Below, piece after piece: positions 1-64,000 of a DNA stretch of 64,000 nt; the stretch's first letter is position 1; the number at the start of each line of letters is the position of its first letter. Made by a program: the position numbers and the translations under genes. Source of the stretch: an uncultured Gammaproteobacteria bacterium (GTDB taxonomy: Bacteria; Pseudomonadota; Gammaproteobacteria; DRLM01); NCBI GenBank assembly GCA_963729605.1, contig CAVSNY010000003.1, forward strand, positions 128,001-192,000. The letters are read 5' to 3'. Under the pieces are notes generated by a model. The model was not told the origin of the DNA and did no database searches. It saw only the letters and a list, made by a program, of their open reading frames with translations.

Positions 1-1447
1 CATCAAGGAAATGGCCGCCGACGTGGGCAAGCCGCGCTGGGATTGGCAGGCCGCGGTAACCAATAAAGACGTGAAGGACGCGGTGCGCGAATTGGCCGCT
101 GCCGCCATCGCCGATGCCTATAACATCGCCGAGAAACAGGCGCGCCAGGACCGTCTCGCCGCGATCCGCCAGGACGTGCTGGCCAAATTGACCACCGCGC
201 CCGAAGGCCAGCAAGCCGCCTTCGGCGCCGAGGACGTGCGCAATGTCTTCGGCAGTCTGGAAAAAGAAGTGGTGCGGGGCCGCATCATCGCCGGCGAGCG
301 CCGTATCGACGGCCGCGACACCCGCTCCGTGCGTCCCATCTTCGTGCGTGTCGGCGTGTTGCCGCGCACCCACGGTTCCGCGCTGTTCACCCGCGGCGAG
401 ACCCAGGCCCTGGTGGTCGCCACCTTGGGCACGGCCCGCGACGCGCAGATGATCGACGCCATCGAAGGGGAATACCGCGAACCCTTCATGCTCCACTACA
501 ATTTCCCGCCCTCCTGCGTGGGCGAGACCGGCATGGTCGGCAGCCCCAAGCGCCGCGAGATCGGCCACGGCCGTTTGGCCAAACGCGGCGTGATGGCGGT
601 GATGCCCGACATGACCGAATATCCGTATTCGGTGCGGGTGGTGTCGGAGATCACCGAGTCCAACGGCTCCAGCTCGATGGCCTCGGTGTGCGGCTCCAGC
701 CTGGCGATGATGGACGCCGGCGTACCCTTGACCGCGCCCGTCGCCGGTATCGCCATGGGCTTGATCAAAGAGAAAGAGCGCTTCGTGGTGCTGAGCGACA
801 TCCTCGGCGATGAAGATCATCTCGGCGACATGGACTTCAAAGTGGCGGGCACCACGTCGGGTGTCACCGCCTTGCAGATGGACATCAAGATCACCGGCAT
901 CACCCGCGAGATCATGTCCGCCGCCCTGGATCAGGCCAAAGAAGGCCGCATCCACATCCTCGGCGAGATGGCCAAGGTCATGAGCAGCCCGCGCAGCGAG
1001 TTGTCCGAATACGCGCCGCGCTACATCACCATGAAGATCAATCCCGAACGCATCCGCGACGTGATCGGCAAGGGCGGCGCCACCATCCGCGCCCTCACCG
1101 AGGAGACCGGCACCGAGATCGACATCACCGACGACGGCACCATCAAGATCGCCTCGGTGGACAAGGCCGCCGGCCTCGAAGCGCAACGCCGCATCGAAGA
1201 GATCACCGCCGACGTGGAAGTGGGCAAGGTCTACGAAGGCCGGGTCGCCAAGATCATGGACTTCGGCGCCTTCGTCAGCATCCTGCCCGGCAAAGACGGC
1301 CTGGTGCACATCTCGCAAATCTCCGAGGAGCGCGTCCAGAACGTCAGCGACAAGCTCAACGAGGGCGACATCGTCAAGGTCAAGGTCTTGGAGATCGACA
1401 AACAGGGCCGGGTCCGCCTCAGCATCAAGGCGGTGGACGAAGCCTGA
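1..1447 (+). CDS. pnp: Polyribonucleotide nucleotidyltransferase (PNPase), 5'-truncated by the window edge
   Basis: RNase PH motifs ([33 protein letters not shown]), KH (IGKGG) and S1 (DGLVHISQI) domains; frame is open to the window start. Confidence 0.98.
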
Positions 1448-1466
1448 GCTTCATCTGGATAGGCAA

Positions 1467-1497
1467 AATAAAAAGGGGCGCAAGCCCCTTTTTTATT
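1467..1497 (+). terminator. Intrinsic terminator after pnp
   Basis: AATAAAAAGGGGC-GCAA-GCCCCTTTTTTATT hairpin with T-tract. Confidence 0.9.
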
Positions 1498-1520
1498 GGC
1501 CGGCCGGAAGGGGCGGGGGT

Positions 1521-1548
1521 CTTGAAACCGGGTTGGCCGTCCCTATTT
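1521..1548 (+). promoter_or_regulatory. Sigma32 (RpoH)-type heat-shock promoter
   Basis: CTTGAAA-N13-CCCTATTT resembles the consensus CTTGAAA-N13-14-CCCCATNT and lies directly upstream of an Hsp20 gene. Confidence 0.8.
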
Positions 1549-1610
1549 TCTTAGCAAGTCCCCGCACGGGGCGAGTTGGAGATTTTGAGAATCATTGAAA
1601 GGAGGACGTT

Positions 1611-2057
1611 ATGGCACTGGCAACGTATGACCCCTTCGCATTGATGAATCAATTGCAGAAAGAAGTGAATCGCCTGTTCGATTCCCGCATCGACGACGGG
1701 CGCGGAGAACACGGCGCCGCCGTCACCAGCGACTGGGTACCCCTGGTCGATGTGCAGGAAGAGGCCGAGCGTTATGTGATCTACGCCGACATTCCCGGCG
1801 TCGAGCTGCCGGATATCGACATCACCATGGAAAACGCCGTGTTGATCATCCGCGGCAAACGCGCTGAACAAACGGCCCCCGCCGGCAACGGCTACAAACG
1901 CCGCGAACGGCCGAGCGGCCTGTTTTATCGCCGCTTCGTCATGCCCGACACCGCCGACGCCGAGGGCATCACCGCCCAGGCCAAACACGGCGTGCTGCAA
2001 ATCGTCATCCCCAAACGGCAAAAGGCCGTGGCGCGGCGTATTCAAATAGAAGGCTGA
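1611..2057 (+). CDS. Hsp20/alpha-crystallin small heat-shock protein
   Basis: WVPLVDVQE, ADIPGV, RRERPSGLFYRRF, HGVLQIVIPK, C-terminal IQI; AGGAGG RBS. Confidence 0.95.
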   Translation: MALATYDPFALMNQLQKEVNRLFDSRIDDGRGEHGAAVTSDWVPLVDVQEEAERYVIYADIPGVELPDIDITMENAVLIIRGKRAEQTAPAGNGYKRRERPSGLFYRRFVMPDTADAEGITAQAKHGVLQIVIPKRQKAVARRIQIEG

Positions 2058-2070
2058 ACTCGGCGCACTC

Positions 2071-2093
2071 ATCCCCCGGCTTTGCCGGGGGAT
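2071..2093. repeat. GC hairpin ATCCCCCGGCTTTGCCGGGGGAT (terminator-like, or IS200/IS605-end-like)
   Basis: Perfect inverted repeat just after hsp20. Confidence 0.5.
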
Positions 2094-2330
2094 TTGTCGT
2101 GGACGTCCGTCAGCGCCTTAATTTCCCGCCTATCGCCGAGTCGGCGGACGGCGTGTTCTATTTTTAAATTAACGATAGCGGACCTGGATAGCAGTATGGG
2201 ACTCGCCCTGGTATCCCTATCGCCCTTTGCAAGGCCGGCGACGGCCGGGGAAGTCACGGCGAGTTTCGCGCAAGTGGCGAAACATGATGATCGGCGGCCG
2301 TAACAGCAGGCGAGTAGATTGGCTTCGAAC

Positions 2331-2363
2331 AAAAAGGATGCCCCCGCGGGAGCGTCCTTTTTT
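2331..2363 (-). terminator. Intrinsic terminator after acs (possibly bidirectional)
   Basis: AAAAAGGATGC...GCGTCCTTTTTT hairpin between convergent genes. Confidence 0.75.
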
Positions 2364-2375
2364 ATGGGCGGACGT

Positions 2376-4343
2376 TTATTGTTTGCCTTGCAGCTGCAAG
2401 AGGATCGCTTCGTTTTCCAAGGTGGACGTGTCTTGGGTGATGGCTTCGCCGGCCGCGATGCTGCGCAGCAGGCGCCGCATGATTTTTCCTGAACGCGTTT
2501 TCGGCAGATTGTCCGCGTAGCGAATGTCGTCCGGTTTGGCGATGGCGCCGATTTGTTCCGCCACCCAGGCGCGCAATTCGGCGGTTAATGCCTCGTCGAC
2601 GCCGCCGGCGGGGCGTTCGCCCTTCAAGACCACATAGGCGAAGATCGCCTCGCCCTTGATCTCATCGGGCCGGCCGACCACCGCCGCTTCGGCGACGCGC
2701 GGATGCGCGACCAGGGCCGATTCCACTTCCATGGTGCCGAGACGATGGCCGGAGACGTTGAGCACGTCGTCGATGCGGCCCATGATCCAGAAGTAACCGT
2801 CGCGGTCACGGCGCGCGCTGTCGCCGGCCAGATAATACCGGCCGCCGAACTTGCCCCAATAGGTTTGGACGTAACGCGCGTGATCGCCCCAAATCGTGCG
2901 CAACATGGACGGCCAGGGTTTTTTGATGACGAGATAACCGCCTTTATCCGCTACGGTGATGCTATTGCCTTGTTCGTCGACCACGTCGGCGGCGATGCCG
3001 GGCAAGGGCAGGGTGCAGGAACCGGGTTTGGTCGGCACCGCGCCCGGTATCGGCGCGATCATGTGCGCGCCGGTTTCGGTTTGCCACCAGGTATCGACGA
3101 TGGGGCAGCGTTCGCGGCCGATGACGCGGTGATACCACATCCACGCCTCCGGGTTGATCGGTTCGCCCACGGTGCCGAGCAGACGCAGCGTGGATAAATC
3201 GTAACGGGCGGGGATCGCGTCGCCGTGTTTCATGAGCGCGCGGATCGCGGTGGGCGCGGTATAAAAAATCGTGACGCGGTGGTCTTGGCACAACTTCCAG
3301 AAACGCCCGGTGTCGGGTACGGCGGGCGAGCCTTCGTAGATCACCATGGTGGCGCCGCAGGCGAGCGGGCCGTAAGCGACGTAACTGTGGCCGGTGATCC
3401 AGCCGACATCGGCGGTGCACCAGAATACGTCGTCGTCGCGGATGTCGAACACCCACCGCATGGTGACGATGGCGCCGAGCAGATAACCGGCGCTGGAGTG
3501 CTGTATGCCTTTGGGTTTGCCGGTGGAGCCGGAGGTGTAGAGCAGGAACAAGGGGTGTTCGCTCTCGACCCACACCGGTTCGCATCGCGCGTCTTGATCG
3601 GCGATGGCGTCGGACCACCACACATCGCGGCCCGCTTGCATGGGCACGTCATGACCGCTGCGTTTATACACGATGACCTTTTCGATGCTGGCGCAGCCAT
3701 GACTCAGCGCCTTGTCGGCGGCGGCTTTGAGCTCGACGATTTTACCGCCGCGATGGCCACCGTCGGCGGTGATGAGCAACTTCGCGCCGGCGTCTTCGAT
3801 GCGGTCTTTCAGCGACTCGGCGGAGAAGCCGCCGAACACCACCGAGTGGATCGCGCCGATCCGCGCGCAGGCCTGCATGGCGATCACCGCCTCGGGGATC
3901 ATCGGCATGTAGATCACCACCCGGTCGCCCTTGACCACGCCTTGCGCCTTCAGCGCGTTGGCGAAGCGGCAGACTTGTTGATGCAATTCCGCGTAGCTGA
4001 TGCGGAGGGTGTCGCCTTGTTCGCCTTCGAAAATGATCGCGGTTTTAGCGCCATGTTCGGCCAATTGGCGGTCCAGGCAATTGTAAGACACATTCAAGGT
4101 GCCTTCCGTGAACCACTGATAACGCGGCGCGGCGCTGCTGTCGAGGCTGGTTTGAAACGGGCTGCGCCAGCTCAGTTCTTTGCGCGCGAGATCGGCCCAA
4201 AAGCCGGTGTGGTCGGCGGCGGCGTGTTCGCGCAGGGCGGCGAGTTCCTCGGCGGATCGGATGCGGGCGCGTTGGGTGAAGGCGGGAGACGGGGCAAACT
4301 GACGTTCTTCCTGCAAAATGGAATCAATGTTGTCGTTGCTCAT
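2376..4343 (-). CDS. acs: Acetyl-CoA synthetase
   Basis: [31 protein letters not shown]; start placed at MSNDNI behind a GGAG RBS. Confidence 0.97.
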
Positions 4344-4674
4344 GGGGTCTCCCGAACTGGCTGTGCGATGGGTTCGTGCTGAACGCACATGTTACTAGAA
4401 CCTAGCTCGAAATTAGAATATATATCCCAAGCTGGACTGAAGCGTATTCCCCTCTCCCGCAGAATCCGCGAACAAGCGCGAAGCGCCTAGCGCCGCGTAG
4501 GGCGGGCGGGTGAAACGATAGATGAAGCGGCGGGCGATGCGCAGCGCCCTATTGCAGGGGCGCCCATGACGAAAACCGCCACCCCGTGACGGCATGGGGG
4601 CAATTTCAAATCGAGTGCGAGTGGTGGGAAGACCCGGCTCGCCAGGCGGCGAACCGGCCATTTGGAGACGAAGC

Positions 4675-5277
4675 TCAATCGCCCAATTGTTTTTCGCGGA
4701 TCTCGTCCAGGGTTTTACAGTCGATGCACAAGGTGGCGGTGGGACGCGCCTCGAGACGGCGGATGCCGATCTCCACGCCGCAGCTTTCGCATTCGCCGTA
4801 TTCATTGGCTTCCAAACGCGCCAGCGCCTCGTCGATCTTCTTGATGAGTTTGCGTTCGCGATCGCGCGCGCGCAATTCCAAGGTGAAGTCCGACTCTTGC
4901 GAGGCGCGGTCGTTGGGATCGGGAAAGTTGGCCGCTTCGTCCTGCATGTAATGCATGGTGCGATCCACTTCTTCCATCAGGTCCCGTTTCCACGCATGGA
5001 GGATGCCGCGGAAGTGGGCCACTTGCTGCTCGTTCATGTACTCCTCGTCCTTCTTGATCGGATAGGGCTTGAAGTCTTTGAACGAGGTATTCAAGGAACC
5101 GGCGGGTGTCACCGCTTTGGGCGCGGCGGCCGGGCTGGCGCTTTTACTTTTGGTGCTGGCGGCAGGCGTGGTCTTTTGCGGCGCGGCTTTTTTCACGGCC
5201 GGTTTGGGTTGAGGCGAGGCCTTTTTATTGCCCTTGGGGGCGGTCGCTTTGGCGCTCGCTTTTTTCGTAGCTGGCAT
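4675..5277 (-). CDS. dksA: RNA polymerase-binding protein DksA with a Lys/Ala/Pro-rich N-terminal extension
   Basis: [18 protein letters not shown] tip, YGECESCG...[16 protein letters not shown] zinc finger. Confidence 0.95.
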
Positions 5278-5461
5278 GCTTGGCGTCTCCTGCCTGAGAT
5301 AAAGCTCGTTTCTATACCAAAACCCTAGTGTGGACGCAACAACTGTTTATGACGGGCTTAGGGGAAGCCGGCCCCAACTTACCCCGATTGCCGCGGAGGT
5401 GTGCGTCGCCCGGCTATGATAGCATATTGAACTGGCGTTAATTTTTAATGGGTAGAGCGGT

Positions 5462-6268
5462 ATGAGCAATGATTTGCAAGCGGTGATTTTCGACGTGGAC
5501 GGCACCTTGGCCGACACGGAATTACACGGCCACAGGGTGGCCTTCAACCAGGCCTTCGCGGAGGCCGGTTTGGATTGGACATGGTCTCCCGCGCTGTATG
5601 GTGAACTGCTGAAGGTGACCGGCGGCAAAGAACGGATTCGTCGTTACATCGACGAATATGTGCCGGGCTTCAGCGGCCCCGCCGATTTGGACGGTTTCAT
5701 CGCCGGCCTGCACCGCGCCAAGAACGGCCACTACGCCGCGCTGGCCGCCGCGGGTGAAATTCCCTTGCGGCCGGGCGTGCGGCGTTTGCTGGACGAGGCG
5801 CGCGCGGCGGGTCTGCGGCTGGCCATCGCCACGACGACCTCCTTCGAAAACGTCGAGGCCTTGTTGACCCACGCCCTGGCCGCCGACGCCATGAACTGGT
5901 TTGAAGTGATAGCCGCCGGGGATGTGGTGCCGGCCAAAAAACCCGCGCCGGACATCTATCACTACACCCTGCGTGAGCTGGGTCTGCCGGCCTCGGCCTG
6001 CCTGGCCCTGGAGGATTCGGCCAACGGCCTGCGTTCCGCGCTGGCGGCGGCGATACCCACGCTGGTCACCGTTTGTGATTATACGCGGCAGGATCATTTC
6101 GGCGGCGCGGCGCTGGTGGTGGATCAACTCGGCGAGCCGGGTCAGCCGTTCAATCTGATCGACGGCGAATGGGACGACACCTCGGCGGCCTGGATCGACG
6201 TGGCGGCCTTGCGGCGCATCCATCGCCGCGCCGCGCAGGGCGGCGACTTCCGGCAGGCGGCGCGGTGA
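5462..6268 (+). CDS. cbbY: HAD-IA hydrolase, CbbY family
   Basis: FDVDGTLADTE-HGHRVAFN, VTGGKERI, KKPAPDIY, EDSANG. Confidence 0.8.
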   Translation: MSNDLQAVIFDVDGTLADTELHGHRVAFNQAFAEAGLDWTWSPALYGELLKVTGGKERIRRYIDEYVPGFSGPADLDGFIAGLHRAKNGHYAALAAAGEIPLRPGVRRLLDEARAAGLRLAIATTTSFENVEALLTHALAADAMNWFEVIAAGDVVPAKKPAPDIYHYTLRELGLPASACLALEDSANGLRSALAAAIPTLVTVCDYTRQDHFGGAALVVDQLGEPGQPFNLIDGEWDDTSAAWIDVAALRRIHRRAAQGGDFRQAAR

Positions 6269-6286
6269 GCGGGCACGGGGCGCGGC

Positions 6287-7468
6287 GTGGCTGAACGGCC
6301 GTCGCCGCTCTCGGCGCGGGCGGCGCAGATCGCGCCGTTCTACGTGATGGAACTGCTGGCGCGGGCGCGGGCCCTGGAGGCGGCGGGGCGTTCCATCGTG
6401 CACATGGAGATCGGTGAGCCCGACTTCGTGACGCCGGCGCCCATCGTCGAGGCGGGCCTGCACGCGCTGCGCGAAGGCCGTACCCATTACACCCCGACGC
6501 TCGGTCTGCCGGCGCTGCGCGAGGCCATCAGCGAATTTTATCGCCAGTGCTACGGGGTGGCCGTGGCGGCGGAGCGCATCATCGTCACGCCCGGTGCGTC
6601 GGGGGCTTTGCAACTCGCTTTGGCGGTGCTGGTCGACCCCGGCCGCGAGGTGCTGATCGCCGATCCGGGTTATCCCTCCAACCGTCACCTGGTGCGTCTG
6701 TTCGACGGCAAGGCGGTGGGTCTGCCGGTCGGCGCCGGGCAGCACTTCCAATTGACCGCCGCGCAGATCGCCGCGGCCTGGACGCCTGACAGCGTGGCGG
6801 TCTTGCTGGCCTCGCCGTCGAACCCCACCGGCACCTTGGTCGCCGATGAACAGTTGGCCCGGATCATTTCCGAGGTCGAGACGCGGGGCGGCCGGGTCAT
6901 CGTCGACGAGATTTATCAAGGGCTGGTCTACGGCGACGCCGCGTCCAGCACCGCCTTGGCCTTGTCCAGCGAAGTCTTCGTCGTCAACAGCTTCTCCAAA
7001 TACTTCGGCATGACCGGTTGGCGTGTGGGTTGGCTGGTGGCGCCCGAGGAATACGTGCCGGCGCTGGATCGGCTGGCGCAGAATATGTTTCTGGCCGCCT
7101 CGACCCCGGCGCAATATGCGGCCCTGGCGGCGTTCCGGCCCGAGACCCTGGCGATATTGGAGACGCGGCGGCGGGAATTCGCGCGGCGCCGCGACTATCT
7201 CATCCCGGCCCTCCGCGAATTGGGTTTCGACATCCCCGTCGTGCCCGGCGGCGCGTTTTATGTCTATGCCGACTGCCGAAGATTCACCGACGACAGCTTC
7301 GCCTTCGCCATGGCGCTGCTGGAAAAGGCCGGGGTGTGCATCACCCCCGGTCTGGATTTCGGCACGCACCAGCCCGCCCGTTATTTGCGTTTCGCCTACA
7401 CCACCTCGTTTGAACAATTGCAGGAAGGCGTGCGGCGTTTGCGGGGCTATCTGTCCGCGCGGCCTTGA
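6287..7468 (+). CDS. PLP-dependent class I/II aminotransferase
   Basis: IGEPDF, SPSNPTG, DEIY, NSFSKYFGMTGWRVG. Confidence 0.93.
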   Translation: MAERPSPLSARAAQIAPFYVMELLARARALEAAGRSIVHMEIGEPDFVTPAPIVEAGLHALREGRTHYTPTLGLPALREAISEFYRQCYGVAVAAERIIVTPGASGALQLALAVLVDPGREVLIADPGYPSNRHLVRLFDGKAVGLPVGAGQHFQLTAAQIAAAWTPDSVAVLLASPSNPTGTLVADEQLARIISEVETRGGRVIVDEIYQGLVYGDAASSTALALSSEVFVVNSFSKYFGMTGWRVGWLVAPEEYVPALDRLAQNMFLAASTPAQYAALAAFRPETLAILETRRREFARRRDYLIPALRELGFDIPVVPGGAFYVYADCRRFTDDSFAFAMALLEKAGVCITPGLDFGTHQPARYLRFAYTTSFEQLQEGVRRLRGYLSARP

Positions 7469-7546
7469 GCGCCTTGTGAAAAACGCAGAAAAATTTGTCG
7501 CTCATGGCGAGCGCGGGTGTCGTGGCTATCTCTTCAGGCAGCCCGC

Positions 7547-7578
7547 GTAGGATGCGGTGAATGCAATGAACCCGCATC
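7547..7578 (+). repeat. GTAG-type REP-like palindrome
   Basis: GTAGGATGCGG...CCGCATC; a related copy lies at 27114-27148. Confidence 0.55.
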
Positions 7579-7869
7579 GATCGCGAGAGGCGAGAGTGAG
7601 GAAAAGAGCAACCCTTCAATAGCTGGTATCGCCGTGCTCGTATAAGGGGAGCCAGCCCAATTTGAGTTCGGATCGGGCCTGATCAGCCAGATCTCGGTAG
7701 TTCTCTGGAGAGGGAAATTATCGCGGCGGTTTTTTGAATCCCCCACGTCGTGTATCCACCCCGTCGGCGCCTCCTCCGCACTAGTGAGTGCGCATCACCG
7801 CCGCGCCGATCAAGAAACACCTCCGCGCGTCGATCAATGTGATGGGACTACACAACAGGTGATCAGCGC

Positions 7870-9036
7870 GTGGCGGAGAGCATCATCAAGCTGGACGATG
7901 AGCGGCGTAATTTGGCCGCTGCCGGCGGCGAACAACCGCGGAGCGGGATGGCCATACCCTGGACGATATTCGATGGCGAGCGCCGTTTGCTGTTGCGCAA
8001 GGGCGCGCCGATCCCGTCGGACACGCCTCTCCGCGAGCTGCTGGCGCATGCCGTGTATCGCACCGGCGCGGACGGTGAGCGGCCAGTGCGGGACGAGGTT
8101 CATCACGCCGAACAAGACGACGCCAAGACGACATTTTTCGTCATCGCCGAATTGATGGCGCGGCTCAATTCGCTGCTGCACGACATCGTCGACCGCCGTG
8201 CCGCGGCCACGCTGCAAGGGCTGGATCAATTGTCGCTCGCCATTCAAGTGTTGTGCGCGCGGGACGCCGACGCGGCGCTGGCGGCCATCCATCTCGACCC
8301 CGACGGCCGCTACGGCGTGCGGCATCCCATGCACTGCGCCCTGCTGGTGGAATTGGTGGCCTATCGTTTGGGCTATCAGCCGGATCAGCGCAAACAATTC
8401 GTCGCCGCCGCCTTGACCGCCAACGTCGGCATGCTGGAGTTGCAGGAGCGTTTACAACGGCTGGGCCGGATCACCGCCTTGCAGCGCGACGAGATCAATC
8501 AACACCCCGAACACAGTGCCGCGCTGTTGCGGGAAGCGGGCGTGACCAACGAGGATTGGCTGGAGACGGTGTTGCAACACCACGAACGCATGGACGGCGG
8601 CGGTTATCCGCGCGGCTGGGCGGGTGAGCGGATTCACCCCGGCGCGCGCGTGCTCGCCTTGGCGGACATTTATCACGCCAAGATTTCGGAACGCGGCTCG
8701 CGGCCCCCGATGTTGCCCACCCAGGCCCTGCGCCAGATGTTCCTCGGGCAAGACCAGGAAGTCGATCAAACCATGGCCCGGGTATTCATCAAGGAACTGG
8801 GCGTCTATCCGCCCGGCGCCTTCGTGCGTTTGCACAACGGCGAGCTGGCGGTGGTGACCCACCGTGGCCTCGACGGCGTGGTGCCGCGCGTGGCGAGCGT
8901 GATCAGTCCGCGCGGTTCGGCTTATCCGCGGCCGCTGCCGCGCGAGACGTCACGCCGCGAATACGCGGTGCAAGAAACCGCCGAACGCGACGAGTCGATA
9001 TTGGTGACGGATTTATTGCCGCTGTGGGCCGAATGA
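7870..9036 (+). CDS. HD-GYP domain protein with a degenerate HD motif
   Basis: HHERMDGGGYPRG and LGVYPPGAFV present; AALTANVG replaces the usual ALLHDIG. Confidence 0.85.
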   Translation: MAESIIKLDDERRNLAAAGGEQPRSGMAIPWTIFDGERRLLLRKGAPIPSDTPLRELLAHAVYRTGADGERPVRDEVHHAEQDDAKTTFFVIAELMARLNSLLHDIVDRRAAATLQGLDQLSLAIQVLCARDADAALAAIHLDPDGRYGVRHPMHCALLVELVAYRLGYQPDQRKQFVAAALTANVGMLELQERLQRLGRITALQRDEINQHPEHSAALLREAGVTNEDWLETVLQHHERMDGGGYPRGWAGERIHPGARVLALADIYHAKISERGSRPPMLPTQALRQMFLGQDQEVDQTMARVFIKELGVYPPGAFVRLHNGELAVVTHRGLDGVVPRVASVISPRGSAYPRPLPRETSRREYAVQETAERDESILVTDLLPLWAE

Positions 9037-9234
9037 GGCATTGAGGTAACGCTGGCTTCGCCGGGGACTCATCAGAGTTGGATGTGTGCGTCCGAGTTTG
9101 GTCCGTGCGGCGGCCGCTGTGTGTGATTTTCTCCCCTCCTTGTCCCAAGGAGGGGTGGCCCGCAGGGCCGGGGTGGTTGCTCTTTTATGGGTGATGGATT
9201 TATTACCGCTGTGGACCGGATGCGGCATTGAGGT
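9004..9234. repeat. Composite repeat: diverged 44-bp direct repeat (9004-9047 and 9191-9234) around REP-like hairpins
   Basis: GTGACGGATTTATTGCCGCTGTGGGCCGAATGAGGCATTGAGGT vs GTGATGGATTTATTACCGCTGTGGACCGGATGCGGCATTGAGGT. Confidence 0.7.
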
Positions 9235-9361
9235 GCGCCCGGCGAGAGAGTTGCCGGTACAGGTTCTGGTGGGGCGTATCAAGATTTGACCTATGTTGCG
9301 GTATTGGATTTATCTCCGGCTTCCTCGCTTCGTCCTTAGGCTCGTCGATTGAATACGTCGC

Positions 9362-10711
9362 TCACCGATCCGCCGCCAGCAAGGCCGCGCCATAAGCCGC
9401 GTCATTGTGAGCCGGCGTGCTGACGGTGACACCCAACGCCCGCTGGCGCAGGCGCGACCACGCCGCATTGCCCGCGCCGCCGCCCACGCTGCGCACCGAA
9501 ATCGGATAAGGCGCGCCCAACTCCGCGAGCAGGCGATACCCCGCCGCCTCGATGGCGGCCATGCCTTCCAGCATCCCTTGAAAAAAGCGTAGCGGGTCGG
9601 CGGGCCGGGGTGTTAGTCGTGGCGCGAGTTGCGGATCGTTCACCGGAAACCGTTCGCCGGGCGCGGGCAGCGGATAATAATCGAGGCCGGTAGGCGCATC
9701 GCTAAGCCGCGGCGTCATGGCATCGAGTTCGGCGCGTGTGAAATGCTGCAACAACACCGCGCCGCCGCTGTTGGAGGCGCCGCCCGCCAGCCAGCGTTCG
9801 CCGAGGCGGTGGCTGTAAATTCCATGTTGCGGAGAAAACACCGGCCGCTCGGCGAGCACCTTCAACACCAGGGTCGAGCCCAACGAGGTAACCGCCTCGC
9901 CCGTTTCATGCGCGCCGGTGGCGAGAAAGGCGGCGATGCTGTCGGTGGTACCGGCCTTCACCCAAGTCTGTTCCGACAGGCCGAGTGCACGCGCGGCGGC
10001 GGGCGCGACCCGGCCGATGGTCGTGCCGGGCGGCACCACCCGCGGCAGCCAATTTATGGGCACACCCAACTGTTCCAGCCACGCCGGCCAGCGCCGTTCG
10101 ATGACGTCGTAGCCCAGCTTGAGACAATTATTTTCATCGCCGCCATCATAGCGGCCGGTCAAACGGCCGGCGATCCATTCCGCTTGATTGAGCACGCGCG
10201 CCGCGCGCGGTTGGTAGTGTGTTTGCAAATGCAGCAGCTTGGCGAGACCGGAAGAGGCACCGTGGGCGCCGCTGGCGGGCGGGGCCACAACCGCGATGCG
10301 GCGCGCCTCGTCTTGCGCCCGGCTGTCGTTGTACATCAGGCCCGGCGTGAGCGGCGTTCCGTCTTCATCGCAGAGCAAGACGCTGCCCGAGGTGCCGTCC
10401 ACCGCCAGCGCCGTTATTCGGGCGAGGGGTAATTGTTCGCCGAGGGCGCGGATCACTTCAGTTACCGCCCGCCACCACAATTCCGGGTCTTGTTCGCAAC
10501 GCGGACCGTCGCGCATCGGCGGTGGCAGGTCCACGCCGGCCTTGCCCACCACCTCCCGCCGCGCGTCGATGACCATCGCCCGGCAACCCGAGGTGCCGAG
10601 GTCGATGCCGAGGAAGAGGGGGGCGGAATGCGGTCCCTGATTTTGAGAATTACCGGCGAGCGTGGCATTCGGCAACCGCCGGGAGAAGTCGCTGGAGTCA
10701 TGCCGGACCAT
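9362..10711 (-). CDS. FGGY-family carbohydrate kinase (D-ribulose/xylulose kinase-like); start uncertain
   Basis: GIDLGTSGCR, DGTSGS, GTTDSIAAF, GGASNSGG, GERFP. Confidence 0.88.
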   Translation of the reverse strand: MVRHDSSDFSRRLPNATLAGNSQNQGPHSAPLFLGIDLGTSGCRAMVIDARREVVGKAGVDLPPPMRDGPRCEQDPELWWRAVTEVIRALGEQLPLARITALAVDGTSGSVLLCDEDGTPLTPGLMYNDSRAQDEARRIAVVAPPASGAHGASSGLAKLLHLQTHYQPRAARVLNQAEWIAGRLTGRYDGGDENNCLKLGYDVIERRWPAWLEQLGVPINWLPRVVPPGTTIGRVAPAAARALGLSEQTWVKAGTTDSIAAFLATGAHETGEAVTSLGSTLVLKVLAERPVFSPQHGIYSHRLGERWLAGGASNSGGAVLLQHFTRAELDAMTPRLSDAPTGLDYYPLPAPGERFPVNDPQLAPRLTPRPADPLRFFQGMLEGMAAIEAAGYRLLAELGAPYPISVRSVGGGAGNAAWSRLRQRALGVTVSTPAHNDAAYGAALLAADR

Positions 10712-11034
10712 GCGTCCCTCGATGATAAATTCGTTTCAACGCCTTGGAGGATATGGGACTTTACTGTACATTGCGGAACATTCCCAGCATTTCTACAAAG
10801 GTGCACCATCGCCGACCGCGGGCACCGCTCCATCGCCAGTACGACCGCCCTGGCGGGTGGAGGCTCTGACAACGCGGGAGCCGTTGTCGGCGCGGTGGCG
10901 GTGTTGAGGCGGGGATGGAATTGCGATTCCCGACCAGGAGGGCACTCTTCGGAGGTAAAGAAAAATAATCAGCTAAACACATCAGGACACCGTGCACTAT
11001 CACCGTTTAACCGTTATCACCTGACGAGAAAATA

Positions 11035-13239
11035 ATGCAGCACAACGAACACCAAACCCTCATCGGCCTAATCTGGAACATCGCCAACAAACTGCGCGGC
11101 CCCTACCGTCCGCCGCAATACCGCAAGGTGATGCTGCCGCTGATAGTGCTGCGCCGCCTCGATCTGGTGCTGGCGCCCACCAAGGACAAGGTGCTGGAAG
11201 AAGCCAAGAAGCTCAAGGCCAAGGGGCTCAAGGACAAGGCCTACGAAAGCGCGCTGTCCCGTGTCGCGGTCGGCAAGGACCGCACCCAGCCGCTGTACAA
11301 CACCAGCAAGTTCACCTTTGAAAAACTGCTCGGCGACCCGGCAAATATTGCCAGCAATCTGGTGGCCTATATCCACGGCTTCTCGCCCCGCGCCCGCGAC
11401 ATATTCGACAAGTTCGAGTTCGAGACCGAGATCCACAAACTCGACGAAAGTGACCGCCTCTACCTCATCATCAAGGAGATCTGCGCCTCCAACATCGACC
11501 TCTCGCCCCGGCGCATCTCCAACCTGCAAATGGGCTACCTGTTCGAGGAACTGGTGCGCAAGTTCAACGAGCAGGCCAACGAAGAGGCCGGCGACCACTT
11601 CACCCCGCGCGAGGTCATCCGCCTGATGGTGAACCTGGTGTTCACCGATGAGACCGACGTCTTCAAAAAGGGCATTTACAAAAGCATCTACGACCCCGCC
11701 GCCGGCACCGGTGGCATGCTCTCGGTGTCCGAGGAATTCATTAAAAGCCAGAACCCCGACGCCCACATCGAACTGTTCGGCCAGGAATACAATCCCGAAT
11801 CCTATGCGCTCTGCTGCTCTGACCTGCTGATAAAAGACGAGCCCATCGACAACCTCATCTACGGCGACACCCTCGGCATCAAAAACGCCAAGCGCCTGGC
11901 CGGCAACTTCGTGCCCCACGACGGCCACCCGGACAAACGGTTCCACTACATGTTCGCCAACCCGCCCTTCGGCGTGGAGTGGAAACCGGAAAAGGATTTC
12001 GTCGAGGACGAATACAAGGAGCAAGGATTTAACGGCCGCTTCGGCGCCGGCACGCCGCGCATCAACGACGGCTCGCTGCTGTTCCTGCAACACATGATCT
12101 CCAAGATGCACCCTTCACCGGAACAGAAAGGCGACGGCTCCAAGATCGCCATCGTCTTCAACGGCTCGCCGCTATTCACCGGCGATGCCGGCAGCGGCGA
12201 GAGCAACATCCGCCGCTGGATCATCGAAAACGACTGGCTTGACGCCATTGTCGCCCTGCCGGACCAGATGTTCTACAACACCGGCATCTACACCTACATC
12301 TGGCTGGTCAGCAACAAAAAGCCCAAGGCGCGTAAAGGCAAGGTGCAGCTCATCGACGCCACCCGCCACTACCAGAAAATGAAAAAGAGCCTCGGCAACA
12401 AGCGCAACGAACTGGGTGCCAACCACATTGCCGAAATCGTCAGGCTGTACGGCAACCACAAACACAATGCCGAAAGCAAAACCGGTCCGGACGGGAAAGG
12501 CGAGAGCCGCGTGTGCAGCAAGATATTCGATAATCGTGACTTCGGCTTCCTCAAGATTACCGTCGAGCGCCCCCTGCGCCTCAACTTTCAGGCAAGCGCC
12601 GAGCGCATCGAACGTCTGAAAGAACAAGGGCCGTTTGCCAATCTCGCCACCAGCAAAAAGACCAAAAACACCAAGGCCGCGGAAAAAGAGATCGCCGAAG
12701 GCGAAGCCCTGCAACAGGCCATCCTCAAGGCCTTGGCCGGCATGAACGGCAAAACTTTGTACACCAACCGCGATGCCTTCGAAGCCGCCCTCGACACCGC
12801 GTTGAACAAGGCCAAGCTGAAACTCCCCGCCCCACTGCGCAAGGCCATCCTCGCCGCCCTCTCTGAGCGCGACCAAACCGCTGACATCTGCACCGACAGG
12901 CACGGCAACCCGGAAGCGGACAGCGACCTGCGCGACATCGAGGTCGTGCCGCTGCCCGCCAACATCAAGCTGCCCCTGCCGCTGGGCTACGACAACGAGA
13001 CTGGCCACGACAAACTGCTCAAGCTGGTGAAGGCCCATTGCGAGGACTACCTCAAGCGCGAAGTCCTGCCCCACGTGCCCGACGCCTGGATCGATTACGG
13101 CAAGACCAAAGTCGGTTACGAAATCCCCCTCAACCGCCACTTCTACGTTTACCAGCCGCCACGAGATTTAAAAGAAATCGAGGCCGACATCAAGACACTG
13201 GAAAGCGAAATCATGGCCATGCTCTCGGAGGTGGTGTGA
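11035..13239 (+). CDS. hsdM: Type I R-M N6-adenine methyltransferase subunit M
   Basis: IWNIANKLRG, HFTPREV, YDPAAGTGGML, NPPF, C-terminal TKVGYEI. Confidence 0.96.
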   Translation: MQHNEHQTLIGLIWNIANKLRGPYRPPQYRKVMLPLIVLRRLDLVLAPTKDKVLEEAKKLKAKGLKDKAYESALSRVAVGKDRTQPLYNTSKFTFEKLLGDPANIASNLVAYIHGFSPRARDIFDKFEFETEIHKLDESDRLYLIIKEICASNIDLSPRRISNLQMGYLFEELVRKFNEQANEEAGDHFTPREVIRLMVNLVFTDETDVFKKGIYKSIYDPAAGTGGMLSVSEEFIKSQNPDAHIELFGQEYNPESYALCCSDLLIKDEPIDNLIYGDTLGIKNAKRLAGNFVPHDGHPDKRFHYMFANPPFGVEWKPEKDFVEDEYKEQGFNGRFGAGTPRINDGSLLFLQHMISKMHPSPEQKGDGSKIAIVFNGSPLFTGDAGSGESNIRRWIIENDWLDAIVALPDQMFYNTGIYTYIWLVSNKKPKARKGKVQLIDATRHYQKMKKSLGNKRNELGANHIAEIVRLYGNHKHNAESKTGPDGKGESRVCSKIFDNRDFGFLKITVERPLRLNFQASAERIERLKEQGPFANLATSKKTKNTKAAEKEIAEGEALQQAILKALAGMNGKTLYTNRDAFEAALDTALNKAKLKLPAPLRKAILAALSERDQTADICTDRHGNPEADSDLRDIEVVPLPANIKLPLPLGYDNETGHDKLLKLVKAHCEDYLKREVLPHVPDAWIDYGKTKVGYEIPLNRHFYVYQPPRDLKEIEADIKTLESEIMAMLSEVV

Positions 13240-14603
13240 TGGCCGGGTATCAGCCTTATCCTGAGTACAAGGGGTCGGGGGTGGAGTGGTTGGGGGAGGT
13301 GCCGAAGAATTGGGAGCCAAAGCGCCTCCGCTTTGCATTAAGAACAAACCCGAGCAGCAAAGAAATTAAGCTGGCCCCGGAAGATTCGGTTTCTTTCGTG
13401 GGGATGGACGCGGTTGGTGAATACGGCGGATTGCGCTTGGACTCTGAAAAAGAGCTTTCCGAAGTTGGTTCAGGTTACACATTCTTCGCAAACAATGATG
13501 TTGTTGTTGCCAAAATCACGCCCTGTTTCGAAAACGGTAAAGGTGCAATCGCCGAGAACCTAACCAATGGGGTAGCTTTCGGTACAACCGAGTTACATGT
13601 TCTGAGAACAGGTTTGGAGTTAGATCCAGAGTTTTTATTTTACATCACGATATCAAATTTATTTCGCAGCCTCGGTGAATCCGAGATGTGCGGTGCAGGT
13701 GGTCAAAAGCGTGTCCCAGAATCGTTTATCAAGGATTTTGTTGCGGCATTGCCCAGTTTGCCAGAACAACAAACCATCGCCCGCTTTCTCGACCACAAAA
13801 CCGCGCAGATCGATGCGCTCATCGCCAAAAAACAAACCCTGCTGGAAAAACTCGCCGAAAAACGCACCGCCCTCATCAGCCACGCCGTCACCAAAGGCCT
13901 CGATCCGAATGTAAAAATGAAAGACTCCGGCGTGGAGTGGTTGGGGCAGGTGCCGGAGCATTGGGATGTTAAGCGCCTCAAATTTTTGGTCTCTTCTCCA
14001 CTCAAGTATGGCGCAAACGAGACGGCGGAATTAACGGATACAGAATTTCCGCGTTATATTCGCATAACTGACGTGAATGATGACGGCTCATTAAGAGAAG
14101 AAACGTTTCGCTCACTCCCTCCCGAAGTGGCAGCAGATTACCTGCTAGAAGATGGTGACATTCTTCTGGCTCGAAGTGGTGCCACTGTCGGCAAGAGCTT
14201 TATATACCGTCCTTCGTGGGGCGCTGCTGCATATGCGGGTTACCTTATTCGTGCCAGAATGTCCGAGGAGTTAGATGCTGACCTTTGTTTCTATTTCCTG
14301 CAATCGGATATTTATTGGCAATGGCTAAATAGCATATTTATTCAGGCAACCATCCAGAACGTGAGCGCAGAAAAATATGCAAATCTATGGTTACCGGTTC
14401 CATGCAAGGCTGAACAAGGCCCGATTATTGATTATTTAAATACGCAAGTTGGAAGAATAAAAATGCAGGCGTCGAAGGCAGCTGATGCCATCGAAAAACT
14501 CAAAGAATACCGCTCCGCGCTGATCACCCAGGCAGTCACCGGCAAAATCGACGTGCGCATTGTCAAGATTCCAGAGTCAGCCGCCAAAGGTCAGGCGGCA
14601 TGA
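13239..14603 (+). CDS. hsdS: Type I R-M specificity subunit S
   Basis: TGATG-coupled to hsdM; duplicated conserved SGVEWLG(E/Q)VP blocks flanking two lower-GC TRDs; ends ITQAVTGKIDV. Confidence 0.95.
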   Translation: MAGYQPYPEYKGSGVEWLGEVPKNWEPKRLRFALRTNPSSKEIKLAPEDSVSFVGMDAVGEYGGLRLDSEKELSEVGSGYTFFANNDVVVAKITPCFENGKGAIAENLTNGVAFGTTELHVLRTGLELDPEFLFYITISNLFRSLGESEMCGAGGQKRVPESFIKDFVAALPSLPEQQTIARFLDHKTAQIDALIAKKQTLLEKLAEKRTALISHAVTKGLDPNVKMKDSGVEWLGQVPEHWDVKRLKFLVSSPLKYGANETAELTDTEFPRYIRITDVNDDGSLREETFRSLPPEVAADYLLEDGDILLARSGATVGKSFIYRPSWGAAAYAGYLIRARMSEELDADLCFYFLQSDIYWQWLNSIFIQATIQNVSAEKYANLWLPVPCKAEQGPIIDYLNTQVGRIKMQASKAADAIEKLKEYRSALITQAVTGKIDVRIVKIPESAAKGQAA

Positions 14604-14666
14604 TTGCTTTGATTAAGAATATTTTCTGGAAGTACTTTATCGGGTGCAGGGAGCAGGGATAAAAAT

Positions 14667-15203
14667 ATGCTGAATCGATTTGCTAAGTTCCTGCTCGTTG
14701 CAACATCGCTATCCCCGGTACTGGGTGCGGTGGCGGTTAATCAATTTGCCTTGGGCAAGTCGTGGCTAAGTTGGGCTCCTTGGCTGTCGGTTGCGCTACT
14801 TCTGGTGCTGATCTGTTGGCTGTTGCTTCGCTATGCGGATGACAATGGACAAAAACACCTCTTTCGCATTGAGGAGTTTGAGAGCAACGATAAGGAAGTG
14901 TTGGCCTTCTTACTGGCTTATCTGCTGCCATTTATCTCAGCCAAGGATATGGCCTTCGAAGGTCAGTGGCTGACCGGCGCTTATATCCTTGTCATCATAT
15001 TTATGGTGATCTCCCATGCGGGCGTCCTTCATTTCAATCCAGTCATGGGACTTCTGGGTTACCACTTCTATGGTGTCAAGAATAGCGAAGGTGTGTCGCA
15101 GTTACTGATCAGCAAGGCGGAACTGCGCAGAACGGGTAAAGAGCTGAACACTGTACGGCTGGCACACAATATTTATCTGCACGTAGGGGGGGAAGGATGC
15201 TGA
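14667..15203 (+). CDS. kwaA: Four-TM membrane protein, Kiwa KwaA-like
   Basis: 4 hydrophobic segments; E-vl-aFLlaYLLPF and hFNPvmgLLGYhFY patterns; coupled to a KwaB-sized gene inside a defence operon. Confidence 0.72.
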   Translation: MLNRFAKFLLVATSLSPVLGAVAVNQFALGKSWLSWAPWLSVALLLVLICWLLLRYADDNGQKHLFRIEEFESNDKEVLAFLLAYLLPFISAKDMAFEGQWLTGAYILVIIFMVISHAGVLHFNPVMGLLGYHFYGVKNSEGVSQLLISKAELRRTGKELNTVRLAHNIYLHVGGEGC

Positions 15204-16078
15204 GTAATTTTCAACTGGCGGTGATTGTCAAATCGGGTGGGCAAGTGCGCCTTCTTCGGATTCCATTGCATCATGGGTTGCAAAATACACTGGCCGTAAG
15301 CTGGGAATCTCAATATCAAATCTTTGTAGAGAATATTCAAGAAATTGATTTTGACGCAGGATACAATCCTGAAGAGCATGAGCGATTCTGCTTGAAAGAA
15401 TACGAACTTCCTGATTGGCTTGCGAATGAGAATAGCATGACTGTTCAAGACCTGGATGCGATAAGTAATAACGAGTCACTGATTGATTCGGTCAGGGGGA
15501 TTGTGGCTTTTGCGCGAGATGCTCAGCGACAGGAATTGATGCTTTTTCAGAATTTCAGTCGTTCTCATGTCATTCGTCCAGGACGCTTCTTGTTTTTGCA
15601 AAATAATACCTATGAGAGCACTCAACGCCCCGGCTTTACGCTCGACGCTAAATTGAGTGCCGTGTATCTGGCGGCATATAACAAGCTGCTGTTTCATAAC
15701 TTTCGCACAACTAACACATTTCTGCCGCTCGAAGAGTTTTATGAAGAAGCCTCGGAACAGGATATTCGTCATGTTTTACAACACGATCGACTCGCACCGG
15801 AGGATATTGATGCGCTGGCGGAGAATTCGAATCAGTGGTTCCGCAAACGCTTTGCCATGCTCAAGGACTCCGAAATATTGGACAAGTACACTGCGAAACA
15901 GATTCAAATACATTCGAAAGGATATGAGGTTGATATCCATATAAAGGGTGGCAAGATCGTGTTTCCGGCAGGCAAGGCTTCCGCCAAGCGCCTGCTTCAG
16001 TTTTTGAACGAGGAGGTTTTCCGTGGAGCAATTACGGAAACGCTTTATGAAACCAATTCAAAGCGCGAGGCGGATTGA
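15197..16078 (+). CDS. kwaB: Kiwa KwaB-like (DUF4868-like) protein
   Basis: ~290-aa soluble partner; C-terminal LLQFLNEEVFRGAITETLYETNSK resembles KwaB-like proteins. Confidence 0.7.
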   Translation: MLSNFQLAVIVKSGGQVRLLRIPLHHGLQNTLAVSWESQYQIFVENIQEIDFDAGYNPEEHERFCLKEYELPDWLANENSMTVQDLDAISNNESLIDSVRGIVAFARDAQRQELMLFQNFSRSHVIRPGRFLFLQNNTYESTQRPGFTLDAKLSAVYLAAYNKLLFHNFRTTNTFLPLEEFYEEASEQDIRHVLQHDRLAPEDIDALAENSNQWFRKRFAMLKDSEILDKYTAKQIQIHSKGYEVDIHIKGGKIVFPAGKASAKRLLQFLNEEVFRGAITETLYETNSKREAD

Positions 16079-16734
16079 TGACCGTTCCTGCGCAACCAAA
16101 GATATACCATATCGTGCATGTGGACCGTTTGCCATCCATTATCGCGGATGGTTGTCTGTGGTGCGATGCGGAAATCGTGAATCGCGCGCCGCCCGGAACT
16201 ACAATAGGCATGAATGGGATCAAGCAAAGACGGCTTGGTTTAGCTCTGACCAGTCACCCGGGTCTGCATGTGGGTGATTGTGTACCATTCTATTTCTGTC
16301 CACGCTCGATCATGCTGTATCTGATCTATCAGGGTAATCATCCTGAGATGACCTATCGGGATGGACAGGGGCCAATCATTCATCTGGAGACCGATCTTCG
16401 TGCATCCGTTGCGTGGGCGCAGCAGAATCAGCAGCGTTGGGCTTTTACTCTATCGAATGCAGGAGCCTATTACTTCGAGGATCGTTGCGATCTGTCACAG
16501 TTGAATGAAATAAACTGGGAGGCCGTTCAGGCTAACCGCTGGAGCGGCAACGGTATTGCAGCTTCGATCAAGGAAGGTAAACAGGCAGAGTTTCTGCTGG
16601 AAAACCGCTTCCCATGGCACCTGGTCGAGCGCATCGGCGTGCATTCGCGTGCGGTCTACCAGCAGGTGGTCAATGCCTTGCCTACAGGCGGTCATCGACC
16701 ACAAATTGAGATAAAACCAGAATGGTATTACTGA
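16078..16734 (+). CDS. darT: DarT ssDNA ADP-ribosyltransferase toxin (DUF4433)
   Basis: IYHIVHVDRLPSII, VPFYFCPRSIMLY, catalytic KQAEFL, terminal WYY. Confidence 0.93.
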   Translation: MTVPAQPKIYHIVHVDRLPSIIADGCLWCDAEIVNRAPPGTTIGMNGIKQRRLGLALTSHPGLHVGDCVPFYFCPRSIMLYLIYQGNHPEMTYRDGQGPIIHLETDLRASVAWAQQNQQRWAFTLSNAGAYYFEDRCDLSQLNEINWEAVQANRWSGNGIAASIKEGKQAEFLLENRFPWHLVERIGVHSRAVYQQVVNALPTGGHRPQIEIKPEWYY

Positions 16735-16750
16735 TAAGGAGGCGGCGAAG

Positions 16751-17800
16751 ATGATTGAATATAAAAGTGGTGATATTTTGCGAGAAGATGCCGAGGCCAT
16801 TATCAATACCGTGAATTGTGTTGGCGTGATGGGTCGCGGTATCGCGCTTCAGTTTAAAAATACATTTCCGCAGAATTTTAAGGCCTATGCGGCTGCTTGT
16901 AAGAAAGAAGAGGTACAACCTGGGCGGATGTTTGTGTTTGAAACCGGGCAACTGACCAATCCGCGCTACATTATCAATTTCCCCACCAAACGCCACTGGC
17001 GCGGCAAGAGCCGAATAGAGGATATTGAAACCGGCCTAATGGATCTGGTTGAGGTCATTCATCGATACAACATCAAATCAATCGCGATACCGCCTCTGGG
17101 AAGTGGTTTGGGTGGTTTGGACTGGGCGGATGTTAAAAAGCGTATTGAATCCGCGATGAAGCCGCTCACGAGTGTGCGCGTCATTGTCTACGAACCCAGA
17201 GGTGCGCCCGCTACCGAAAAAATGGTGCATAATCGCGAAGTTCCACCCATGACCGCCGGTCGTGCTGCCCTCGTGGAACTGGTGAGCCGCTACCTCAGCG
17301 GACTTCTCGATCCCTCGGTATCTTTGCTTGAGGTACACAAACTGATGTATTTCATGCAGGAAGCCGGTGAACCGCTGCGGCTCAAATATCAAAAAGCGCC
17401 TTATGGCCCCTATGCCGAAAACCTGCGCCATGTGTTACGCGACATCGAAGGTCATCTTGTTTCTGGATACGCGGACGGCGGTGATGCGCCGGATAAACAA
17501 CTCAAGTTGGTGCCGGGGGCCATTGAAGACGCCACCACTTTCCTGCAACAGCACCAGGATACCCGGGCACGCTTTGACAAGGTGTCGGCACTGGTCGAGG
17601 GCTTCGAGTCGCCTTTTGGACTGGAGCTTTTGTCTACGGTCCATTGGGTGATGAAAAATGATGGTATGAATACTGTCGAAGACGTGATTCAACATACTTA
17701 CGACTGGAACGAACGTAAGCGGCAGTTCACCCCACGCCAGATCACTCTTGCCGTGGATGTGTTGGCGAGTAAGGCTTGGGTGGCCCGTCGCTTGGAGTGA
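16751..17800 (+). CDS. darG: DarG macrodomain antitoxin
   Basis: NTVNCVGVMGRGIA, INFPTKRHW, PPLGSGLGGL, plus DarG C-terminal domain (KLMYF..YGPY, LELLSTVHW). Confidence 0.93.
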   Translation: MIEYKSGDILREDAEAIINTVNCVGVMGRGIALQFKNTFPQNFKAYAAACKKEEVQPGRMFVFETGQLTNPRYIINFPTKRHWRGKSRIEDIETGLMDLVEVIHRYNIKSIAIPPLGSGLGGLDWADVKKRIESAMKPLTSVRVIVYEPRGAPATEKMVHNREVPPMTAGRAALVELVSRYLSGLLDPSVSLLEVHKLMYFMQEAGEPLRLKYQKAPYGPYAENLRHVLRDIEGHLVSGYADGGDAPDKQLKLVPGAIEDATTFLQQHQDTRARFDKVSALVEGFESPFGLELLSTVHWVMKNDGMNTVEDVIQHTYDWNERKRQFTPRQITLAVDVLASKAWVARRLE

Positions 17801-17841
17801 GTTGCATCTGGCCGGGATAAATCCTTGGCCAAAATCCCGGC

Positions 17842-17889
17842 TTGATAGTTCATTTAGTGTGAACTATAGTTCATGCGGTATGAACTATC
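17842..17889 (+). promoter_or_regulatory. Sigma70 promoter overlapped by a four-half-site palindromic operator
   Basis: TTGATA(17842)-N17-TATAGT(17865); ATAGTTCA/TGAACTAT half sites at 17845, 17860, 17866 and 17881. Confidence 0.75.
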
Positions 17890-17901
17890 GGATTAGCCCC
17901 C

Positions 17902-18483
17902 ATGAGCCAGCTCAGCGATGCCCTGTTTACCGAGACCCAGCAAAAGGTGCTGGGTCTGCTGTACGGGCAGCCGGATCGGAGTTTCTACACCAAGGAGATC
18001 CTGCGTCTGACGGGCATGGGGGTGGCCACCATCAAGCGCGAGCTGGACCGCATGCTGGCGGCGGGTATTTTGAGCATGACCCGGATTGGCAACCAGCACC
18101 ATTATCAGGCCAACCCGCAGTGCCCGATCTACGGTGAGCTGCTGGGCATCGTCAAAAAGACTTTTGGCGTGACCGAGGTCATTCGCCTGGCGCTTGAGCC
18201 ACTGGCGAGAAAGATCGACCGCGCCTTTATCTTCGGTTCCGTGGCCAGCGGCAAGGAGAACGCGGCCAGCGATATCGACCTGCTGATCATCGGCGATGCG
18301 GGTTTTGCGGAGGTGGTCAGCGCGCTCTATCCGGTACAGGCAACGCTGGGCCGGGAGGTGAATCCGAAAATTTATCGCCAGGAGGAATGGACTCGAATGA
18401 AGAAGGGCAAGGATGCCTTTGTCACGGAAGTGATGGCAAAGCCGCGCATGGATGTGATCGGGGGTGGGGATGAGCCTGGATAA
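17902..18483 (+). CDS. wHTH + minimal nucleotidyltransferase (MNT) antitoxin-like protein
   Basis: N-terminal HTH-like region, then FGSVASG...SDIDL. Confidence 0.88.
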   Translation: MSQLSDALFTETQQKVLGLLYGQPDRSFYTKEILRLTGMGVATIKRELDRMLAAGILSMTRIGNQHHYQANPQCPIYGELLGIVKKTFGVTEVIRLALEPLARKIDRAFIFGSVASGKENAASDIDLLIIGDAGFAEVVSALYPVQATLGREVNPKIYRQEEWTRMKKGKDAFVTEVMAKPRMDVIGGGDEPG

Positions 18484-18922
18484 CTTGATCGGAATCAGCC
18501 TGGAGAAGATCAAGCCGGATGCGGCGGTGATTGGGCGGCTGCTATCGGCGGCCAGGCGCAATATCACCGATGCGCGTGTTACGGAAATCAGCGCCGAGAA
18601 TCGTTTCGATGCCGCCTACAAGGCCATCATGCAACTGGCCAATACCGCGTTGCAGGCCAACGGCTTCAGAACGCTGTCCAGCAAGCCCGGCCACCACATG
18701 ACCATGATACAAACACTCAGCCAAACCATTGGTGTGAACAGGCAGGCCGTCATTGTGCTCGATGCCTTGCGCAAACAGCGCAACGTGGCGGATTACTCCG
18801 GTGATGTTGTCCCGATGAGCGCGGTGGAGGAATGCTTGTCCCATGCCGAGGTCTTGCAAATCGCGGTTCATAAGTGGCTGGAAAAGAACAAACCCGAGTT
18901 GCTTGGGGATAAAAAAGATTAA
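18470..18922 (+). CDS. HEPN-domain protein (MNT-HEPN pair)
   Basis: Overlaps the MNT gene; RFDAAY, GHH and HEPN-like RKQRNVADY motifs. Confidence 0.78.
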   Translation: MSLDNLIGISLEKIKPDAAVIGRLLSAARRNITDARVTEISAENRFDAAYKAIMQLANTALQANGFRTLSSKPGHHMTMIQTLSQTIGVNRQAVIVLDALRKQRNVADYSGDVVPMSAVEECLSHAEVLQIAVHKWLEKNKPELLGDKKD

Positions 18923-18933
18923 GGGGGGATGGC

Positions 18934-21900
18934 GTGCACACCGAACGGGACTTTGAAAACGACATCGAAGCGGCGCTGCTGAAAAGTGGCGGCTATCACG
19001 CGGGCGACCCGACTGGCTATGACGCCGAGCGGGCGCTGTTCCCGGCGGATATGCTCAGTTTTGTAGAGGCCACCCAGCCGAAGATCTGGGACTACCTGCA
19101 AAGCCTGCACAAGGACAAGACCCCGGCGGTGCTGATCGACAACCTGGCCAAGGAGCTGGACAGCAAGGGCATGCTGGGTGTGTTGCGCGAGGGCTTCAAG
19201 TGCAGCGGCAAGACGGTGAAGGCCGCGTTCTTTGCGCCCAACACCGACATGGACCTGCAGGCGCAGGAGCGTTATCAGGCGAATCGCCTTAGTGTGATCC
19301 GGCAGGTGAAGACCAGGAGTGGCGCGATCCCCGATATGGTGCTGGCGGTAAACGGCCTGCCGGTGGCGACGCTGGAGCTGAAGAACGTAATGTCCGCCAC
19401 CCGATGGATGGTGGAGCACGCCAAGAACCAGTACAAATACGAGCGCGACCCGCGCGAAAAGCTCTTCGCCTTCAAGCAGCGCTGTCTGGTGCACTTTGCC
19501 GTAGACACCGAGCAGGTGTTCATGACCACGAAACTGGAAGGCAAAAGCACGTTCTTTTTGCCGTTCAATCGCGGTTTTGAACACGGCGCCGGTAATCCCC
19601 CGGTGGCTGGCGATGTGCGCACGAGTTATTTATGGCATGAGGCGCTGACCAGGGACAGTTTGCTGGACATCCTCGCCCGCTTTATGCATTTGCAAGTGGA
19701 AGAAACCACGGTTGCCACCGAAAAGGGACTGAAGCGCCACGTCAAGGAGACCATGATCTTCCCCCGTTATCATCAGCTCGATGCGGTGCGCAAATTGGTG
19801 GGGCATGCCCGCGAGAAGGGTTCGGGTCACAACTATCTGGTGCAGCACTCGGCCGGCTCGGGAAAATCCAACTCCATCGCCTGGCTAGCGCACCGGCTCT
19901 CCAGCCTGCACGATGCCAACGACGAAAAGATTTTTCATTCGGTGGTGGTGATCACCGACCGCCGCGTGCTCGACCAGCAGTTGCAGGACACCATCTTCCA
20001 GTTCGAGCACAAGCTGGGTGTGGTGCAGAAGATTGACGAGAACACCCAGCAACTGGCCAAGGCCCTGGCCGATGGCGTGCCGATTATCATCTCTACCATC
20101 CAGAAGTTTCCCTTTATCACCCGCGCCATCCAGGCCCTGGAGAAGAAGGGCGAGACGGTGAGCATCGCTACCGCCGGCAAGCGTTTCGCGGTGATCGTGG
20201 ACGAGGCCCACAGCTCGCAGAGCGGCGAGACCGCCATGGAACTCAAGAGCATCCTCAATAAGGACGGCATCGAATCGGCCATCGCCGCGCAACTGCTGGA
20301 CGACGAAGACGACAGCCTGAGCACCGAGGCGCAGCAGGCCATGCTGCGCGAGCAACTCAAGCGCACGCGCCAGCCCAATTTGAGCTTCTTTGCCTTTACC
20401 GCTACGCCCAAGTTCAAGACCCTGGCGGTATTTGACGAGCCGGGCGAGAACGGCGAGGCGCCGTTTCATCTCTACAGCATGCGCCAGGCCATCGAGGAAG
20501 GATTCATTCTCGACGTGTTGCGGGGCTATACTTGACTACAAGCGTTATTACAAGCTGATTCAGGATGTAGAGAACGACCCTTCCGTGCCGCGCAAAAAAG
20601 CAGCGCGGGCACTGGCGCGTTTTGTCGATTTGCACGACTACAACATCGGCCAGAAGGTGGAGATCATCGTCGAGCATTTCGTTACCCACACTCGCCACAA
20701 GATCGGTGGCCGCGCCAAGGCCATGGTGGTGACCGGCTCACGCGAACATGCGGTGCGCTACAAGCTGGCGTTCGACCAGTACATCAAGGACAACAAGATC
20801 AGCGGCGTGCGCTCGCTGGTAGCCTTCTCGGGCGAAATCGCCCTCAAGGATCAGGCCGGCAAGACCTACTCCGAAGTGACGATGAACAACGGCATCAAGG
20901 AGAGCGAGCTGCCGGAAAAATTCAACACCGAGGAATATCAGGTGTTGCTGGTGGCGGAGAAATACCAGACCGGCTTCGACCAGCCCTTGCTGCACACCAT
21001 GTATGTGGACAAACGCCTGTCCGGCATTCAGGCGGTGCAGACCCTGTCGCGCCTCAACCGCACCACGCGCGGCAAGGAAAACACCTTCGTGCTGGATTTC
21101 GTCAACGAGCCGGACGACATCTACAAGGCCTTCAAGCCCTACTACGAAGTCACCCCCATGGGCGATGAGGTGGACCCGCAACACCTGAACGAACTGGCCC
21201 ACACCCTCGCGGCCTGGCGGGTCTACACCCAATACGAAGTCAACGGCTGGTGCGAGATCTGGTTCCGCAACCGCATGCAACCCACCGGCGGCGAACACAA
21301 GCAGCTCAACGCCATGATTGACATGGCGGTCGAGCGCTTCAACAAGCTGACGGAGGAACAACAGGACGAGTTCAAGAGCCAACTGGTCAGTTTCCGCAGC
21401 TTGTATATGTTCCTGTCGCAGATCATCCCCTATCAGGATTCAAATCTGGAGAGACTCTATACCTACAGCCGCTTCCTGTTGAATAAGCTGCCGCGCACCC
21501 ATCGTGAAACGAAGGTGACGGTGGATGATGATGTGGAGTTGAAATACTACCGGCTGGAGAAGATCAGCGAAGGCAGCATCAACCTGCGTGATGGCGAGGC
21601 GGAGTACCTGAAGGGTCCGACCGATGTGGGCACCGGTCAGACCGACGAAGAGGTGCAGTTGTCCACATTGGTCGCCGCGCTGAACGAACGCTTCGGCACC
21701 GAATTCACCCCCGCCGATCAACTGTTCTTCGAACAGGTGCGCGAAACAGCCGTGGCCAATGAACAGTTACGCCAGGCGGCGGAGGTCAACTCCATGGAAA
21801 ACTTCGCGCCTATCTTTAACAAACAGCTCGAAACCCTCCTGATCGAGCGCATGGAAGGCAATGAGGATATTTTCTCACGCATGATGAACGACGAAGCCTT

Positions 21901-21967
21901 CCGCAACGTGGCGGCGGGGTATCTGATGAAGGCGGTGTATCGGCATATTGCGGGCAGTGGTGGGTAA
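18934..21967 (+). pseudogene. hsdR: Type I R-M endonuclease subunit R, split by a +1 frameshift near 20532 (real or sequencing error)
   Basis: PD..ELK nuclease motif, HSAGSGKS, DEAH and TATP in the first ORF; QTGFDQP and SRLNR in the second; deleting one T in ACTTGAC restores RGYTDYKRYY. Confidence 0.92.
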
Positions 21968-22189
21968 GATCATCTGTTGATTTCTGCAAGCGGCGCATCC
22001 CAAACAACGGGGCGACGGCTCGCGGCTCCGAGCGGGTTGCGCGGCCGGACTCAATCGCTGCTTGTGCAGGCCACCGGCAGGCTCGACCTTCACTCCACCT
22101 GCCCCCTACCGGTGCCACACTTCCCCACCCACGCTCCGGTGCGCCTGCCCGAATCCCTGTCCGAACTCATCGCCGGCCCTTAACCATCC

Positions 22190-22579
22190 TCAGGGCAGCT
22201 GCACCGGCGCCGGCGGGGTCCAGCTCGGGTCGCGGTGTTCGGCGATGACGTTGGTGTAGATGCCGCCGCGCACGCCGAATTCGGCGGTGAGGCGCATGAA
22301 ACGCGGCGCGGTGGCCCGCACCAGGTCATCGAGTATCCGGTTGGTGACGGCCTCGTGGAAGGCGCCTTCGTTGCGGAAGGACCACACGTAAAGCTTGAGG
22401 GATTTCAGCTCGACGCACTGCCGGTCGGGCACGTAATCGAGGTACAACGTGGCGAAATCCGGCTGGCCGGTCTTGGGGCATAAACAGGTGAACTCGGGCA
22501 CCCGGATGCGTATAGTATAGTCCCGTCCGGGGTTGGGGTTGGCGAACGTCTCCAGTTCCTTGCTTGCTTGGGATGGCAT
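22190..22579 (-). CDS. queF: PreQ0 reductase QueF (short form)
   Basis: [32 protein letters not shown]. Confidence 0.96.
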
Positions 22580-22672
22580 GGTTTTCACTCGATCAAAGGG
22601 GCGGATAAGATACCGTATTCGCGCCCGGCCATGAAGACCCATTTCTGAATTTTGACATTACATAGAGACGCT

Positions 22673-25600
22673 ATGCGGCTGAAAAAAATTAAATTGTCCG
22701 GATTTAAATCCTTTGTCGATCCCACCACCGTGCCCCTGCCCAGTAACCTGGTGGGCATCGTCGGGCCCAACGGCTGCGGCAAGTCGAACGTGATCGACGC
22801 CGTGCGCTGGGTGATGGGCGAAAGCTCCGCCAAAAACCTGCGCGGCGACTCCATGGCCGACGTGATTTTCAACGGCTCCACCGGCCGCAAACCGGTGGGC
22901 CACGCCTTCGTCGAGCTGGTGTTCGACAACAGCGACGGCGGCCTCGGCGGCCAATACGCGTCCTACGCGGAAATCGCCGTCAAACGCCAGGTCTCCCGCG
23001 ACGGCCAGTCGATTTATTTCCTCAACGGCACCCGCTGCCGGCGCAAGGACATCACCGATATTTTCCTTGGCACGGGCTTGGGCCCGCGCAGCTACGCCAT
23101 CATCGAGCAGGGCACCATCTCGCGTCTGATTGAGGCCAAGCCCGACGAACTGCGCATCTTTCTCGAAGAGGCCGCCGGCATTTCCAAATACAAAGAGCGG
23201 CGCCGCGAGACCGAGACCCGCATGCGCCACACCCATGAGAATCTCAATCGCATTAACGACCTGCGCGACGAACTTGAGAAACGCATTCAAACCCTGGGCC
23301 GCCAGGCCAAGACCGCCGAGCGCTACAAGGAACTCAAGCAGCAAGAGCGGATTTTGAAGGGTCAGTTGCAGGCCCTGCGCTGGTCCACCCTCAACAACGA
23401 CGCGGCCCAGCGCGAGCGGCAGATAGTCGGCCTCGAAACCCAGCTCGAGGCCGAGGTGGCGGTGCTGCGTAACGTCGAGGCCAATATCGAGCGCCAGCGC
23501 GAGCAGCACATCGAAGAGAGCGACGCCTTCAACAAGGTGCAGGGCAAGGCCTACGAGACCGGCGCCGAGATCGCCCGTCTGGAACAGGCCATCCAGCACG
23601 CCAAGGACACCCGCGAGCAGCAGCACCGCGAACTGCGCGAGGTGGAAAAGGCCTGGGGCGAAGTGCAGGCCCACTTGCAGGCGGACCGCGCGCTCATCGA
23701 ACAACTCACGGCCTCCGTGCAGGAACATGAACACGGCCTGCTGGAAACCCAGGCCCTCGAAGAACGTTCCTCGCAAGCCTTGGACGAGGCGGAAGAGGCC
23801 ATGCACACCTGGCAGCAGGTGTGGGACGAATTCAACGCCCGCGCCGCGGCGCAATTGCAGGCGGCGGAAGTCGAGCGCGCCCGCCTCAATCATCTCGAAC
23901 AGCACATCCGCCAATTGCAGGACCGGCTGACCCGCCTCGAACAAGAATTGGCTACGTTGTCCCCCGAGGCCGTGGAAGCGGAGTTGAACGGCATCGCCGA
24001 ACGCAAGGAACACCTGGACGCGGTGCTGGAGCAGTTGCAGGAGACCATCGAGTCGCACGTCGAGCGCATTAGCGAAGAGCGTCAGCGCCATCAGCAACTC
24101 TCGAACGAGCTCAACACCGTGCGCACCGAATTGCAAAGCGCCCAGGGCCGTTACGCCTCGCTCGAGGCCTTGCAAGAAGAGGCGCTGGGTAAGAGCGAAG
24201 GCGGCGCGGTCAATAGCTGGCTCACGGCGCGCGGCCTGAATGACGCGGCGCGGCTGGCGCAGAAAATCACCGTCGAATCCGGCTGGGAACGGGCGGTGGA
24301 GACGGTGCTGGGTTACGGTTTGGAAGCGGTCTGCGTCGATGGCTTGACCGACATCGGCGCCGCGCTGGCCGATCTCTCGCAAGGCGAAGTGACCCTGTTC
24401 GATACCCGTGCCGAAGTCACCGCGACGACGCGCGGCGTGGAGGCTTCCAGCCTGCTGGATAAAGTGCAGGCGCCCTGGCCTTTGGACGGTTTGTTGGGCG
24501 GCGTTTATCTCGCCGCCAATCTGGACGAGGCCTTGACCCTGCGTCCGCGTTTGAGCGGCCGCGAATCGGTCATCACCCGCGACGGCGTGTGGCTGGGCAA
24601 CGGCTGGTTGCGCGTGGTGCGCAACCCTGACGATCAATCCAGCGTGCTGGTGCGCGAACAGGCCTTGCAGACCTTGCAGCGGCAGATCGCGCAGCATCAG
24701 GCGCGTATCGCCGAGATCCAGGCGCAAGTCGAGCATAGTCAGTCGGCCTTGCGTGAGACCGAGCAGACCCGCGAACTCACCCAAGCTCAAGTGCGCGAAT
24801 CGAGCAATCAGCGCGCCGAGGTGCAGGCCCAGTTCAGCGCGCGGCAGGAGCGGTTGAATCAAATGCGCGCGCGCGGCGAACGTCTGCGCGGCGAGATCGC
24901 AACCCTGCGCGGCGATCTGGCCCGCGACGAAGAGGAAATGGCCGGCACCCGCGAACGTCTCGAAGAGGCCTTGATGGCCACCGAAGGCCACACCGAGCAA
25001 CGCGAACAATTGGTGTTGCAGCGCGATGACAAACGCCGCAGCTTGGAAGAAATCCGCCAGCGCGCCCGTGCCGATCGCGAGGCCCGTCACGCGGTGGCGG
25101 TGCGGGTCGAGACCGCCCGCACCCAATTGAAATCGACCCGCGACAGCCTGGAAAAGATGCAAGGCCAGCTGCATCATCTCTCGGCGCGCCGCGAGGAACT
25201 CAATTCCGCCTTGGCGGCGGGCGGCGAGCCTATCGAACTCATGGCGATGGAACTCGAAACCCTGCTGCAAAAACGCATGGAGGTGGACGAGCAGCTCAGC
25301 GCCGCGCGGCAACGCTTGGCCGAGGTCGATCACCTGCTGCGCGAATTGGCGGAGCAGCGCGCCCAGGCCGAACGCAAATCGCACGAAGTGCGCGGCCAGC
25401 TCGACAGTGCGCGCATGGCACATCAAGAAATCCGCGTGCGCCGCCAGACCTTGGAAGAGCAACTGGCCGAGGGCGATTACAGCTTGCAGCAGTTACTCGA
25501 TGAAATGCCGCAGGACGCCGACGAAACCGTGTGGCACGAGGAGGTGGAGCGCATCGCCGGACAGATCCAGCGGCTCGGCGCCATCAATCTCGCGGCGATC

Positions 25601-26191
25601 GACGAGTTCGCCGAACAATCGGAGCGCAAGACCTACCTCGACGCGCAACACGCCGATCTCAGCGAGGCCTTGGCGACGCTGGAAAACGCGATTCACAAGA
25701 TCGACAAAGAAACCAAGGAACGTTTCCAGGAGACCTTCGACAAGGTCAACGCCGGCTTGCAGGCGATGTTCCCGCGCTTGTTCGGCGGCGGTCACGCCTA
25801 TCTGGAACTCACCGGCGACAATATCCTCGACACCGGCGTGACGGTGATGGCGCGTCCGCCCGGCAAACGCAACAGCACCATCCATCTGCTGTCGGGCGGC
25901 GAGAAGGCGATGACCGCGGTGGCCTTGGTGTTCTCGATCTTCGAACTCAATCCCGCGCCGTTCTGCATGCTCGACGAGGTGGACGCGCCGCTCGACGACG
26001 CCAACGTCGGCCGTTTCTCGAAGATGGTGCAGGAAATGTCGGAGCGCGTGCAGTTCATCTACATCACCCACAACAAGGGCACCATGGAAATCGCCCAGCA
26101 ATTGATCGGCGTCACCATGCACGAACCGGGCGTGTCGCGCCTGGTGTCGGTGGATGTGGATGAAGCCATGGAGATGGCGGCCGCCTCTTAA
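22673..26191 (+). CDS. smc: Chromosome segregation protein SMC
   Basis: GFKSF, GPNGCGKSN, long coiled coils, LSGGEK, LDEVDAPLD. Confidence 0.98.
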   Translation: MRLKKIKLSGFKSFVDPTTVPLPSNLVGIVGPNGCGKSNVIDAVRWVMGESSAKNLRGDSMADVIFNGSTGRKPVGHAFVELVFDNSDGGLGGQYASYAEIAVKRQVSRDGQSIYFLNGTRCRRKDITDIFLGTGLGPRSYAIIEQGTISRLIEAKPDELRIFLEEAAGISKYKERRRETETRMRHTHENLNRINDLRDELEKRIQTLGRQAKTAERYKELKQQERILKGQLQALRWSTLNNDAAQRERQIVGLETQLEAEVAVLRNVEANIERQREQHIEESDAFNKVQGKAYETGAEIARLEQAIQHAKDTREQQHRELREVEKAWGEVQAHLQADRALIEQLTASVQEHEHGLLETQALEERSSQALDEAEEAMHTWQQVWDEFNARAAAQLQAAEVERARLNHLEQHIRQLQDRLTRLEQELATLSPEAVEAELNGIAERKEHLDAVLEQLQETIESHVERISEERQRHQQLSNELNTVRTELQSAQGRYASLEALQEEALGKSEGGAVNSWLTARGLNDAARLAQKITVESGWERAVETVLGYGLEAVCVDGLTDIGAALADLSQGEVTLFDTRAEVTATTRGVEASSLLDKVQAPWPLDGLLGGVYLAANLDEALTLRPRLSGRESVITRDGVWLGNGWLRVVRNPDDQSSVLVREQALQTLQRQIAQHQARIAEIQAQVEHSQSALRETEQTRELTQAQVRESSNQRAEVQAQFSARQERLNQMRARGERLRGEIATLRGDLARDEEEMAGTRERLEEALMATEGHTEQREQLVLQRDDKRRSLEEIRQRARADREARHAVAVRVETARTQLKSTRDSLEKMQGQLHHLSARREELNSALAAGGEPIELMAMELETLLQKRMEVDEQLSAARQRLAEVDHLLRELAEQRAQAERKSHEVRGQLDSARMAHQEIRVRRQTLEEQLAEGDYSLQQLLDEMPQDADETVWHEEVERIAGQIQRLGAINLAAIDEFAEQSERKTYLDAQHADLSEALATLENAIHKIDKETKERFQETFDKVNAGLQAMFPRLFGGGHAYLELTGDNILDTGVTVMARPPGKRNSTIHLLSGGEKAMTAVALVFSIFELNPAPFCMLDEVDAPLDDANVGRFSKMVQEMSERVQFIYITHNKGTMEIAQQLIGVTMHEPGVSRLVSVDVDEAMEMAAAS

Positions 26192-26207
26192 GCCGCGTAG
26201 GATTATT

Positions 26208-27077
26208 ATGGAAAAAGTCAGCTTAGTTTTAATCGTAATCGGTCTGGTGATTATCGCCGTGGTGCTCATTTCGCGGTTGCGCCTGCGGCGCCGCGACGAA
26301 TCAGCGTCCGAGCCTTACCGGCGCGCCAGCGCGCAGGATGAAATGTTCCGCGACGAGCCGCCTGAGTATGATCCCCTGTTCGCCGTCGACAACGCCGAGG
26401 CGGAGCAACGCGAGTTGGACAAGTGGGGCGCCATACACACGAAGGACAAGGACGAGCCCGTGGTGGAAATACCGCCGCCTGCGCCGCGTGCGCACGCCGC
26501 CACGCCACCGCCGCCGCCACCGCAATCCGCCCCGCGCCTGAAAACACCCGCGCCACCGCAATCCGCTCCGCGCGTGACGACACCTGCCGCGCCGCCGGTG
26601 CCGCCGCCCGCGCCCGTGCGCAGCCCGCCGCGCCTGGCCGATGTGGCCGAACAAGTCATCACCTTGAACGTCATCGCCCCCGAGGGACATCGTTTCGCCG
26701 GCCCGGCCATCGCCGCGGCCATGGCGCGCGCCGGCCTGGAGTGGGGCGCGTGGTCCATCTATCACTATTACTCGCAACAAGACCCGCACGCGCCGCCGCT
26801 GTTCAGCGTGGCCAATATGGTCAAGCCCGGCAATTTCGATCCCCAGCGCATGGACGAGATCAGCACCGTGGGTTTGAGCCTGTTCATGGTGCCCGCCATG
26901 GACGGCACCGACCTGACCAGCCTCGACATCCTGCTCGCCACCGCCCGCCAATTGGCCGGCGACCTCGGCGGCGAATTGCGCGACTCACGCCGCAGCGTAC
27001 TCACCCGCCAGGCCATCGAACTGCTGCGCGAACAAATCAATGAATGGCGGCGCAAGGCGCAGGTGGCGCAGTCTTGA
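26208..27077 (+). CDS. zipA: Cell division protein ZipA
   Basis: N-terminal TM, Pro-rich linker, LFSVANMVKPGNFD FtsZ-binding domain; follows smc. Confidence 0.92.
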   Translation: MEKVSLVLIVIGLVIIAVVLISRLRLRRRDESASEPYRRASAQDEMFRDEPPEYDPLFAVDNAEAEQRELDKWGAIHTKDKDEPVVEIPPPAPRAHAATPPPPPPQSAPRLKTPAPPQSAPRVTTPAAPPVPPPAPVRSPPRLADVAEQVITLNVIAPEGHRFAGPAIAAAMARAGLEWGAWSIYHYYSQQDPHAPPLFSVANMVKPGNFDPQRMDEISTVGLSLFMVPAMDGTDLTSLDILLATARQLAGDLGGELRDSRRSVLTRQAIELLREQINEWRRKAQVAQS

Positions 27078-27247
27078 AGGCGGGACGGCACGCGGTACAA
27101 CACTGAAGTTTATGCAGGATGCGCTGCATGCAATGAAGCGCATCCTGCATTGCCTGCCAGATATTTGAGTTAAAGTGGCGGCGCGTCAGGGCCGTTGATC
27201 TTCACCGAAGTGTCGGCAAGTAGTAATGGTTCCGTTGCCGTACTCAG

Positions 27248-27589
27248 CTACGCCTTCTTTACAAATTCCGATTTCAACTGCATGGCGCCAATGCCGTCGA
27301 TTTTGCAGTCAATATCATGATCCCCTTCGACGAGACGAATGCTTTTTACTTTGGTTCCGACTTTAATTACCGATGACGAGCCTTTTATCTTCAAATCTTT
27401 GATCACCGTGACCGTGTCGCCGTCATTGAGCAGGTTGCCATAGGCATCACGCACGACACGTTTGTCATCATTGCCTTCTACGACCGCGTCTTTTGTCCAT
27501 TCATGCGCGCATTCAGGACAAACAAACATACTTGCGTCTTCGTACGTGTATTCGGAGCCGCATTTCGGACATTTAGGCAAACTGATCAT
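27248..27589 (-). CDS. yjdM: YjdM/PhnA zinc-ribbon protein
   Basis: [31 protein letters not shown]. Confidence 0.92.
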
Positions 27590-27686
27590 GTTGCATCCTG
27601 TTGCTGATTGGTTGACGGTTGTGGATTGGTTCGGCGCGCTCCCACGCAAGACCGTCTCCAGCATGATTGGCGCTCACCTAAACCAC

Positions 27687-27741
27687 ATGTAGGGTGGGTT
27701 AGCGCATTTTGCGTAACCCACCAAGCGTTGCGAAGCAACAC
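27687..27741 (+). repeat. GTAG-REP arm; left member of a 55-bp inverted pair
   Basis: 53/55 identical to the reverse complement of 30532-30586. Confidence 0.85.
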
Positions 27742-27811
27742 GATATATTCTAGTGAATACCTGGCGGCACGACAGACGGGTTATGACACAACGGTCTATC
27801 GAACCCACCCT

Positions 27812-28225
27812 TTACGGCATCACCACGATCATCCACGACACGCCGTAGCGGTCGGCGAGCATGCCGAAGCGCGGCGAGAAAAAGGTCTCGCTCAGCGGCA
27901 TCTGCACCTGACCGCCGTCGGCCAGCGCCGAGAACAGCCGCTCGGCCTCGGCGGCGTTGGCGGCGGTGATCGATAACGAAAAACCCTGAAAATTCGGCTG
28001 TCCCTGGCATTGGCCGTCGGAGGCCATCAGCGTGGTATCGCCGATGCGAAAACTCATGTGCATGATTTTATGCTCGGCGCCGGACGGCACCATGCCGGGC
28101 GGTTGCGGTTCGGGACTGTCCTTGAAGCGCATGAGCATGATCACTTCGGCGCCCAGGGTCTTACGATAAAAATCGACCGCTTCTTCACAGCGGCCGTCGA
28201 AGAATAAATAGGGTTGGACTTGCAT
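27812..28225 (-). CDS. VOC/PhnB-like glyoxalase-family protein
   Basis: QPYLFFDGRCEEA, IMH, FGMLADRYGVSW. Confidence 0.9.
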   Translation of the reverse strand: MQVQPYLFFDGRCEEAVDFYRKTLGAEVIMLMRFKDSPEPQPPGMVPSGAEHKIMHMSFRIGDTTLMASDGQCQGQPNFQGFSLSITAANAAEAERLFSALADGGQVQMPLSETFFSPRFGMLADRYGVSWMIVVMP

Positions 28226-28385
28226 GGCATCTCCTTTTCGGGGGTTGGGATAAGAGTGGTAAAGCGGCCTGATGGTCTGGTCCGGAACAGGGTCGTGCGC
28301 AAGATTTGATAACACATCGCGCGACGTTTTGGGTTGACTCGGCGACTGGGCAGCTATCGCGGCTGGTTTCTTTGTGAGTTGCCGA

Positions 28386-28814
28386 TTACTGCTTGGCCGC
28401 CATTTCCGCGCGCAAACGCTCCTCTTGTTCGCGCAACTCCGGCGTGAACTCGGCGCCGAAATCCTCCGCCTCGAACACCTGGCGGATCTCGATCACCGCG
28501 TCCTCGCCGGGCAGGGGATCGGGACAGCGCTTGACCCACTCGATCGCCTCTTCCTTGGATTTCACCTGAATCAGCCAGAAGCCGGCGATCAGCTCCTTGG
28601 TCTCGGCGAAGGGCCCGTCGATCACCGTGCGCTTGCCGCCCGAGATCTTGACCCGCGCGCCCTTGGAACTGGGGTGCAATCCCTCGCCCGCGAGCAGCAC
28701 GCCGGCCTTCACCAGCTCTTCATTGTAATTACCCATCGCCGCCAACAGCTTTTCGTCCGGCAGCACGCCCGCCTCGGTATTCTTGCTCGCTTTGATGATA
28801 ATCATGAATCGCAT
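28386..28814 (-). CDS. YciI/DGPF-domain protein
   Basis: DGPFAETKELIAGFW motif. Confidence 0.92.
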   Translation of the reverse strand: MRFMIIIKASKNTEAGVLPDEKLLAAMGNYNEELVKAGVLLAGEGLHPSSKGARVKISGGKRTVIDGPFAETKELIAGFWLIQVKSKEEAIEWVKRCPDPLPGEDAVIEIRQVFEAEDFGAEFTPELREQEERLRAEMAAKQ

Positions 28815-28890
28815 ATCGCATCTCCTTTTAGTGGCTGGGGTGGCCGGACCGGCCGGCGATCCCGCCGGTCGCGTCCCCGCCTGATTGTAC

Positions 28891-28917
28891 GACGAACGAG
28901 GCCGGGCGAAATCGACA
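28891..28917 (-). promoter_or_regulatory. ECF42-type sigma promoter
   Basis: TGTCGA-N17-CGTC on the minus strand upstream of the DGPF gene. Confidence 0.6.
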
Positions 28918-29164
28918 GCTCCAAGCTGTTTTTTTGAAATGGCTTAAGTGGCGGTCTGTTTTGACTTAATCCCCACGCGAAACACGCCCCGAAGAACCGA
29001 CCGGGCACAACGGCGCCGCAAATCGCCGTCAGTCTACGCGCCCAATATGAACTTTGGCCTATCGTTGTCCGGCTTGATAACATGTAGCGTTCGATCACCG
29101 GCCGCGTGCAGGAGACTCATCGAGGTTTGAGCTGGGCGACGGTTAGAGGGAGTACCACGGTCGG

Positions 29165-29253
29165 AGAACATGCAACGGCTAAAAAACATGCAATGGCTAG
29201 AGAGCAGCAACGGCTAGAAAACATGTAACGGCTAGAGAGCATGTAATGGTTGT
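29165..29253 (+). repeat. Five imperfect 18-bp tandem repeats
   Basis: GAGAACATGCAACGGCTA / AAAAACATGCAATGGCTA / GAGAGCA-GCAACGGCTA / GAAAACATGTAACGGCTA / GAGAGCATGTAATGGTTG. Confidence 0.8.
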
Positions 29254-29274
29254 TGGCTGCGCACTGTTTTGAAT

Positions 29275-29325
29275 TTCTCCCCTCCTCCTTGAGGATGAGG
29301 GGTGGCGCGCAGCGACGGGGTGGTA
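29275..29325. repeat. CCCCTC-type intergenic palindromic repeat
   Basis: TTCTCCCCTCCTCCTTGAGGATGAGGGGTGGCGCGCAGCGACGGGGTGGT; similar to 9129-9178. Confidence 0.65.
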
Positions 29326-29389
29326 GTAGAAGCCAATTAATTTTTCATCAATGCGATAAACAGCGGCAAGAATAACGAGGAGCCTAGGC

Positions 29390-30091
29390 ATGGGTGCACA
29401 GTGGAAAGCGAAGGGCAGAGAAGCGGCGGCCAATGCCAAGGGCCGGCTCTTCACCAAATTGGCCAAAGAGATCATGGTCGCGGCGCGCGCCGGGGCCGAA
29501 CCGGAGATGAACCCGCGTTTGCGCCTCGCAGTTGAGCAGGCCAAAAAGGCCTCCATGCCGCGCGACACCGTCGAGCGCGCCATCAAAAAAGGCGCCGGTC
29601 TGCTCGACACGGGCGTGAGTTTCGAAAAACTCATCTACGAAGGCTTCGCGCCGCACCGGGTGCCGGTCATCGTCGAATGCCTGACCGACAACGCCAACCG
29701 CACCGCCTCCAGCATGCGGGTGTTGTTCCGCAAGGGACAACTCGGCGCCTCCGGTTCCGTCTCGTGGGATTTCGACTATCTCGGCGTGATCGAGGCGTCC
29801 CCGGAATCCGCCACCGCCGACCCGGAACTGGCCGCCATCGAGGCCGGCGCCCGCGACCTGGAGCCCGGCGAAGACGGCGCCACGCTCTTCCTCACCGACC
29901 AGACCGACCTGGATGCCGTGTGCCGCGCCTTGCCGGCCTATGGTTTTACCGTGCAAGCCGCGCAATTGGCCTACCGGCCGAAAAACCCGGTCACGCTGGG
30001 CGAAGTGGAACGCGCGGAAGTCGAGGCGTTTCTGGAAGCCATCGATGCGGATGACGATGTGCAGAATGTTTATGTGGGGTTGGTGGATTGA
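29390..30091 (+). CDS. YebC/PmpR family protein
   Basis: [33 protein letters not shown]. Confidence 0.93.
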
Positions 30092-30531
30092 GGGTTGGAG
30101 GGACAGGCATTGGTCGTAAGCGGCGGTTGTGATCCACAGGCGTCATTTGGCTATCAAGCGAGCTGACATGCAAATAGACAACTTCGTAGGCTGGGATGAG
30201 GCAAGGCTAAATCCCAGCGAAGCCACGCATGTGATGCGAACTGACAAGGTAGATTGAAGTAATAAACGCGGCGGAAGCGTGGTGGTATTTTTTACGCGTG
30301 TTATCAGTGCGCCTTACGCGCGCTGCGAAATAGATTATGCACGAGATAGAAGATCAGAAATCTACAAAGAGTTATGGAATAGTACTTCAGGGAGAGTTGG
30401 GCTCCTTACACGATTTCACAAACAGATAGGAAATCAGTTAAGAGAACGCCTGCGAGCAGTAAAACTTCGATAAGAACCGTAGGGTAAATAAACGAAGTGC
30501 ATTGCACAAAATGAGGCAAGGCTACGTCATG

Positions 30532-30586
30532 GTGTTGCTGCGCAACGCTTGGTGGGTTACGCAAAAGGCGCTAACCCACCCTACAT
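30532..30586 (-). repeat. GTAG-REP arm; right member of the 55-bp inverted pair
   Basis: Reverse complement of 27687-27741 with 2 mismatches. Confidence 0.85.
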
Positions 30587-30617
30587 TGAAAAAAGGCCAA
30601 AGACTTCTTCCCGCAAT

Positions 30618-31922
30618 TCATAAAAACCCCGCCGCCAGCGTCGCGATGCCGAGGAAGGTCATGAAACCCACCACGTCGGTGATGGTGGTGAGGACGATCG
30701 ACGAGGCTTGCGCGGGGTCTTGGTCGAGCATGGTGAGCGCGATGGGAATCACCGCGCCGGCCAGGCCCGCGGCGACCATCGAGACCACCATCGCGCTGCC
30801 GATCACCAAGGCCAGTCCGGCGGAGCTCGACCAGAAATACACGGCGATCATGGTGGTGAGCGCCACCAGCACGCCGTTGATGAAACCGGTGCTGGTTTCC
30901 TTGAAGCCGATCCGCCACCAATGGCGGGCGCTGATTTCGCGCAGTGCGAGGCCGCGCATGGTGACCGCCAGCGCTTGCGCGCCGGTGTTGCCGGCCTGGC
31001 CGGCGACGATGGGCAGCAGCACGGCCAGCGCGGTGAATTAGGCGATGGTGTGTTCAAACAGGCCGACCACCGACGCGGCGAGGAAGGCGGTGGCGAGATT
31101 GATCTGCAGCCACGGCAGCCGCTTGCGGACCTTGAATAAGATGGGCGACAGGGCGCGTTCGTCTTTGCTCACGCCCACCATGGTTTGAATGTCGGCGCTG
31201 GTCTCGTCCTGCACCGCGCTGATCAGCCCGGCGTAACGCACCACGCCCACCACCCGTTGCTGGGCGTCGAGCACCGGCAGTTCGGTGATCTTGTGGGTCT
31301 CGAGGATGTCGGCGATTTCCTCGCGGGTGGTCAGCACGTCCGCCACGATCTTGGCCGGCCGCGCCAGCACGCTCAAGCTGGTTTTGCCGTTGGCGAGGGC
31401 GAGGTCCTGGATGTCCACCACGCCCTCGAGATGGCCTTCTTCGTCCACCACCAGCGCGTTGCGGGTGGTGATGCCGCGGTAGCGGCGCAGATATTTCAAG
31501 GTGTCGTTGGCGGTGATGTGGGCGCGGAAGGTGGGCACCACCGGGTCCATGAGGGCGCCCGCGCTATTGGGCGGATACTCCATCAGCCGCCGCAATTCCT
31601 TGGCGAGATGGGCTTCGAGCCGTTGCAGGTAAATGGCGCGTTGTTCCTCGTCGAGCGCGCGCAGGGTCAGCACGGCGCGGGTGGGATCGCCGCGATTCAA
31701 AATCAAGGTGGCGCGCTCCATCGACAAACGCGTGAACAAGGCGTGGGCGACGTGGAACGGCAGCCTGTCCCATACCGCGCCTAATTGCTGGGGCGGAATT
31801 CGTTCGATGAAGTCGACGGCGCGCCGCAGGCTCAGCTCGCTCAGCCATTCCGCCACTTCGGCCGGGTGGTGTTGCAAATAGTGGCGGTTGAGTTCTTGTA
31901 TGACCGCGGCGCTGTCGCTCAT
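30618..31922 (-). pseudogene. mgtE: Magnesium transporter MgtE with an in-frame TAA at 31038-31040
   Basis: MgtE-N, CBS pair and RLPWL, then HTIA*FTALAVLLPIVAGQAGNTGAQ, DPAQAS and TTITDVVG in the same frame. Confidence 0.9.
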
Positions 31923-31943
31923 CAGATGGCTCCGGATAACGGT

Positions 31944-32771
31944 TTATTTGCGCGGCTGGTTGAAGCGCTCGCCCAACACCGCCACCAGGCTGGACGAGGC
32001 GCTCCAGTACACCTCGGCCAGCGCCAGTACCGGCGCGAGCAGATCGGAGCGCGGCGCATGGGTATGGCCGGTGAGGTGTTGGCGCAACGCGGCGCGTTGC
32101 AGCACGCCCAATAATTTATTGTGGAGGTCCACCACCGGCGCGGCGGTACTGCGGTCCCACAGGGGATGATGGACGATAGACGCCAGCGGCGCCTCGGCCG
32201 GCAAGGCCGGGGTGGATTCGTTGATGAGCGCGCTCACCCGCAACTCGTCGCGCCCGGTGAGCAGGCCGTGCAGCGATACCGTGCCGAGGAAATATTGATC
32301 TTGATCCACCACCGGCAGGTCGGTCAGCGTATTGGCGGGGAGTTGTTTGAATTCGCGCAGGCCGTAGCGGACGGTCCAGTCATCGCGCAGCGACAACGGC
32401 GGCGTGGACAACAGGCTGCCCACCGTGCCGGCCGGAAAGCGGATGACGCGCGCCAGTTGCGCGGTGAGTTTGGCGGGCAGGGCGGCGAACAGCGCGTCAC
32501 GCTGCGCGGTGGCGAGCGGGCGGAGCAGGCCGGCGGTCTCGGTGAGTTTGAGTTGGGAAAAAATCGCGGCGGCGTGTTGCGGCTCCAGCAGCGGGATGAT
32601 GCGCGCCGCGCGTTCCGGCAGCATGTTTTGCAGCAGGGCCGCGGCGCCGGGCGCGGGCAGGTTCATGAGAAAGGCCGCCACCCCCGCGGCCGGCAGCCGC
32701 ATCAGCACCGCCGCGGCGTCGGCCGGGCGCTGCTCGCAGAACAGTTGGCTAAGTGCCGCGTCGCTGTTCAT
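31944..32771 (-). CDS. Soluble MgtE-N + CBS domain protein
   Basis: Helical repeat N-terminus, FPAGTVGSL linker, two CBS-like PVVD motifs, no clear TM domain. Confidence 0.72.
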   Translation of the reverse strand: MNSDAALSQLFCEQRPADAAAVLMRLPAAGVAAFLMNLPAPGAAALLQNMLPERAARIIPLLEPQHAAAIFSQLKLTETAGLLRPLATAQRDALFAALPAKLTAQLARVIRFPAGTVGSLLSTPPLSLRDDWTVRYGLREFKQLPANTLTDLPVVDQDQYFLGTVSLHGLLTGRDELRVSALINESTPALPAEAPLASIVHHPLWDRSTAAPVVDLHNKLLGVLQRAALRQHLTGHTHAPRSDLLAPVLALAEVYWSASSSLVAVLGERFNQPRK

Positions 32772-33603
32772 GCTCGGGCGGTTTTTCCAGACGGGAGGAC
32801 GGTTCGCTCAGGAACAGCGCGGTGGGTACGTGACAACGGCCCTGCGCCGTTTCCAGCACCACGCTGACGGTAGTGATTTGTTCGATGCGACCGTGCAACG
32901 CGCCGATGGTGATGTTATCGCCGATCTGATACATCTGCCGCGCGTAGTGCGCGGCCAGGATGTTGGCCACGACCTGACGCGAGCCGAGGCCGAAGGCCAG
33001 CGCCATGCCGCCGAAGATCATGCCGAGCGTCACGCCGACGATCACCACCAGGAAGGTGACGTTGATGCCCATTTGATCGATACCGATCACCACCGCCATG
33101 CTGAAGATCAGGATTTGCACCGAGCGGCCCAGCACGTCGGCGTAGGCGAGTTGCGCGGTGCTGGCGGCGGCGCTCACCAGGTCCTTGGCCATCAGGCTGA
33201 ACACGAATCCGGCGAGCAGGATCAGCAGGCCGGCCAGCAGGGCGGGGAGATAGGCCACCACGTTGCTGAGCCAATCGGTGAAGATGCCCAGCCCCAACAC
33301 CTGAGTGGCGGCGGTGAGGAATAACAGGATGATCGCCCAATACACGATGGCGCCCACCGCCTTGATGGAGCGCTCTTCCATCAGGTGGCCCCGCGACGCG
33401 TGGCGGCGCGACATATTATTGAGTGAGCGGCCGAGCAGACGCAGGCCGCGTTCGGCGAGGCTCCGCAGCAATTTGGCCAGCAGCCAGCCGACCAGCACCA
33501 CCGCGACGGCGCCCAGCATATTGGGCAGCAGGCGGATCAGGCCCGCCACCGCCTGGGTTACCGTGTCTTTTACAACCAGCAGCCAGCTGCTCTCGGCTTC
33601 CAT
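32749..33603 (-). CDS. Small-conductance mechanosensitive channel (MscS/CmpX TM-helix type)
   Basis: Repeated LP-l-aA TM hairpins, ALAFGLGS, NILA, IGDNI. Confidence 0.85.
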   Translation of the reverse strand: MEAESSWLLVVKDTVTQAVAGLIRLLPNMLGAVAVVLVGWLLAKLLRSLAERGLRLLGRSLNNMSRRHASRGHLMEERSIKAVGAIVYWAIILLFLTAATQVLGLGIFTDWLSNVVAYLPALLAGLLILLAGFVFSLMAKDLVSAAASTAQLAYADVLGRSVQILIFSMAVVIGIDQMGINVTFLVVIVGVTLGMIFGGMALAFGLGSRQVVANILAAHYARQMYQIGDNITIGALHGRIEQITTVSVVLETAQGRCHVPTALFLSEPSSRLEKPPEHEQRRGT

Positions 33604-33909
33604 GGCGGCTCCATAATGGCCATCTCGTAAACTTGGGGTAAGGTAGGGCGCGGCGGGGTGGATAGCGGTCGCGGCCGCGCGCATTATTGTGTATCTTACT
33701 CAGAACGTCGTGAGTAAAGCCACCGCTTTACCGCAAGCTTTCCAGAGCGACAGTGAGAATATTTGGATAGGTGGGGTCACCCGGGACGATGGGATTATTT
33801 CCGACTCGGCATTGACCGGCTTGAAAACCCCGTTGCGATTCGAGAAAAACTGCATAGCCGCGTAAGCCAAACCTCGGCCGTTCGATATTGAAAAAACCTC
33901 ACACGTCCG

Positions 33910-34020
33910 CTTTCCCGCGCGCGGGGAAAGGGAGATAAGAGGGGCGCCCTCGCAGAGTGATGACGGTCATCCGGCGCCCTCACCCCGGCCCCTCCCGCCC
34001 GCGGGAAAGGGGCTTGGGAA
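33910..34020. repeat. CCCTC/GGGAGAGGG-type palindromic repeats
   Basis: CCCTCACCCCGGCCCCTCCCGCCCGCGGGAAAGGGG plus an upstream inverted partner. Confidence 0.55.
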
Positions 34021-34097
34021 TGGCTGATCGGTCATGCGGTGCGGCATGACCGATGGCCGAACTGGTACTGCAATTCCGCTCGAGAAGGAGGCGCCTT

Positions 34098-34670
34098 ATG
34101 TTCACGCAACGGAGTTATTCGAGGATCATGCTGGGCCTGGGTGTGGTGCTGGCCTTGGCGGCGTGTTCCGGTAAAAATGTGGTGGAAAGCGATCTGCATC
34201 TCAAGGGCGTGCCGGACTGGGTGAACGAAGGCACCCAGATACTCAAGACCGGCGACGGCCGATTATTCCACGGCGTCGGTTCCGCGCCGGCCTTGGGCGA
34301 CATGTCGCTGCAGACCTCCACCGCGGACAACCGCGCCCGCGCCGAACTGGCCCGCGTGTTGTCGTCGTATATGAACGTGGTGTCCAGCGATTACCTCGCC
34401 TCCAGCGGCAAGGGCGACGACCCGGCGGTGGACCAGGCGGTGTCGCAGCAGATCGAGAACATCACCCGCGTCAATCTGAGCGGCGCCAAGATCATCGGCC
34501 GCTGGCGCGATGTGAAAAGCAATATGATTTATTCCCTCGCCGAACTGGATTTCCAACAAGTCAAATCCACGGTGCGCGGTGTGGAGGAAATGAATACCGG
34601 TCTCAACCGCTATGTGGACAGCCATGGCGAGACGATTTTTGACAAGCTGGCGGAGGAACGCAAGAAATGA
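34098..34670 (+). CDS. Lipoprotein, LPP20-like
   Basis: Lipobox LAAC; PDWV...GVGSA...ADNRARAELA. Confidence 0.75.
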   Translation: MFTQRSYSRIMLGLGVVLALAACSGKNVVESDLHLKGVPDWVNEGTQILKTGDGRLFHGVGSAPALGDMSLQTSTADNRARAELARVLSSYMNVVSSDYLASSGKGDDPAVDQAVSQQIENITRVNLSGAKIIGRWRDVKSNMIYSLAELDFQQVKSTVRGVEEMNTGLNRYVDSHGETIFDKLAEERKK

Positions 34671-35269
34671 TCACGTTATTGAAACGGGTAACTTTGTTGC
34701 TGGTGGCGGGCATGGTGTTGACGGCCTGCGCGACCAAGGTGGAGCGCATCGCCCCCGATGAAGTGAGAGATCTCAGCGGGCGCTGGAACGACACCGATTC
34801 GCGGCTGGTGTCGGAAGAGATGATCGACGACGTGTTGTCGCGCGCCTGGCTCGGCGAATTCACCGGCCAACGCAAGCGCGATCCGGCGGTGATCGTCGGC
34901 GAGATCCGCAACCTCAGTCACGAGCACATCAACATGCAGACCTTCGTCAGCGATATGGAACGCAGTTTGATCAATTCCGGCAAGGTGGTGTTCGTCGCCT
35001 CCAGCGAGGAACGCAAGGGCGTCCGCCAGGAGCGCGGCGATCAAGACCTCAACGCCAGCGAAGAGACCCGCAACCCGATGGGCCAGGAGCGCGGCGCCGA
35101 CTTCATGTTGAAAGGCACCATCAGCACCATCCTCGATACCGAAGGGAAGAGGCAAGTCCGCTTCTATCAGGTGGACCTCAATCTGATCAGCCTCGCCGAC
35201 AACCGCAAGGTGTGGGTCGGACAGAAGAAGATCAAGAAATACGTCACCGGCGCGAGCGTAAGGCCGTAA
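34667..35269 (+). CDS. LpoB/CsgG-fold lipoprotein (LpoB-like)
   Basis: Lipobox LTAC; DLSGRWNDTDS, IRNLSHEHI, GADFMLKG, KVW...IKK. Confidence 0.78.
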   Translation: MITLLKRVTLLLVAGMVLTACATKVERIAPDEVRDLSGRWNDTDSRLVSEEMIDDVLSRAWLGEFTGQRKRDPAVIVGEIRNLSHEHINMQTFVSDMERSLINSGKVVFVASSEERKGVRQERGDQDLNASEETRNPMGQERGADFMLKGTISTILDTEGKRQVRFYQVDLNLISLADNRKVWVGQKKIKKYVTGASVRP

Positions 35270-35293
35270 GCTAAGGTGCATTAGGCGGCCGCC

Positions 35294-36646
35294 GTGTTGC
35301 GTGCGTGGTCATGGGCGTTCCGAATGGGCGCCGCCGCGGCTTTGGCCGTGATGCAGGGCTGCGCCACCTACAGCGACGGCATCAGTCGCATGGAAACGCT
35401 GATCGCCGCCGGCCAGCCGGCCGCCGCCCTCAAATCCCTCGACGAACAAGCCTCCTCCCGCCAGGACGAGGTGTTGTATCTGCTCAACAAGGCCGTCCTG
35501 CTCCATCAGGCCGGCGACTATCCGGGCAGCAACGCCGCCTTGGAACAGGCCAAGCCGCTCATGGAAAAATACGCGGTGTTGAGCGTGACGGAACAGGCGG
35601 GCGCCTTGGCGGTGAATGACGCCATGCGCGCCTACGGCGGTGCGAATTACGAACGTATCTACACCCACATCTTCGCCGCGCTCAACTATCTCGCCCTCGG
35701 TCAACTCGGCCAGGCGCGGGTCGAGGCGCTGCAAATGGATGACGCGCTCAGGCAAATTCCCGAGGGGACGCCGGCGCCCGGCGGCTTCGCCCGTTATCTG
35801 TCGGGCTTGATCTTCGAATCCTTGGGCGAGTGGGACGATGCGATGATCGCCTATCGCGACGCCTATGAAGCCTATCGCGCCTATCCCGCTAATGCCGTGC
35901 CGCCGCCCGAGAGTCTGCGCCGCGATTTGCTGCGGGTGGCCGTGCGCCAGAATTTGAGCGACGAAGCGGCGCGTTATCGCGAGGACTTCGGCGTGAAGGA
36001 AAACGAACGCGGCGATGACTTGGACGGCAAAGGCGAGGTGGTGTTGATTTTGGAAAGCGGCCTCGCGCCTTTGAAACGGGATGTCGTCACCGGCGTTTAC
36101 GCGAATGACGGCCGGCTGGTGACGGTGGCCCTGCCTTATTACCAATCGCGCACGCCGACGGTGACCGGCGCCACCTTGTCCGCGAGCGGCGGGCCGACGG
36201 CCCACGGCGAATTGGTGGAGGACGTGCAGCGCATGGCCTTGGCCGAACTGGAGCGCGAGATGCCGGCGATCGTCGCCCGCGCGGTCGGCCGCGCGGTGGT
36301 GAAGAATAAAACCATCAAACAAACCGAGCGGCAAGGCAACGACGCCCTCGGTCTGCTGGTGAACGTGGCGGGACTGCTCACCGAACGCGCCGACACCCGC
36401 AGCTGGTCCACCTTGCCCAGCCGCTTCTATGTCGCGCGCCTGCCGCTGACGCCCGGCCGGTATCAGCTCACCTTGCAAGTGCGCGATGCCGCCGGTGTGA
36501 CGGTCGGGACGCGGGAGTACAATGACATCGTCATCGACGTGGGGACCAAGCGCTTCATCGTCGAACATTGGGTGGTGCCGGCGGATCTGCTGCCGCGCCC
36601 GCTCACTCATCGGCCCGCGGCCGCCGATCCGCCGCGCCGCAATTAA
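35294..36646 (+). CDS. TPR-like lipoprotein (COG3014-like)
   Basis: Lipobox-like MQGC; helical repeats, YGGANYE, ERADTRSWSTLP. Confidence 0.72.
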   Translation: MLRAWSWAFRMGAAAALAVMQGCATYSDGISRMETLIAAGQPAAALKSLDEQASSRQDEVLYLLNKAVLLHQAGDYPGSNAALEQAKPLMEKYAVLSVTEQAGALAVNDAMRAYGGANYERIYTHIFAALNYLALGQLGQARVEALQMDDALRQIPEGTPAPGGFARYLSGLIFESLGEWDDAMIAYRDAYEAYRAYPANAVPPPESLRRDLLRVAVRQNLSDEAARYREDFGVKENERGDDLDGKGEVVLILESGLAPLKRDVVTGVYANDGRLVTVALPYYQSRTPTVTGATLSASGGPTAHGELVEDVQRMALAELEREMPAIVARAVGRAVVKNKTIKQTERQGNDALGLLVNVAGLLTERADTRSWSTLPSRFYVARLPLTPGRYQLTLQVRDAAGVTVGTREYNDIVIDVGTKRFIVEHWVVPADLLPRPLTHRPAAADPPRRN

Positions 36647-36658
36647 GGGGACGTCATC

Positions 36659-37678
36659 ATGCGCCTTTGCCGTATTCCTCTCTGGTTTTTGTTGGGTTTG
36701 GGTCTGCTGGCGTGCAGCGCGGGGGTGAAGGACGCCGGCAAGCGGACGCCGGATTGGATCGCCGGCGAAAGCGCGCGTTTTTCCTCCAATCAGTATTTAT
36801 TGGGACGCGGCTCCGACGCGAGGTTGGATAACGCCAAAGACCGCGCCCGCGCCGATCTCGCCAAGACGTTTCAAGTGGCGGTGAGCGAGGAGAGCAGCGA
36901 CGTGCAGCGATTTCAGCGCAAGACGGAAGATCAACGCAGCGAAGAACTGCAATCGCTCGACATCTCGCGCGCGGTGCGGACTCGCAGCGAGGCCTTGATC
37001 AGCGGCATCGAAATCGCCGATATCTGGCGCGACCCGCTCAGCCGGGACTATTACGCCCTGGCGGTCTTGCCGCGCGCCCAATCGGCGCGCGGCCTGCGCC
37101 AGGACATTCAAGCGCTGGACGAGGCCACGCGCGGCCATATCGCGCGGGCCCGCGAGCAGGGCGATCCCTTGGACAAGGCGGGCGCATCGGCCAAGGCGGT
37201 GGCCGCGCAGCGGGAGCGTGCCGAATATCAACGCATGTTGCGGGTGGTCGATAGCAGCGGACAGGGCATCCCCGCGCCGTGGAATCTCGCCGAGTTGGAG
37301 GCCGATCTCGCCACCTTGCTGCAGCGGGTGACCGTCGCGCCGCGCGCCGGCGGTCGCGATAGTGAAAATTTGCTGCCTGCCTTGCGCGCCGCGCTGGCCG
37401 ACAGCGGTTTCCGCGCGGCCGACGATGCCGCGGATTATGTGCTAGAAGCCGCGCTGAACTTGCATGCACTCGGCCAGCGCGAAGGCTGGTATTGGTATGC
37501 CGGCAGTTTGGAACTGGTGTTGCGTGATAACGCGGGACGCGTGCGCGCCTCCCAGCGCTGGAATATCAAAGAATCCGCCAAACTGGATACGCTGGCGCGT
37601 CAGCGCGCCGCTGACAAGGCGGCGGAGATTCTAAAGCGGGAATTACGCGCGAGCTTATTGGGCTTTGCCGGCGGCTGA
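36659..37678 (+). CDS. LPP20-domain lipoprotein
   Basis: Lipobox LLAC; PDWI...YLLGRG...AKDRARADLA. Confidence 0.72.
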   Translation: MRLCRIPLWFLLGLGLLACSAGVKDAGKRTPDWIAGESARFSSNQYLLGRGSDARLDNAKDRARADLAKTFQVAVSEESSDVQRFQRKTEDQRSEELQSLDISRAVRTRSEALISGIEIADIWRDPLSRDYYALAVLPRAQSARGLRQDIQALDEATRGHIARAREQGDPLDKAGASAKAVAAQRERAEYQRMLRVVDSSGQGIPAPWNLAELEADLATLLQRVTVAPRAGGRDSENLLPALRAALADSGFRAADDAADYVLEAALNLHALGQREGWYWYAGSLELVLRDNAGRVRASQRWNIKESAKLDTLARQRAADKAAEILKRELRASLLGFAGG

Positions 37679-37770
37679 GCGGCGCGGGTCGTTACGGCTT
37701 GGGTCCGGGGCAGTGTTGAATACCAGGCATCTCAAAATCGATTTTGACGATGGAATACGTTCGACGGACC

Positions 37771-38050
37771 GTTAACGGCGGCTTGCAAACCCTGTTGCGA
37801 TCCCCTCTCCCCCAACCCCTCTCCCGCGAGGGGAGAGGGGTAAGATGGCTCTGCATGATCGTTACCAAGGTTCGCTCTCCGGGCCGTTAACGCCGGCTTG
37901 AAAAGCCTGTTGCGATTTTGCGAAGGTGATCGGAGCATATCCCCCTCTCTCCCACCCATCTCCCACGAGGGGAGAGGGGATAAAGATGGCTCTGCATGGG
38001 CGTTACCAAGGTTCGCTTTCCCCTCGCGGGAGAGGGACAGGGAGAGGGAG
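37771..38050. repeat. Diverged tandem duplication containing CCCCTCTCCC..GGGGAGAGGGG palindromes
   Basis: GTTAACG.CGGCTTG...CTGTTGCGAT and AAGATGGCTCTGCATG..CGTTACCAAGGTTCGCT each occur twice. Confidence 0.75.
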
Positions 38051-38058
38051 AAAGCTTA

Positions 38059-38604
38059 ATGATGAAAAATAGTCGAGAGCGGTATGGATCGATAACGAAG
38101 GTGTTGCACTGGCTAGTCGCGGTTTTGATCATCGTCATGATTCCGCTGGGCTGGTACATGTCCGGTTTGGATAACGAAGACCCCTGGTATTACCGCTCCC
38201 TGGATTTGCATGTGACGTTGGGAATGCTGGTGTTGGTATTGTTCCTGTTCAAGATCGTCTGGCTGTCGATCAGCCCCAATCCCCGGCTCTCGCCGCAATT
38301 GGCCGCTTGGGAATACCGCGCCGCGCGGTTGTTCCATGCCTTGCTCATCGCCGCGCTGGCTGTGGTGCCGGTACTGGGTTATCTGTCGTTTACCTCGCAG
38401 GGCGACCCGGTCTCCATCTACGAGTGGTTCGAGATTCCAAGTTTGATGGAGTTTTCGAAAGAAAGCGCCAAGCGGCTGGCGTCACTGCATATGTATTTCG
38501 CCTATGCCACCGCGGCCGTCGCGGCCATCCACATCTTGGCCGCGCTCAAACATCACTGCTTGGACAAGGACGATGTCTTGCAGCGGATGGGCTTTCGCCG
38601 CTGA
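38059..38604 (+). CDS. Cytochrome b561 family protein
   Basis: YGSITKVLHW, heme His in LH/FH/LH positions, HILAALKHH. Confidence 0.9.
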   Translation: MMKNSRERYGSITKVLHWLVAVLIIVMIPLGWYMSGLDNEDPWYYRSLDLHVTLGMLVLVLFLFKIVWLSISPNPRLSPQLAAWEYRAARLFHALLIAALAVVPVLGYLSFTSQGDPVSIYEWFEIPSLMEFSKESAKRLASLHMYFAYATAAVAAIHILAALKHHCLDKDDVLQRMGFRR

Positions 38605-38657
38605 ACCGGCAACGGAGCGCAATTCTTCGCCGTACTCACCGCTGCAATAGACCCGCC

Positions 38658-39170
38658 TTAAATTTCCTTGCGGTGTTCATGATGAGATGACGCGTCGCTG
38701 TTTTTGAAATTCGCGAAACGTTCCATGGAAGGCAGGGCCACGCCGCTAAACCAGTATTCACTGATCAGGCGCACCACGTGGAGAAATTTATCGAAATCCA
38801 CCGGTTTGATGATGTACGAATTGCAACGATGCCGATACATGGTCAGGATTTCCTGGTCTTCCGCCGAAGTCGTCAAAATCACGACCGGCAAATGAGCCAA
38901 CTTTGGATCGGCGACCAGTTCGGCGAGCACCTCCCGCCCATCCATGCGCGGCATGTTCAAATCGAGCAAGATCAGATCGGGGGTCGGCGCGTCGGCATAT
39001 TGGCCTTCCTTGCGTAAAAAGGCCATGCATTCAACCCCGTCTTTGGCGTGATGGAGATTGGCCCCCAGTTTGGTCCTTTTGAAACCCAGGCGGGTGAGTT
39101 CCACATCGTTTTCGTTGTCTTCGACCAGGAGGATTTCCGCGGATCTGCTGAGGGTGGGTCCATTGGTCAT
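38658..39170 (-). CDS. Single-domain response regulator (Rcp1-like)
   Basis: LLVEDN, LLDLNMPRMDG, ILTTS, YIIKP. Confidence 0.92.
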   Translation of the reverse strand: MTNGPTLSRSAEILLVEDNENDVELTRLGFKRTKLGANLHHAKDGVECMAFLRKEGQYADAPTPDLILLDLNMPRMDGREVLAELVADPKLAHLPVVILTTSAEDQEILTMYRHRCNSYIIKPVDFDKFLHVVRLISEYWFSGVALPSMERFANFKNSDASSHHEHRKEI

Positions 39171-40741
39171 GAGTCGTACCCCGTTTTTTCAGGAATCGTA
39201 AAGTAGAATCGACTGCCGCGGCCGGGTGTGGATTCCACCCAAATTTTTCCGCCATGGCGATGGACGACGCGGCGACAGACCGCCAGGCCGATCCCGGTTC
39301 CCGGGTATTCCTGCTGATTGTGCAAACGGCGGAATATCTCAAAAATTTTTTCGTAGTATTGCGCCTCGATGCCGATGCCGTTGTCACTCACGCAAAATAC
39401 CCACTCGTCGTTTTGCTGCTCGGCGCTGACATGGATTCGAGGCGGCTCTTCGCCGTGATATTTGAGGGCGTTGCCGATCAGATTATGCAGTAACTGTACT
39501 AACTGCGAACGGTCGCCGATCACCACCGGCAATTTGTCGCAAGTGACCTTGGCGCCTGCTTCGGTAATGGCCGCATCGAGCAGTGAAACGGCATCGTTGA
39601 AAATGTCATGAAACCGCAGTCGGGCCAAAGGTCGGGCCTGCGATTCGATACGGGAATAGGCCAGCAAATCCTGTATCAGGGTGTGCATGAGCTGGATCGA
39701 TTGAACCGTGCGCGAGATCCAGTCGTCGGCCTGGGGATCCAAGCGCCCGCCGTATTCGGCGCGCAGCAATTGCACGAAGCCGCTGATGCTGCGCAGCGGC
39801 GATTGCAAATCATGGGAAGCGATGTAGGCGAATTGTTGCAATTCGATGTTGCTGCGTTCCAGGGCCTCGTTGGAACGCCGAAGTTTTTCGGCTTGCGCGG
39901 TGAGCTCCACCGTACGTTGCTGTACCCGTTGTTCGAGCATTTCGTTAGTTTGCCGCAAGGCGGTTTCCAGCCGCTTGCGCTCGGTGATATCGACGATGAC
40001 GCTGAGGACGAACAGGCCCTCCTCGGTTTCGATGGGATTGAGGCCGATTTCCACGGGGAATTCGCTGCCGTCCTTTCGCATGCCGAACAAGTCGCGCCCT
40101 ATGCCCATGCGGCGGGCCTCGGGCGCGGCGAAGAACCGCGCGCGCATGTCGGGGTGTTTGGCGCGGAAACGTTCAGGAATGAGTTCTTCCACGTGGCGGC
40201 CCAATAACTCCGAACGCGAATAACCGAATAATTTTTCGGTTTCGACGTTGACGATCACAATGGCCCCCGCGGCGTCGATCATCACCATGGCGGTGGGCGC
40301 GGATTCGACGGTGGCGCGAAAACGGTTTTCCAGCCGTTTGCGTTCGGTGATATCGACGATGGCGCTGACGACGAACAAGCCTTGGTCGGTTTCGATGGGG
40401 TTGAGACCGATTTCCACCGGAAATTTACTGCCGTCCTTGCGCAGGCCGAACAAGTCGCGGCCCGCGCCCATTCGCCGCGGACTGGGTTGCCTGAAGAAGG
40501 AGGAACGCAGTTCCGGATGGGCGGCTTGAAATTCCTGAGGTATCAGTAATTCCACCGGACGGCCCAATAATTCATCGCGCCGATAGGTGAAAAGGATCTC
40601 CGCCTCTCTGTTCATCAACACGATTCGGCCTTGGTTGTCGATCATCACGATCGCCATCGGCGCCGATTCGATGATGGCGGTCAGCCGCGCGATGGTGCCC
40701 GCGGCATTCGGCAAATCGCCATTGAATATGGTATGTGGCAT
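39167..40741 (-). CDS. Soluble PAS-PAS histidine kinase
   Basis: Two PAS/PAC units, FAYIASHDLQSPLR H-box, NALKY, DNGIG, GTGIGL. Confidence 0.93.
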   Translation of the reverse strand: MPHTIFNGDLPNAAGTIARLTAIIESAPMAIVMIDNQGRIVLMNREAEILFTYRRDELLGRPVELLIPQEFQAAHPELRSSFFRQPSPRRMGAGRDLFGLRKDGSKFPVEIGLNPIETDQGLFVVSAIVDITERKRLENRFRATVESAPTAMVMIDAAGAIVIVNVETEKLFGYSRSELLGRHVEELIPERFRAKHPDMRARFFAAPEARRMGIGRDLFGMRKDGSEFPVEIGLNPIETEEGLFVLSVIVDITERKRLETALRQTNEMLEQRVQQRTVELTAQAEKLRRSNEALERSNIELQQFAYIASHDLQSPLRSISGFVQLLRAEYGGRLDPQADDWISRTVQSIQLMHTLIQDLLAYSRIESQARPLARLRFHDIFNDAVSLLDAAITEAGAKVTCDKLPVVIGDRSQLVQLLHNLIGNALKYHGEEPPRIHVSAEQQNDEWVFCVSDNGIGIEAQYYEKIFEIFRRLHNQQEYPGTGIGLAVCRRVVHRHGGKIWVESTPGRGSRFYFTIPEKTGYDS

Positions 40742-41306
40742 AAAGTTGCGCCGCCGCCAAGTTAAAAAACAAACTAAACCGACGCCTGCTTGGAAGCAGG
40801 TATCTTCCCTTGATTATCTTAAGCGGCGTTTTTCCCGATCGCCGTCGTTAAAATTTAAATTGCCAACGCGGACAATGATGAATGAGAGCCCTGGCGTTTA
40901 AAATAGGACATATACTGATATTTAGCCAGTGTGCCTTGCTTGGGAATGTGCCGCCGCCAGGGTGGCTACCATATGATTGGTAATGAAATTTCGAGGACGG
41001 TTTTGGGGCGGCGCGATATTCGGTTTGGCGTAGTCGTCTTTAACGATGAAGAAGTATTCACGGTATGCATTTTGGCATTATCGGACGCGGCGTTTTAATT
41101 GAAGCGATGAACGTAGCGAAGCTTATAAGCTTAAATTCTCCGTGGCTTGTCGCGGGGACCGCGATGGGAATTTTCAAGGAGGGGAGCGTAGCGAGGGAGG
41201 ACGCGATTCTCGTCTTGAGCAAGGAGGGGATTGATGCCCGTGCGTAGTCAGACCAATTTACTAGACCGCACTCGATTTAAAGCGGGATGGCGTGACGCGC
41301 AGGAGA

Positions 41307-44300
41307 CTACCCGTCTCCCAAGGATAATAAAGCGGTGTTGCCGCCTACGGCGGCGGTGTTGACGGTGAGGGTGCGCTCCACTGCGAAGCGCAAGAGATAA
41401 TCCGGGCCGCCGGCCTTGGGGCCGGTGCCGGACAGGCCTTCGCCGCCGAAGGGCTGCACGCCGACCACGGCGCCGATCATGTCGCGATTGATGTAGCAAT
41501 TGCCCACCCGCAGGCGCGATTGAAGGTAATGCGCGGTGGCTTCGATGCGGCTGTGCACGCCGACGGTGAGGCCGTAGCCGGTGGCGTTGATGTCGTCGAT
41601 GACCCGCTCCAGATCGCGCGCCGCGTAGCGGATGATGTGCAGCACGGGGCCGAATACTTCCTGTTGCAGTTGATCGAGGCGGTCGATTTCGAATACCCGC
41701 GGCGCGAAGTAACAGCCGTGTTCGGTGCCCGCCGGCAAGGGTGTTTGATAGAGCAAGCGGCCCGCCGTGCTCATGCGCACGGCGTGTTCGGTGAGGGTGA
41801 GGCGGGCGTTTTCGTCGATGACCGGGCCGATGTCGCTGGCGAGCAGGGCGGGGTCGCCGATTCGCAATTCGGCCATGGCGCCGGCCAGCATCTCGATCAC
41901 CTTGGGCGCGATCTCCTCTTGCAGAAACAAGACCCGCAGTGCCGAGCAGCGTTGGCCCGCGCTGTTGAAGGCGGAGCGGATGACGTCTTTCACCACTTGT
42001 TCGGGCAAGGCCGAGCTGTCGGCGATCATGCAATTTTGACCACCGGTCTCGGCGATGAGGGGCACGATGGCACCTTCGCGCGCGGCGAGGGCGCGTTGCA
42101 GATGTTTGGCGGTGTTGGTGGAGCCGGTGAAGGCGATGCCGGCGATGCGTTCATCGCCGCTGAGCGCCGCGCCGATCACGCCGCCCGCGCCGGGTACGAA
42201 ATGCAATACCGCGGGCGGCACGCCCGCGTCGTGCAGGAGTTGCACGGCGCGGTAGGCGATCAAAGGCGTTTGCCCCGCCGGTTTGGCGATCACCGCATTG
42301 CCGGCGGCGAGGGCCGCGCTCACTTGGCCGGTGAAAATCGCCAGTGGAAAATTCCAGGGGCTGATGCAGGCGAACACGCCGCGGCCGTGGCGCTGTACTT
42401 CATTATGTTCGCCGGTGGGGCCGGGCAAGATCAGCGGCGCGCCGAAATCGCGGCGGGCCCGCGCCGCGTAATAGCGGCAAAAGTCCGCGGCCTCGCGCAC
42501 TTCGCCAAGCGCGTCGGCGACGGTCTTGCCGGCCTCCCGGATACAGAGGGCCATCAGTTCGGCGCGATGGTGTTCGATCTTGTCGGCGGCGTTTTCCAAA
42601 ATGGCGGCGCGTTGTTCCGCGGCCGTGCGTGCCCAGGCCGGCGCGCCCGCCGCGGCGACGGCGATGGCGCGGGTGACGGTGGCGGCGTCGGCGTGAACGA
42701 CGCCGCCGACGCGACGGCGGCGGTCGCTGGGATCGAGCACGGCCCGTTCTTCGCCGTCGCCGGATTTTCCTTCCACTAATGGGGCCGCGCGCCAGGTGGA
42801 TTCGAAGGCGGCGTTTATTTCCTCGTGGAGTTGTTGCAGCGCGAGGGGGTCGGCGAGATTGAGTCCGGCGGAATTGCGGCGGTCGGGATAGAGATGCGCC
42901 GGTGGCGGGATGCGCGGATGGGGTTTCGACGCGAGGGCGGCGGCTTGCGCCACCGGGTCGGCGACGAGTTGTTCGATGGGCGCCCGCGGGTCTTCCAGCC
43001 GGTTGACGAAGGAGGTGTTGGCGCCGTTCTCCAATAAGCGCCGCACCAGATAAGGCAGCAGATCCTCGTGGCTGCCCACCGGGGCGTAGACGCGGCAGGG
43101 CAGCTGAAGGTCGGCGCGGTTCAGTACCTCTTCATACAGCGCGCCGCCCATGCCGTGCAGGCGCTGGAATTCAAAGTCGCGGCGGCGGCCGGCGATTTCC
43201 AGGATGCCGGCGACGGTGTGGGCGTTGTGGGTGGCGAATTGGGGAAACAGCGCGTCGCGGGCCTCGAACAGGCGTTTGACGCAGGCGAGGTACGAGACAT
43301 CGGTGTTGACCTTGCGGGTGAATACCGGATAACCGGCCAGTCCCGCCTGTTGCGCGCGTTTGATTTCGCTGTCCCAATAGGCGCCTTTCACCAGACGCAC
43401 CGGGATGCGTTTGCCCTGTGAGCGGGCGATGTCGATCAGCCAATCCAACACCGGCAGAGCGCGTTTTTGATAGGCCTGTACCGCGAGTCCCAAACCTTCC
43501 CAGGTCCCCAGTTCGTGGGCGCTGAACATCGCGGCGAAGATGTCCAGGGATAAATCGAGACGGTCCGCCTCTTCGGCGTCCAGGGTCAGGCCGATGTCCG
43601 CCCGCCGGGCGGCGCGCGCCAACTCGTGCAGGCGCGGCGGCAGCTCGGCCATCACCCGGTCGTGCTGGGCGAATTCATAACGGGGATGCAACGCCGAGAG
43701 TTTCACCGAGATGCCGGGCCGCGCGAACGCGTTGCCCGTGTTTTTGCCGGTATGGGCGGCGATGGCGTGAATGGCCTTGAGATAGGCCTCGGTATAACGG
43801 TCGGCGTCGTGGCCGGTGAGGGCGGCTTCGCCCAGCATGTCATAAGAGTGGCGATAGGCGCGATGCTCGGGCTGTTCGCTGCGGCGCAGCGCCTCGCCGA
43901 TGTCGCGGCCCATCACGAATTGTTCGCCGAGGATGCGCGTGGCGCGTTTGATGGCGGCGCGGATCACCGGTTCACCGACCCGCACCGCCAGCCGGCCGAG
44001 GAAATGGCCGGTGTCGTCGAGCTGATCGGGCGCCAGCCGCACCACCCGCCCGGTCAGCAGCAGGCCCCAAGTCGAGGCATTGACCAGCAGGGAAGGGCTG
44101 TGTCCGAGGTGTTGGTCCCACTGGCCCTTGGCAAGTTTGTCGCGGATCAGGCTGTCGATGGTCGCGGTGTCCGGGATGCGCAGCAAGGCCTCGGCGAGAC
44201 ACATCAGCACCACGCCTTCCTGCGAGGAAAGGTCGTATTCATGCAGGAAGGCGTCCAACAGGCCTTCCTTGCCTTGTCGGACGCGGACCGCCGTCACCAG

Positions 44301-44456
44301 ATCACGGGCGCGGGTTTGAATGCGGGCGTGCCTTTCGTCGTCGATGGACAAGTCATGCAACAGGGATTCGACATAGGCGGTTTCATCGGCGAGAAAGGCC
44401 TCGCTGATGGCGCGCCGCAAAACAGGGTGAGGTGGCGGTGTCGAAACGAAGCTCAT
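41307..44456 (-). CDS. putA: Bifunctional proline dehydrogenase / P5C dehydrogenase
   Basis: SYDMLGE, VRLVKGAYWD, RRLLENGAN, ETGG, GQRCSA, NTAAVGGN. Confidence 0.97.
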   Translation of the reverse strand: MSFVSTPPPHPVLRRAISEAFLADETAYVESLLHDLSIDDERHARIQTRARDLVTAVRVRQGKEGLLDAFLHEYDLSSQEGVVLMCLAEALLRIPDTATIDSLIRDKLAKGQWDQHLGHSPSLLVNASTWGLLLTGRVVRLAPDQLDDTGHFLGRLAVRVGEPVIRAAIKRATRILGEQFVMGRDIGEALRRSEQPEHRAYRHSYDMLGEAALTGHDADRYTEAYLKAIHAIAAHTGKNTGNAFARPGISVKLSALHPRYEFAQHDRVMAELPPRLHELARAARRADIGLTLDAEEADRLDLSLDIFAAMFSAHELGTWEGLGLAVQAYQKRALPVLDWLIDIARSQGKRIPVRLVKGAYWDSEIKRAQQAGLAGYPVFTRKVNTDVSYLACVKRLFEARDALFPQFATHNAHTVAGILEIAGRRRDFEFQRLHGMGGALYEEVLNRADLQLPCRVYAPVGSHEDLLPYLVRRLLENGANTSFVNRLEDPRAPIEQLVADPVAQAAALASKPHPRIPPPAHLYPDRRNSAGLNLADPLALQQLHEEINAAFESTWRAAPLVEGKSGDGEERAVLDPSDRRRRVGGVVHADAATVTRAIAVAAAGAPAWARTAAEQRAAILENAADKIEHHRAELMALCIREAGKTVADALGEVREAADFCRYYAARARRDFGAPLILPGPTGEHNEVQRHGRGVFACISPWNFPLAIFTGQVSAALAAGNAVIAKPAGQTPLIAYRAVQLLHDAGVPPAVLHFVPGAGGVIGAALSGDERIAGIAFTGSTNTAKHLQRALAAREGAIVPLIAETGGQNCMIADSSALPEQVVKDVIRSAFNSAGQRCSALRVLFLQEEIAPKVIEMLAGAMAELRIGDPALLASDIGPVIDENARLTLTEHAVRMSTAGRLLYQTPLPAGTEHGCYFAPRVFEIDRLDQLQQEVFGPVLHIIRYAARDLERVIDDINATGYGLTVGVHSRIEATAHYLQSRLRVGNCYINRDMIGAVVGVQPFGGEGLSGTGPKAGGPDYLLRFAVERTLTVNTAAVGGNTALLSLGDG

Positions 44457-44681
44457 GCGTATTCCTCGGCAGCCCGGCCTGGTCGTTATAACATGGAGAT
44501 GATGGTCATGACAGGTATCGGCCCGGGTGGTTCAAGTCACCGGCCGCCTGGTTATTCGCCGCGGTTTGGCGGCGTCCGCCGGCGGGTTTTTTAAGGGGCA
44601 TTTCCCGCTGCCGCCGTTGCGCCGGGGGCCATTCTAGTTTAACCTTGGCCGCCTTTGCAGGCCCCCGCGGCTTGTATTCCC

Positions 44682-45232
<551 letters not shown>

Positions 45233-45279
45233 CTTTATATTCCAGCACGCGCGACTAGCGCGTTGTGACCTCAAATTAT

Positions 45280-45393
45280 GGTGGCCCGGGCCGGTCCTCC
45301 CGCAACGATACGCTGTGAACCCCGTCAGGCCCGGAAGGGAGCAGCGGCAGCAGCGGATTCGTGTGCCGGGGTCGGGCGGGTTCGGGCTGCCAC
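45280..45393 (+). ncRNA. ffs: Signal recognition particle 4.5S RNA
   Basis: GTCAGGCCCGGAAGGGAGCAGC helix-8 motif in a long hairpin upstream of dnaX; ends approximate. Confidence 0.92.
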
Positions 45394-45468
45394 CCTTTTC
45401 TCCCGCCGCCGCTGTGAATTCGGTTACAATGCCCGGCATCCTTAGGCGTCGAATGTAACCCCATACCG

Positions 45469-47118
45469 ATGAGTTACCAAGTCCTTGCCCGTAAATGGCG
45501 GCCCCGCAACTTTCAGGAGATGGTGGGGCAGGAGCATGTGCTGCGGGCGCTCATCAATGCCTTGGATAATCAGCGCCTGCACCACGCCTATCTGTTCACG
45601 GGCACCCGCGGGGTGGGCAAGACCACCGTGGCGCGCATCTTCGCCAAGTCTCTCAATTGCGAGCAGGGGATCACCTCCCGGCCTTGCGGTGTCTGCGGCG
45701 CCTGCCGGGAGATCGACGAGGGACGCTTCGTCGATTTGATCGAGGTCGATGCCGCCTCCCGCACCAAGGTGGAGGACACCCGCGAGCTGCTGGAGAACGT
45801 CCAGTACGCGCCGACCAGCGGCCGCTACAAGGTCTATCTCATCGACGAGGTGCACATGCTCTCCACCCACAGCTTCAACGCCCTGTTGAAGACGCTGGAA
45901 GAGCCGCCGCCGCACGTGAAATTCCTGCTGGCCACCACCGATCCGCAGCGCCTGCCGGTGACGATTCTGTCGCGCTGCCTGCAATTCAATCTCAAACGCA
46001 TGGCGCCCGAGACCATCCGTGCCCACCTCACCCATGTCCTGGGACAGGAAAATATTACCGCCGAGCCGGCGGCCTTGACTCAGTTGGCGCGCGCCGCGGA
46101 CGGCAGCATGCGCGACGCCCTGAGTTTATTGGACCAAGCCATCGCCTTCGGCGGCGGCCAGGTCAACGAGGCGGACGTGCGCGCGATGTTGGGGAGTATC
46201 GAGCACGGCCAGGTGGTGGCCCTGGCCGAGGCCCTCGCGGCGCGCGACGGTGCGGCGCTCTTGCGGCACAGCGCCGCGCTGGCGGAATTCGCGCCGGATT
46301 ACGGTGACGTACTGGCGGAATTGATTTCTCTGTTGTATCAGGTGGCGGTGGTGCAGGCCGTGCCGGCCGCCGCCGCCGATGAAATGTATGCGGAAGCGGC
46401 GGCGCGGCTCGCGGGCGTGATGAGTCCCGAGGACGTGCAGTTGTTTTATCAAATCGGCCTGATCGGACGGCGCGATCTGCCCTTGGCGCCCGCGCCGCGT
46501 TCGGGCTTCGAGATGGTGTTGTTGCGGATGCTGGCCTTCGTGCCCGCCGCCGGAGAGGCGCAGGCGAGCGCGCCGCCGGTTGCCGCCGCGCCGCGCCGCG
46601 CCGCGCCCGTGACCGCGGCGCCCGCTATGGTTGCACCGGTATCCGCCTCTTCCGCGCCGCGGCCGCCCGCCGCGGTCGGGCCGGCTGCGTCCGCCATCCC
46701 CAAATCCGTTCCCGGCAGCGCGCCGGCCGCCGCCGCGCATGCCGATGATTGGAGCGCGCTCATCGAGGCCTTGCGCCTGCACGGCATCGCCCGCGAGTTG
46801 GCGGTAAACTGTTCGCTGAAATCCCGTGATGGCGATGTGTTCCATTTGGTGATCGCGCCGGTTCACGCCTCGCTGCGCAATGCCCGGCTCGAGCAACGCT
46901 TGCAGGAATCGTTGAGCACGCATCTAGGTAAACCGGTGAAACTGGTGTTCAGTATCGCCGCGCCGGAGGCGGAAACCCCGGCCTTGATGAAGGAGCGGGT
47001 GAGTCAGGATCGTCTGCGCGCGGCGCAGGAGGCCATAGCGCAGGACGGTAATGTAAAAACTTTGCAGGAGATGTTCGAGGCCCGGGTCGTGCCGGAATCG
47101 GTGCAGCCGGTCGACTGA
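45469..47118 (+). CDS. dnaX: DNA polymerase III subunit gamma/tau
   Basis: LARKWRP, GTRGVGKTT, DEVHML, SRC. Confidence 0.98.
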   Translation: MSYQVLARKWRPRNFQEMVGQEHVLRALINALDNQRLHHAYLFTGTRGVGKTTVARIFAKSLNCEQGITSRPCGVCGACREIDEGRFVDLIEVDAASRTKVEDTRELLENVQYAPTSGRYKVYLIDEVHMLSTHSFNALLKTLEEPPPHVKFLLATTDPQRLPVTILSRCLQFNLKRMAPETIRAHLTHVLGQENITAEPAALTQLARAADGSMRDALSLLDQAIAFGGGQVNEADVRAMLGSIEHGQVVALAEALAARDGAALLRHSAALAEFAPDYGDVLAELISLLYQVAVVQAVPAAAADEMYAEAAARLAGVMSPEDVQLFYQIGLIGRRDLPLAPAPRSGFEMVLLRMLAFVPAAGEAQASAPPVAAAPRRAAPVTAAPAMVAPVSASSAPRPPAAVGPAASAIPKSVPGSAPAAAAHADDWSALIEALRLHGIARELAVNCSLKSRDGDVFHLVIAPVHASLRNARLEQRLQESLSTHLGKPVKLVFSIAAPEAETPALMKERVSQDRLRAAQEAIAQDGNVKTLQEMFEARVVPESVQPVD

Positions 47119-47157
47119 TGGAAACCATGCAGCCAACATGTGGTTGAGGAGGACGAG

Positions 47158-47481
47158 ATGAAAGGCGGATTGGGCAACATGATGAAGCAGGCGCAGCGCA
47201 TGCAGGAAAACGTGCAGCGCGCGCAGCAGGAATTGGCGGAGATGGAAGTCACCGGCCAGGCCGGCGGCGGCATGGTCAGCGTGGTGATGACCGGCCGGCA
47301 TGACGTGAAGCGGGTCAACATCGACGCCGGCCTGATGCAGGAAGACAAAGAGATGCTGGAAGACTTGCTGGCCGCCGCGGTGAACGACGCGGTGCGGCAG
47401 ATCGAAACCCGCACTCAGGAAAAAATGGCCAGCGTCACCTCGGGCATGGGACTGCCCGGCGGATTCAAGATGCCGTTTTGA
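47158..47481 (+). CDS. ybaB: YbaB/EbfC nucleoid-associated protein
   Basis: [25 protein letters not shown]; lies between dnaX and recR. Confidence 0.95.
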
Positions 47482-48086
47482 TGAACTTGGCGCGGGATAC
47501 TTCGCTCATCGCGGAATTGATGGAGGCGCTGCGCTGCCTGCCGGGCGTGGGGCCGAAGTCGGCGCAGCGCATGACCTATCATCTGCTGCAACGCAACCGC
47601 GAGGGCGCGCGGCGTTTGGCGCAGGCTCTGGCGGGCGCGGCGGAGCGGGTCGGTCATTGCGCGTGTTGCCGCACCTTCACCGAACTGGAGGTGTGCGCCT
47701 TGTGTAGCAGCGCGCAGCGCGATCACGCCCAGTTGTGCGTGGTGGAATCGCCGGCCGATGTCTTGGCGGTGGAACACGCCACCGGTTACCGCGGTTTGTA
47801 TTTCGTATTGATGGGCCACCTCTCGCCCTTGGACGGCATCGGTCCCGAAGAACTGGGCGTGGCGCACTTGCTGGACCGGCTCGCCGAGGGTGAAATCAAA
47901 GAAGTGATCCTCGCCACCAATCCCACCGTGGAAGGCGAGGCCACCGCTCATTACCTCAGCGAGCTGGTGCGGGCGCGCGGTATCAAGGCCAGCCGTATCG
48001 CCCACGGTGTGCCTCTCGGCGGTGAATTGGAATATATCGACGGCGGTACGCTGTCGCACGCCTTCGCGGGACGTAAATCGCTGTGA
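47481..48086 (+). CDS. recR: Recombination mediator RecR
   Basis: [12 protein letters not shown]4 zinc finger, [18 protein letters not shown]. Confidence 0.97.
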
Positions 48087-48215
48087 TCCGTTCGCCGTTG
48101 CGCCCGCGGTGCGAACCTGTTTCTTCACGTCGTGAGCAAACCGCGTTGCATGCGCTTAACCTCGGCGCTATACCATGCTAATCTCCGACCTCATGTCTGT
48201 GAGAGGTTATCGCAA

Positions 48216-48611
48216 ATGATGGCGGAAACGGTGTGGGTGGCGGCGGGAACCTATCTGATAATGCTCGCCGCTTTTTACTTGTCTCGTTATCGCTGGGTGC
48301 ACATCCCCATCATGGTCAGCGTGATGTTGTTCGATCTGGCCATGCCGTTTTATCTTTATCTCACCGGCGACTGGTATCGCCGTTTGATCGAGCAGGAAGA
48401 GATATTTTCTTTTCTGATCTGGATGCACGTGGGTTTGGTGTTCACGCTTTATGCGCTGTACTTTCTTCAAATCCAGGCGGCGCGTAAGATATTCCGCGGT
48501 GACGCCGAAGGTCGCGCCGACCACCGTAGTCAAGCCAAGGCGGTACTTTTGGTGAGAGGATTGGTGCTGCTCACGGCGGCTCTATTGGTGGAGCCGGATC
48601 CCGTTTCTTAA
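48216..48611 (+). CDS. Small 4-TM membrane protein with His residues (DUF420-like)
   Basis: Four hydrophobic segments with His (VHIP, MHVG, DHR); family assignment tentative. Confidence 0.6.
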   Translation: MMAETVWVAAGTYLIMLAAFYLSRYRWVHIPIMVSVMLFDLAMPFYLYLTGDWYRRLIEQEEIFSFLIWMHVGLVFTLYALYFLQIQAARKIFRGDAEGRADHRSQAKAVLLVRGLVLLTAALLVEPDPVS

Positions 48612-48664
48612 GTCTTGATACTCCGGTGCAGGGGTAAGAGATGTCCTGACCGAGGAGAAATGTT

Positions 48665-49114
48665 ATGCAGTTGACGCTTTATACCGATTATTCGTTGCGG
48701 GTGTTGCTGTATCTCGGGCTGGCGCCGGAACGTACCGCCACGATCACGGAAATCGCCCGCGCCTATGGCATTTCGCGCAACCACCTGGTGAAGGTGGTGC
48801 ATAATCTGTCCATCCACCAATTCATTCTCACTACCCGCGGCCGGGGCGGCGGCATCGGCCTGGCGCGGCCGCCCGAAGAGATCGTCATCGGCGATGTGGT
48901 GCGTCACACCGAAATGAATTTCAATTTGGTGGAGTGTTTCAACCGCGAGCATAATACCTGTCCCATTTCGTCGGCCTGTATTCTCAAAGGCGCTTTATAC
49001 GAGGCGCAGCGCGCCTTCATGGCGGTGCTCGATAAACACACCTTGGCCGATGTCCTTAAAAACAGCGATTGGCTGCGTTCGGTGTTGCGGATGCAGAACG
49101 CGCTCGCGAGTTAA
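48665..49114 (+). CDS. nsrR: Rrf2-family regulator, NsrR-like
   Basis: MQLTLYTDYSLR, SRNHLVK, RGRGGG, three Cys (EC..C..C). Confidence 0.8.
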   Translation: MQLTLYTDYSLRVLLYLGLAPERTATITEIARAYGISRNHLVKVVHNLSIHQFILTTRGRGGGIGLARPPEEIVIGDVVRHTEMNFNLVECFNREHNTCPISSACILKGALYEAQRAFMAVLDKHTLADVLKNSDWLRSVLRMQNALAS

Positions 49115-49162
49115 GAATATTGAATCGGGATGAGATGCGATGCGCGAGGGCATCGCTGATTC

Positions 49163-49280
49163 ACTGAGACGTCCTCCGGCTCTCCCGGGAGGGCTCATCA
49201 AAGTTGATTCCTGTGGCCGCTGTTGGTGATGTCCCAAGGGGCGGGATGGCCGTAGCGCCGGGGGGTCGCTCTTTTCCTAA
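49163..49280 (-). repeat. Degenerate dispersed element homologous to 9043-9187
   Basis: Shared minus-strand blocks AAAAGAGC.ACC, CCTTGGGAC, ACAGCGGCC and CAACT.TGATGAG.CC. Confidence 0.6.
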
Positions 49281-49297
49281 ATGGTATTTCAGGGTCC

Positions 49298-50323
49298 CTA
49301 GGTTTTCATCGCGGCGGCGATGCGCCGGTAACTCGCCAGCCGCCGCGGACTGATTTCCCCGTTGTCGGCGGCCATGCTCACTGCGCAATCCGGTTCGCTG
49401 CGGTGAGTGCAATTGTTGAAGCGGCAGGCGCCGGCGTAGCGGCCGAACTCCAAAAAACCTTCCGCCAGTTCCGCGATATCGACATGCCACAAGTCGAAAT
49501 CGCGCACGCCGGGCGAGTCGATCAGATCGCCGCCGCCCGGCAAATGATACAGCGCCGCCGTGGTGGTGGTGTGACGCCCCTCGCCGCTGTTGGCCGACAC
49601 GGCGCCGATGCGGATCTCCTGCCCGGGGTGGAGGGCCTGGGCGAGCGAGGATTTGCCCACCCCCGATTGGCCGATGATGACGCTGGTTTTGTTGCGCAGG
49701 GCCTCCGTCAACGGCGTCAAGCCTTGCTGTTTTTTCGCGGCGGTAAACAACACCGGATAACCGATGCCGCGATAAATCGCCGCGAGTTGTTCGGCCGCCG
49801 CGCGGCCGCCGTCGCTGAATAAATCCGCTTTGTTGATCAGGATCAATGCGTCGATGCGGCACAGCGCGGCGGCGGCGAGATAACGGTCGATCAATTGTTC
49901 ATCGAGCACCTGATCGTTTTCACTGGCGGTGGCGGCGTCGTGGGCGGGGCGGTGACGGGGTGCGGTGACCACGATGAGTTGATCGACGTTGGCGGCCATG
50001 GGTTTGAGCTGGCCCCGCGGGTCGGGCCGCACCAGCAGCGATTGACGCGGTTCCAGGGCGAGAATGACGCCTTCGTCCAAGTTGGTGGCCTGCCAGCGCA
50101 CGCGGTCGCCGCACACCAACGCGCCGGCCTTTTTGCGCGCCGTGCAGCGATGAACATGGCCTGCGCTATCTTCTATTTCCAGGGCGGCGCCGAAGTTGCT
50201 GATCACCAGGCCGGGCAGGCCGTCCGCGGCGTCGCTGTCCGGCGTTACGGGCGCGGTATGGCGCGAACGCTTGGATGAAGGGCGGGGCGTGAATTTGCTC
50301 ATGCCGTGCGATGAGCCTTTCAT
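49298..50323 (-). CDS. rsgA: Ribosome small subunit-dependent GTPase RsgA; start uncertain
   Basis: AANVDQ, NKAD, GQSGVGKSS, GRHTTT, DSPG, CRFNNCTHRSEPDC. Confidence 0.95.
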   Translation of the reverse strand: MKGSSHGMSKFTPRPSSKRSRHTAPVTPDSDAADGLPGLVISNFGAALEIEDSAGHVHRCTARKKAGALVCGDRVRWQATNLDEGVILALEPRQSLLVRPDPRGQLKPMAANVDQLIVVTAPRHRPAHDAATASENDQVLDEQLIDRYLAAAALCRIDALILINKADLFSDGGRAAAEQLAAIYRGIGYPVLFTAAKKQQGLTPLTEALRNKTSVIIGQSGVGKSSLAQALHPGQEIRIGAVSANSGEGRHTTTTAALYHLPGGGDLIDSPGVRDFDLWHVDIAELAEGFLEFGRYAGACRFNNCTHRSEPDCAVSMAADNGEISPRRLASYRRIAAAMKT

Positions 50324-51582
50324 CCTGGCCGTGAGTGCGCGGCGAGTTGGGCGATGCGCACCGGCGCCGGCGGATGGCTGTCGTGATAGGCCGAATACCA
50401 GGGATCGGGCGTGAGGGTCGCGGCGTTTTCCTCATAGAGTTTGACCAGGGCGTCGATGAGCGGCTGGGCGCCGGTTTGCCGCGCGGCGAAGGCGTCGGCC
50501 TCGAATTCGTGTTTGCGCATCCAATAGGCGGACAGCGGATGAAACAGGATCGTGAAATAGGGCGCGGCGAACAGGAACAGCAAGAGCAGGGCGGGGGCTG
50601 ATGCTTCTTGCATGCCGAGTCCTTGATAGAACCAGGTCTGGCCGCTCAGCCAGCCGAGCGCCGCGAAGCCGATGAAGGTGGTCACCGCCATCATCAGCAG
50701 GCGTTGGGTGATATGGCCGTGTTTGAAATGGCCCAGCTCGTGGGCGAGCACCGCCTCGATTTCATCGGGGGTGAGGGTCTTCAACAAGGTATCGAAGAAC
50801 ACGATGCGTTTATTGGCGCCGAAGCCGGTGAAATAGGCGTTGCCGTGTTGCGAGCGGGTGGAGCCGTCCATCACGAAGATGCCGCTGCTGGCGAAGCCGC
50901 AGCGCTCCAGCAGGCCGACGATACGGCGATGCAGGTTTTGATCTTGCAGCGGCGAAAATTTATTGAAGAGCGGCGCGATCCAGGCGGGGTAGGCCCACAT
51001 CATGATCAGGCTCAGTCCCATCCAGGCCGCCCAACCCAGCAGCCACCACCACATTCCGCTGGAGGCGAGCAGCCAGAGCAGGAGGGCGATGACGGGGACG
51101 CCGATCAGAATGAATAACAGCCCTTGTTTGAGCAGATCGGTAATGAACAGCCGCGGTGTCGTGCGGTTGAAGCCGAAACGCGCCTCCAGGCCGAAGGTGC
51201 GATAGGCGTCCAGCGGCAGGCTTAATAAACTGGAGATCAATAATACGCTGACCATGAAGCCGATGCCGGGCAGCAGCGAAGCGTGGGAGTCGACGTTCCA
51301 CCCGTCGGCGAGCAGCGCCAGTCCACCGCCGAGGGTCCAGGCCAGGACCAGCAGGGCACCGCTGATGATACTCGTATACTCCAGCCGCATTTTGGCCTGC
51401 GTATAATCCGCGGCCTTTTGGTGGGTGGCGAGCGGGATGCGGCCGTCAAAGGCGGCGGGGACGCGGTCGCGATGGCGTATCACGCTGCGGGATTGCCGGC
51501 GCGCCAGCCACAGTTCGATCGCGCTGGCGAGCAGGACCATGGCAATAAAGATTAAACTGAATTCATTCATGATGGGTTCCAC
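50320..51582 (-). CDS. M48 (Ste24-like) zinc metallopeptidase
   Basis: Multiple TMs, NAYFTGFG, HELGH, HEFEAD, SHPP. Confidence 0.93.
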   Translation of the reverse strand: MEPIMNEFSLIFIAMVLLASAIELWLARRQSRSVIRHRDRVPAAFDGRIPLATHQKAADYTQAKMRLEYTSIISGALLVLAWTLGGGLALLADGWNVDSHASLLPGIGFMVSVLLISSLLSLPLDAYRTFGLEARFGFNRTTPRLFITDLLKQGLLFILIGVPVIALLLWLLASSGMWWWLLGWAAWMGLSLIMMWAYPAWIAPLFNKFSPLQDQNLHRRIVGLLERCGFASSGIFVMDGSTRSQHGNAYFTGFGANKRIVFFDTLLKTLTPDEIEAVLAHELGHFKHGHITQRLLMMAVTTFIGFAALGWLSGQTWFYQGLGMQEASAPALLLLFLFAAPYFTILFHPLSAYWMRKHEFEADAFAARQTGAQPLIDALVKLYEENAATLTPDPWYSAYHDSHPPAPVRIAQLAAHSRPG

Positions 51583-51654
51583 GCAGCCGGCCGAGATGCG
51601 TTTTGTTACAATGCGGGGTGATAATCCGTTTAATCAATGCTGGAAGGATGGTCA

Positions 51655-52218
51655 ATGACTCAGGATCCGTTGAATCTCATCTGGATCGACCTGGAAATGA
51701 CGGGGCTCGATACCAACCGCGATTATATCATCGAGATCGCCACCGTCATCACCGATAGCGCGCTCAATATACTGGCGGAGGGCCCGGTGCTGGCGATCCA
51801 TCAGTCCGACGAGACGTTGAACGCCATGGACAATTGGAATCAAAACCAGCATGGCAAATCGGGGCTGATCGACCGGGTGCGCGCCAGCCGGGTGAGCGCG
51901 GCGGACGCCGAGCGGCAGACCTTGGAATTCGTCCGGCAGTATGTGCCGTCGCGCGGCTCGCCGATGTGCGGCAACAGCATCTGCCAGGACCGGCGTTTTC
52001 TTGCCCGCTGCATGCCGGCCTTGGAGGCCTATTTTCACTATCGCAATCTCGACGTGAGCACGGTGAAGGAATTGGCGCGGCGCTGGGCGCCGGCGGTCTA
52101 CGGCGGTTTTACCAAGGAGAGCAGTCATCTGGCCCTCGAGGATATTCGCGATTCGATCAACGAGCTGAGATATTACCGCGAGAGTTTTTTCCGTCTGCCG
52201 GGCGGCCCGTCAGTATAG
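51655..52218 (+). CDS. orn: Oligoribonuclease
   Basis: [29 protein letters not shown]. Confidence 0.97.
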
Positions 52219-53685
52219 GCGGTAGGAGACCGGCAGGCGGACCGAGATCTGGACGTCCGGCGCGTCCTCGGTGATTCCCGCGCCGAGCGACACCGAGAAG
52301 CTGCTGCTTTTACCGACCCGATGCGATGCGCCGAATAACAAGCTGCCGATTTGCAGCGTCTGCGAGCCGGGTATGTTTTCGCCGTTCCGAGTGGTTTTGC
52401 CTACGCTGCTATGGCTATAGCCGAGGCTGAAGGACGCGTTTTGATTGATGGCGAAACCCATGCCGAAACTGAGACCGAACGCGTCGCCGGGATCGATGTT
52501 GCCGGTCTGGGCGTTGACGTCGCGCTCCAGATTCCACAGATAGCTGACATTGCCGAAGAACACCGCCGGGTCGGAAGGCAGGCTGATGGTTAAACTCGGT
52601 TGTATGCCCCAGAAGCCCGAGCCCGTCGGCAGGCTGGTTTGCAAGCCGGTGGCGGGGTCGGTCTTGATTTCGAACGGATCGCTGCCGGTGGTGGATTTTA
52701 CGCGAAGGTTGGCGAGGTAATAGGCCCGGCCCGGTCCGCCGCGGTTGATTTGATAATGCAGACCTAGTTCCGCGTCGCCCAGCCCGTCGCCTTCCACGTT
52801 TACCGTTTCATCTCGATCGGACGGCGAGGCCAGCGGCCGGGTCACGGTGGTATCGCTGCGTGAGACGTAGGGCACGCGGAATTCCATTTCGAAACGGTTG
52901 GTCAGCCCGTAACGAAGGCCCAGTGCGGCATTGACGGTGTTTCTGTTGACCGCGCGCACGTCGATCGCGCCGATGGTGATGGAGGGAATGACGGTGAAAC
53001 CTTCCAGCGCCACCCGCGTCACGCTCGAGTGGGTGTATTGCAGGGACGGTTCCACCACCAAAGTTCCCTGCGGTGTGAGTATGCCGTGTTGCTCGAGAAT
53101 GTCCGCGACCTGTTTCTGGCGGGTCTTTTCCTCGGGAGGCGCTTGCCCCACCGGCTCGCTGGGCGCTTCCTCGCGGGACACCGCCGGCTTGGGTGGCTGC
53201 GGCGGCGGGGCGGGCGGAGGCGCGGCGGGTTGAGGGGCAGGCTGCGGCGCGGGCGCCGGAATGGGCGCTGGAATGGGCGGCGTCGCGGCGGGTTCCGTCG
53301 GCGCGGGGATGGGCGCGATGGGCGGTTGCGCCAGTTCTTCGATCTGCAGGCGCAAACTGTCTAGGCGATTCTTTTGCTCTTCATAAATGCGCTGTTGTTC
53401 TTGAATCTGCTCGGATTGTCTTTGCAGCTTCTGTTGCTGTTCCAGCATGCGCTTCTGCTGCTCTTCCAATGCACGCTCAACGGTCTTCTCTTTTTCGGCC
53501 AACCGTTTTCTCTCGAGGTTGAATTTCTCGATTTCCTCCAGTAATTGCTCGGGAGAACTGGCCGGTGGCAGGGCGTTACCCTCTTGCGCGAAACCGGCCG
53601 ATGTGTCCGTCAACGCCCAGATTAAAAATAAAAACGGTAGCGCCTTGTCGCAGGCGCTACCACGGGTTGAGGGATTTTTTCGCAC
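52210..53685 (-). CDS. FapF-like outer-membrane beta-barrel channel with N-terminal coiled coil and Pro linker
   Basis: Signal peptide, Q/E/K heptads, Pro-rich spacer, then [37 protein letters not shown] and an aromatic C-terminus. Confidence 0.8.
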
Positions 53686-53713
53686 AAAAGCTACAATGAT
53701 CTTTTATATAAAA

Positions 53714-54130
53714 TTAGCGCTTGGTGATGGCTTCATTGCCGCTGCGTCCACCGAAGCGGCCGCGGATTTCCTCATAACGTTGGCGTTGTTCGGCATAAGC
53801 GCGTTTTTGCTCGGAAAGCTGCCGCTCGAAATCCTCCAATGAACGCCGTTGAGTGTCCAGCGTGCGCTCGTGATCGACCAGGTAGGTGGCCAGCTGCTTT
53901 TCGCGCTCGTCGAGCTTTTTCCGTTCGGCGGCGAGGGCTTCGAGTTCTTCTTGAAGCGACCGTTGTTTCACGAACAATTCGCCGGTCTGCTCGGTGATGG
54001 CCTGATTTAATTTCTTTAATGCATCCGGCGAGGTTTCCGTTCCTGCATCGGCGGCGTGGACGGGATTGAGCGTCCATGCGGCGGTCAGCAACAACACGGC
54101 GGTCATATTAATACGTAAATAATTATTCAT
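53714..54130 (-). CDS. Secreted coiled-coil protein resembling the N-terminal coil of the adjacent channel
   Basis: GAGGAG RBS, signal peptide ending VHA, continuous heptads. Confidence 0.7.
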   Translation of the reverse strand: MNNYLRINMTAVLLLTAAWTLNPVHAADAGTETSPDALKKLNQAITEQTGELFVKQRSLQEELEALAAERKKLDEREKQLATYLVDHERTLDTQRRSLEDFERQLSEQKRAYAEQRQRYEEIRGRFGGRSGNEAITKR

Positions 54131-54199
54131 ACCATTCTCCTCAACGATGCGAAGCACTACGAATGTATGGTTGGGCACCACAATTCGCTGATTTTAACT

Positions 54200-54733
54200 T
54201 TAAAACAATGAATTCAATAATTGATCGTTTATTGTATGTCCCAACGAGCCAAAGGGCGTGGTCGGTAAATTTTTAATGTCGATGTTGAGCACAGTTAAAT
54301 TATGCAGCGTCTGATGGTCAAGGCTGTTTTGCAGTAAGGTTAAATATCCCGCGACCGGTAATGAAAGTGCCGGGGCGGGAGCCAGGTTTCCTTCACCGGA
54401 TTGGATTATCCTTATCGGTTGAATGTCGCTGACGAGCTTGGCGGCATTACGGTGATCGAGCCGGGAGATATCCAGCGCAAGTTTGGTTTGCAGTATGCCG
54501 TTTATGAAGGCGGCTTGCTCATAACCTATGGTGATTTCAATGCCATCGGCGGTCATGAAACCGCCGCGCAAACCGGCCATTTCTTCCTGGCTGAGCGGCA
54601 TGAATTCGGTAAGCGGGTCGCCGAGTAAGGTTCCGGCGCGCGCCGTATTCAGGGTCATGGCCAGGGGTATGGCAATAAACACCAAGCTGAGCAGGCGGAC
54701 AAAGACCGAAGTTGGGTGCATTTTAAAACTCAT
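54200..54733 (-). CDS. FapE-like secreted accessory protein
   Basis: Signal peptide, PLSQEEMAGLRGGF, IQSGEGN, LQNSLDHQ; follows the C39 peptidase. Confidence 0.68.
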   Translation of the reverse strand: MSFKMHPTSVFVRLLSLVFIAIPLAMTLNTARAGTLLGDPLTEFMPLSQEEMAGLRGGFMTADGIEITIGYEQAAFINGILQTKLALDISRLDHRNAAKLVSDIQPIRIIQSGEGNLAPAPALSLPVAGYLTLLQNSLDHQTLHNLTVLNIDIKNLPTTPFGSLGHTINDQLLNSLF

Positions 54734-55451
54734 TTGCCCCCCTGAAGAATAAGGTCATGTCGGCAAGCATATTGCGATCGACCGCCATATCTATCGGCGC
54801 GCCGGTGGCCGCGTACCATTCTTCGCGGCCATTGAAATATTTGACGGCGATGTTGCGCTTGGAACGGACCAAGAACACGATGCCATTCCATATATTCTTG
54901 AACTCGGTGCGGGGAATTAATTTTATGCCCCGGGAAGGATCGCCAACCAATATATGTTGATCATTGATGCCTTTTATGACGACGAAATGATTGTAGCCGT
55001 CGCTGTTGATAAGGACGATGGCGGGGACGCCGATCCCTGATAATTTTTCGAGGGGCAGACGAAAACCGTCCGCTCGATAGCCGTTGGCCTCCAGATAATT
55101 TTTCATATCCAGCAGTGAGAAACCTTCTTTTTTGATTTTTTCTTTGTTTCCACTGTTATACATGGATAAAAAAACATCCCGTTCCGAAACGGGATGTTCG
55201 TAATGGTAAGTAAGCAATGTCGCAAGCGCGGCGGAACCGCAGCTGAAATCGTATTTCTGTTTAATGGTTTTAAGAAAAGAACGTTCTTGAAAGCTCTTGA
55301 CCGGCAAGGTTAGCGAGGCTTCGGAAGAACGCAGTATGACTTCGCCCGCATGAAGCGGCTTTATCAATAAGACCAACGCCAATCCCACAATAATAAACGA
55401 TACCATTGGAAAGATGGCGCGTTTCGAGGATGTTGCGGGTCCGGTCATCAC
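54723..55451 (-). CDS. Stand-alone exported C39 peptidase, FapD-like
   Basis: Signal/TM segment, QKYDFSCGSAAL, GFSLLDMK, YNHFVV, GDP. Confidence 0.92.
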   Translation of the reverse strand: MMTGPATSSKRAIFPMVSFIIVGLALVLLIKPLHAGEVILRSSEASLTLPVKSFQERSFLKTIKQKYDFSCGSAALATLLTYHYEHPVSERDVFLSMYNSGNKEKIKKEGFSLLDMKNYLEANGYRADGFRLPLEKLSGIGVPAIVLINSDGYNHFVVIKGINDQHILVGDPSRGIKLIPRTEFKNIWNGIVFLVRSKRNIAVKYFNGREEWYAATGAPIDMAVDRNMLADMTLFFRGANEF

Positions 55452-55828
55452 TGTTGTTTCTCGAGCGTCAGGTTGACGATGGTGGAATTTTGAATGATCA
55501 CATGATTTCCAGAATTCTGAATAACGGTGGCAAAGCCGCTGCTGTTGCTGAATGAATCATTGCTTACCGTATTGTTGCCGTTAGTGGTGCCGGTGACGAT
55601 GTTGCCGCTCATTTTGGCATTCATTTCTGAATCGTTGATGGTAAACCATTCAGTTACGCCTTGGGCGCGTTCGCCGTCCAGTTCATGCGAAGTTAATTTG
55701 TCTTGACTATCCAGCGTTGAATCCACTTCTCCGAGGTCACCCGCCTTGCTTGGCATGCAGAATGCGGCGGCCGCCAGGCTGAGCAGCAGGGGATGGACAA
55801 AACTATTGGTTCTAGCCTTCTTTGGCAT
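55448..55828 (-). CDS. Small secreted Asn-rich subunit (FapB-like minor subunit or nucleator)
   Basis: Signal peptide; C-terminal SFSNSSGFATVIQNSGNHVIIQN repeat resembles that of the upstream large protein. Confidence 0.7.
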   Translation of the reverse strand: MPKKARTNSFVHPLLLSLAAAAFCMPSKAGDLGEVDSTLDSQDKLTSHELDGERAQGVTEWFTINDSEMNAKMSGNIVTGTTNGNNTVSNDSFSNSSGFATVIQNSGNHVIIQNSTIVNLTLEKQQ

Positions 55829-55855
55829 TGTTATATCCCGATATGTAAGTCCGTT

Positions 55856-55897
55856 TTAAAAGTGCCTGTGGACGGCGTACCACGCCGCCCACAGGCA
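55856..55897 (-). terminator. Strong hairpin or partial terminator after the major subunit gene
   Basis: TGCCTGTGGGCGGCGT-GGT-ACGCCGTCCACAGGCA followed by CTTTT on the minus strand. Confidence 0.65.
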
Positions 55898-55915
55898 GAC
55901 CCCAATCAATATTGC

Positions 55916-58006
55916 TTATTGACCATTCACGTTCGCTTGAATCGTGAAGTTTTGTTGGATTTCACTATTGGCACCGCTGTTCTGAGCGACTTGAGAAATG
56001 CCATTCACATTCGAGAATGATCCGTTGTCGATCGTATTGCTGGTGTTCGCTGTGTAGTCTCCGTTACCCATGGTTACGCTATTGTTGGACACAGTAGCAG
56101 CAAGCGTACTCTGAGCAACCGCGATATCCATATCGGAGATATTGATCTCCGTGCTGCTGTCGCTGTTGTTGGAGTCGTTGGTGCTGTTGTTGTTATTGGA
56201 GTCGGCGACGTTAGTGCTGTTGTCGCTGTTATCACTGTTGTCACTGTTGTCGCTGTTGTCGTTATTGGAATCCGCGGTGTTGATGCTGTTGTCGTTATTG
56301 GAATCCGCGGTGTTGATGCTGTTGTCGTTATTGGAATCCGCGGTGTTGATGCTGTTGTCGTTGTTGGAATCCGCGGTGTTGGTGTTGGTGCTGTTGTTTG
56401 AGTTGTCCGAGTTGTCGCTCAGATCATTCCCATTTCCGGAATCAGTGACCAAGATGCCACTGTTGCCAGAATTGCCGTTGGTGCTGTTGTTGCTGTTATC
56501 GTTATTGGAGTCAGCGGTGTTGATGCTGTTGTCGTTATTGGAGTCAGCGGTATTGTTGGAATTAGTCGTATTGTTGGAATCAGCGGTGTTAGTGCTGTTA
56601 TCGGAATTGTCCGAGTTGTCGCTCAGATCATTCCCATTTCCAGAATCCGTGACCAGAATGCCGCTGTTGCCAGAATTGCCATTGGTGCTGTTGTCGTTGT
56701 TGGAATCAGCGGTATTGTTGGAATTAGTCGTATTGTTGGAATCAGCGGTGTTAGTGCTGTTGTCGGAATTGTCCGAGTTGTCGCTCAGATCATTCCCATT
56801 TCCAGAATCAGTGACCAAGATTCCGCTGTTGCCAGAATTACCGTCGGTGCTGTTATCGTTATTGGAGTCAGCGACGTTAGTGCTGTTGTCGCTGTTGTCA
56901 CTGTTGTCGTTATTGGAGTCCGCGGTGTTGGTGCTGGAATCGTTGTTGGAATCGGCGGTGTTGATGCTGTTGTCAGAGTTATCCGAATTGTCGCTGTTGT
57001 CGGAATTATCGCTCAGGTCGTTACCGTTGCCGGAATCCGTGACCAAGATACCGCTGTTGTTGGCATTGCCGTCAGCCGCGACGCTGTTGTCACTATTGTT
57101 GGAGTTGTCGCTGTTGTCGTTGTTGGAATCGGCGGTGTTGATGCTGTTGTCCGAGTTGTCCGAGTTATCCGAATTGTCGCTGTTGTCGGAATTATCGCTC
57201 AGGTCGTTGCCGTTGCCGGAATCCGTGACCAAGATACCGCTGTTGTTGGCATTGCCGTCAGCCGCGACGCTGTTGTCGCTGTTGTCGTTGTTGGAGTCCG
57301 CGGTGTTGGTGCTGGAATCGTTGTTGGAATCTGCTGTGTTAGTGCTGTTGTCCGAGTTATTCGAATTGTCGCTGTTGTCGGAATTGTCTCTCAGGTCGTT
57401 GCCGTTGCCGGAATCCGTGATCAAGATGCCGCTGTTGCCGGCATTGCCGTCGGCCGCGATGCTGTTGTCGCTGTTGTCGTTGTTGGAGTCCGCGGTGTTG
57501 GTGCTGGAATCGTTGTTGGAATCTGCGGTGTTGGTGCTGTTATTGGTGTTGTCGGTGCTGTTGTCGGAGTTGTCGGAGTTGTTTGAATTGTCGCTCAGGT
57601 CGTTGCCGTTACCGGAATCCGTGACCAAGATGCCGCTGTTACCGGCATTGCCGTCGGCCGCGATGCTGTTGTCGCTGTTGTCGTTGTTGGAGTCCGCGGT
57701 GTTGGTGCTGGAATCGTTGTTGGAATCTGCTGTGTTGGTGCTGTTGTTGGTGTTGTCGGTGCTGTTGTCATTATTGCTGTTGGCAGTGCTGTTATCGCTG
57801 TTATCCGAGCTATTTGAATTGTCTGAATTATTGGAGTTGTCTGAATTGTCGCTCAAGTCGTTGCCGTTGCCGGAATCATTAACGCTTACCGCGACGGAAT
57901 TATCGTTGGCGGACGAGGCGCCGTTATTGGATGTGGAGTCCGCCCAGGCCGGTGCAGAAAGGCCTAAGGCGAAGGTTACTGCTACAACTATAAGTTTCTT
58001 GTCCAT
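55916..58006 (-). CDS. Large secreted Asn/Ser/Asp-repeat protein; putative major fibre subunit of the Fap-like operon
   Basis: AGGAG RBS, signal peptide ending AWA, 8 DSGNGNDL blocks, (DNS)n and NTADSNNDNS repeats, C-terminal SFSNVNGISQVAQNSGANSEIQQN. Confidence 0.82.
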   Translation of the reverse strand: MDKKLIVVAVTFALGLSAPAWADSTSNNGASSANDNSVAVSVNDSGNGNDLSDNSDNSNNSDNSNSSDNSDNSTANSNNDNSTDNTNNSTNTADSNNDSSTNTADSNNDNSDNSIAADGNAGNSGILVTDSGNGNDLSDNSNNSDNSDNSTDNTNNSTNTADSNNDSSTNTADSNNDNSDNSIAADGNAGNSGILITDSGNGNDLRDNSDNSDNSNNSDNSTNTADSNNDSSTNTADSNNDNSDNSVAADGNANNSGILVTDSGNGNDLSDNSDNSDNSDNSDNSDNSINTADSNNDNSDNSNNSDNSVAADGNANNSGILVTDSGNGNDLSDNSDNSDNSDNSDNSINTADSNNDSSTNTADSNNDNSDNSDNSTNVADSNNDNSTDGNSGNSGILVTDSGNGNDLSDNSDNSDNSTNTADSNNTTNSNNTADSNNDNSTNGNSGNSGILVTDSGNGNDLSDNSDNSDNSTNTADSNNTTNSNNTADSNNDNSINTADSNNDNSNNSTNGNSGNSGILVTDSGNGNDLSDNSDNSNNSTNTNTADSNNDNSINTADSNNDNSINTADSNNDNSINTADSNNDNSDNSDNSDNSDNSTNVADSNNNNSTNDSNNSDSSTEINISDMDIAVAQSTLAATVSNNSVTMGNGDYTANTSNTIDNGSFSNVNGISQVAQNSGANSEIQQNFTIQANVNGQ

Positions 58007-58124
58007 GATGCTCTCCTGAGTTGTTATCATTGCGTCCGCAATCGATTTCGTTGCGAGCGATTACTAGCAGTCGGGCGTCTTTTACGGCATAACCCCCCTA
58101 TCGCGCGTGCGATAGTGTGCGCGG

Positions 58125-58140
58125 TGCAATTCATACGCCA
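58125..58140 (-). promoter_or_regulatory. Sigma54 -24/-12 promoter
   Basis: TGGCGT-ATGAA-TTGCA with canonical GG-N10-GC spacing, ~120 bp upstream of the start codon and preceded by AT-rich DNA. Confidence 0.75.
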
Positions 58141-58517
58141 TCTTTAATAGTTTTCTGTAAGCTTATGAATGAGTAATTCTTTGAGGTGTTGATTTGTGCG
58201 ATCATTCACGGGTATTGAAAAGAATCTCGACGATCAAGACGGATTGAAGCGTAGGGGTTTCTACTCATTCTCATTTTTTACTTAATTAGCAAGACGTTGA
58301 ATTGATGTGGCTTATATGTCTTCAAGCGAGCTTATGATGTTGTAAATATTTTCGACATGACGTAGACCGTCCCTGAAAACCCGCCATATCAGCCGAGGTG
58401 TTTTAAGTCATTCAAATTTATTTTTTAATTTTTGAAAATGAACGGGGCAATTATCGTATTGCCCGTTTAAGCGACTAATGAGCTTTCCTGTGTCCTCAAG
58501 AGAATGTCTCTCAACAG

Positions 58518-59605
58518 TTAAATATGTTGTTCGAGCGCCCACATCACGTGTTCGCGCACGAGTTGGGAAGGATGGGAGAGACGTTGCCGCAGGGCGTGGA
58601 CGAGGTTTTCGCTGGTGGGGGCATTGCCCAGGGCCACGGCGATATTGCGCAGCCAGCTCAGGTGGCCGATGCGGCGGATGGCGCTGCCTTCGGTACGTTT
58701 GAGGAATTCTTCTTCAGTCCATGCGAATAAATCGATAAGGCTTGGTGCGTCGAGTTGGTGGCGGGTGAGAAAGTCGTCTTCGGCGCTCAGCCGCGCGAAG
58801 CGGTTCCATGGGCAGACCAATTGGCAATCGTCGCAACCGTAGATGCGGTTGCCGAGCATGGCGCGGAATTCCACGGGGATGCTGCCGCGCAATTCAATGG
58901 TGAGATACGAGATGCAGCGGCGGGCATCGAGCTGGTAGGGGCCGATGATGGCCGGGTCGGGCAGATGTCGATACAGGCGCGGCAGGTGCCGCAGTGGTTG
59001 ACGCCGGTGCGTCGACCGGCAGCGGCAGGTCGGTGTAGATCTCGCCGAGGAAAAACCAGGAGCCGGCGCCGCGGTTGATGCAGATTGGTATGTTTGCCGA
59101 TCCAGCCCAGCCCCGCCTTCTCGGCGATGGCCTTTTCCAGGACCGGCGCGCTATCGACGAAGACCCGATAACCGAACGGCACCGATCGCCGCTGCGATTT
59201 TGCGTCGCCAGTTGTTGCAGCCGCTGCCGCAGCACTTTGTGATAGTCGCGCCCGAGGGCGTAGCGCGAGACGTAGCCCAGGTGCGGGTCGCGCCAGCACG
59301 TCGTCCGGCTGGCGTGCTGTCGGGAGGCAGATAGTCCATTCGCGCGGAGATGACCCGCAAGGTATTCTCGGCACCAGTTCGGCGGGGCGGCTGCGTTTAC
59401 TGCCGTGCCGGGCCATGTAGTCCATTTCGCCGTGGTGACCGGCCGCCAGCCAGGTTTGCAGATGGGCCTCGTGGTCGTCGAGTTCGGTGTCGGTGATGCC
59501 GAGTTGCTGAAAGCCGAGTTCCTCGCCCCAGCGTTTGATGTCGGCGGCGAGTTGCGCCCAATCGGCGGGTGATGTTGGTGTGGTGCTCTGTCGCGGGTCT
59601 GGCAT
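58518..59605 (-). pseudogene. queG: Epoxyqueuosine reductase QueG with several frameshifts (likely sequence errors)
   Basis: Fragments in three frames: GFQQLGITD, RVISARMDY, YRVFVDSAPVLEK, AGSWFFLGEIYTD, CGTCRACIDICPT, RIYGCDDCQLVCPWN. Confidence 0.9.
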
Positions 59606-59624
59606 AGCCGTTATGATAGCCGCC

Positions 59625-61118
59625 ATGCGAGATTTACCCCAGGCCCTTTATACCGCGCAGGCCGTGCGCGAACTCGATCGCCTCGCGATCGAGCAATACG
59701 GCATTGCCGGTTTGACGTTGATGACCCGCGCCGGCGAGGCGGTGTTCCGCGAACTGCGCCGGTGTTGGCCGCGGGCGCGGCGGGTGGCGGTGGTGTGCGG
59801 CGCGGGCAATAACGGCGGCGACGGTTTCGTGGTGGCGCGACTGATTTACGAGGCGGGTCTGTCGGTGACGGTGAGTTTGCTGGGCGACGCGGCGCAACTT
59901 AAAGGCGACGCGCGCCTGGCCTATGAAGCCATGACCGCGGCGGGTTTGAACGCCGAGCTATTTTCAGCGGAGTCTCTGCGCCAGGCCGACGTGGTGGTGG
60001 ATGCGTTGTTCGGCACCGGTTTGGACCGCGAGCCGCGCGGCCTTTATCTCGAGGCGATCACCGCCATCAATAACAGCGCTGTGCCGGTGATCGCGGTGGA
60101 CATCCCCTCCGGCTTGCACGCGAATACCGGCGCGGTGTTGGGCGCGGCGGTGCAGGCTCGCGTTACCGTGAGTTTTATCGGGCTCAAGCAGGGTTTGTTC
60201 ACCGGTGAGGGGCCCGCGCGATGCGGTGAGATCGTCTTTGACGATTTAGCGATATCGCCGGAAGCTTACAACCACATAGCGCCCACCGCTTTGCTCACTA
60301 ATGATGATGAACTGGCGGCCCGCCTGCCGCGCCGTGACCGCACCGCGCACAAAGGCCGTCACGGCCATGTGTTGATCGTCGGCGGCGATGCCGGCATGGC
60401 GGGCGCGGCGCGGATGGCGGCGCAGGCGGCGGCGCGGGTCGGCGCCGGCCTGGTCAGCATCGCCACCCATCCTCGACATGCCGCGTTTTGCGCGACCGTC
60501 CAACCGGAGATCATGTGTCACGCCGTGGCGGACGGCCATGACTTGCGGCCGTTATTGCAGCGCGCCGGTGTGGTGGCGGTGGGGCCGGGTTTGGGCACCG
60601 CCGCCTGGGGCAAGGGATTGTTCGACACGGTGCTCGATAGTGGTTTGCCGTTGGTGGTGGACGCCGACGCCTTGAACCTCTTGGCTCAAGATCCCGCGCG
60701 GCGGAAAAACTGGGTATTGACGCCCCATCCCGGCGAGGCGGCCCGTTTATTGGAAATGAGCGTGGCCGAAATCCAGTCGGATCGGTTTACTGCCGTGCGC
60801 GCATTGGCCGCGCGTTATGACGGCGTGGCGGTATTGAAAGGCGCGGGCAGTTTGATCGCCGGCACCACCGGGCCGGTGGCGGTGTGCGCCGCGGGCAATC
60901 CTGGCATGGCGACGGGCGGCATGGGCGATGTGCTCACCGGCGTGATCGCCGGACTCGTCGCGCAAGGGCTGGGTTTGCCGGAGGCGGCGCGGCTGGGTGT
61001 GCATCTCCATGCCCGCGCCGGTGATGCCGCCGCCCGCGGCGGCGAGCGCGGCATGCTGGCGACGGATCTGTTGCCGGAACTGCGTTACTGGGTGAACCCG
61101 GATTTATGGAACGGCTGA
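59625..61118 (+). CDS. nnr: Bifunctional NAD(P)HX epimerase/dehydratase
   Basis: GAGNNGGDG, DALFGTG, DIPSG, TPHPGEA, MATGGMGDVLTG. Confidence 0.95.
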   Translation: MRDLPQALYTAQAVRELDRLAIEQYGIAGLTLMTRAGEAVFRELRRCWPRARRVAVVCGAGNNGGDGFVVARLIYEAGLSVTVSLLGDAAQLKGDARLAYEAMTAAGLNAELFSAESLRQADVVVDALFGTGLDREPRGLYLEAITAINNSAVPVIAVDIPSGLHANTGAVLGAAVQARVTVSFIGLKQGLFTGEGPARCGEIVFDDLAISPEAYNHIAPTALLTNDDELAARLPRRDRTAHKGRHGHVLIVGGDAGMAGAARMAAQAAARVGAGLVSIATHPRHAAFCATVQPEIMCHAVADGHDLRPLLQRAGVVAVGPGLGTAAWGKGLFDTVLDSGLPLVVDADALNLLAQDPARRKNWVLTPHPGEAARLLEMSVAEIQSDRFTAVRALAARYDGVAVLKGAGSLIAGTTGPVAVCAAGNPGMATGGMGDVLTGVIAGLVAQGLGLPEAARLGVHLHARAGDAAARGGERGMLATDLLPELRYWVNPDLWNG

Positions 61119-61576
61119 TCCCCGACGAAGCGGCCACCCTGGCCTTGGGCGCGGCGCTGGCGCGGGCCTGCGCGCCGGGCACGGTGGTTTATCTGGTGGG
61201 CGAACTCGGCGCGGGCAAGACCACCCTGGTCCGCGGCTGGCTGCACGGCCTGGGTTATCGCGGCACTGTAAAAAGCCCCACCTATACCTTGGTCGAGCCC
61301 TATGAGGTCGCGGGATTGCGCCTCTATCATTGCGATCTCTATCGCCTGAACGATCCCGAGGAATTGGAATATCTCGGCCTGCGGGACAGCCTGGACGACC
61401 GCTCGCTGCTGTTGATCGAATGGCCATCGCGCGGTGGCGATAGATTGCCTCCCGCTGATTTGACTATCACTCTGCAACACCAAGTCGCGGGCCGGCGGGT
61501 AAACATGGTCGCCCACACGCCGCGCGGCGACTCCCTGCTTTCCCAACTCGACATGGCGGCCTTCAGCCCCGCTTGA
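61106..61576 (+). CDS. tsaE: tRNA t6A biosynthesis ATPase TsaE
   Basis: GELGAGKTT, VKSPTYTL, DLYRL, IEW. Confidence 0.96.
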   Translation: MERLIPDEAATLALGAALARACAPGTVVYLVGELGAGKTTLVRGWLHGLGYRGTVKSPTYTLVEPYEVAGLRLYHCDLYRLNDPEELEYLGLRDSLDDRSLLLIEWPSRGGDRLPPADLTITLQHQVAGRRVNMVAHTPRGDSLLSQLDMAAFSPA

Positions 61577-61731
61577 GACAGGCCGATAGCCGTTGGTGAA
61601 TGGCAGATAGCGGCGACTATTGTATCCACCAGACAACATCGTGACCTAACTAGCCGATTCGATTTAAAAATGCTTGCGAAACGCATCATGATTCGGTATA
61701 TCATGCCGGAGAGCGCTACAGGGACGCGGAG

Positions 61732-63150
61732 ATGAAAAGAATATTGGCTCTATTATTGTTACTGGTATCCACCCCGAGTCAGGCGGCGACCAAGGTGGAA
61801 CAGGTGCGACTCGCCTCCGCCGCCGATGTCACCCGTGTCGTGTTTCATTTGAGCGCGCCGAGCACCTATAAACTATTCAGTCTGCCCAACCCCAACCGGG
61901 TGGTCATCGATATCGCCGATGCCCGCTTCGCCACCACGCTGGCCGGGGTGGATTTCACCGGCAGCGCGGTCAAAACCTTGCGCACCGGGCCCCGCGACGG
62001 CGGCGCCTTGCGCGTCGTATTGGAAGTGAACGGCAAACCCAAGCCCAAGAGTTTCATCCTCCAGCCCTCCGAGGGGCAAGGTTATCGCTTGGTCGTGGAC
62101 TTGGAATCGCCGGGCGTGGTCAACGTGGCGCAGGCCGCGCCGAGCCCGCTGCCCGTTCCGGCCGCCGTGTCGGTGATCGACGCCACACCCAATGTCGCCG
62201 CCGCCGCGCCGAGTGTCGCCATCGCGCCGCCCGTGCAAAACATAATATCCGCCCCCGCCAACAGCGCCAAAGAGCCGCTGCGCGATCTGGTCATCGCCAT
62301 CGATGCCGGCCACGGCGGCGTCGATCCGGGCGCCATCGGTCCGAACGGCACCCGTGAAAAAGACGTGGTTCTCGCCATCTCGCGCCAGCTCGAAAGTCTG
62401 ATCCGGGCCGAACCCGGCATGCGGCCGATCATGGTGCGCGACGGCGATTATTTCGTGCGGCTGCGCGACCGGGTCAACAAGGCCCGCGACGGCAAGGCCG
62501 ATTTGCTGATCTCGATCCACGCCGACGCGGTGAACGAGCGTTCGGCCAAAGGCTCGTCGGTGTATGTGCTCTCCAGCCGCGGCGCCAGCAGCGAGGCGGC
62601 GCGCTGGCTGGCCGAAAAGGAAAACGCCTCCGATCTGGTAGGCGGGGTGAGCCTGGACGACAAAGACGGCGTATTGAAATCGGTGCTGCTGGACTTGTCG
62701 CAAACCGCCTCCATCGAGGCCAGCCTGACCGCCGGCGGCCGGGTCTTGCGATATCTCAAGGATGTGAATCAATTGCACCGCCACCGCGTCGAGCAGGCGG
62801 GCTTCGCGGTGTTGAAGGCGCCGGACATCCCTTCCATGTTGGTGGAGACCGCCTTTATTTCCAATCCGGATGAAGAAAGAAAGCTTAGTTCGGCCGCTCA
62901 CCAGCGCCAACTCGCGCTCGCCATCCTCAACGGCGTGAAGGATTATTTCCGCACCCACGCGCCGCCGGGCACCAAGTTTGCGTTGTGGAATTCCTCGCGC
63001 CAGCACGTGGTCGCGCGAGGCGATACCCTGTCGGGCATCGCCGATCGGTACGGCATCAGCATCGCCCAATTGCGGGTGAGCAATAAAATATCCGGCGATC
63101 GCCTGTTGGTGGGCGGCGTATTGCATATTCCTTCCAGCGACGGCACCTGA
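61732..63150 (+). CDS. amiB: N-acetylmuramoyl-L-alanine amidase (AMIN-Amidase_3-LysM)
   Basis: IDAGHGG.DPGA, SIHAD, ETAFISN, C-terminal LysM; lies between tsaE and mutL. Confidence 0.92.
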
Positions 63151-63251
63151 TATTTTCAATATCCGTCACCGACGGGGCGAACGGTTCACCGTTCGCCCCG
63201 TTTTGCTTTTATAATCCCCGGCATCTTCGTCTCGGATGCCGGCCGCCGTTC

Positions 63252-64000
63252 ATGTCCACCACACGTATTCAACTCCTGCCCGCCATCCTCGCCAATCAAA
63301 TCGCCGCCGGCGAAGTGGTGGAGCGGCCGTCGTCGGTCGTCAAAGAGCTGGTGGAAAACAGCCTCGACGCCGGGGCGCGCCGCATCGACATCGAGGTGCG
63401 GGAGGGCGGGGTGCGCCTCATCCGCGTGCGCGACGACGGCGGCGGCATCCATCGCGACGATCTGGCCCTGGCCCTCAGCCGCCACGCCACCAGCAAGATC
63501 CGCAGCTTCGACGATCTGGTCGCGGTGCGCAGCCTCGGTTTCCGCGGCGAGGCCTTGCCGAGTATCGGTTCGGTGTCGCGGCTGAGTCTGACCTCGCGGG
63601 TGGTGGACGGCGAAAGCGGCTGGCGGGTGGACAGCGACGGCGAGCGGTTCAGCGAACCCGCGCCCGCCGCCCATCCCACCGGCACCACGGTGGAAGTGCG
63701 CGATTTGTTTTTCAACACGCCGGCGCGGCGCAAATTCATGCGGGCCGAGCGCACCGAGTTCAATCACCTCGAAGAAGTGGTCAAGCGCATCGCCCTGAGC
63801 CGCTTCGACGTGAGCTTCAACTTGAGCCACAACGAACGCCCGGTGCACGACCTGCGCGCCGCCGCCAACGACGTGGAACGCGCCCGGCGAGTGGCCGCCC
63901 TATGCGGACAAACTTTCATCGAAGAGCGCGGTGGAGATTCGCTTCGACGCCGGCGAGCTGCGATTACGCGGCTGGATCGGCCTGCCGACCTTTTCGCGCA
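63252..64000 (+). CDS. mutL: DNA mismatch repair protein MutL, 3'-truncated, with an apparent frameshift near 63927
   Basis: Read directly from the DNA (not in the ORF track): [62 protein letters not shown]. Confidence 0.96.

Follow-up and report, generated by a model that had tools for sequence, protein, structure and literature searches.

A polyanionic Asn/Ser/Asp repeat protein as a candidate structural subunit of a Fap-like extracellular fibre system

An uncultured Gammaproteobacteria bacterium encodes, within the 64,000 nucleotides of contig CAVSNY010000003.1 analysed here (the window), a 696-aa repeat protein that we call BIG. What can such a protein do, and what would hold it at its site of action? 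An initial annotation had proposed that it forms either an Asn-ladder beta-solenoid or a disordered acidic brush, displayed on a fibre through a C-terminal Fap-like repeat. Bacterial functional amyloid has two model systems, Fap and curli. We find that BIG is a real gene, encoding a secreted and extremely acidic Asn/Ser/Asp repeat protein, and that it belongs to an operon which, as judged from homology, is an undescribed branch, sister to the amyloid-fibre system Fap of Pseudomonas.

Two in-frame ATG codons could start the BIG gene on the minus strand, one at 58006 (55916..58006, 696 aa) and one at 58030 (55916..58030, 704 aa, the first ATG of the ORF). An AGGAGA sequence (58012-58017) precedes the ATG at 58006 by 5 nt, and the ATG at 58030 has none; the 696-aa gene model, already given in the initial annotation, is therefore the better one. 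Orthologues start with MDKK, MKKK or MNKT. The composition of the 704-aa ORF is 28.6% Asn, 20.6% Ser and 15.9% Asp, and the 696-aa form carries a net charge of -111. The Sec signal peptide (MDKKLIVVAVTFALGLSAPAWA, 57941..58006, minus strand) was read from the translation, with a putative cleavage after AWA, and both the signal peptide and the AWA(N/D) site align across 19 orthologues. As had been claimed for the mature protein, the 674 residues following the AWA site comprise 1 Arg and no Lys, His, Cys, Trp or Pro. On the plus strand, a 625-aa Leu/Ser-rich ORF (56142..58019) is an antisense shadow of the BIG array.

The repeat region, delineated by repeat analysis and translation, covers 56153..57877 (minus strand, about 575 residues) and is organised into eight blocks of 54 to 97 aa. 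A block starts with DSGNGNDL, contains DNS triplets (57 in the array) and 11-aa x-NTADSNNDNS units (12 exact copies of NTADSNNDNS), and ends with ..NSGIL(V/I)T. The program Tandem Repeats Finder returned a period of 33 nt for the unit containing NTADSNNDNS and further periods of 9, 18, 162-204 and 378 nt, with scores up to 1253. The hierarchy of repeats is thus real, with eight DSGNGNDL blocks and DNS triplets as previously described, and the 33-nt period makes the tandem unit an 11-mer and not the decamer first reported. DSGNGNDL occurs eight times, SGIL[V/I]T preceding seven of the copies and SVAVSVN the first. Comparing the seven SGIL-anchors over 24 codons and 21 pairs (504 codon comparisons), we counted 169 synonymous against 40 non-synonymous differences, and the DNS triplet was found to be encoded by 12 different 9-mers. 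These counts bear out the synonymous differences noted between repeats, and by this codon comparison the anchors are under purifying selection.

We compared the array with known repeat families. The Ca2+-binding consensus of RTX proteins consists of tandem GGxGxDxUx nonapeptides; SGNGNDLS resembles one of them, but each block of 54-97 aa has a single copy, the copies are never in tandem, and no RTX beta-roll match was obtained in the Pfam scan. Scanning BIG and the product of the next gene, a small protein that we call SMALL, against Pfam returned 0 families at an E-value of 0.1, and thus neither the 16-aa octapeptide-derived repeats of ice-nucleation proteins nor the curlin repeats of CsgA/CsgB. 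The repeat periods of BIG are 3 and 11 aa, as against tandem 16-aa repeats in the ice-nucleation proteins. Glycosylation of the DNS repeats by a PglB-type enzyme was also considered and rejected: the sequon is D/E-x-N-x-S/T and, by reading, the DNS register places Asp at position -1, not -2.

The array is followed by a C-terminal domain of 78 aa (..LAATVSNNSV..NTIDNGSFSNVNGISQVAQNSGANSEIQQNFTIQANV, 55919..56152, minus strand), recognised by profile and hhalign comparisons as the sole Fap-type repeat of BIG. A profile built from 18 orthologous C-termini scored 99.3 bits on this domain and negatively on all internal blocks. The eight anchors were examined as degenerate Fap-type repeats, HMMER aligning NSIAADGNAGNSGIL under NtIdggsFanvsGI, yet all the internal domains score negative and this candidate was discarded. 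SMALL (126 aa, 55448..55828, minus strand) also carries one Fap-type repeat (GFATVIQNSGNHVIIQNSTIVNL), together with an LSxxELxxxRGxG-type motif after its signal peptide. The C-terminus of BIG matched the SMALL family in hhalign with a probability of 90% (E 1.4e-6) and SMALL itself in BLASTP with 58% identity over 33 aa (E 8e-4). The C-terminal Fap-like repeat anticipated in the initial annotation is thus a Fap-type repeat common to BIG and the next gene, and in the window's own genome it was detected in these two proteins only. Its motif, G(I/F)xxVxQNSGxNxxIQQN, differs from the Fap motif GNxGNx2AGx2NQQxN given in PMC5557850, and it follows the N/Q/G-rich strand-turn-strand pattern of Fap repeats.

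By sequence comparison, the likeness of this repeat to canonical FapB and FapC is weak. Aligned with FapB by hhalign, SMALL reached a probability of 63% (E 7e-5) and the BIG C-terminus one of 40% (E 3e-4, on repeat 3), both weak matches; with the FapC alignment, the E-values were 0.07 for the BIG C-terminus and 0.009 for SMALL, on signal peptides only. Neither BIG, nor its last 90 aa, nor SMALL matched the NCBIfam models of FapC (NF058558) and FapB (NF058557) at an E-value of 10, and the three linker-separated repeats typical of FapC and FapB were not found in BIG, which has a single one. Searching PDB sequences with the last 90 aa of BIG and with the SMALL profile gave chance-level matches only (E >= 0.37), among them no FapC or CsgA. 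When BIG residues 615-704 served as a word-based query against proteins 387-1232 aa long, none of 160 candidates was a homologue at E <= 0.001. Given 40 sequences for the C-terminal domain, AlphaFold2 proposed one low-confidence hairpin (mean pLDDT 55). The predicted complex of two SMALL chains (residues 30-126) with this domain obtained a score of 0.02 and a mark of 0.32, values that count neither for nor against binding. The SMALL family itself is large, with 1403 representative clusters at E <= 0.001, and the matches listed with names bore nothing beyond "hypothetical protein".

BIG is the first of six genes, all on the minus strand, and is followed by SMALL, a FapD-like C39 peptidase, a FapE-like protein, a coiled-coil protein and a FapF-like channel. 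The periplasmic C39 cysteine peptidase (54723..55451) matches PF03412 with an E-value of 1.3e-22 and the FapD model NF058616 with 149 bits, for a cut-off of 330 (FilB, 109 bits); a signal peptide, the Cys of SCGSAA and the His of GYNHF were read from its translation. The next protein, P177 (177 aa, 54200..54733), carries LSQEEMAGLRGG after its signal peptide. It did not match the NCBIfam FapE model (NF058559) at an E-value of 10, but the alignment of 13 proteins of its family against 14 FapE proteins with hhalign gave 95.9% (E 5e-9), by which P177 is a shorter and distant FapE homologue. The coiled-coil protein (53714..54181), recognised by weak coiled-coil-type matches, shares 35% identity over 65 aa with residues 48-112 of the FapF-like protein (E 2.8e-8). 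The latter (52210..53685) combines a coiled coil, a Pro-rich linker and a beta-barrel, and matches the FapF model NF058560 with 149.5 bits over positions 23-418 of 420, for a cut-off of 700. The Fap-like setting of BIG is in this way supported. Among 400 genomes of the class, FapF-model scores fell into two sets, 18 places with at least 295 bits and 15 with 118-171 bits (the window's included), with none between. One branch (SH-aLRT 99, quick tree) separates the low-scoring group from canonical FapF, and both types coexist in one genome. None of the six operon proteins matched the FapA models (NF058556 and NF058617); as a control, the NCBIfam Fap models, FapA included, do recognise a canonical operon. 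All six either scored under the NCBIfam Fap cut-offs or matched no model, Pfam and NCBIfam hold no model for this branch, and no paper describing the variant was found within the library and terms searched. The gene queG, which is adjacent, is broken in this window.

A GC-rich hairpin with a 15-bp stem, followed by ACUUUU, is located between BIG and SMALL (55864..55896, minus strand). The fold of 55829-55918 has an energy of -36.5 kcal/mol (z -4.5), and 0 of 200 shuffled sequences were as stable. Of 5 orthologous spacers, 4 have a hairpin in the corresponding position; the hairpin of the window is a possible attenuating terminator or 3' stabiliser. Stable hairpins are common after the major-subunit genes of fibre operons, and the presence of this one hints that BIG probably has the highest transcript level in the operon.

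To follow this arrangement in other genomes, we collected 19 distinct related loci, BLAST yielding 15 and inspection of the upstream ORF the other 4; loci L043, L045, L046 and L048, in which the rest of the operon converges on the FapF-like gene, were left out of the counts. In all 19, a low-complexity ORF with a signal peptide and ending in a Fap-type repeat lies directly upstream of SMALL. The low-complexity part is of the acidic DNS type in 8 of the 19 and Gly-rich or Ala/Thr-rich in the others, and in the Gly-rich orthologues it sits inside the repeat. The net charge across the family ranges from 0 to -160. Therefore, the polyanionic chemistry is a trait of some lineages and not of the family, and cation binding cannot be a common family function.

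Structure prediction bears on the choice between a solenoid and a brush. AlphaFold2, with an alignment of only 8 sequences, gave BIG a mean pLDDT of 36.5 and the repeat region values of 28-39 (about 33), without secondary structure. The disordered acidic brush of the initial annotation fits this prediction, and the beta-solenoid is not supported by it. A folded array would have its blocks stacked as an Asn-ladder, one block per turn or layer, with the SGILVT-DSGNGNDL anchors as core strands, making BIG a rigid fibre, a stalk or an ice- or mineral-templating surface. It could draw on the size of the blocks, close to the 62-72 aa per FapC fibril layer given in PMC12459412, on the anchors, which are the best-conserved part of BIG and subject to the selection described above, and on same-register anchors in distant orthologues (..NSGVLATRGASVDQS in L049 and L052). 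But no strand is predicted across the repeat region, block length varies almost two-fold, each block has a single short hydrophobic stretch while about 16% Asp stays uncompensated, and the repeat profile is negative on every internal block. Moreover, the readable part of orthologue L056 lacks a DSGN anchor, and other orthologues have Gly-rich or Ala/Thr-rich sequence in place of the array. We thus consider a solenoid quite improbable.

On balance, we favour a model in which BIG serves an extracellular fibre system, sister to Fap, as one of its structural subunits. The FapF-like channel would export it, its single repeat would attach it to a cross-beta fibre, and the remainder would form a disordered polyanionic brush. 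Brought to the periplasm by its Sec signal peptide, BIG would keep its N/S/D region of about 575 residues unfolded and soluble, because hydrophobic residues are nearly absent and the net charge is near -110. Still unfolded, it would then exit by way of the trimeric FapF-like barrel, with the FapD-like C39 peptidase of the periplasm and the FapE-like protein working as in Fap. Outside, its C-terminal repeat would add as one cross-beta layer to, or dock on, a fibre built mainly with SMALL, the bearer of the homologous repeat. Such display, suggested from the start, is still the best reading because the repeat is common to BIG and SMALL and the gene lies in a Fap-like operon. The N/S/D region would project as a hydrated brush and set the surface chemistry of the fibre, namely its charge, its hydration and the condensation of counter-ions (Ca2+/Mg2+/Fe). 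On physical grounds of our own, in-register stacking of BIG alone should be unfavourable, as each 4.8 A step would add about 110 negative charges; for the model to work, SMALL must dilute BIG or the charge must be neutralised.

The same export module could instead carry BIG as a soluble cargo that never enters a fibre, its C-terminal repeat or conserved N-terminus acting only as an export or recognition signal and the product behaving as a polyanionic polymer of the matrix, free or loosely attached. FapF/C39 pairs do move non-fibre cargo elsewhere, as in the Neisseria nap island described in PMC11798529, and the BIG monomer is predicted to be unfolded. However, the repeat is kept in two adjacent genes at all 19 loci, which fits co-assembly better than a signal, it has the Fap-like N/Q/G-rich strand-turn-strand pattern, and its interruption by the low-complexity part in Gly-rich orthologues would be odd for a terminal export tag. 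A soluble cargo is on this evidence unlikely. Still less probable, and to our mind very much so, is a polyprotein cut by the C39 peptidase at its anchors (at small-residue pairs such as G-N, or at RGA/RGG/KGG in orthologues) to free acidic peptides of about 60-90 aa. The peptidase gene is indeed two genes downstream of BIG, and the anchors of L049, L052 and L044 read ATRGA, ARGG and TKGG, resembling the GG/GA sites of C39 enzymes reported in PMC5557850. But at the aligned position GG, GA and GS pairs are all missing from the window's anchors, and no LSxxELxxIxGG-type leader is found at the BIG anchors; a nearly canonical one is present in P177 and in the SMALL family, which are the likelier substrates.

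That the copy number of the array is mis-assembled, or that the BIG ORF is no functional gene, is barely credible. Short-read assemblies do break here (the L007 contig ends inside the array and the L056 array contains a run of N), and the adjacent queG is disrupted. Against this, an intact orthologue of about 697 aa in another genus (L006) and a DNS-type orthologue of about 706 aa (L065) have the same architecture, synonymous changes dominate, and BIG has a ribosome-binding site, a signal peptide, a conserved C-terminal domain and an operon setting.

Taking BIG as a fibre subunit, its likeness to FapC/FapB extends to the Sec signal peptide, the N/Q/G-rich repeat, the unfolded monomer and the FapD-like C39 peptidase, FapE-like and FapF-type channel proteins encoded alongside. 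It differs in having one repeat and not three and a low-complexity part of about 575 aa. The window's operon has no fapA, places the big gene before the small one and includes an extra coiled-coil gene; it matches none of the NCBIfam FapB, FapC and FapE models, and its FapD and FapF scores are far below cut-off. According to PMC3792158, the linkers of FapC differ greatly and are presumed to be exposed on the fibril, and size differences among Fap orthologues stem mainly from a hypervariable, exposed region outside the repeats, as in the BIG family. The same source describes Fap variants without fapA and a Vibrio FapB with one repeat. Also comparable are the Vibrio and Acidithiobacillus variants (Dueholm et al. 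2013, PMC3792158), which combine the absence of fapA with a large repeat-expanded partner protein and a FapB of one or two repeats. Their large protein has 4-16 full Fap repeats, whereas BIG has one detectable repeat and a low-complexity expansion, a distinction drawn from their published description only. The Neisseria nap island (PMC11798529), with NapP (C39), NapF (a FapF homologue) and GG-motif peptides, is likewise a periplasm-to-outside export module with double-glycine cargo; in the system of the window, P177 and the SMALL family carry LSxxE(L/M)xxxRG(G). The nap cargo described there consists of peptides below 10 kDa that promote autolysis, in contrast to the repeat-bearing fibre-type proteins of the window.

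The Fap-like branch is sizeable; its subunits have a fibre repeat cut down to one copy each, and its large subunit is mostly a lineage-specific low-complexity cassette. If the fibre model holds, this is a natural amyloid scaffold with a modular surface, which in its DNS form would be among the most acidic bacterial surface proteins. A further extension, which we regard as doubtful in its entirety, is a "bottle-brush" amyloid of single-repeat subunits in which the hypervariable cassette of BIG is swapped by lineage between acidic (DNS)n, Gly-rich and Ala/Thr-rich forms. In DNS lineages, the window's included, about 110 carboxylates per incorporated subunit would turn the fibre into a cation-condensing polyelectrolyte, with a possible capacity to bind Ca/Fe or to order minerals on the cell surface. 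The FapE-like protein and SMALL, with their near-canonical double-glycine leaders, would be FapD-type substrates; if true, this would identify the long-sought substrates of such peptidases, and LSQEEMAGLRGG on P177 bears on an open question raised by Rouse et al.

Two known acidic proteins recall BIG by composition. Like the SD-repeat stalks of staphylococcal Sdr/Clf proteins, it has a long acidic low-complexity Asp/Ser region that may act as an extended surface spacer. Those stalks belong to Gram-positive, LPXTG-anchored proteins with dipeptide repeats and folded domains for ligand binding, all of them features that BIG lacks. Dentin phosphophoryn, (DSS)n, is also a period-3 Asp/Ser-rich polyanion; it shares no homology with BIG, and the analogy is one of composition, as the initial annotation had held. 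The function of phosphophoryn depends on Ser phosphorylation, and the window's operon has no kinase or modification gene. As a lead only, the nearest Protein Atlas clusters are unnamed or named "putative Dentin sialophosphoprotein", without Pfam family. One source calls a Marinobacter relative "dentin sialophosphoprotein", a name that we read as following composition.

The N/S/D repeat protein (BIG) is encoded on the minus strand, as are the five genes that follow it: SMALL, a 126-aa single-repeat subunit (55448-55828 in the ORF list), a C39 peptidase (54723-55451), the 177-aa P177 (54200-54733), a 155-aa coiled-coil protein (53714-54181, ORF list) and a 491-aa outer-membrane protein (52210-53685). 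The operon is flanked by orn on one side and a broken queG on the other. The peptidase matched the NCBIfam FapD model with 149 bits (cut-off 330) and FilB with 109 bits. The outer-membrane protein matched FapF over nearly the whole model with 149.5 bits (cut-off 700) and FilC with 49 bits. BIG, SMALL and P177 matched no Pfam or NCBIfam family, even at E 10. These missing matches are informative because NCBIfam holds FapA, FapB, FapC and FapE models, which recognised a control canonical Fap operon (G387, L042). A profile-profile comparison with FapE (95.9 %, E 5e-9) shows P177, at the level of family profiles, to be a shorter, distant FapE homologue. No FapA was found in the operon.

Two starts were considered for BIG. 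The ORF list gives 704 aa from ATG 58030 (55916..58030), and the initial annotation 696 aa from ATG 58006 (55916-58006). The latter was preferred because AGGAGA with a 5-nt spacer precedes ATG 58006 and no such site precedes ATG 58030. A long plus-strand ORF (56142..58019) was rejected as an antisense shadow of BIG; it is the minus strand that runs with the operon and encodes a ribosome-binding site, a signal peptide and a conserved C-terminal domain. BIG comprises 28.6 % Asn, 20.6 % Ser and 15.9 % Asp, with a net charge of -111. Counted over the 674 residues following the AWA site, the mature protein has a single Arg and lacks Lys, His, Cys, Trp and Pro altogether, as had been read initially. 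All eight proposed DSGNGNDL anchors, the motifs opening each block, were recovered; the preceding SGIL(V/I)T was found in seven, SVAVSVN standing before the first copy. The inter-anchor blocks (54-97 aa) contain 57 DNS (Asp-Asn-Ser) triplets and 12 exact NTADSNNDNS. Tandem Repeats Finder returned nested periods of 9, 18, 33, 162-204 and 378 nt, the highest score being 1253, in agreement with the suggested hierarchy, and corrected the supposed decamer NTADSNNDNS, which when in tandem forms an 11-residue unit (33-nt period).

A motif is common to the last ~78 residues of BIG (NTIDNGSFSNVNGISQVAQNSGANSEIQQNFTI) and the C-terminus of SMALL (NTVSNDSFSNSSGFATVIQNSGNHVIIQNSTI). The two were related by BLASTP of the BIG C-terminus against SMALL (E 8e-4) and by hhalign of the two family alignments (90 %, E 1.4e-6). 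BIG has exactly one detectable repeat, since a profile of 18 orthologous C-termini scored 99.3 bits on BIG residues 619-703 and negatively on all internal blocks. Within the window's genome, only BIG and SMALL carry the repeat. Using FapB and FapC alignments drawn from 10-11 further canonical operons, SMALL aligned to FapB with 63 % (E 7e-5) and the BIG C-terminus to FapB repeat 3 with 40 % (E 3e-4), while the BIG C-terminus had no significant match to the FapC alignment (E 0.07). The Fap-like C-terminal repeat proposed at the outset thus stands by its pattern and context, homology to Fap repeats being weakly suggested by sequence alone. In another genome (G257), locus L051 encodes a 237-aa protein (13258-13971, minus strand) with at least 4 full repeats of the window's type (..DNTIKDNAFQQAEGITQVQQNNGSNNAMQQG..), adjoining a low-score FapF-like gene and matching no NCBIfam model; BIG proteins, with their single repeat, could descend from a multi-repeat relative of this sort.

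We compared 19 distinct SMALL-bearing loci: the window, six from genome searches and twelve from named records. L054 and L055, which duplicate other loci of the set, and L067/L068, whose tables are identical, were each counted once. At all of them the ORF directly upstream of SMALL comprises a signal peptide, closely similar throughout (MNKTLL..AIALALG.S..AWANP.N), a low-complexity body and the C-terminal repeat; BLAST searches using BIG or its C-terminus recovered 15 of these ORFs, and reading of the ORFs added four (L008, L044, L063, L065). Four loci carry two tandem copies. Lengths range from about 244 to 706 aa and net charges from 0 to -160. The window has 8 anchors against 4 in its relative L006, and close relatives differ in block number; counterparts in the same register include ..NSGNSGVLATRGASVDQS.. 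in L049 and L052 and (I/F)x(I/K)xDSGNDNSDNS in Marinobacter and Aquisalimonas, and the readable part of L056 contains no DSGN-type anchor. The body is of the acidic DNS type at 8/19 loci (the window, its two closest relatives, L056, two Marinobacter, Aquisalimonas and L065), N/S/T-rich at two, Ala/Thr/Ser-rich in Methylococcales and a deltaproteobacterial MAG, and Gly-rich (27-32 % Gly) in Luteibacter, G027, L060 and L061. In Gly-rich forms the low-complexity part interrupts the repeat, with ..L.G.VS....GN.. on one side and ..N.M....AAGI...AQNSG.ASLIQQ.. on the other; in DNS forms it lies ahead of the whole repeat. Public annotation labels relatives 'dentin sialophosphoprotein' (P0172; Atlas cluster), a name that we read as following composition, not homology.

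In the mechanism with most support, BIG would be exported via Sec, remain unfolded in the periplasm, cross the FapF-like channel aided by the FapE-like protein and C39 peptidase, and use its one repeat to join a cross-beta fibre made together with SMALL, exposing the N/S/D region as a polyanionic brush. By physical reasoning, a stack of pure BIG in register would be electrostatically unfavourable, so that BIG is expected to co-polymerise with SMALL or to have its charge neutralised by cations. Cation binding by a chain of ~110 carboxylates is, on physical grounds, predicted to be almost unavoidable. Because the Gly-rich orthologues are uncharged, we argue that the role common to the family would be structural.

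Rival readings were weighed too. BIG could be a folded solenoid, and an Asn-ladder beta-solenoid had been one of two initial proposals. AlphaFold2 gave the full protein with 8 orthologues a mean pLDDT of 36.5, and the repeat region 28-39 with no secondary structure; within the limited weight of so shallow an alignment, this lends no support to the solenoid and agrees with the other proposal, a disordered acidic region. Only the C-terminal domain reached 50-59 in the full-length run, with two strands; alone, with 40 sequences, it scored 55, with GISQVAQNS / EIQQNFTIQ predicted as its one hairpin. The predictions fit a disordered region and a repeat folding only upon assembly; FapC monomers are likewise described as disordered and folding on assembly (PMC12459412). 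BIG might also be a polyprotein cut at its anchors, or a soluble cargo. Against an artefact, the seven SGIL anchors differ by 169 synonymous and 40 non-synonymous changes in 504 codon comparisons, bearing out the synonymous differences that the initial annotation had noticed, and 12 different 9-mers encode DNS; judging from these codons, the array is therefore old enough for its silent sites to have diverged with the peptide retained.

Between the BIG stop and the SMALL start, a minus-strand hairpin (55864-55896) has a 15-bp GC-rich stem followed by ACUUUU (-36.5 kcal/mol, z -4.5). Comparable hairpins of different sequence occupy the same place in 4/5 orthologous spacers (L006 7820-7893; L007 9302-9370; L052 3417-3487; L056 3133-3234), one with a U-tract; none was found in the L049 spacer, of only 29 nt. 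Such hairpins are common after major-subunit genes, and this one may be an attenuator or 3' stabiliser raising BIG relative to the downstream genes. Upstream of BIG, some 510 nt of AT-rich sequence (58007-58517) are non-coding, an unusual length, and a simple scan of both strands gave no sigma-70 match there. Beyond it, queG (58518-59626, minus strand) is broken: its similarity to an intact 364-aa QueG (L006 4153-5247) is split across two reading frames and its pieces fall in three ORFs of the ORF list, so that it is a pseudogene or else the sequence has indel errors here; nearby, nnr, tsaE, amiB and the entire fibre operon are intact. The coiled-coil protein looks like a stand-alone paralogue; it might join the channel's periplasmic coiled coil or compete with it. 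Apart from L056, only the closest relatives of the window proved to have its gene.

After its signal peptide, P177 carries LSQEEMAGLRGG, in which all fixed positions of the double-glycine leader consensus LSxxELxxIxGG are matched; in the SMALL family (alignment A1) the consensus reads LSxxELxxxRGxG. This branch may offer a route to the substrates of FapD-type peptidases. Rouse et al. 2017 (PMC5557850) describe the FapD target as unknown and Fap proteins as devoid of canonical C39 sites; C39/FapF pairs of the Neisseria nap island also export GG-leader peptides (PMC11798529).

The FapF model was run against 400 genomes of the class, of which 42 matched at E 1e-10 or better, a tally including four unpublished genomes used nowhere else (G050, G151, G305, G317), G258 being unscored. 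Scores were bimodal: 18 places lay at 295-766 bits and another 15, including the window, at 118-171 bits, with none between. In a maximum-likelihood tree built quickly from 36 transporters, its careful search unfinished and L041 forming a long branch, a single long branch split these score-defined groups (SH-aLRT 99). SMALL genes are linked to the low-scoring set. Compared with the Fap system as described in PMC3792158 and PMC5557850, the window system would work alike. It differs in failing the FapB, FapC and FapE models and lacking FapA; each subunit has one repeat, and the transporter belongs to a separate group. For these reasons it is, by sequence criteria, a variant of the Fap kind and not a Fap member. 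Variants described in 2013 from Vibrio and Acidithiobacillus (PMC3792158) also have FapA missing and FapB reduced but, compared by text description, expand full repeats, whereas the window expands low-complexity sequence. The literature searched, of limited coverage, held no description of this branch or its DNS-type proteins. A word-based search found 22 SMALL relatives, each unnamed or 'hypothetical'; the family is not rare, with 1403 representative clusters reaching E 0.001 or better in a full HMMER scan and 1005 of them 1e-10 or better. SMALL is present in 5/41 relatives' genomes and in 3/11 within the window's own family. G027 has one FapF of each score group, and its contig C11 (L008, L076) carries a canonical fapABCDEF operon and a window-type system ~90 kb apart.
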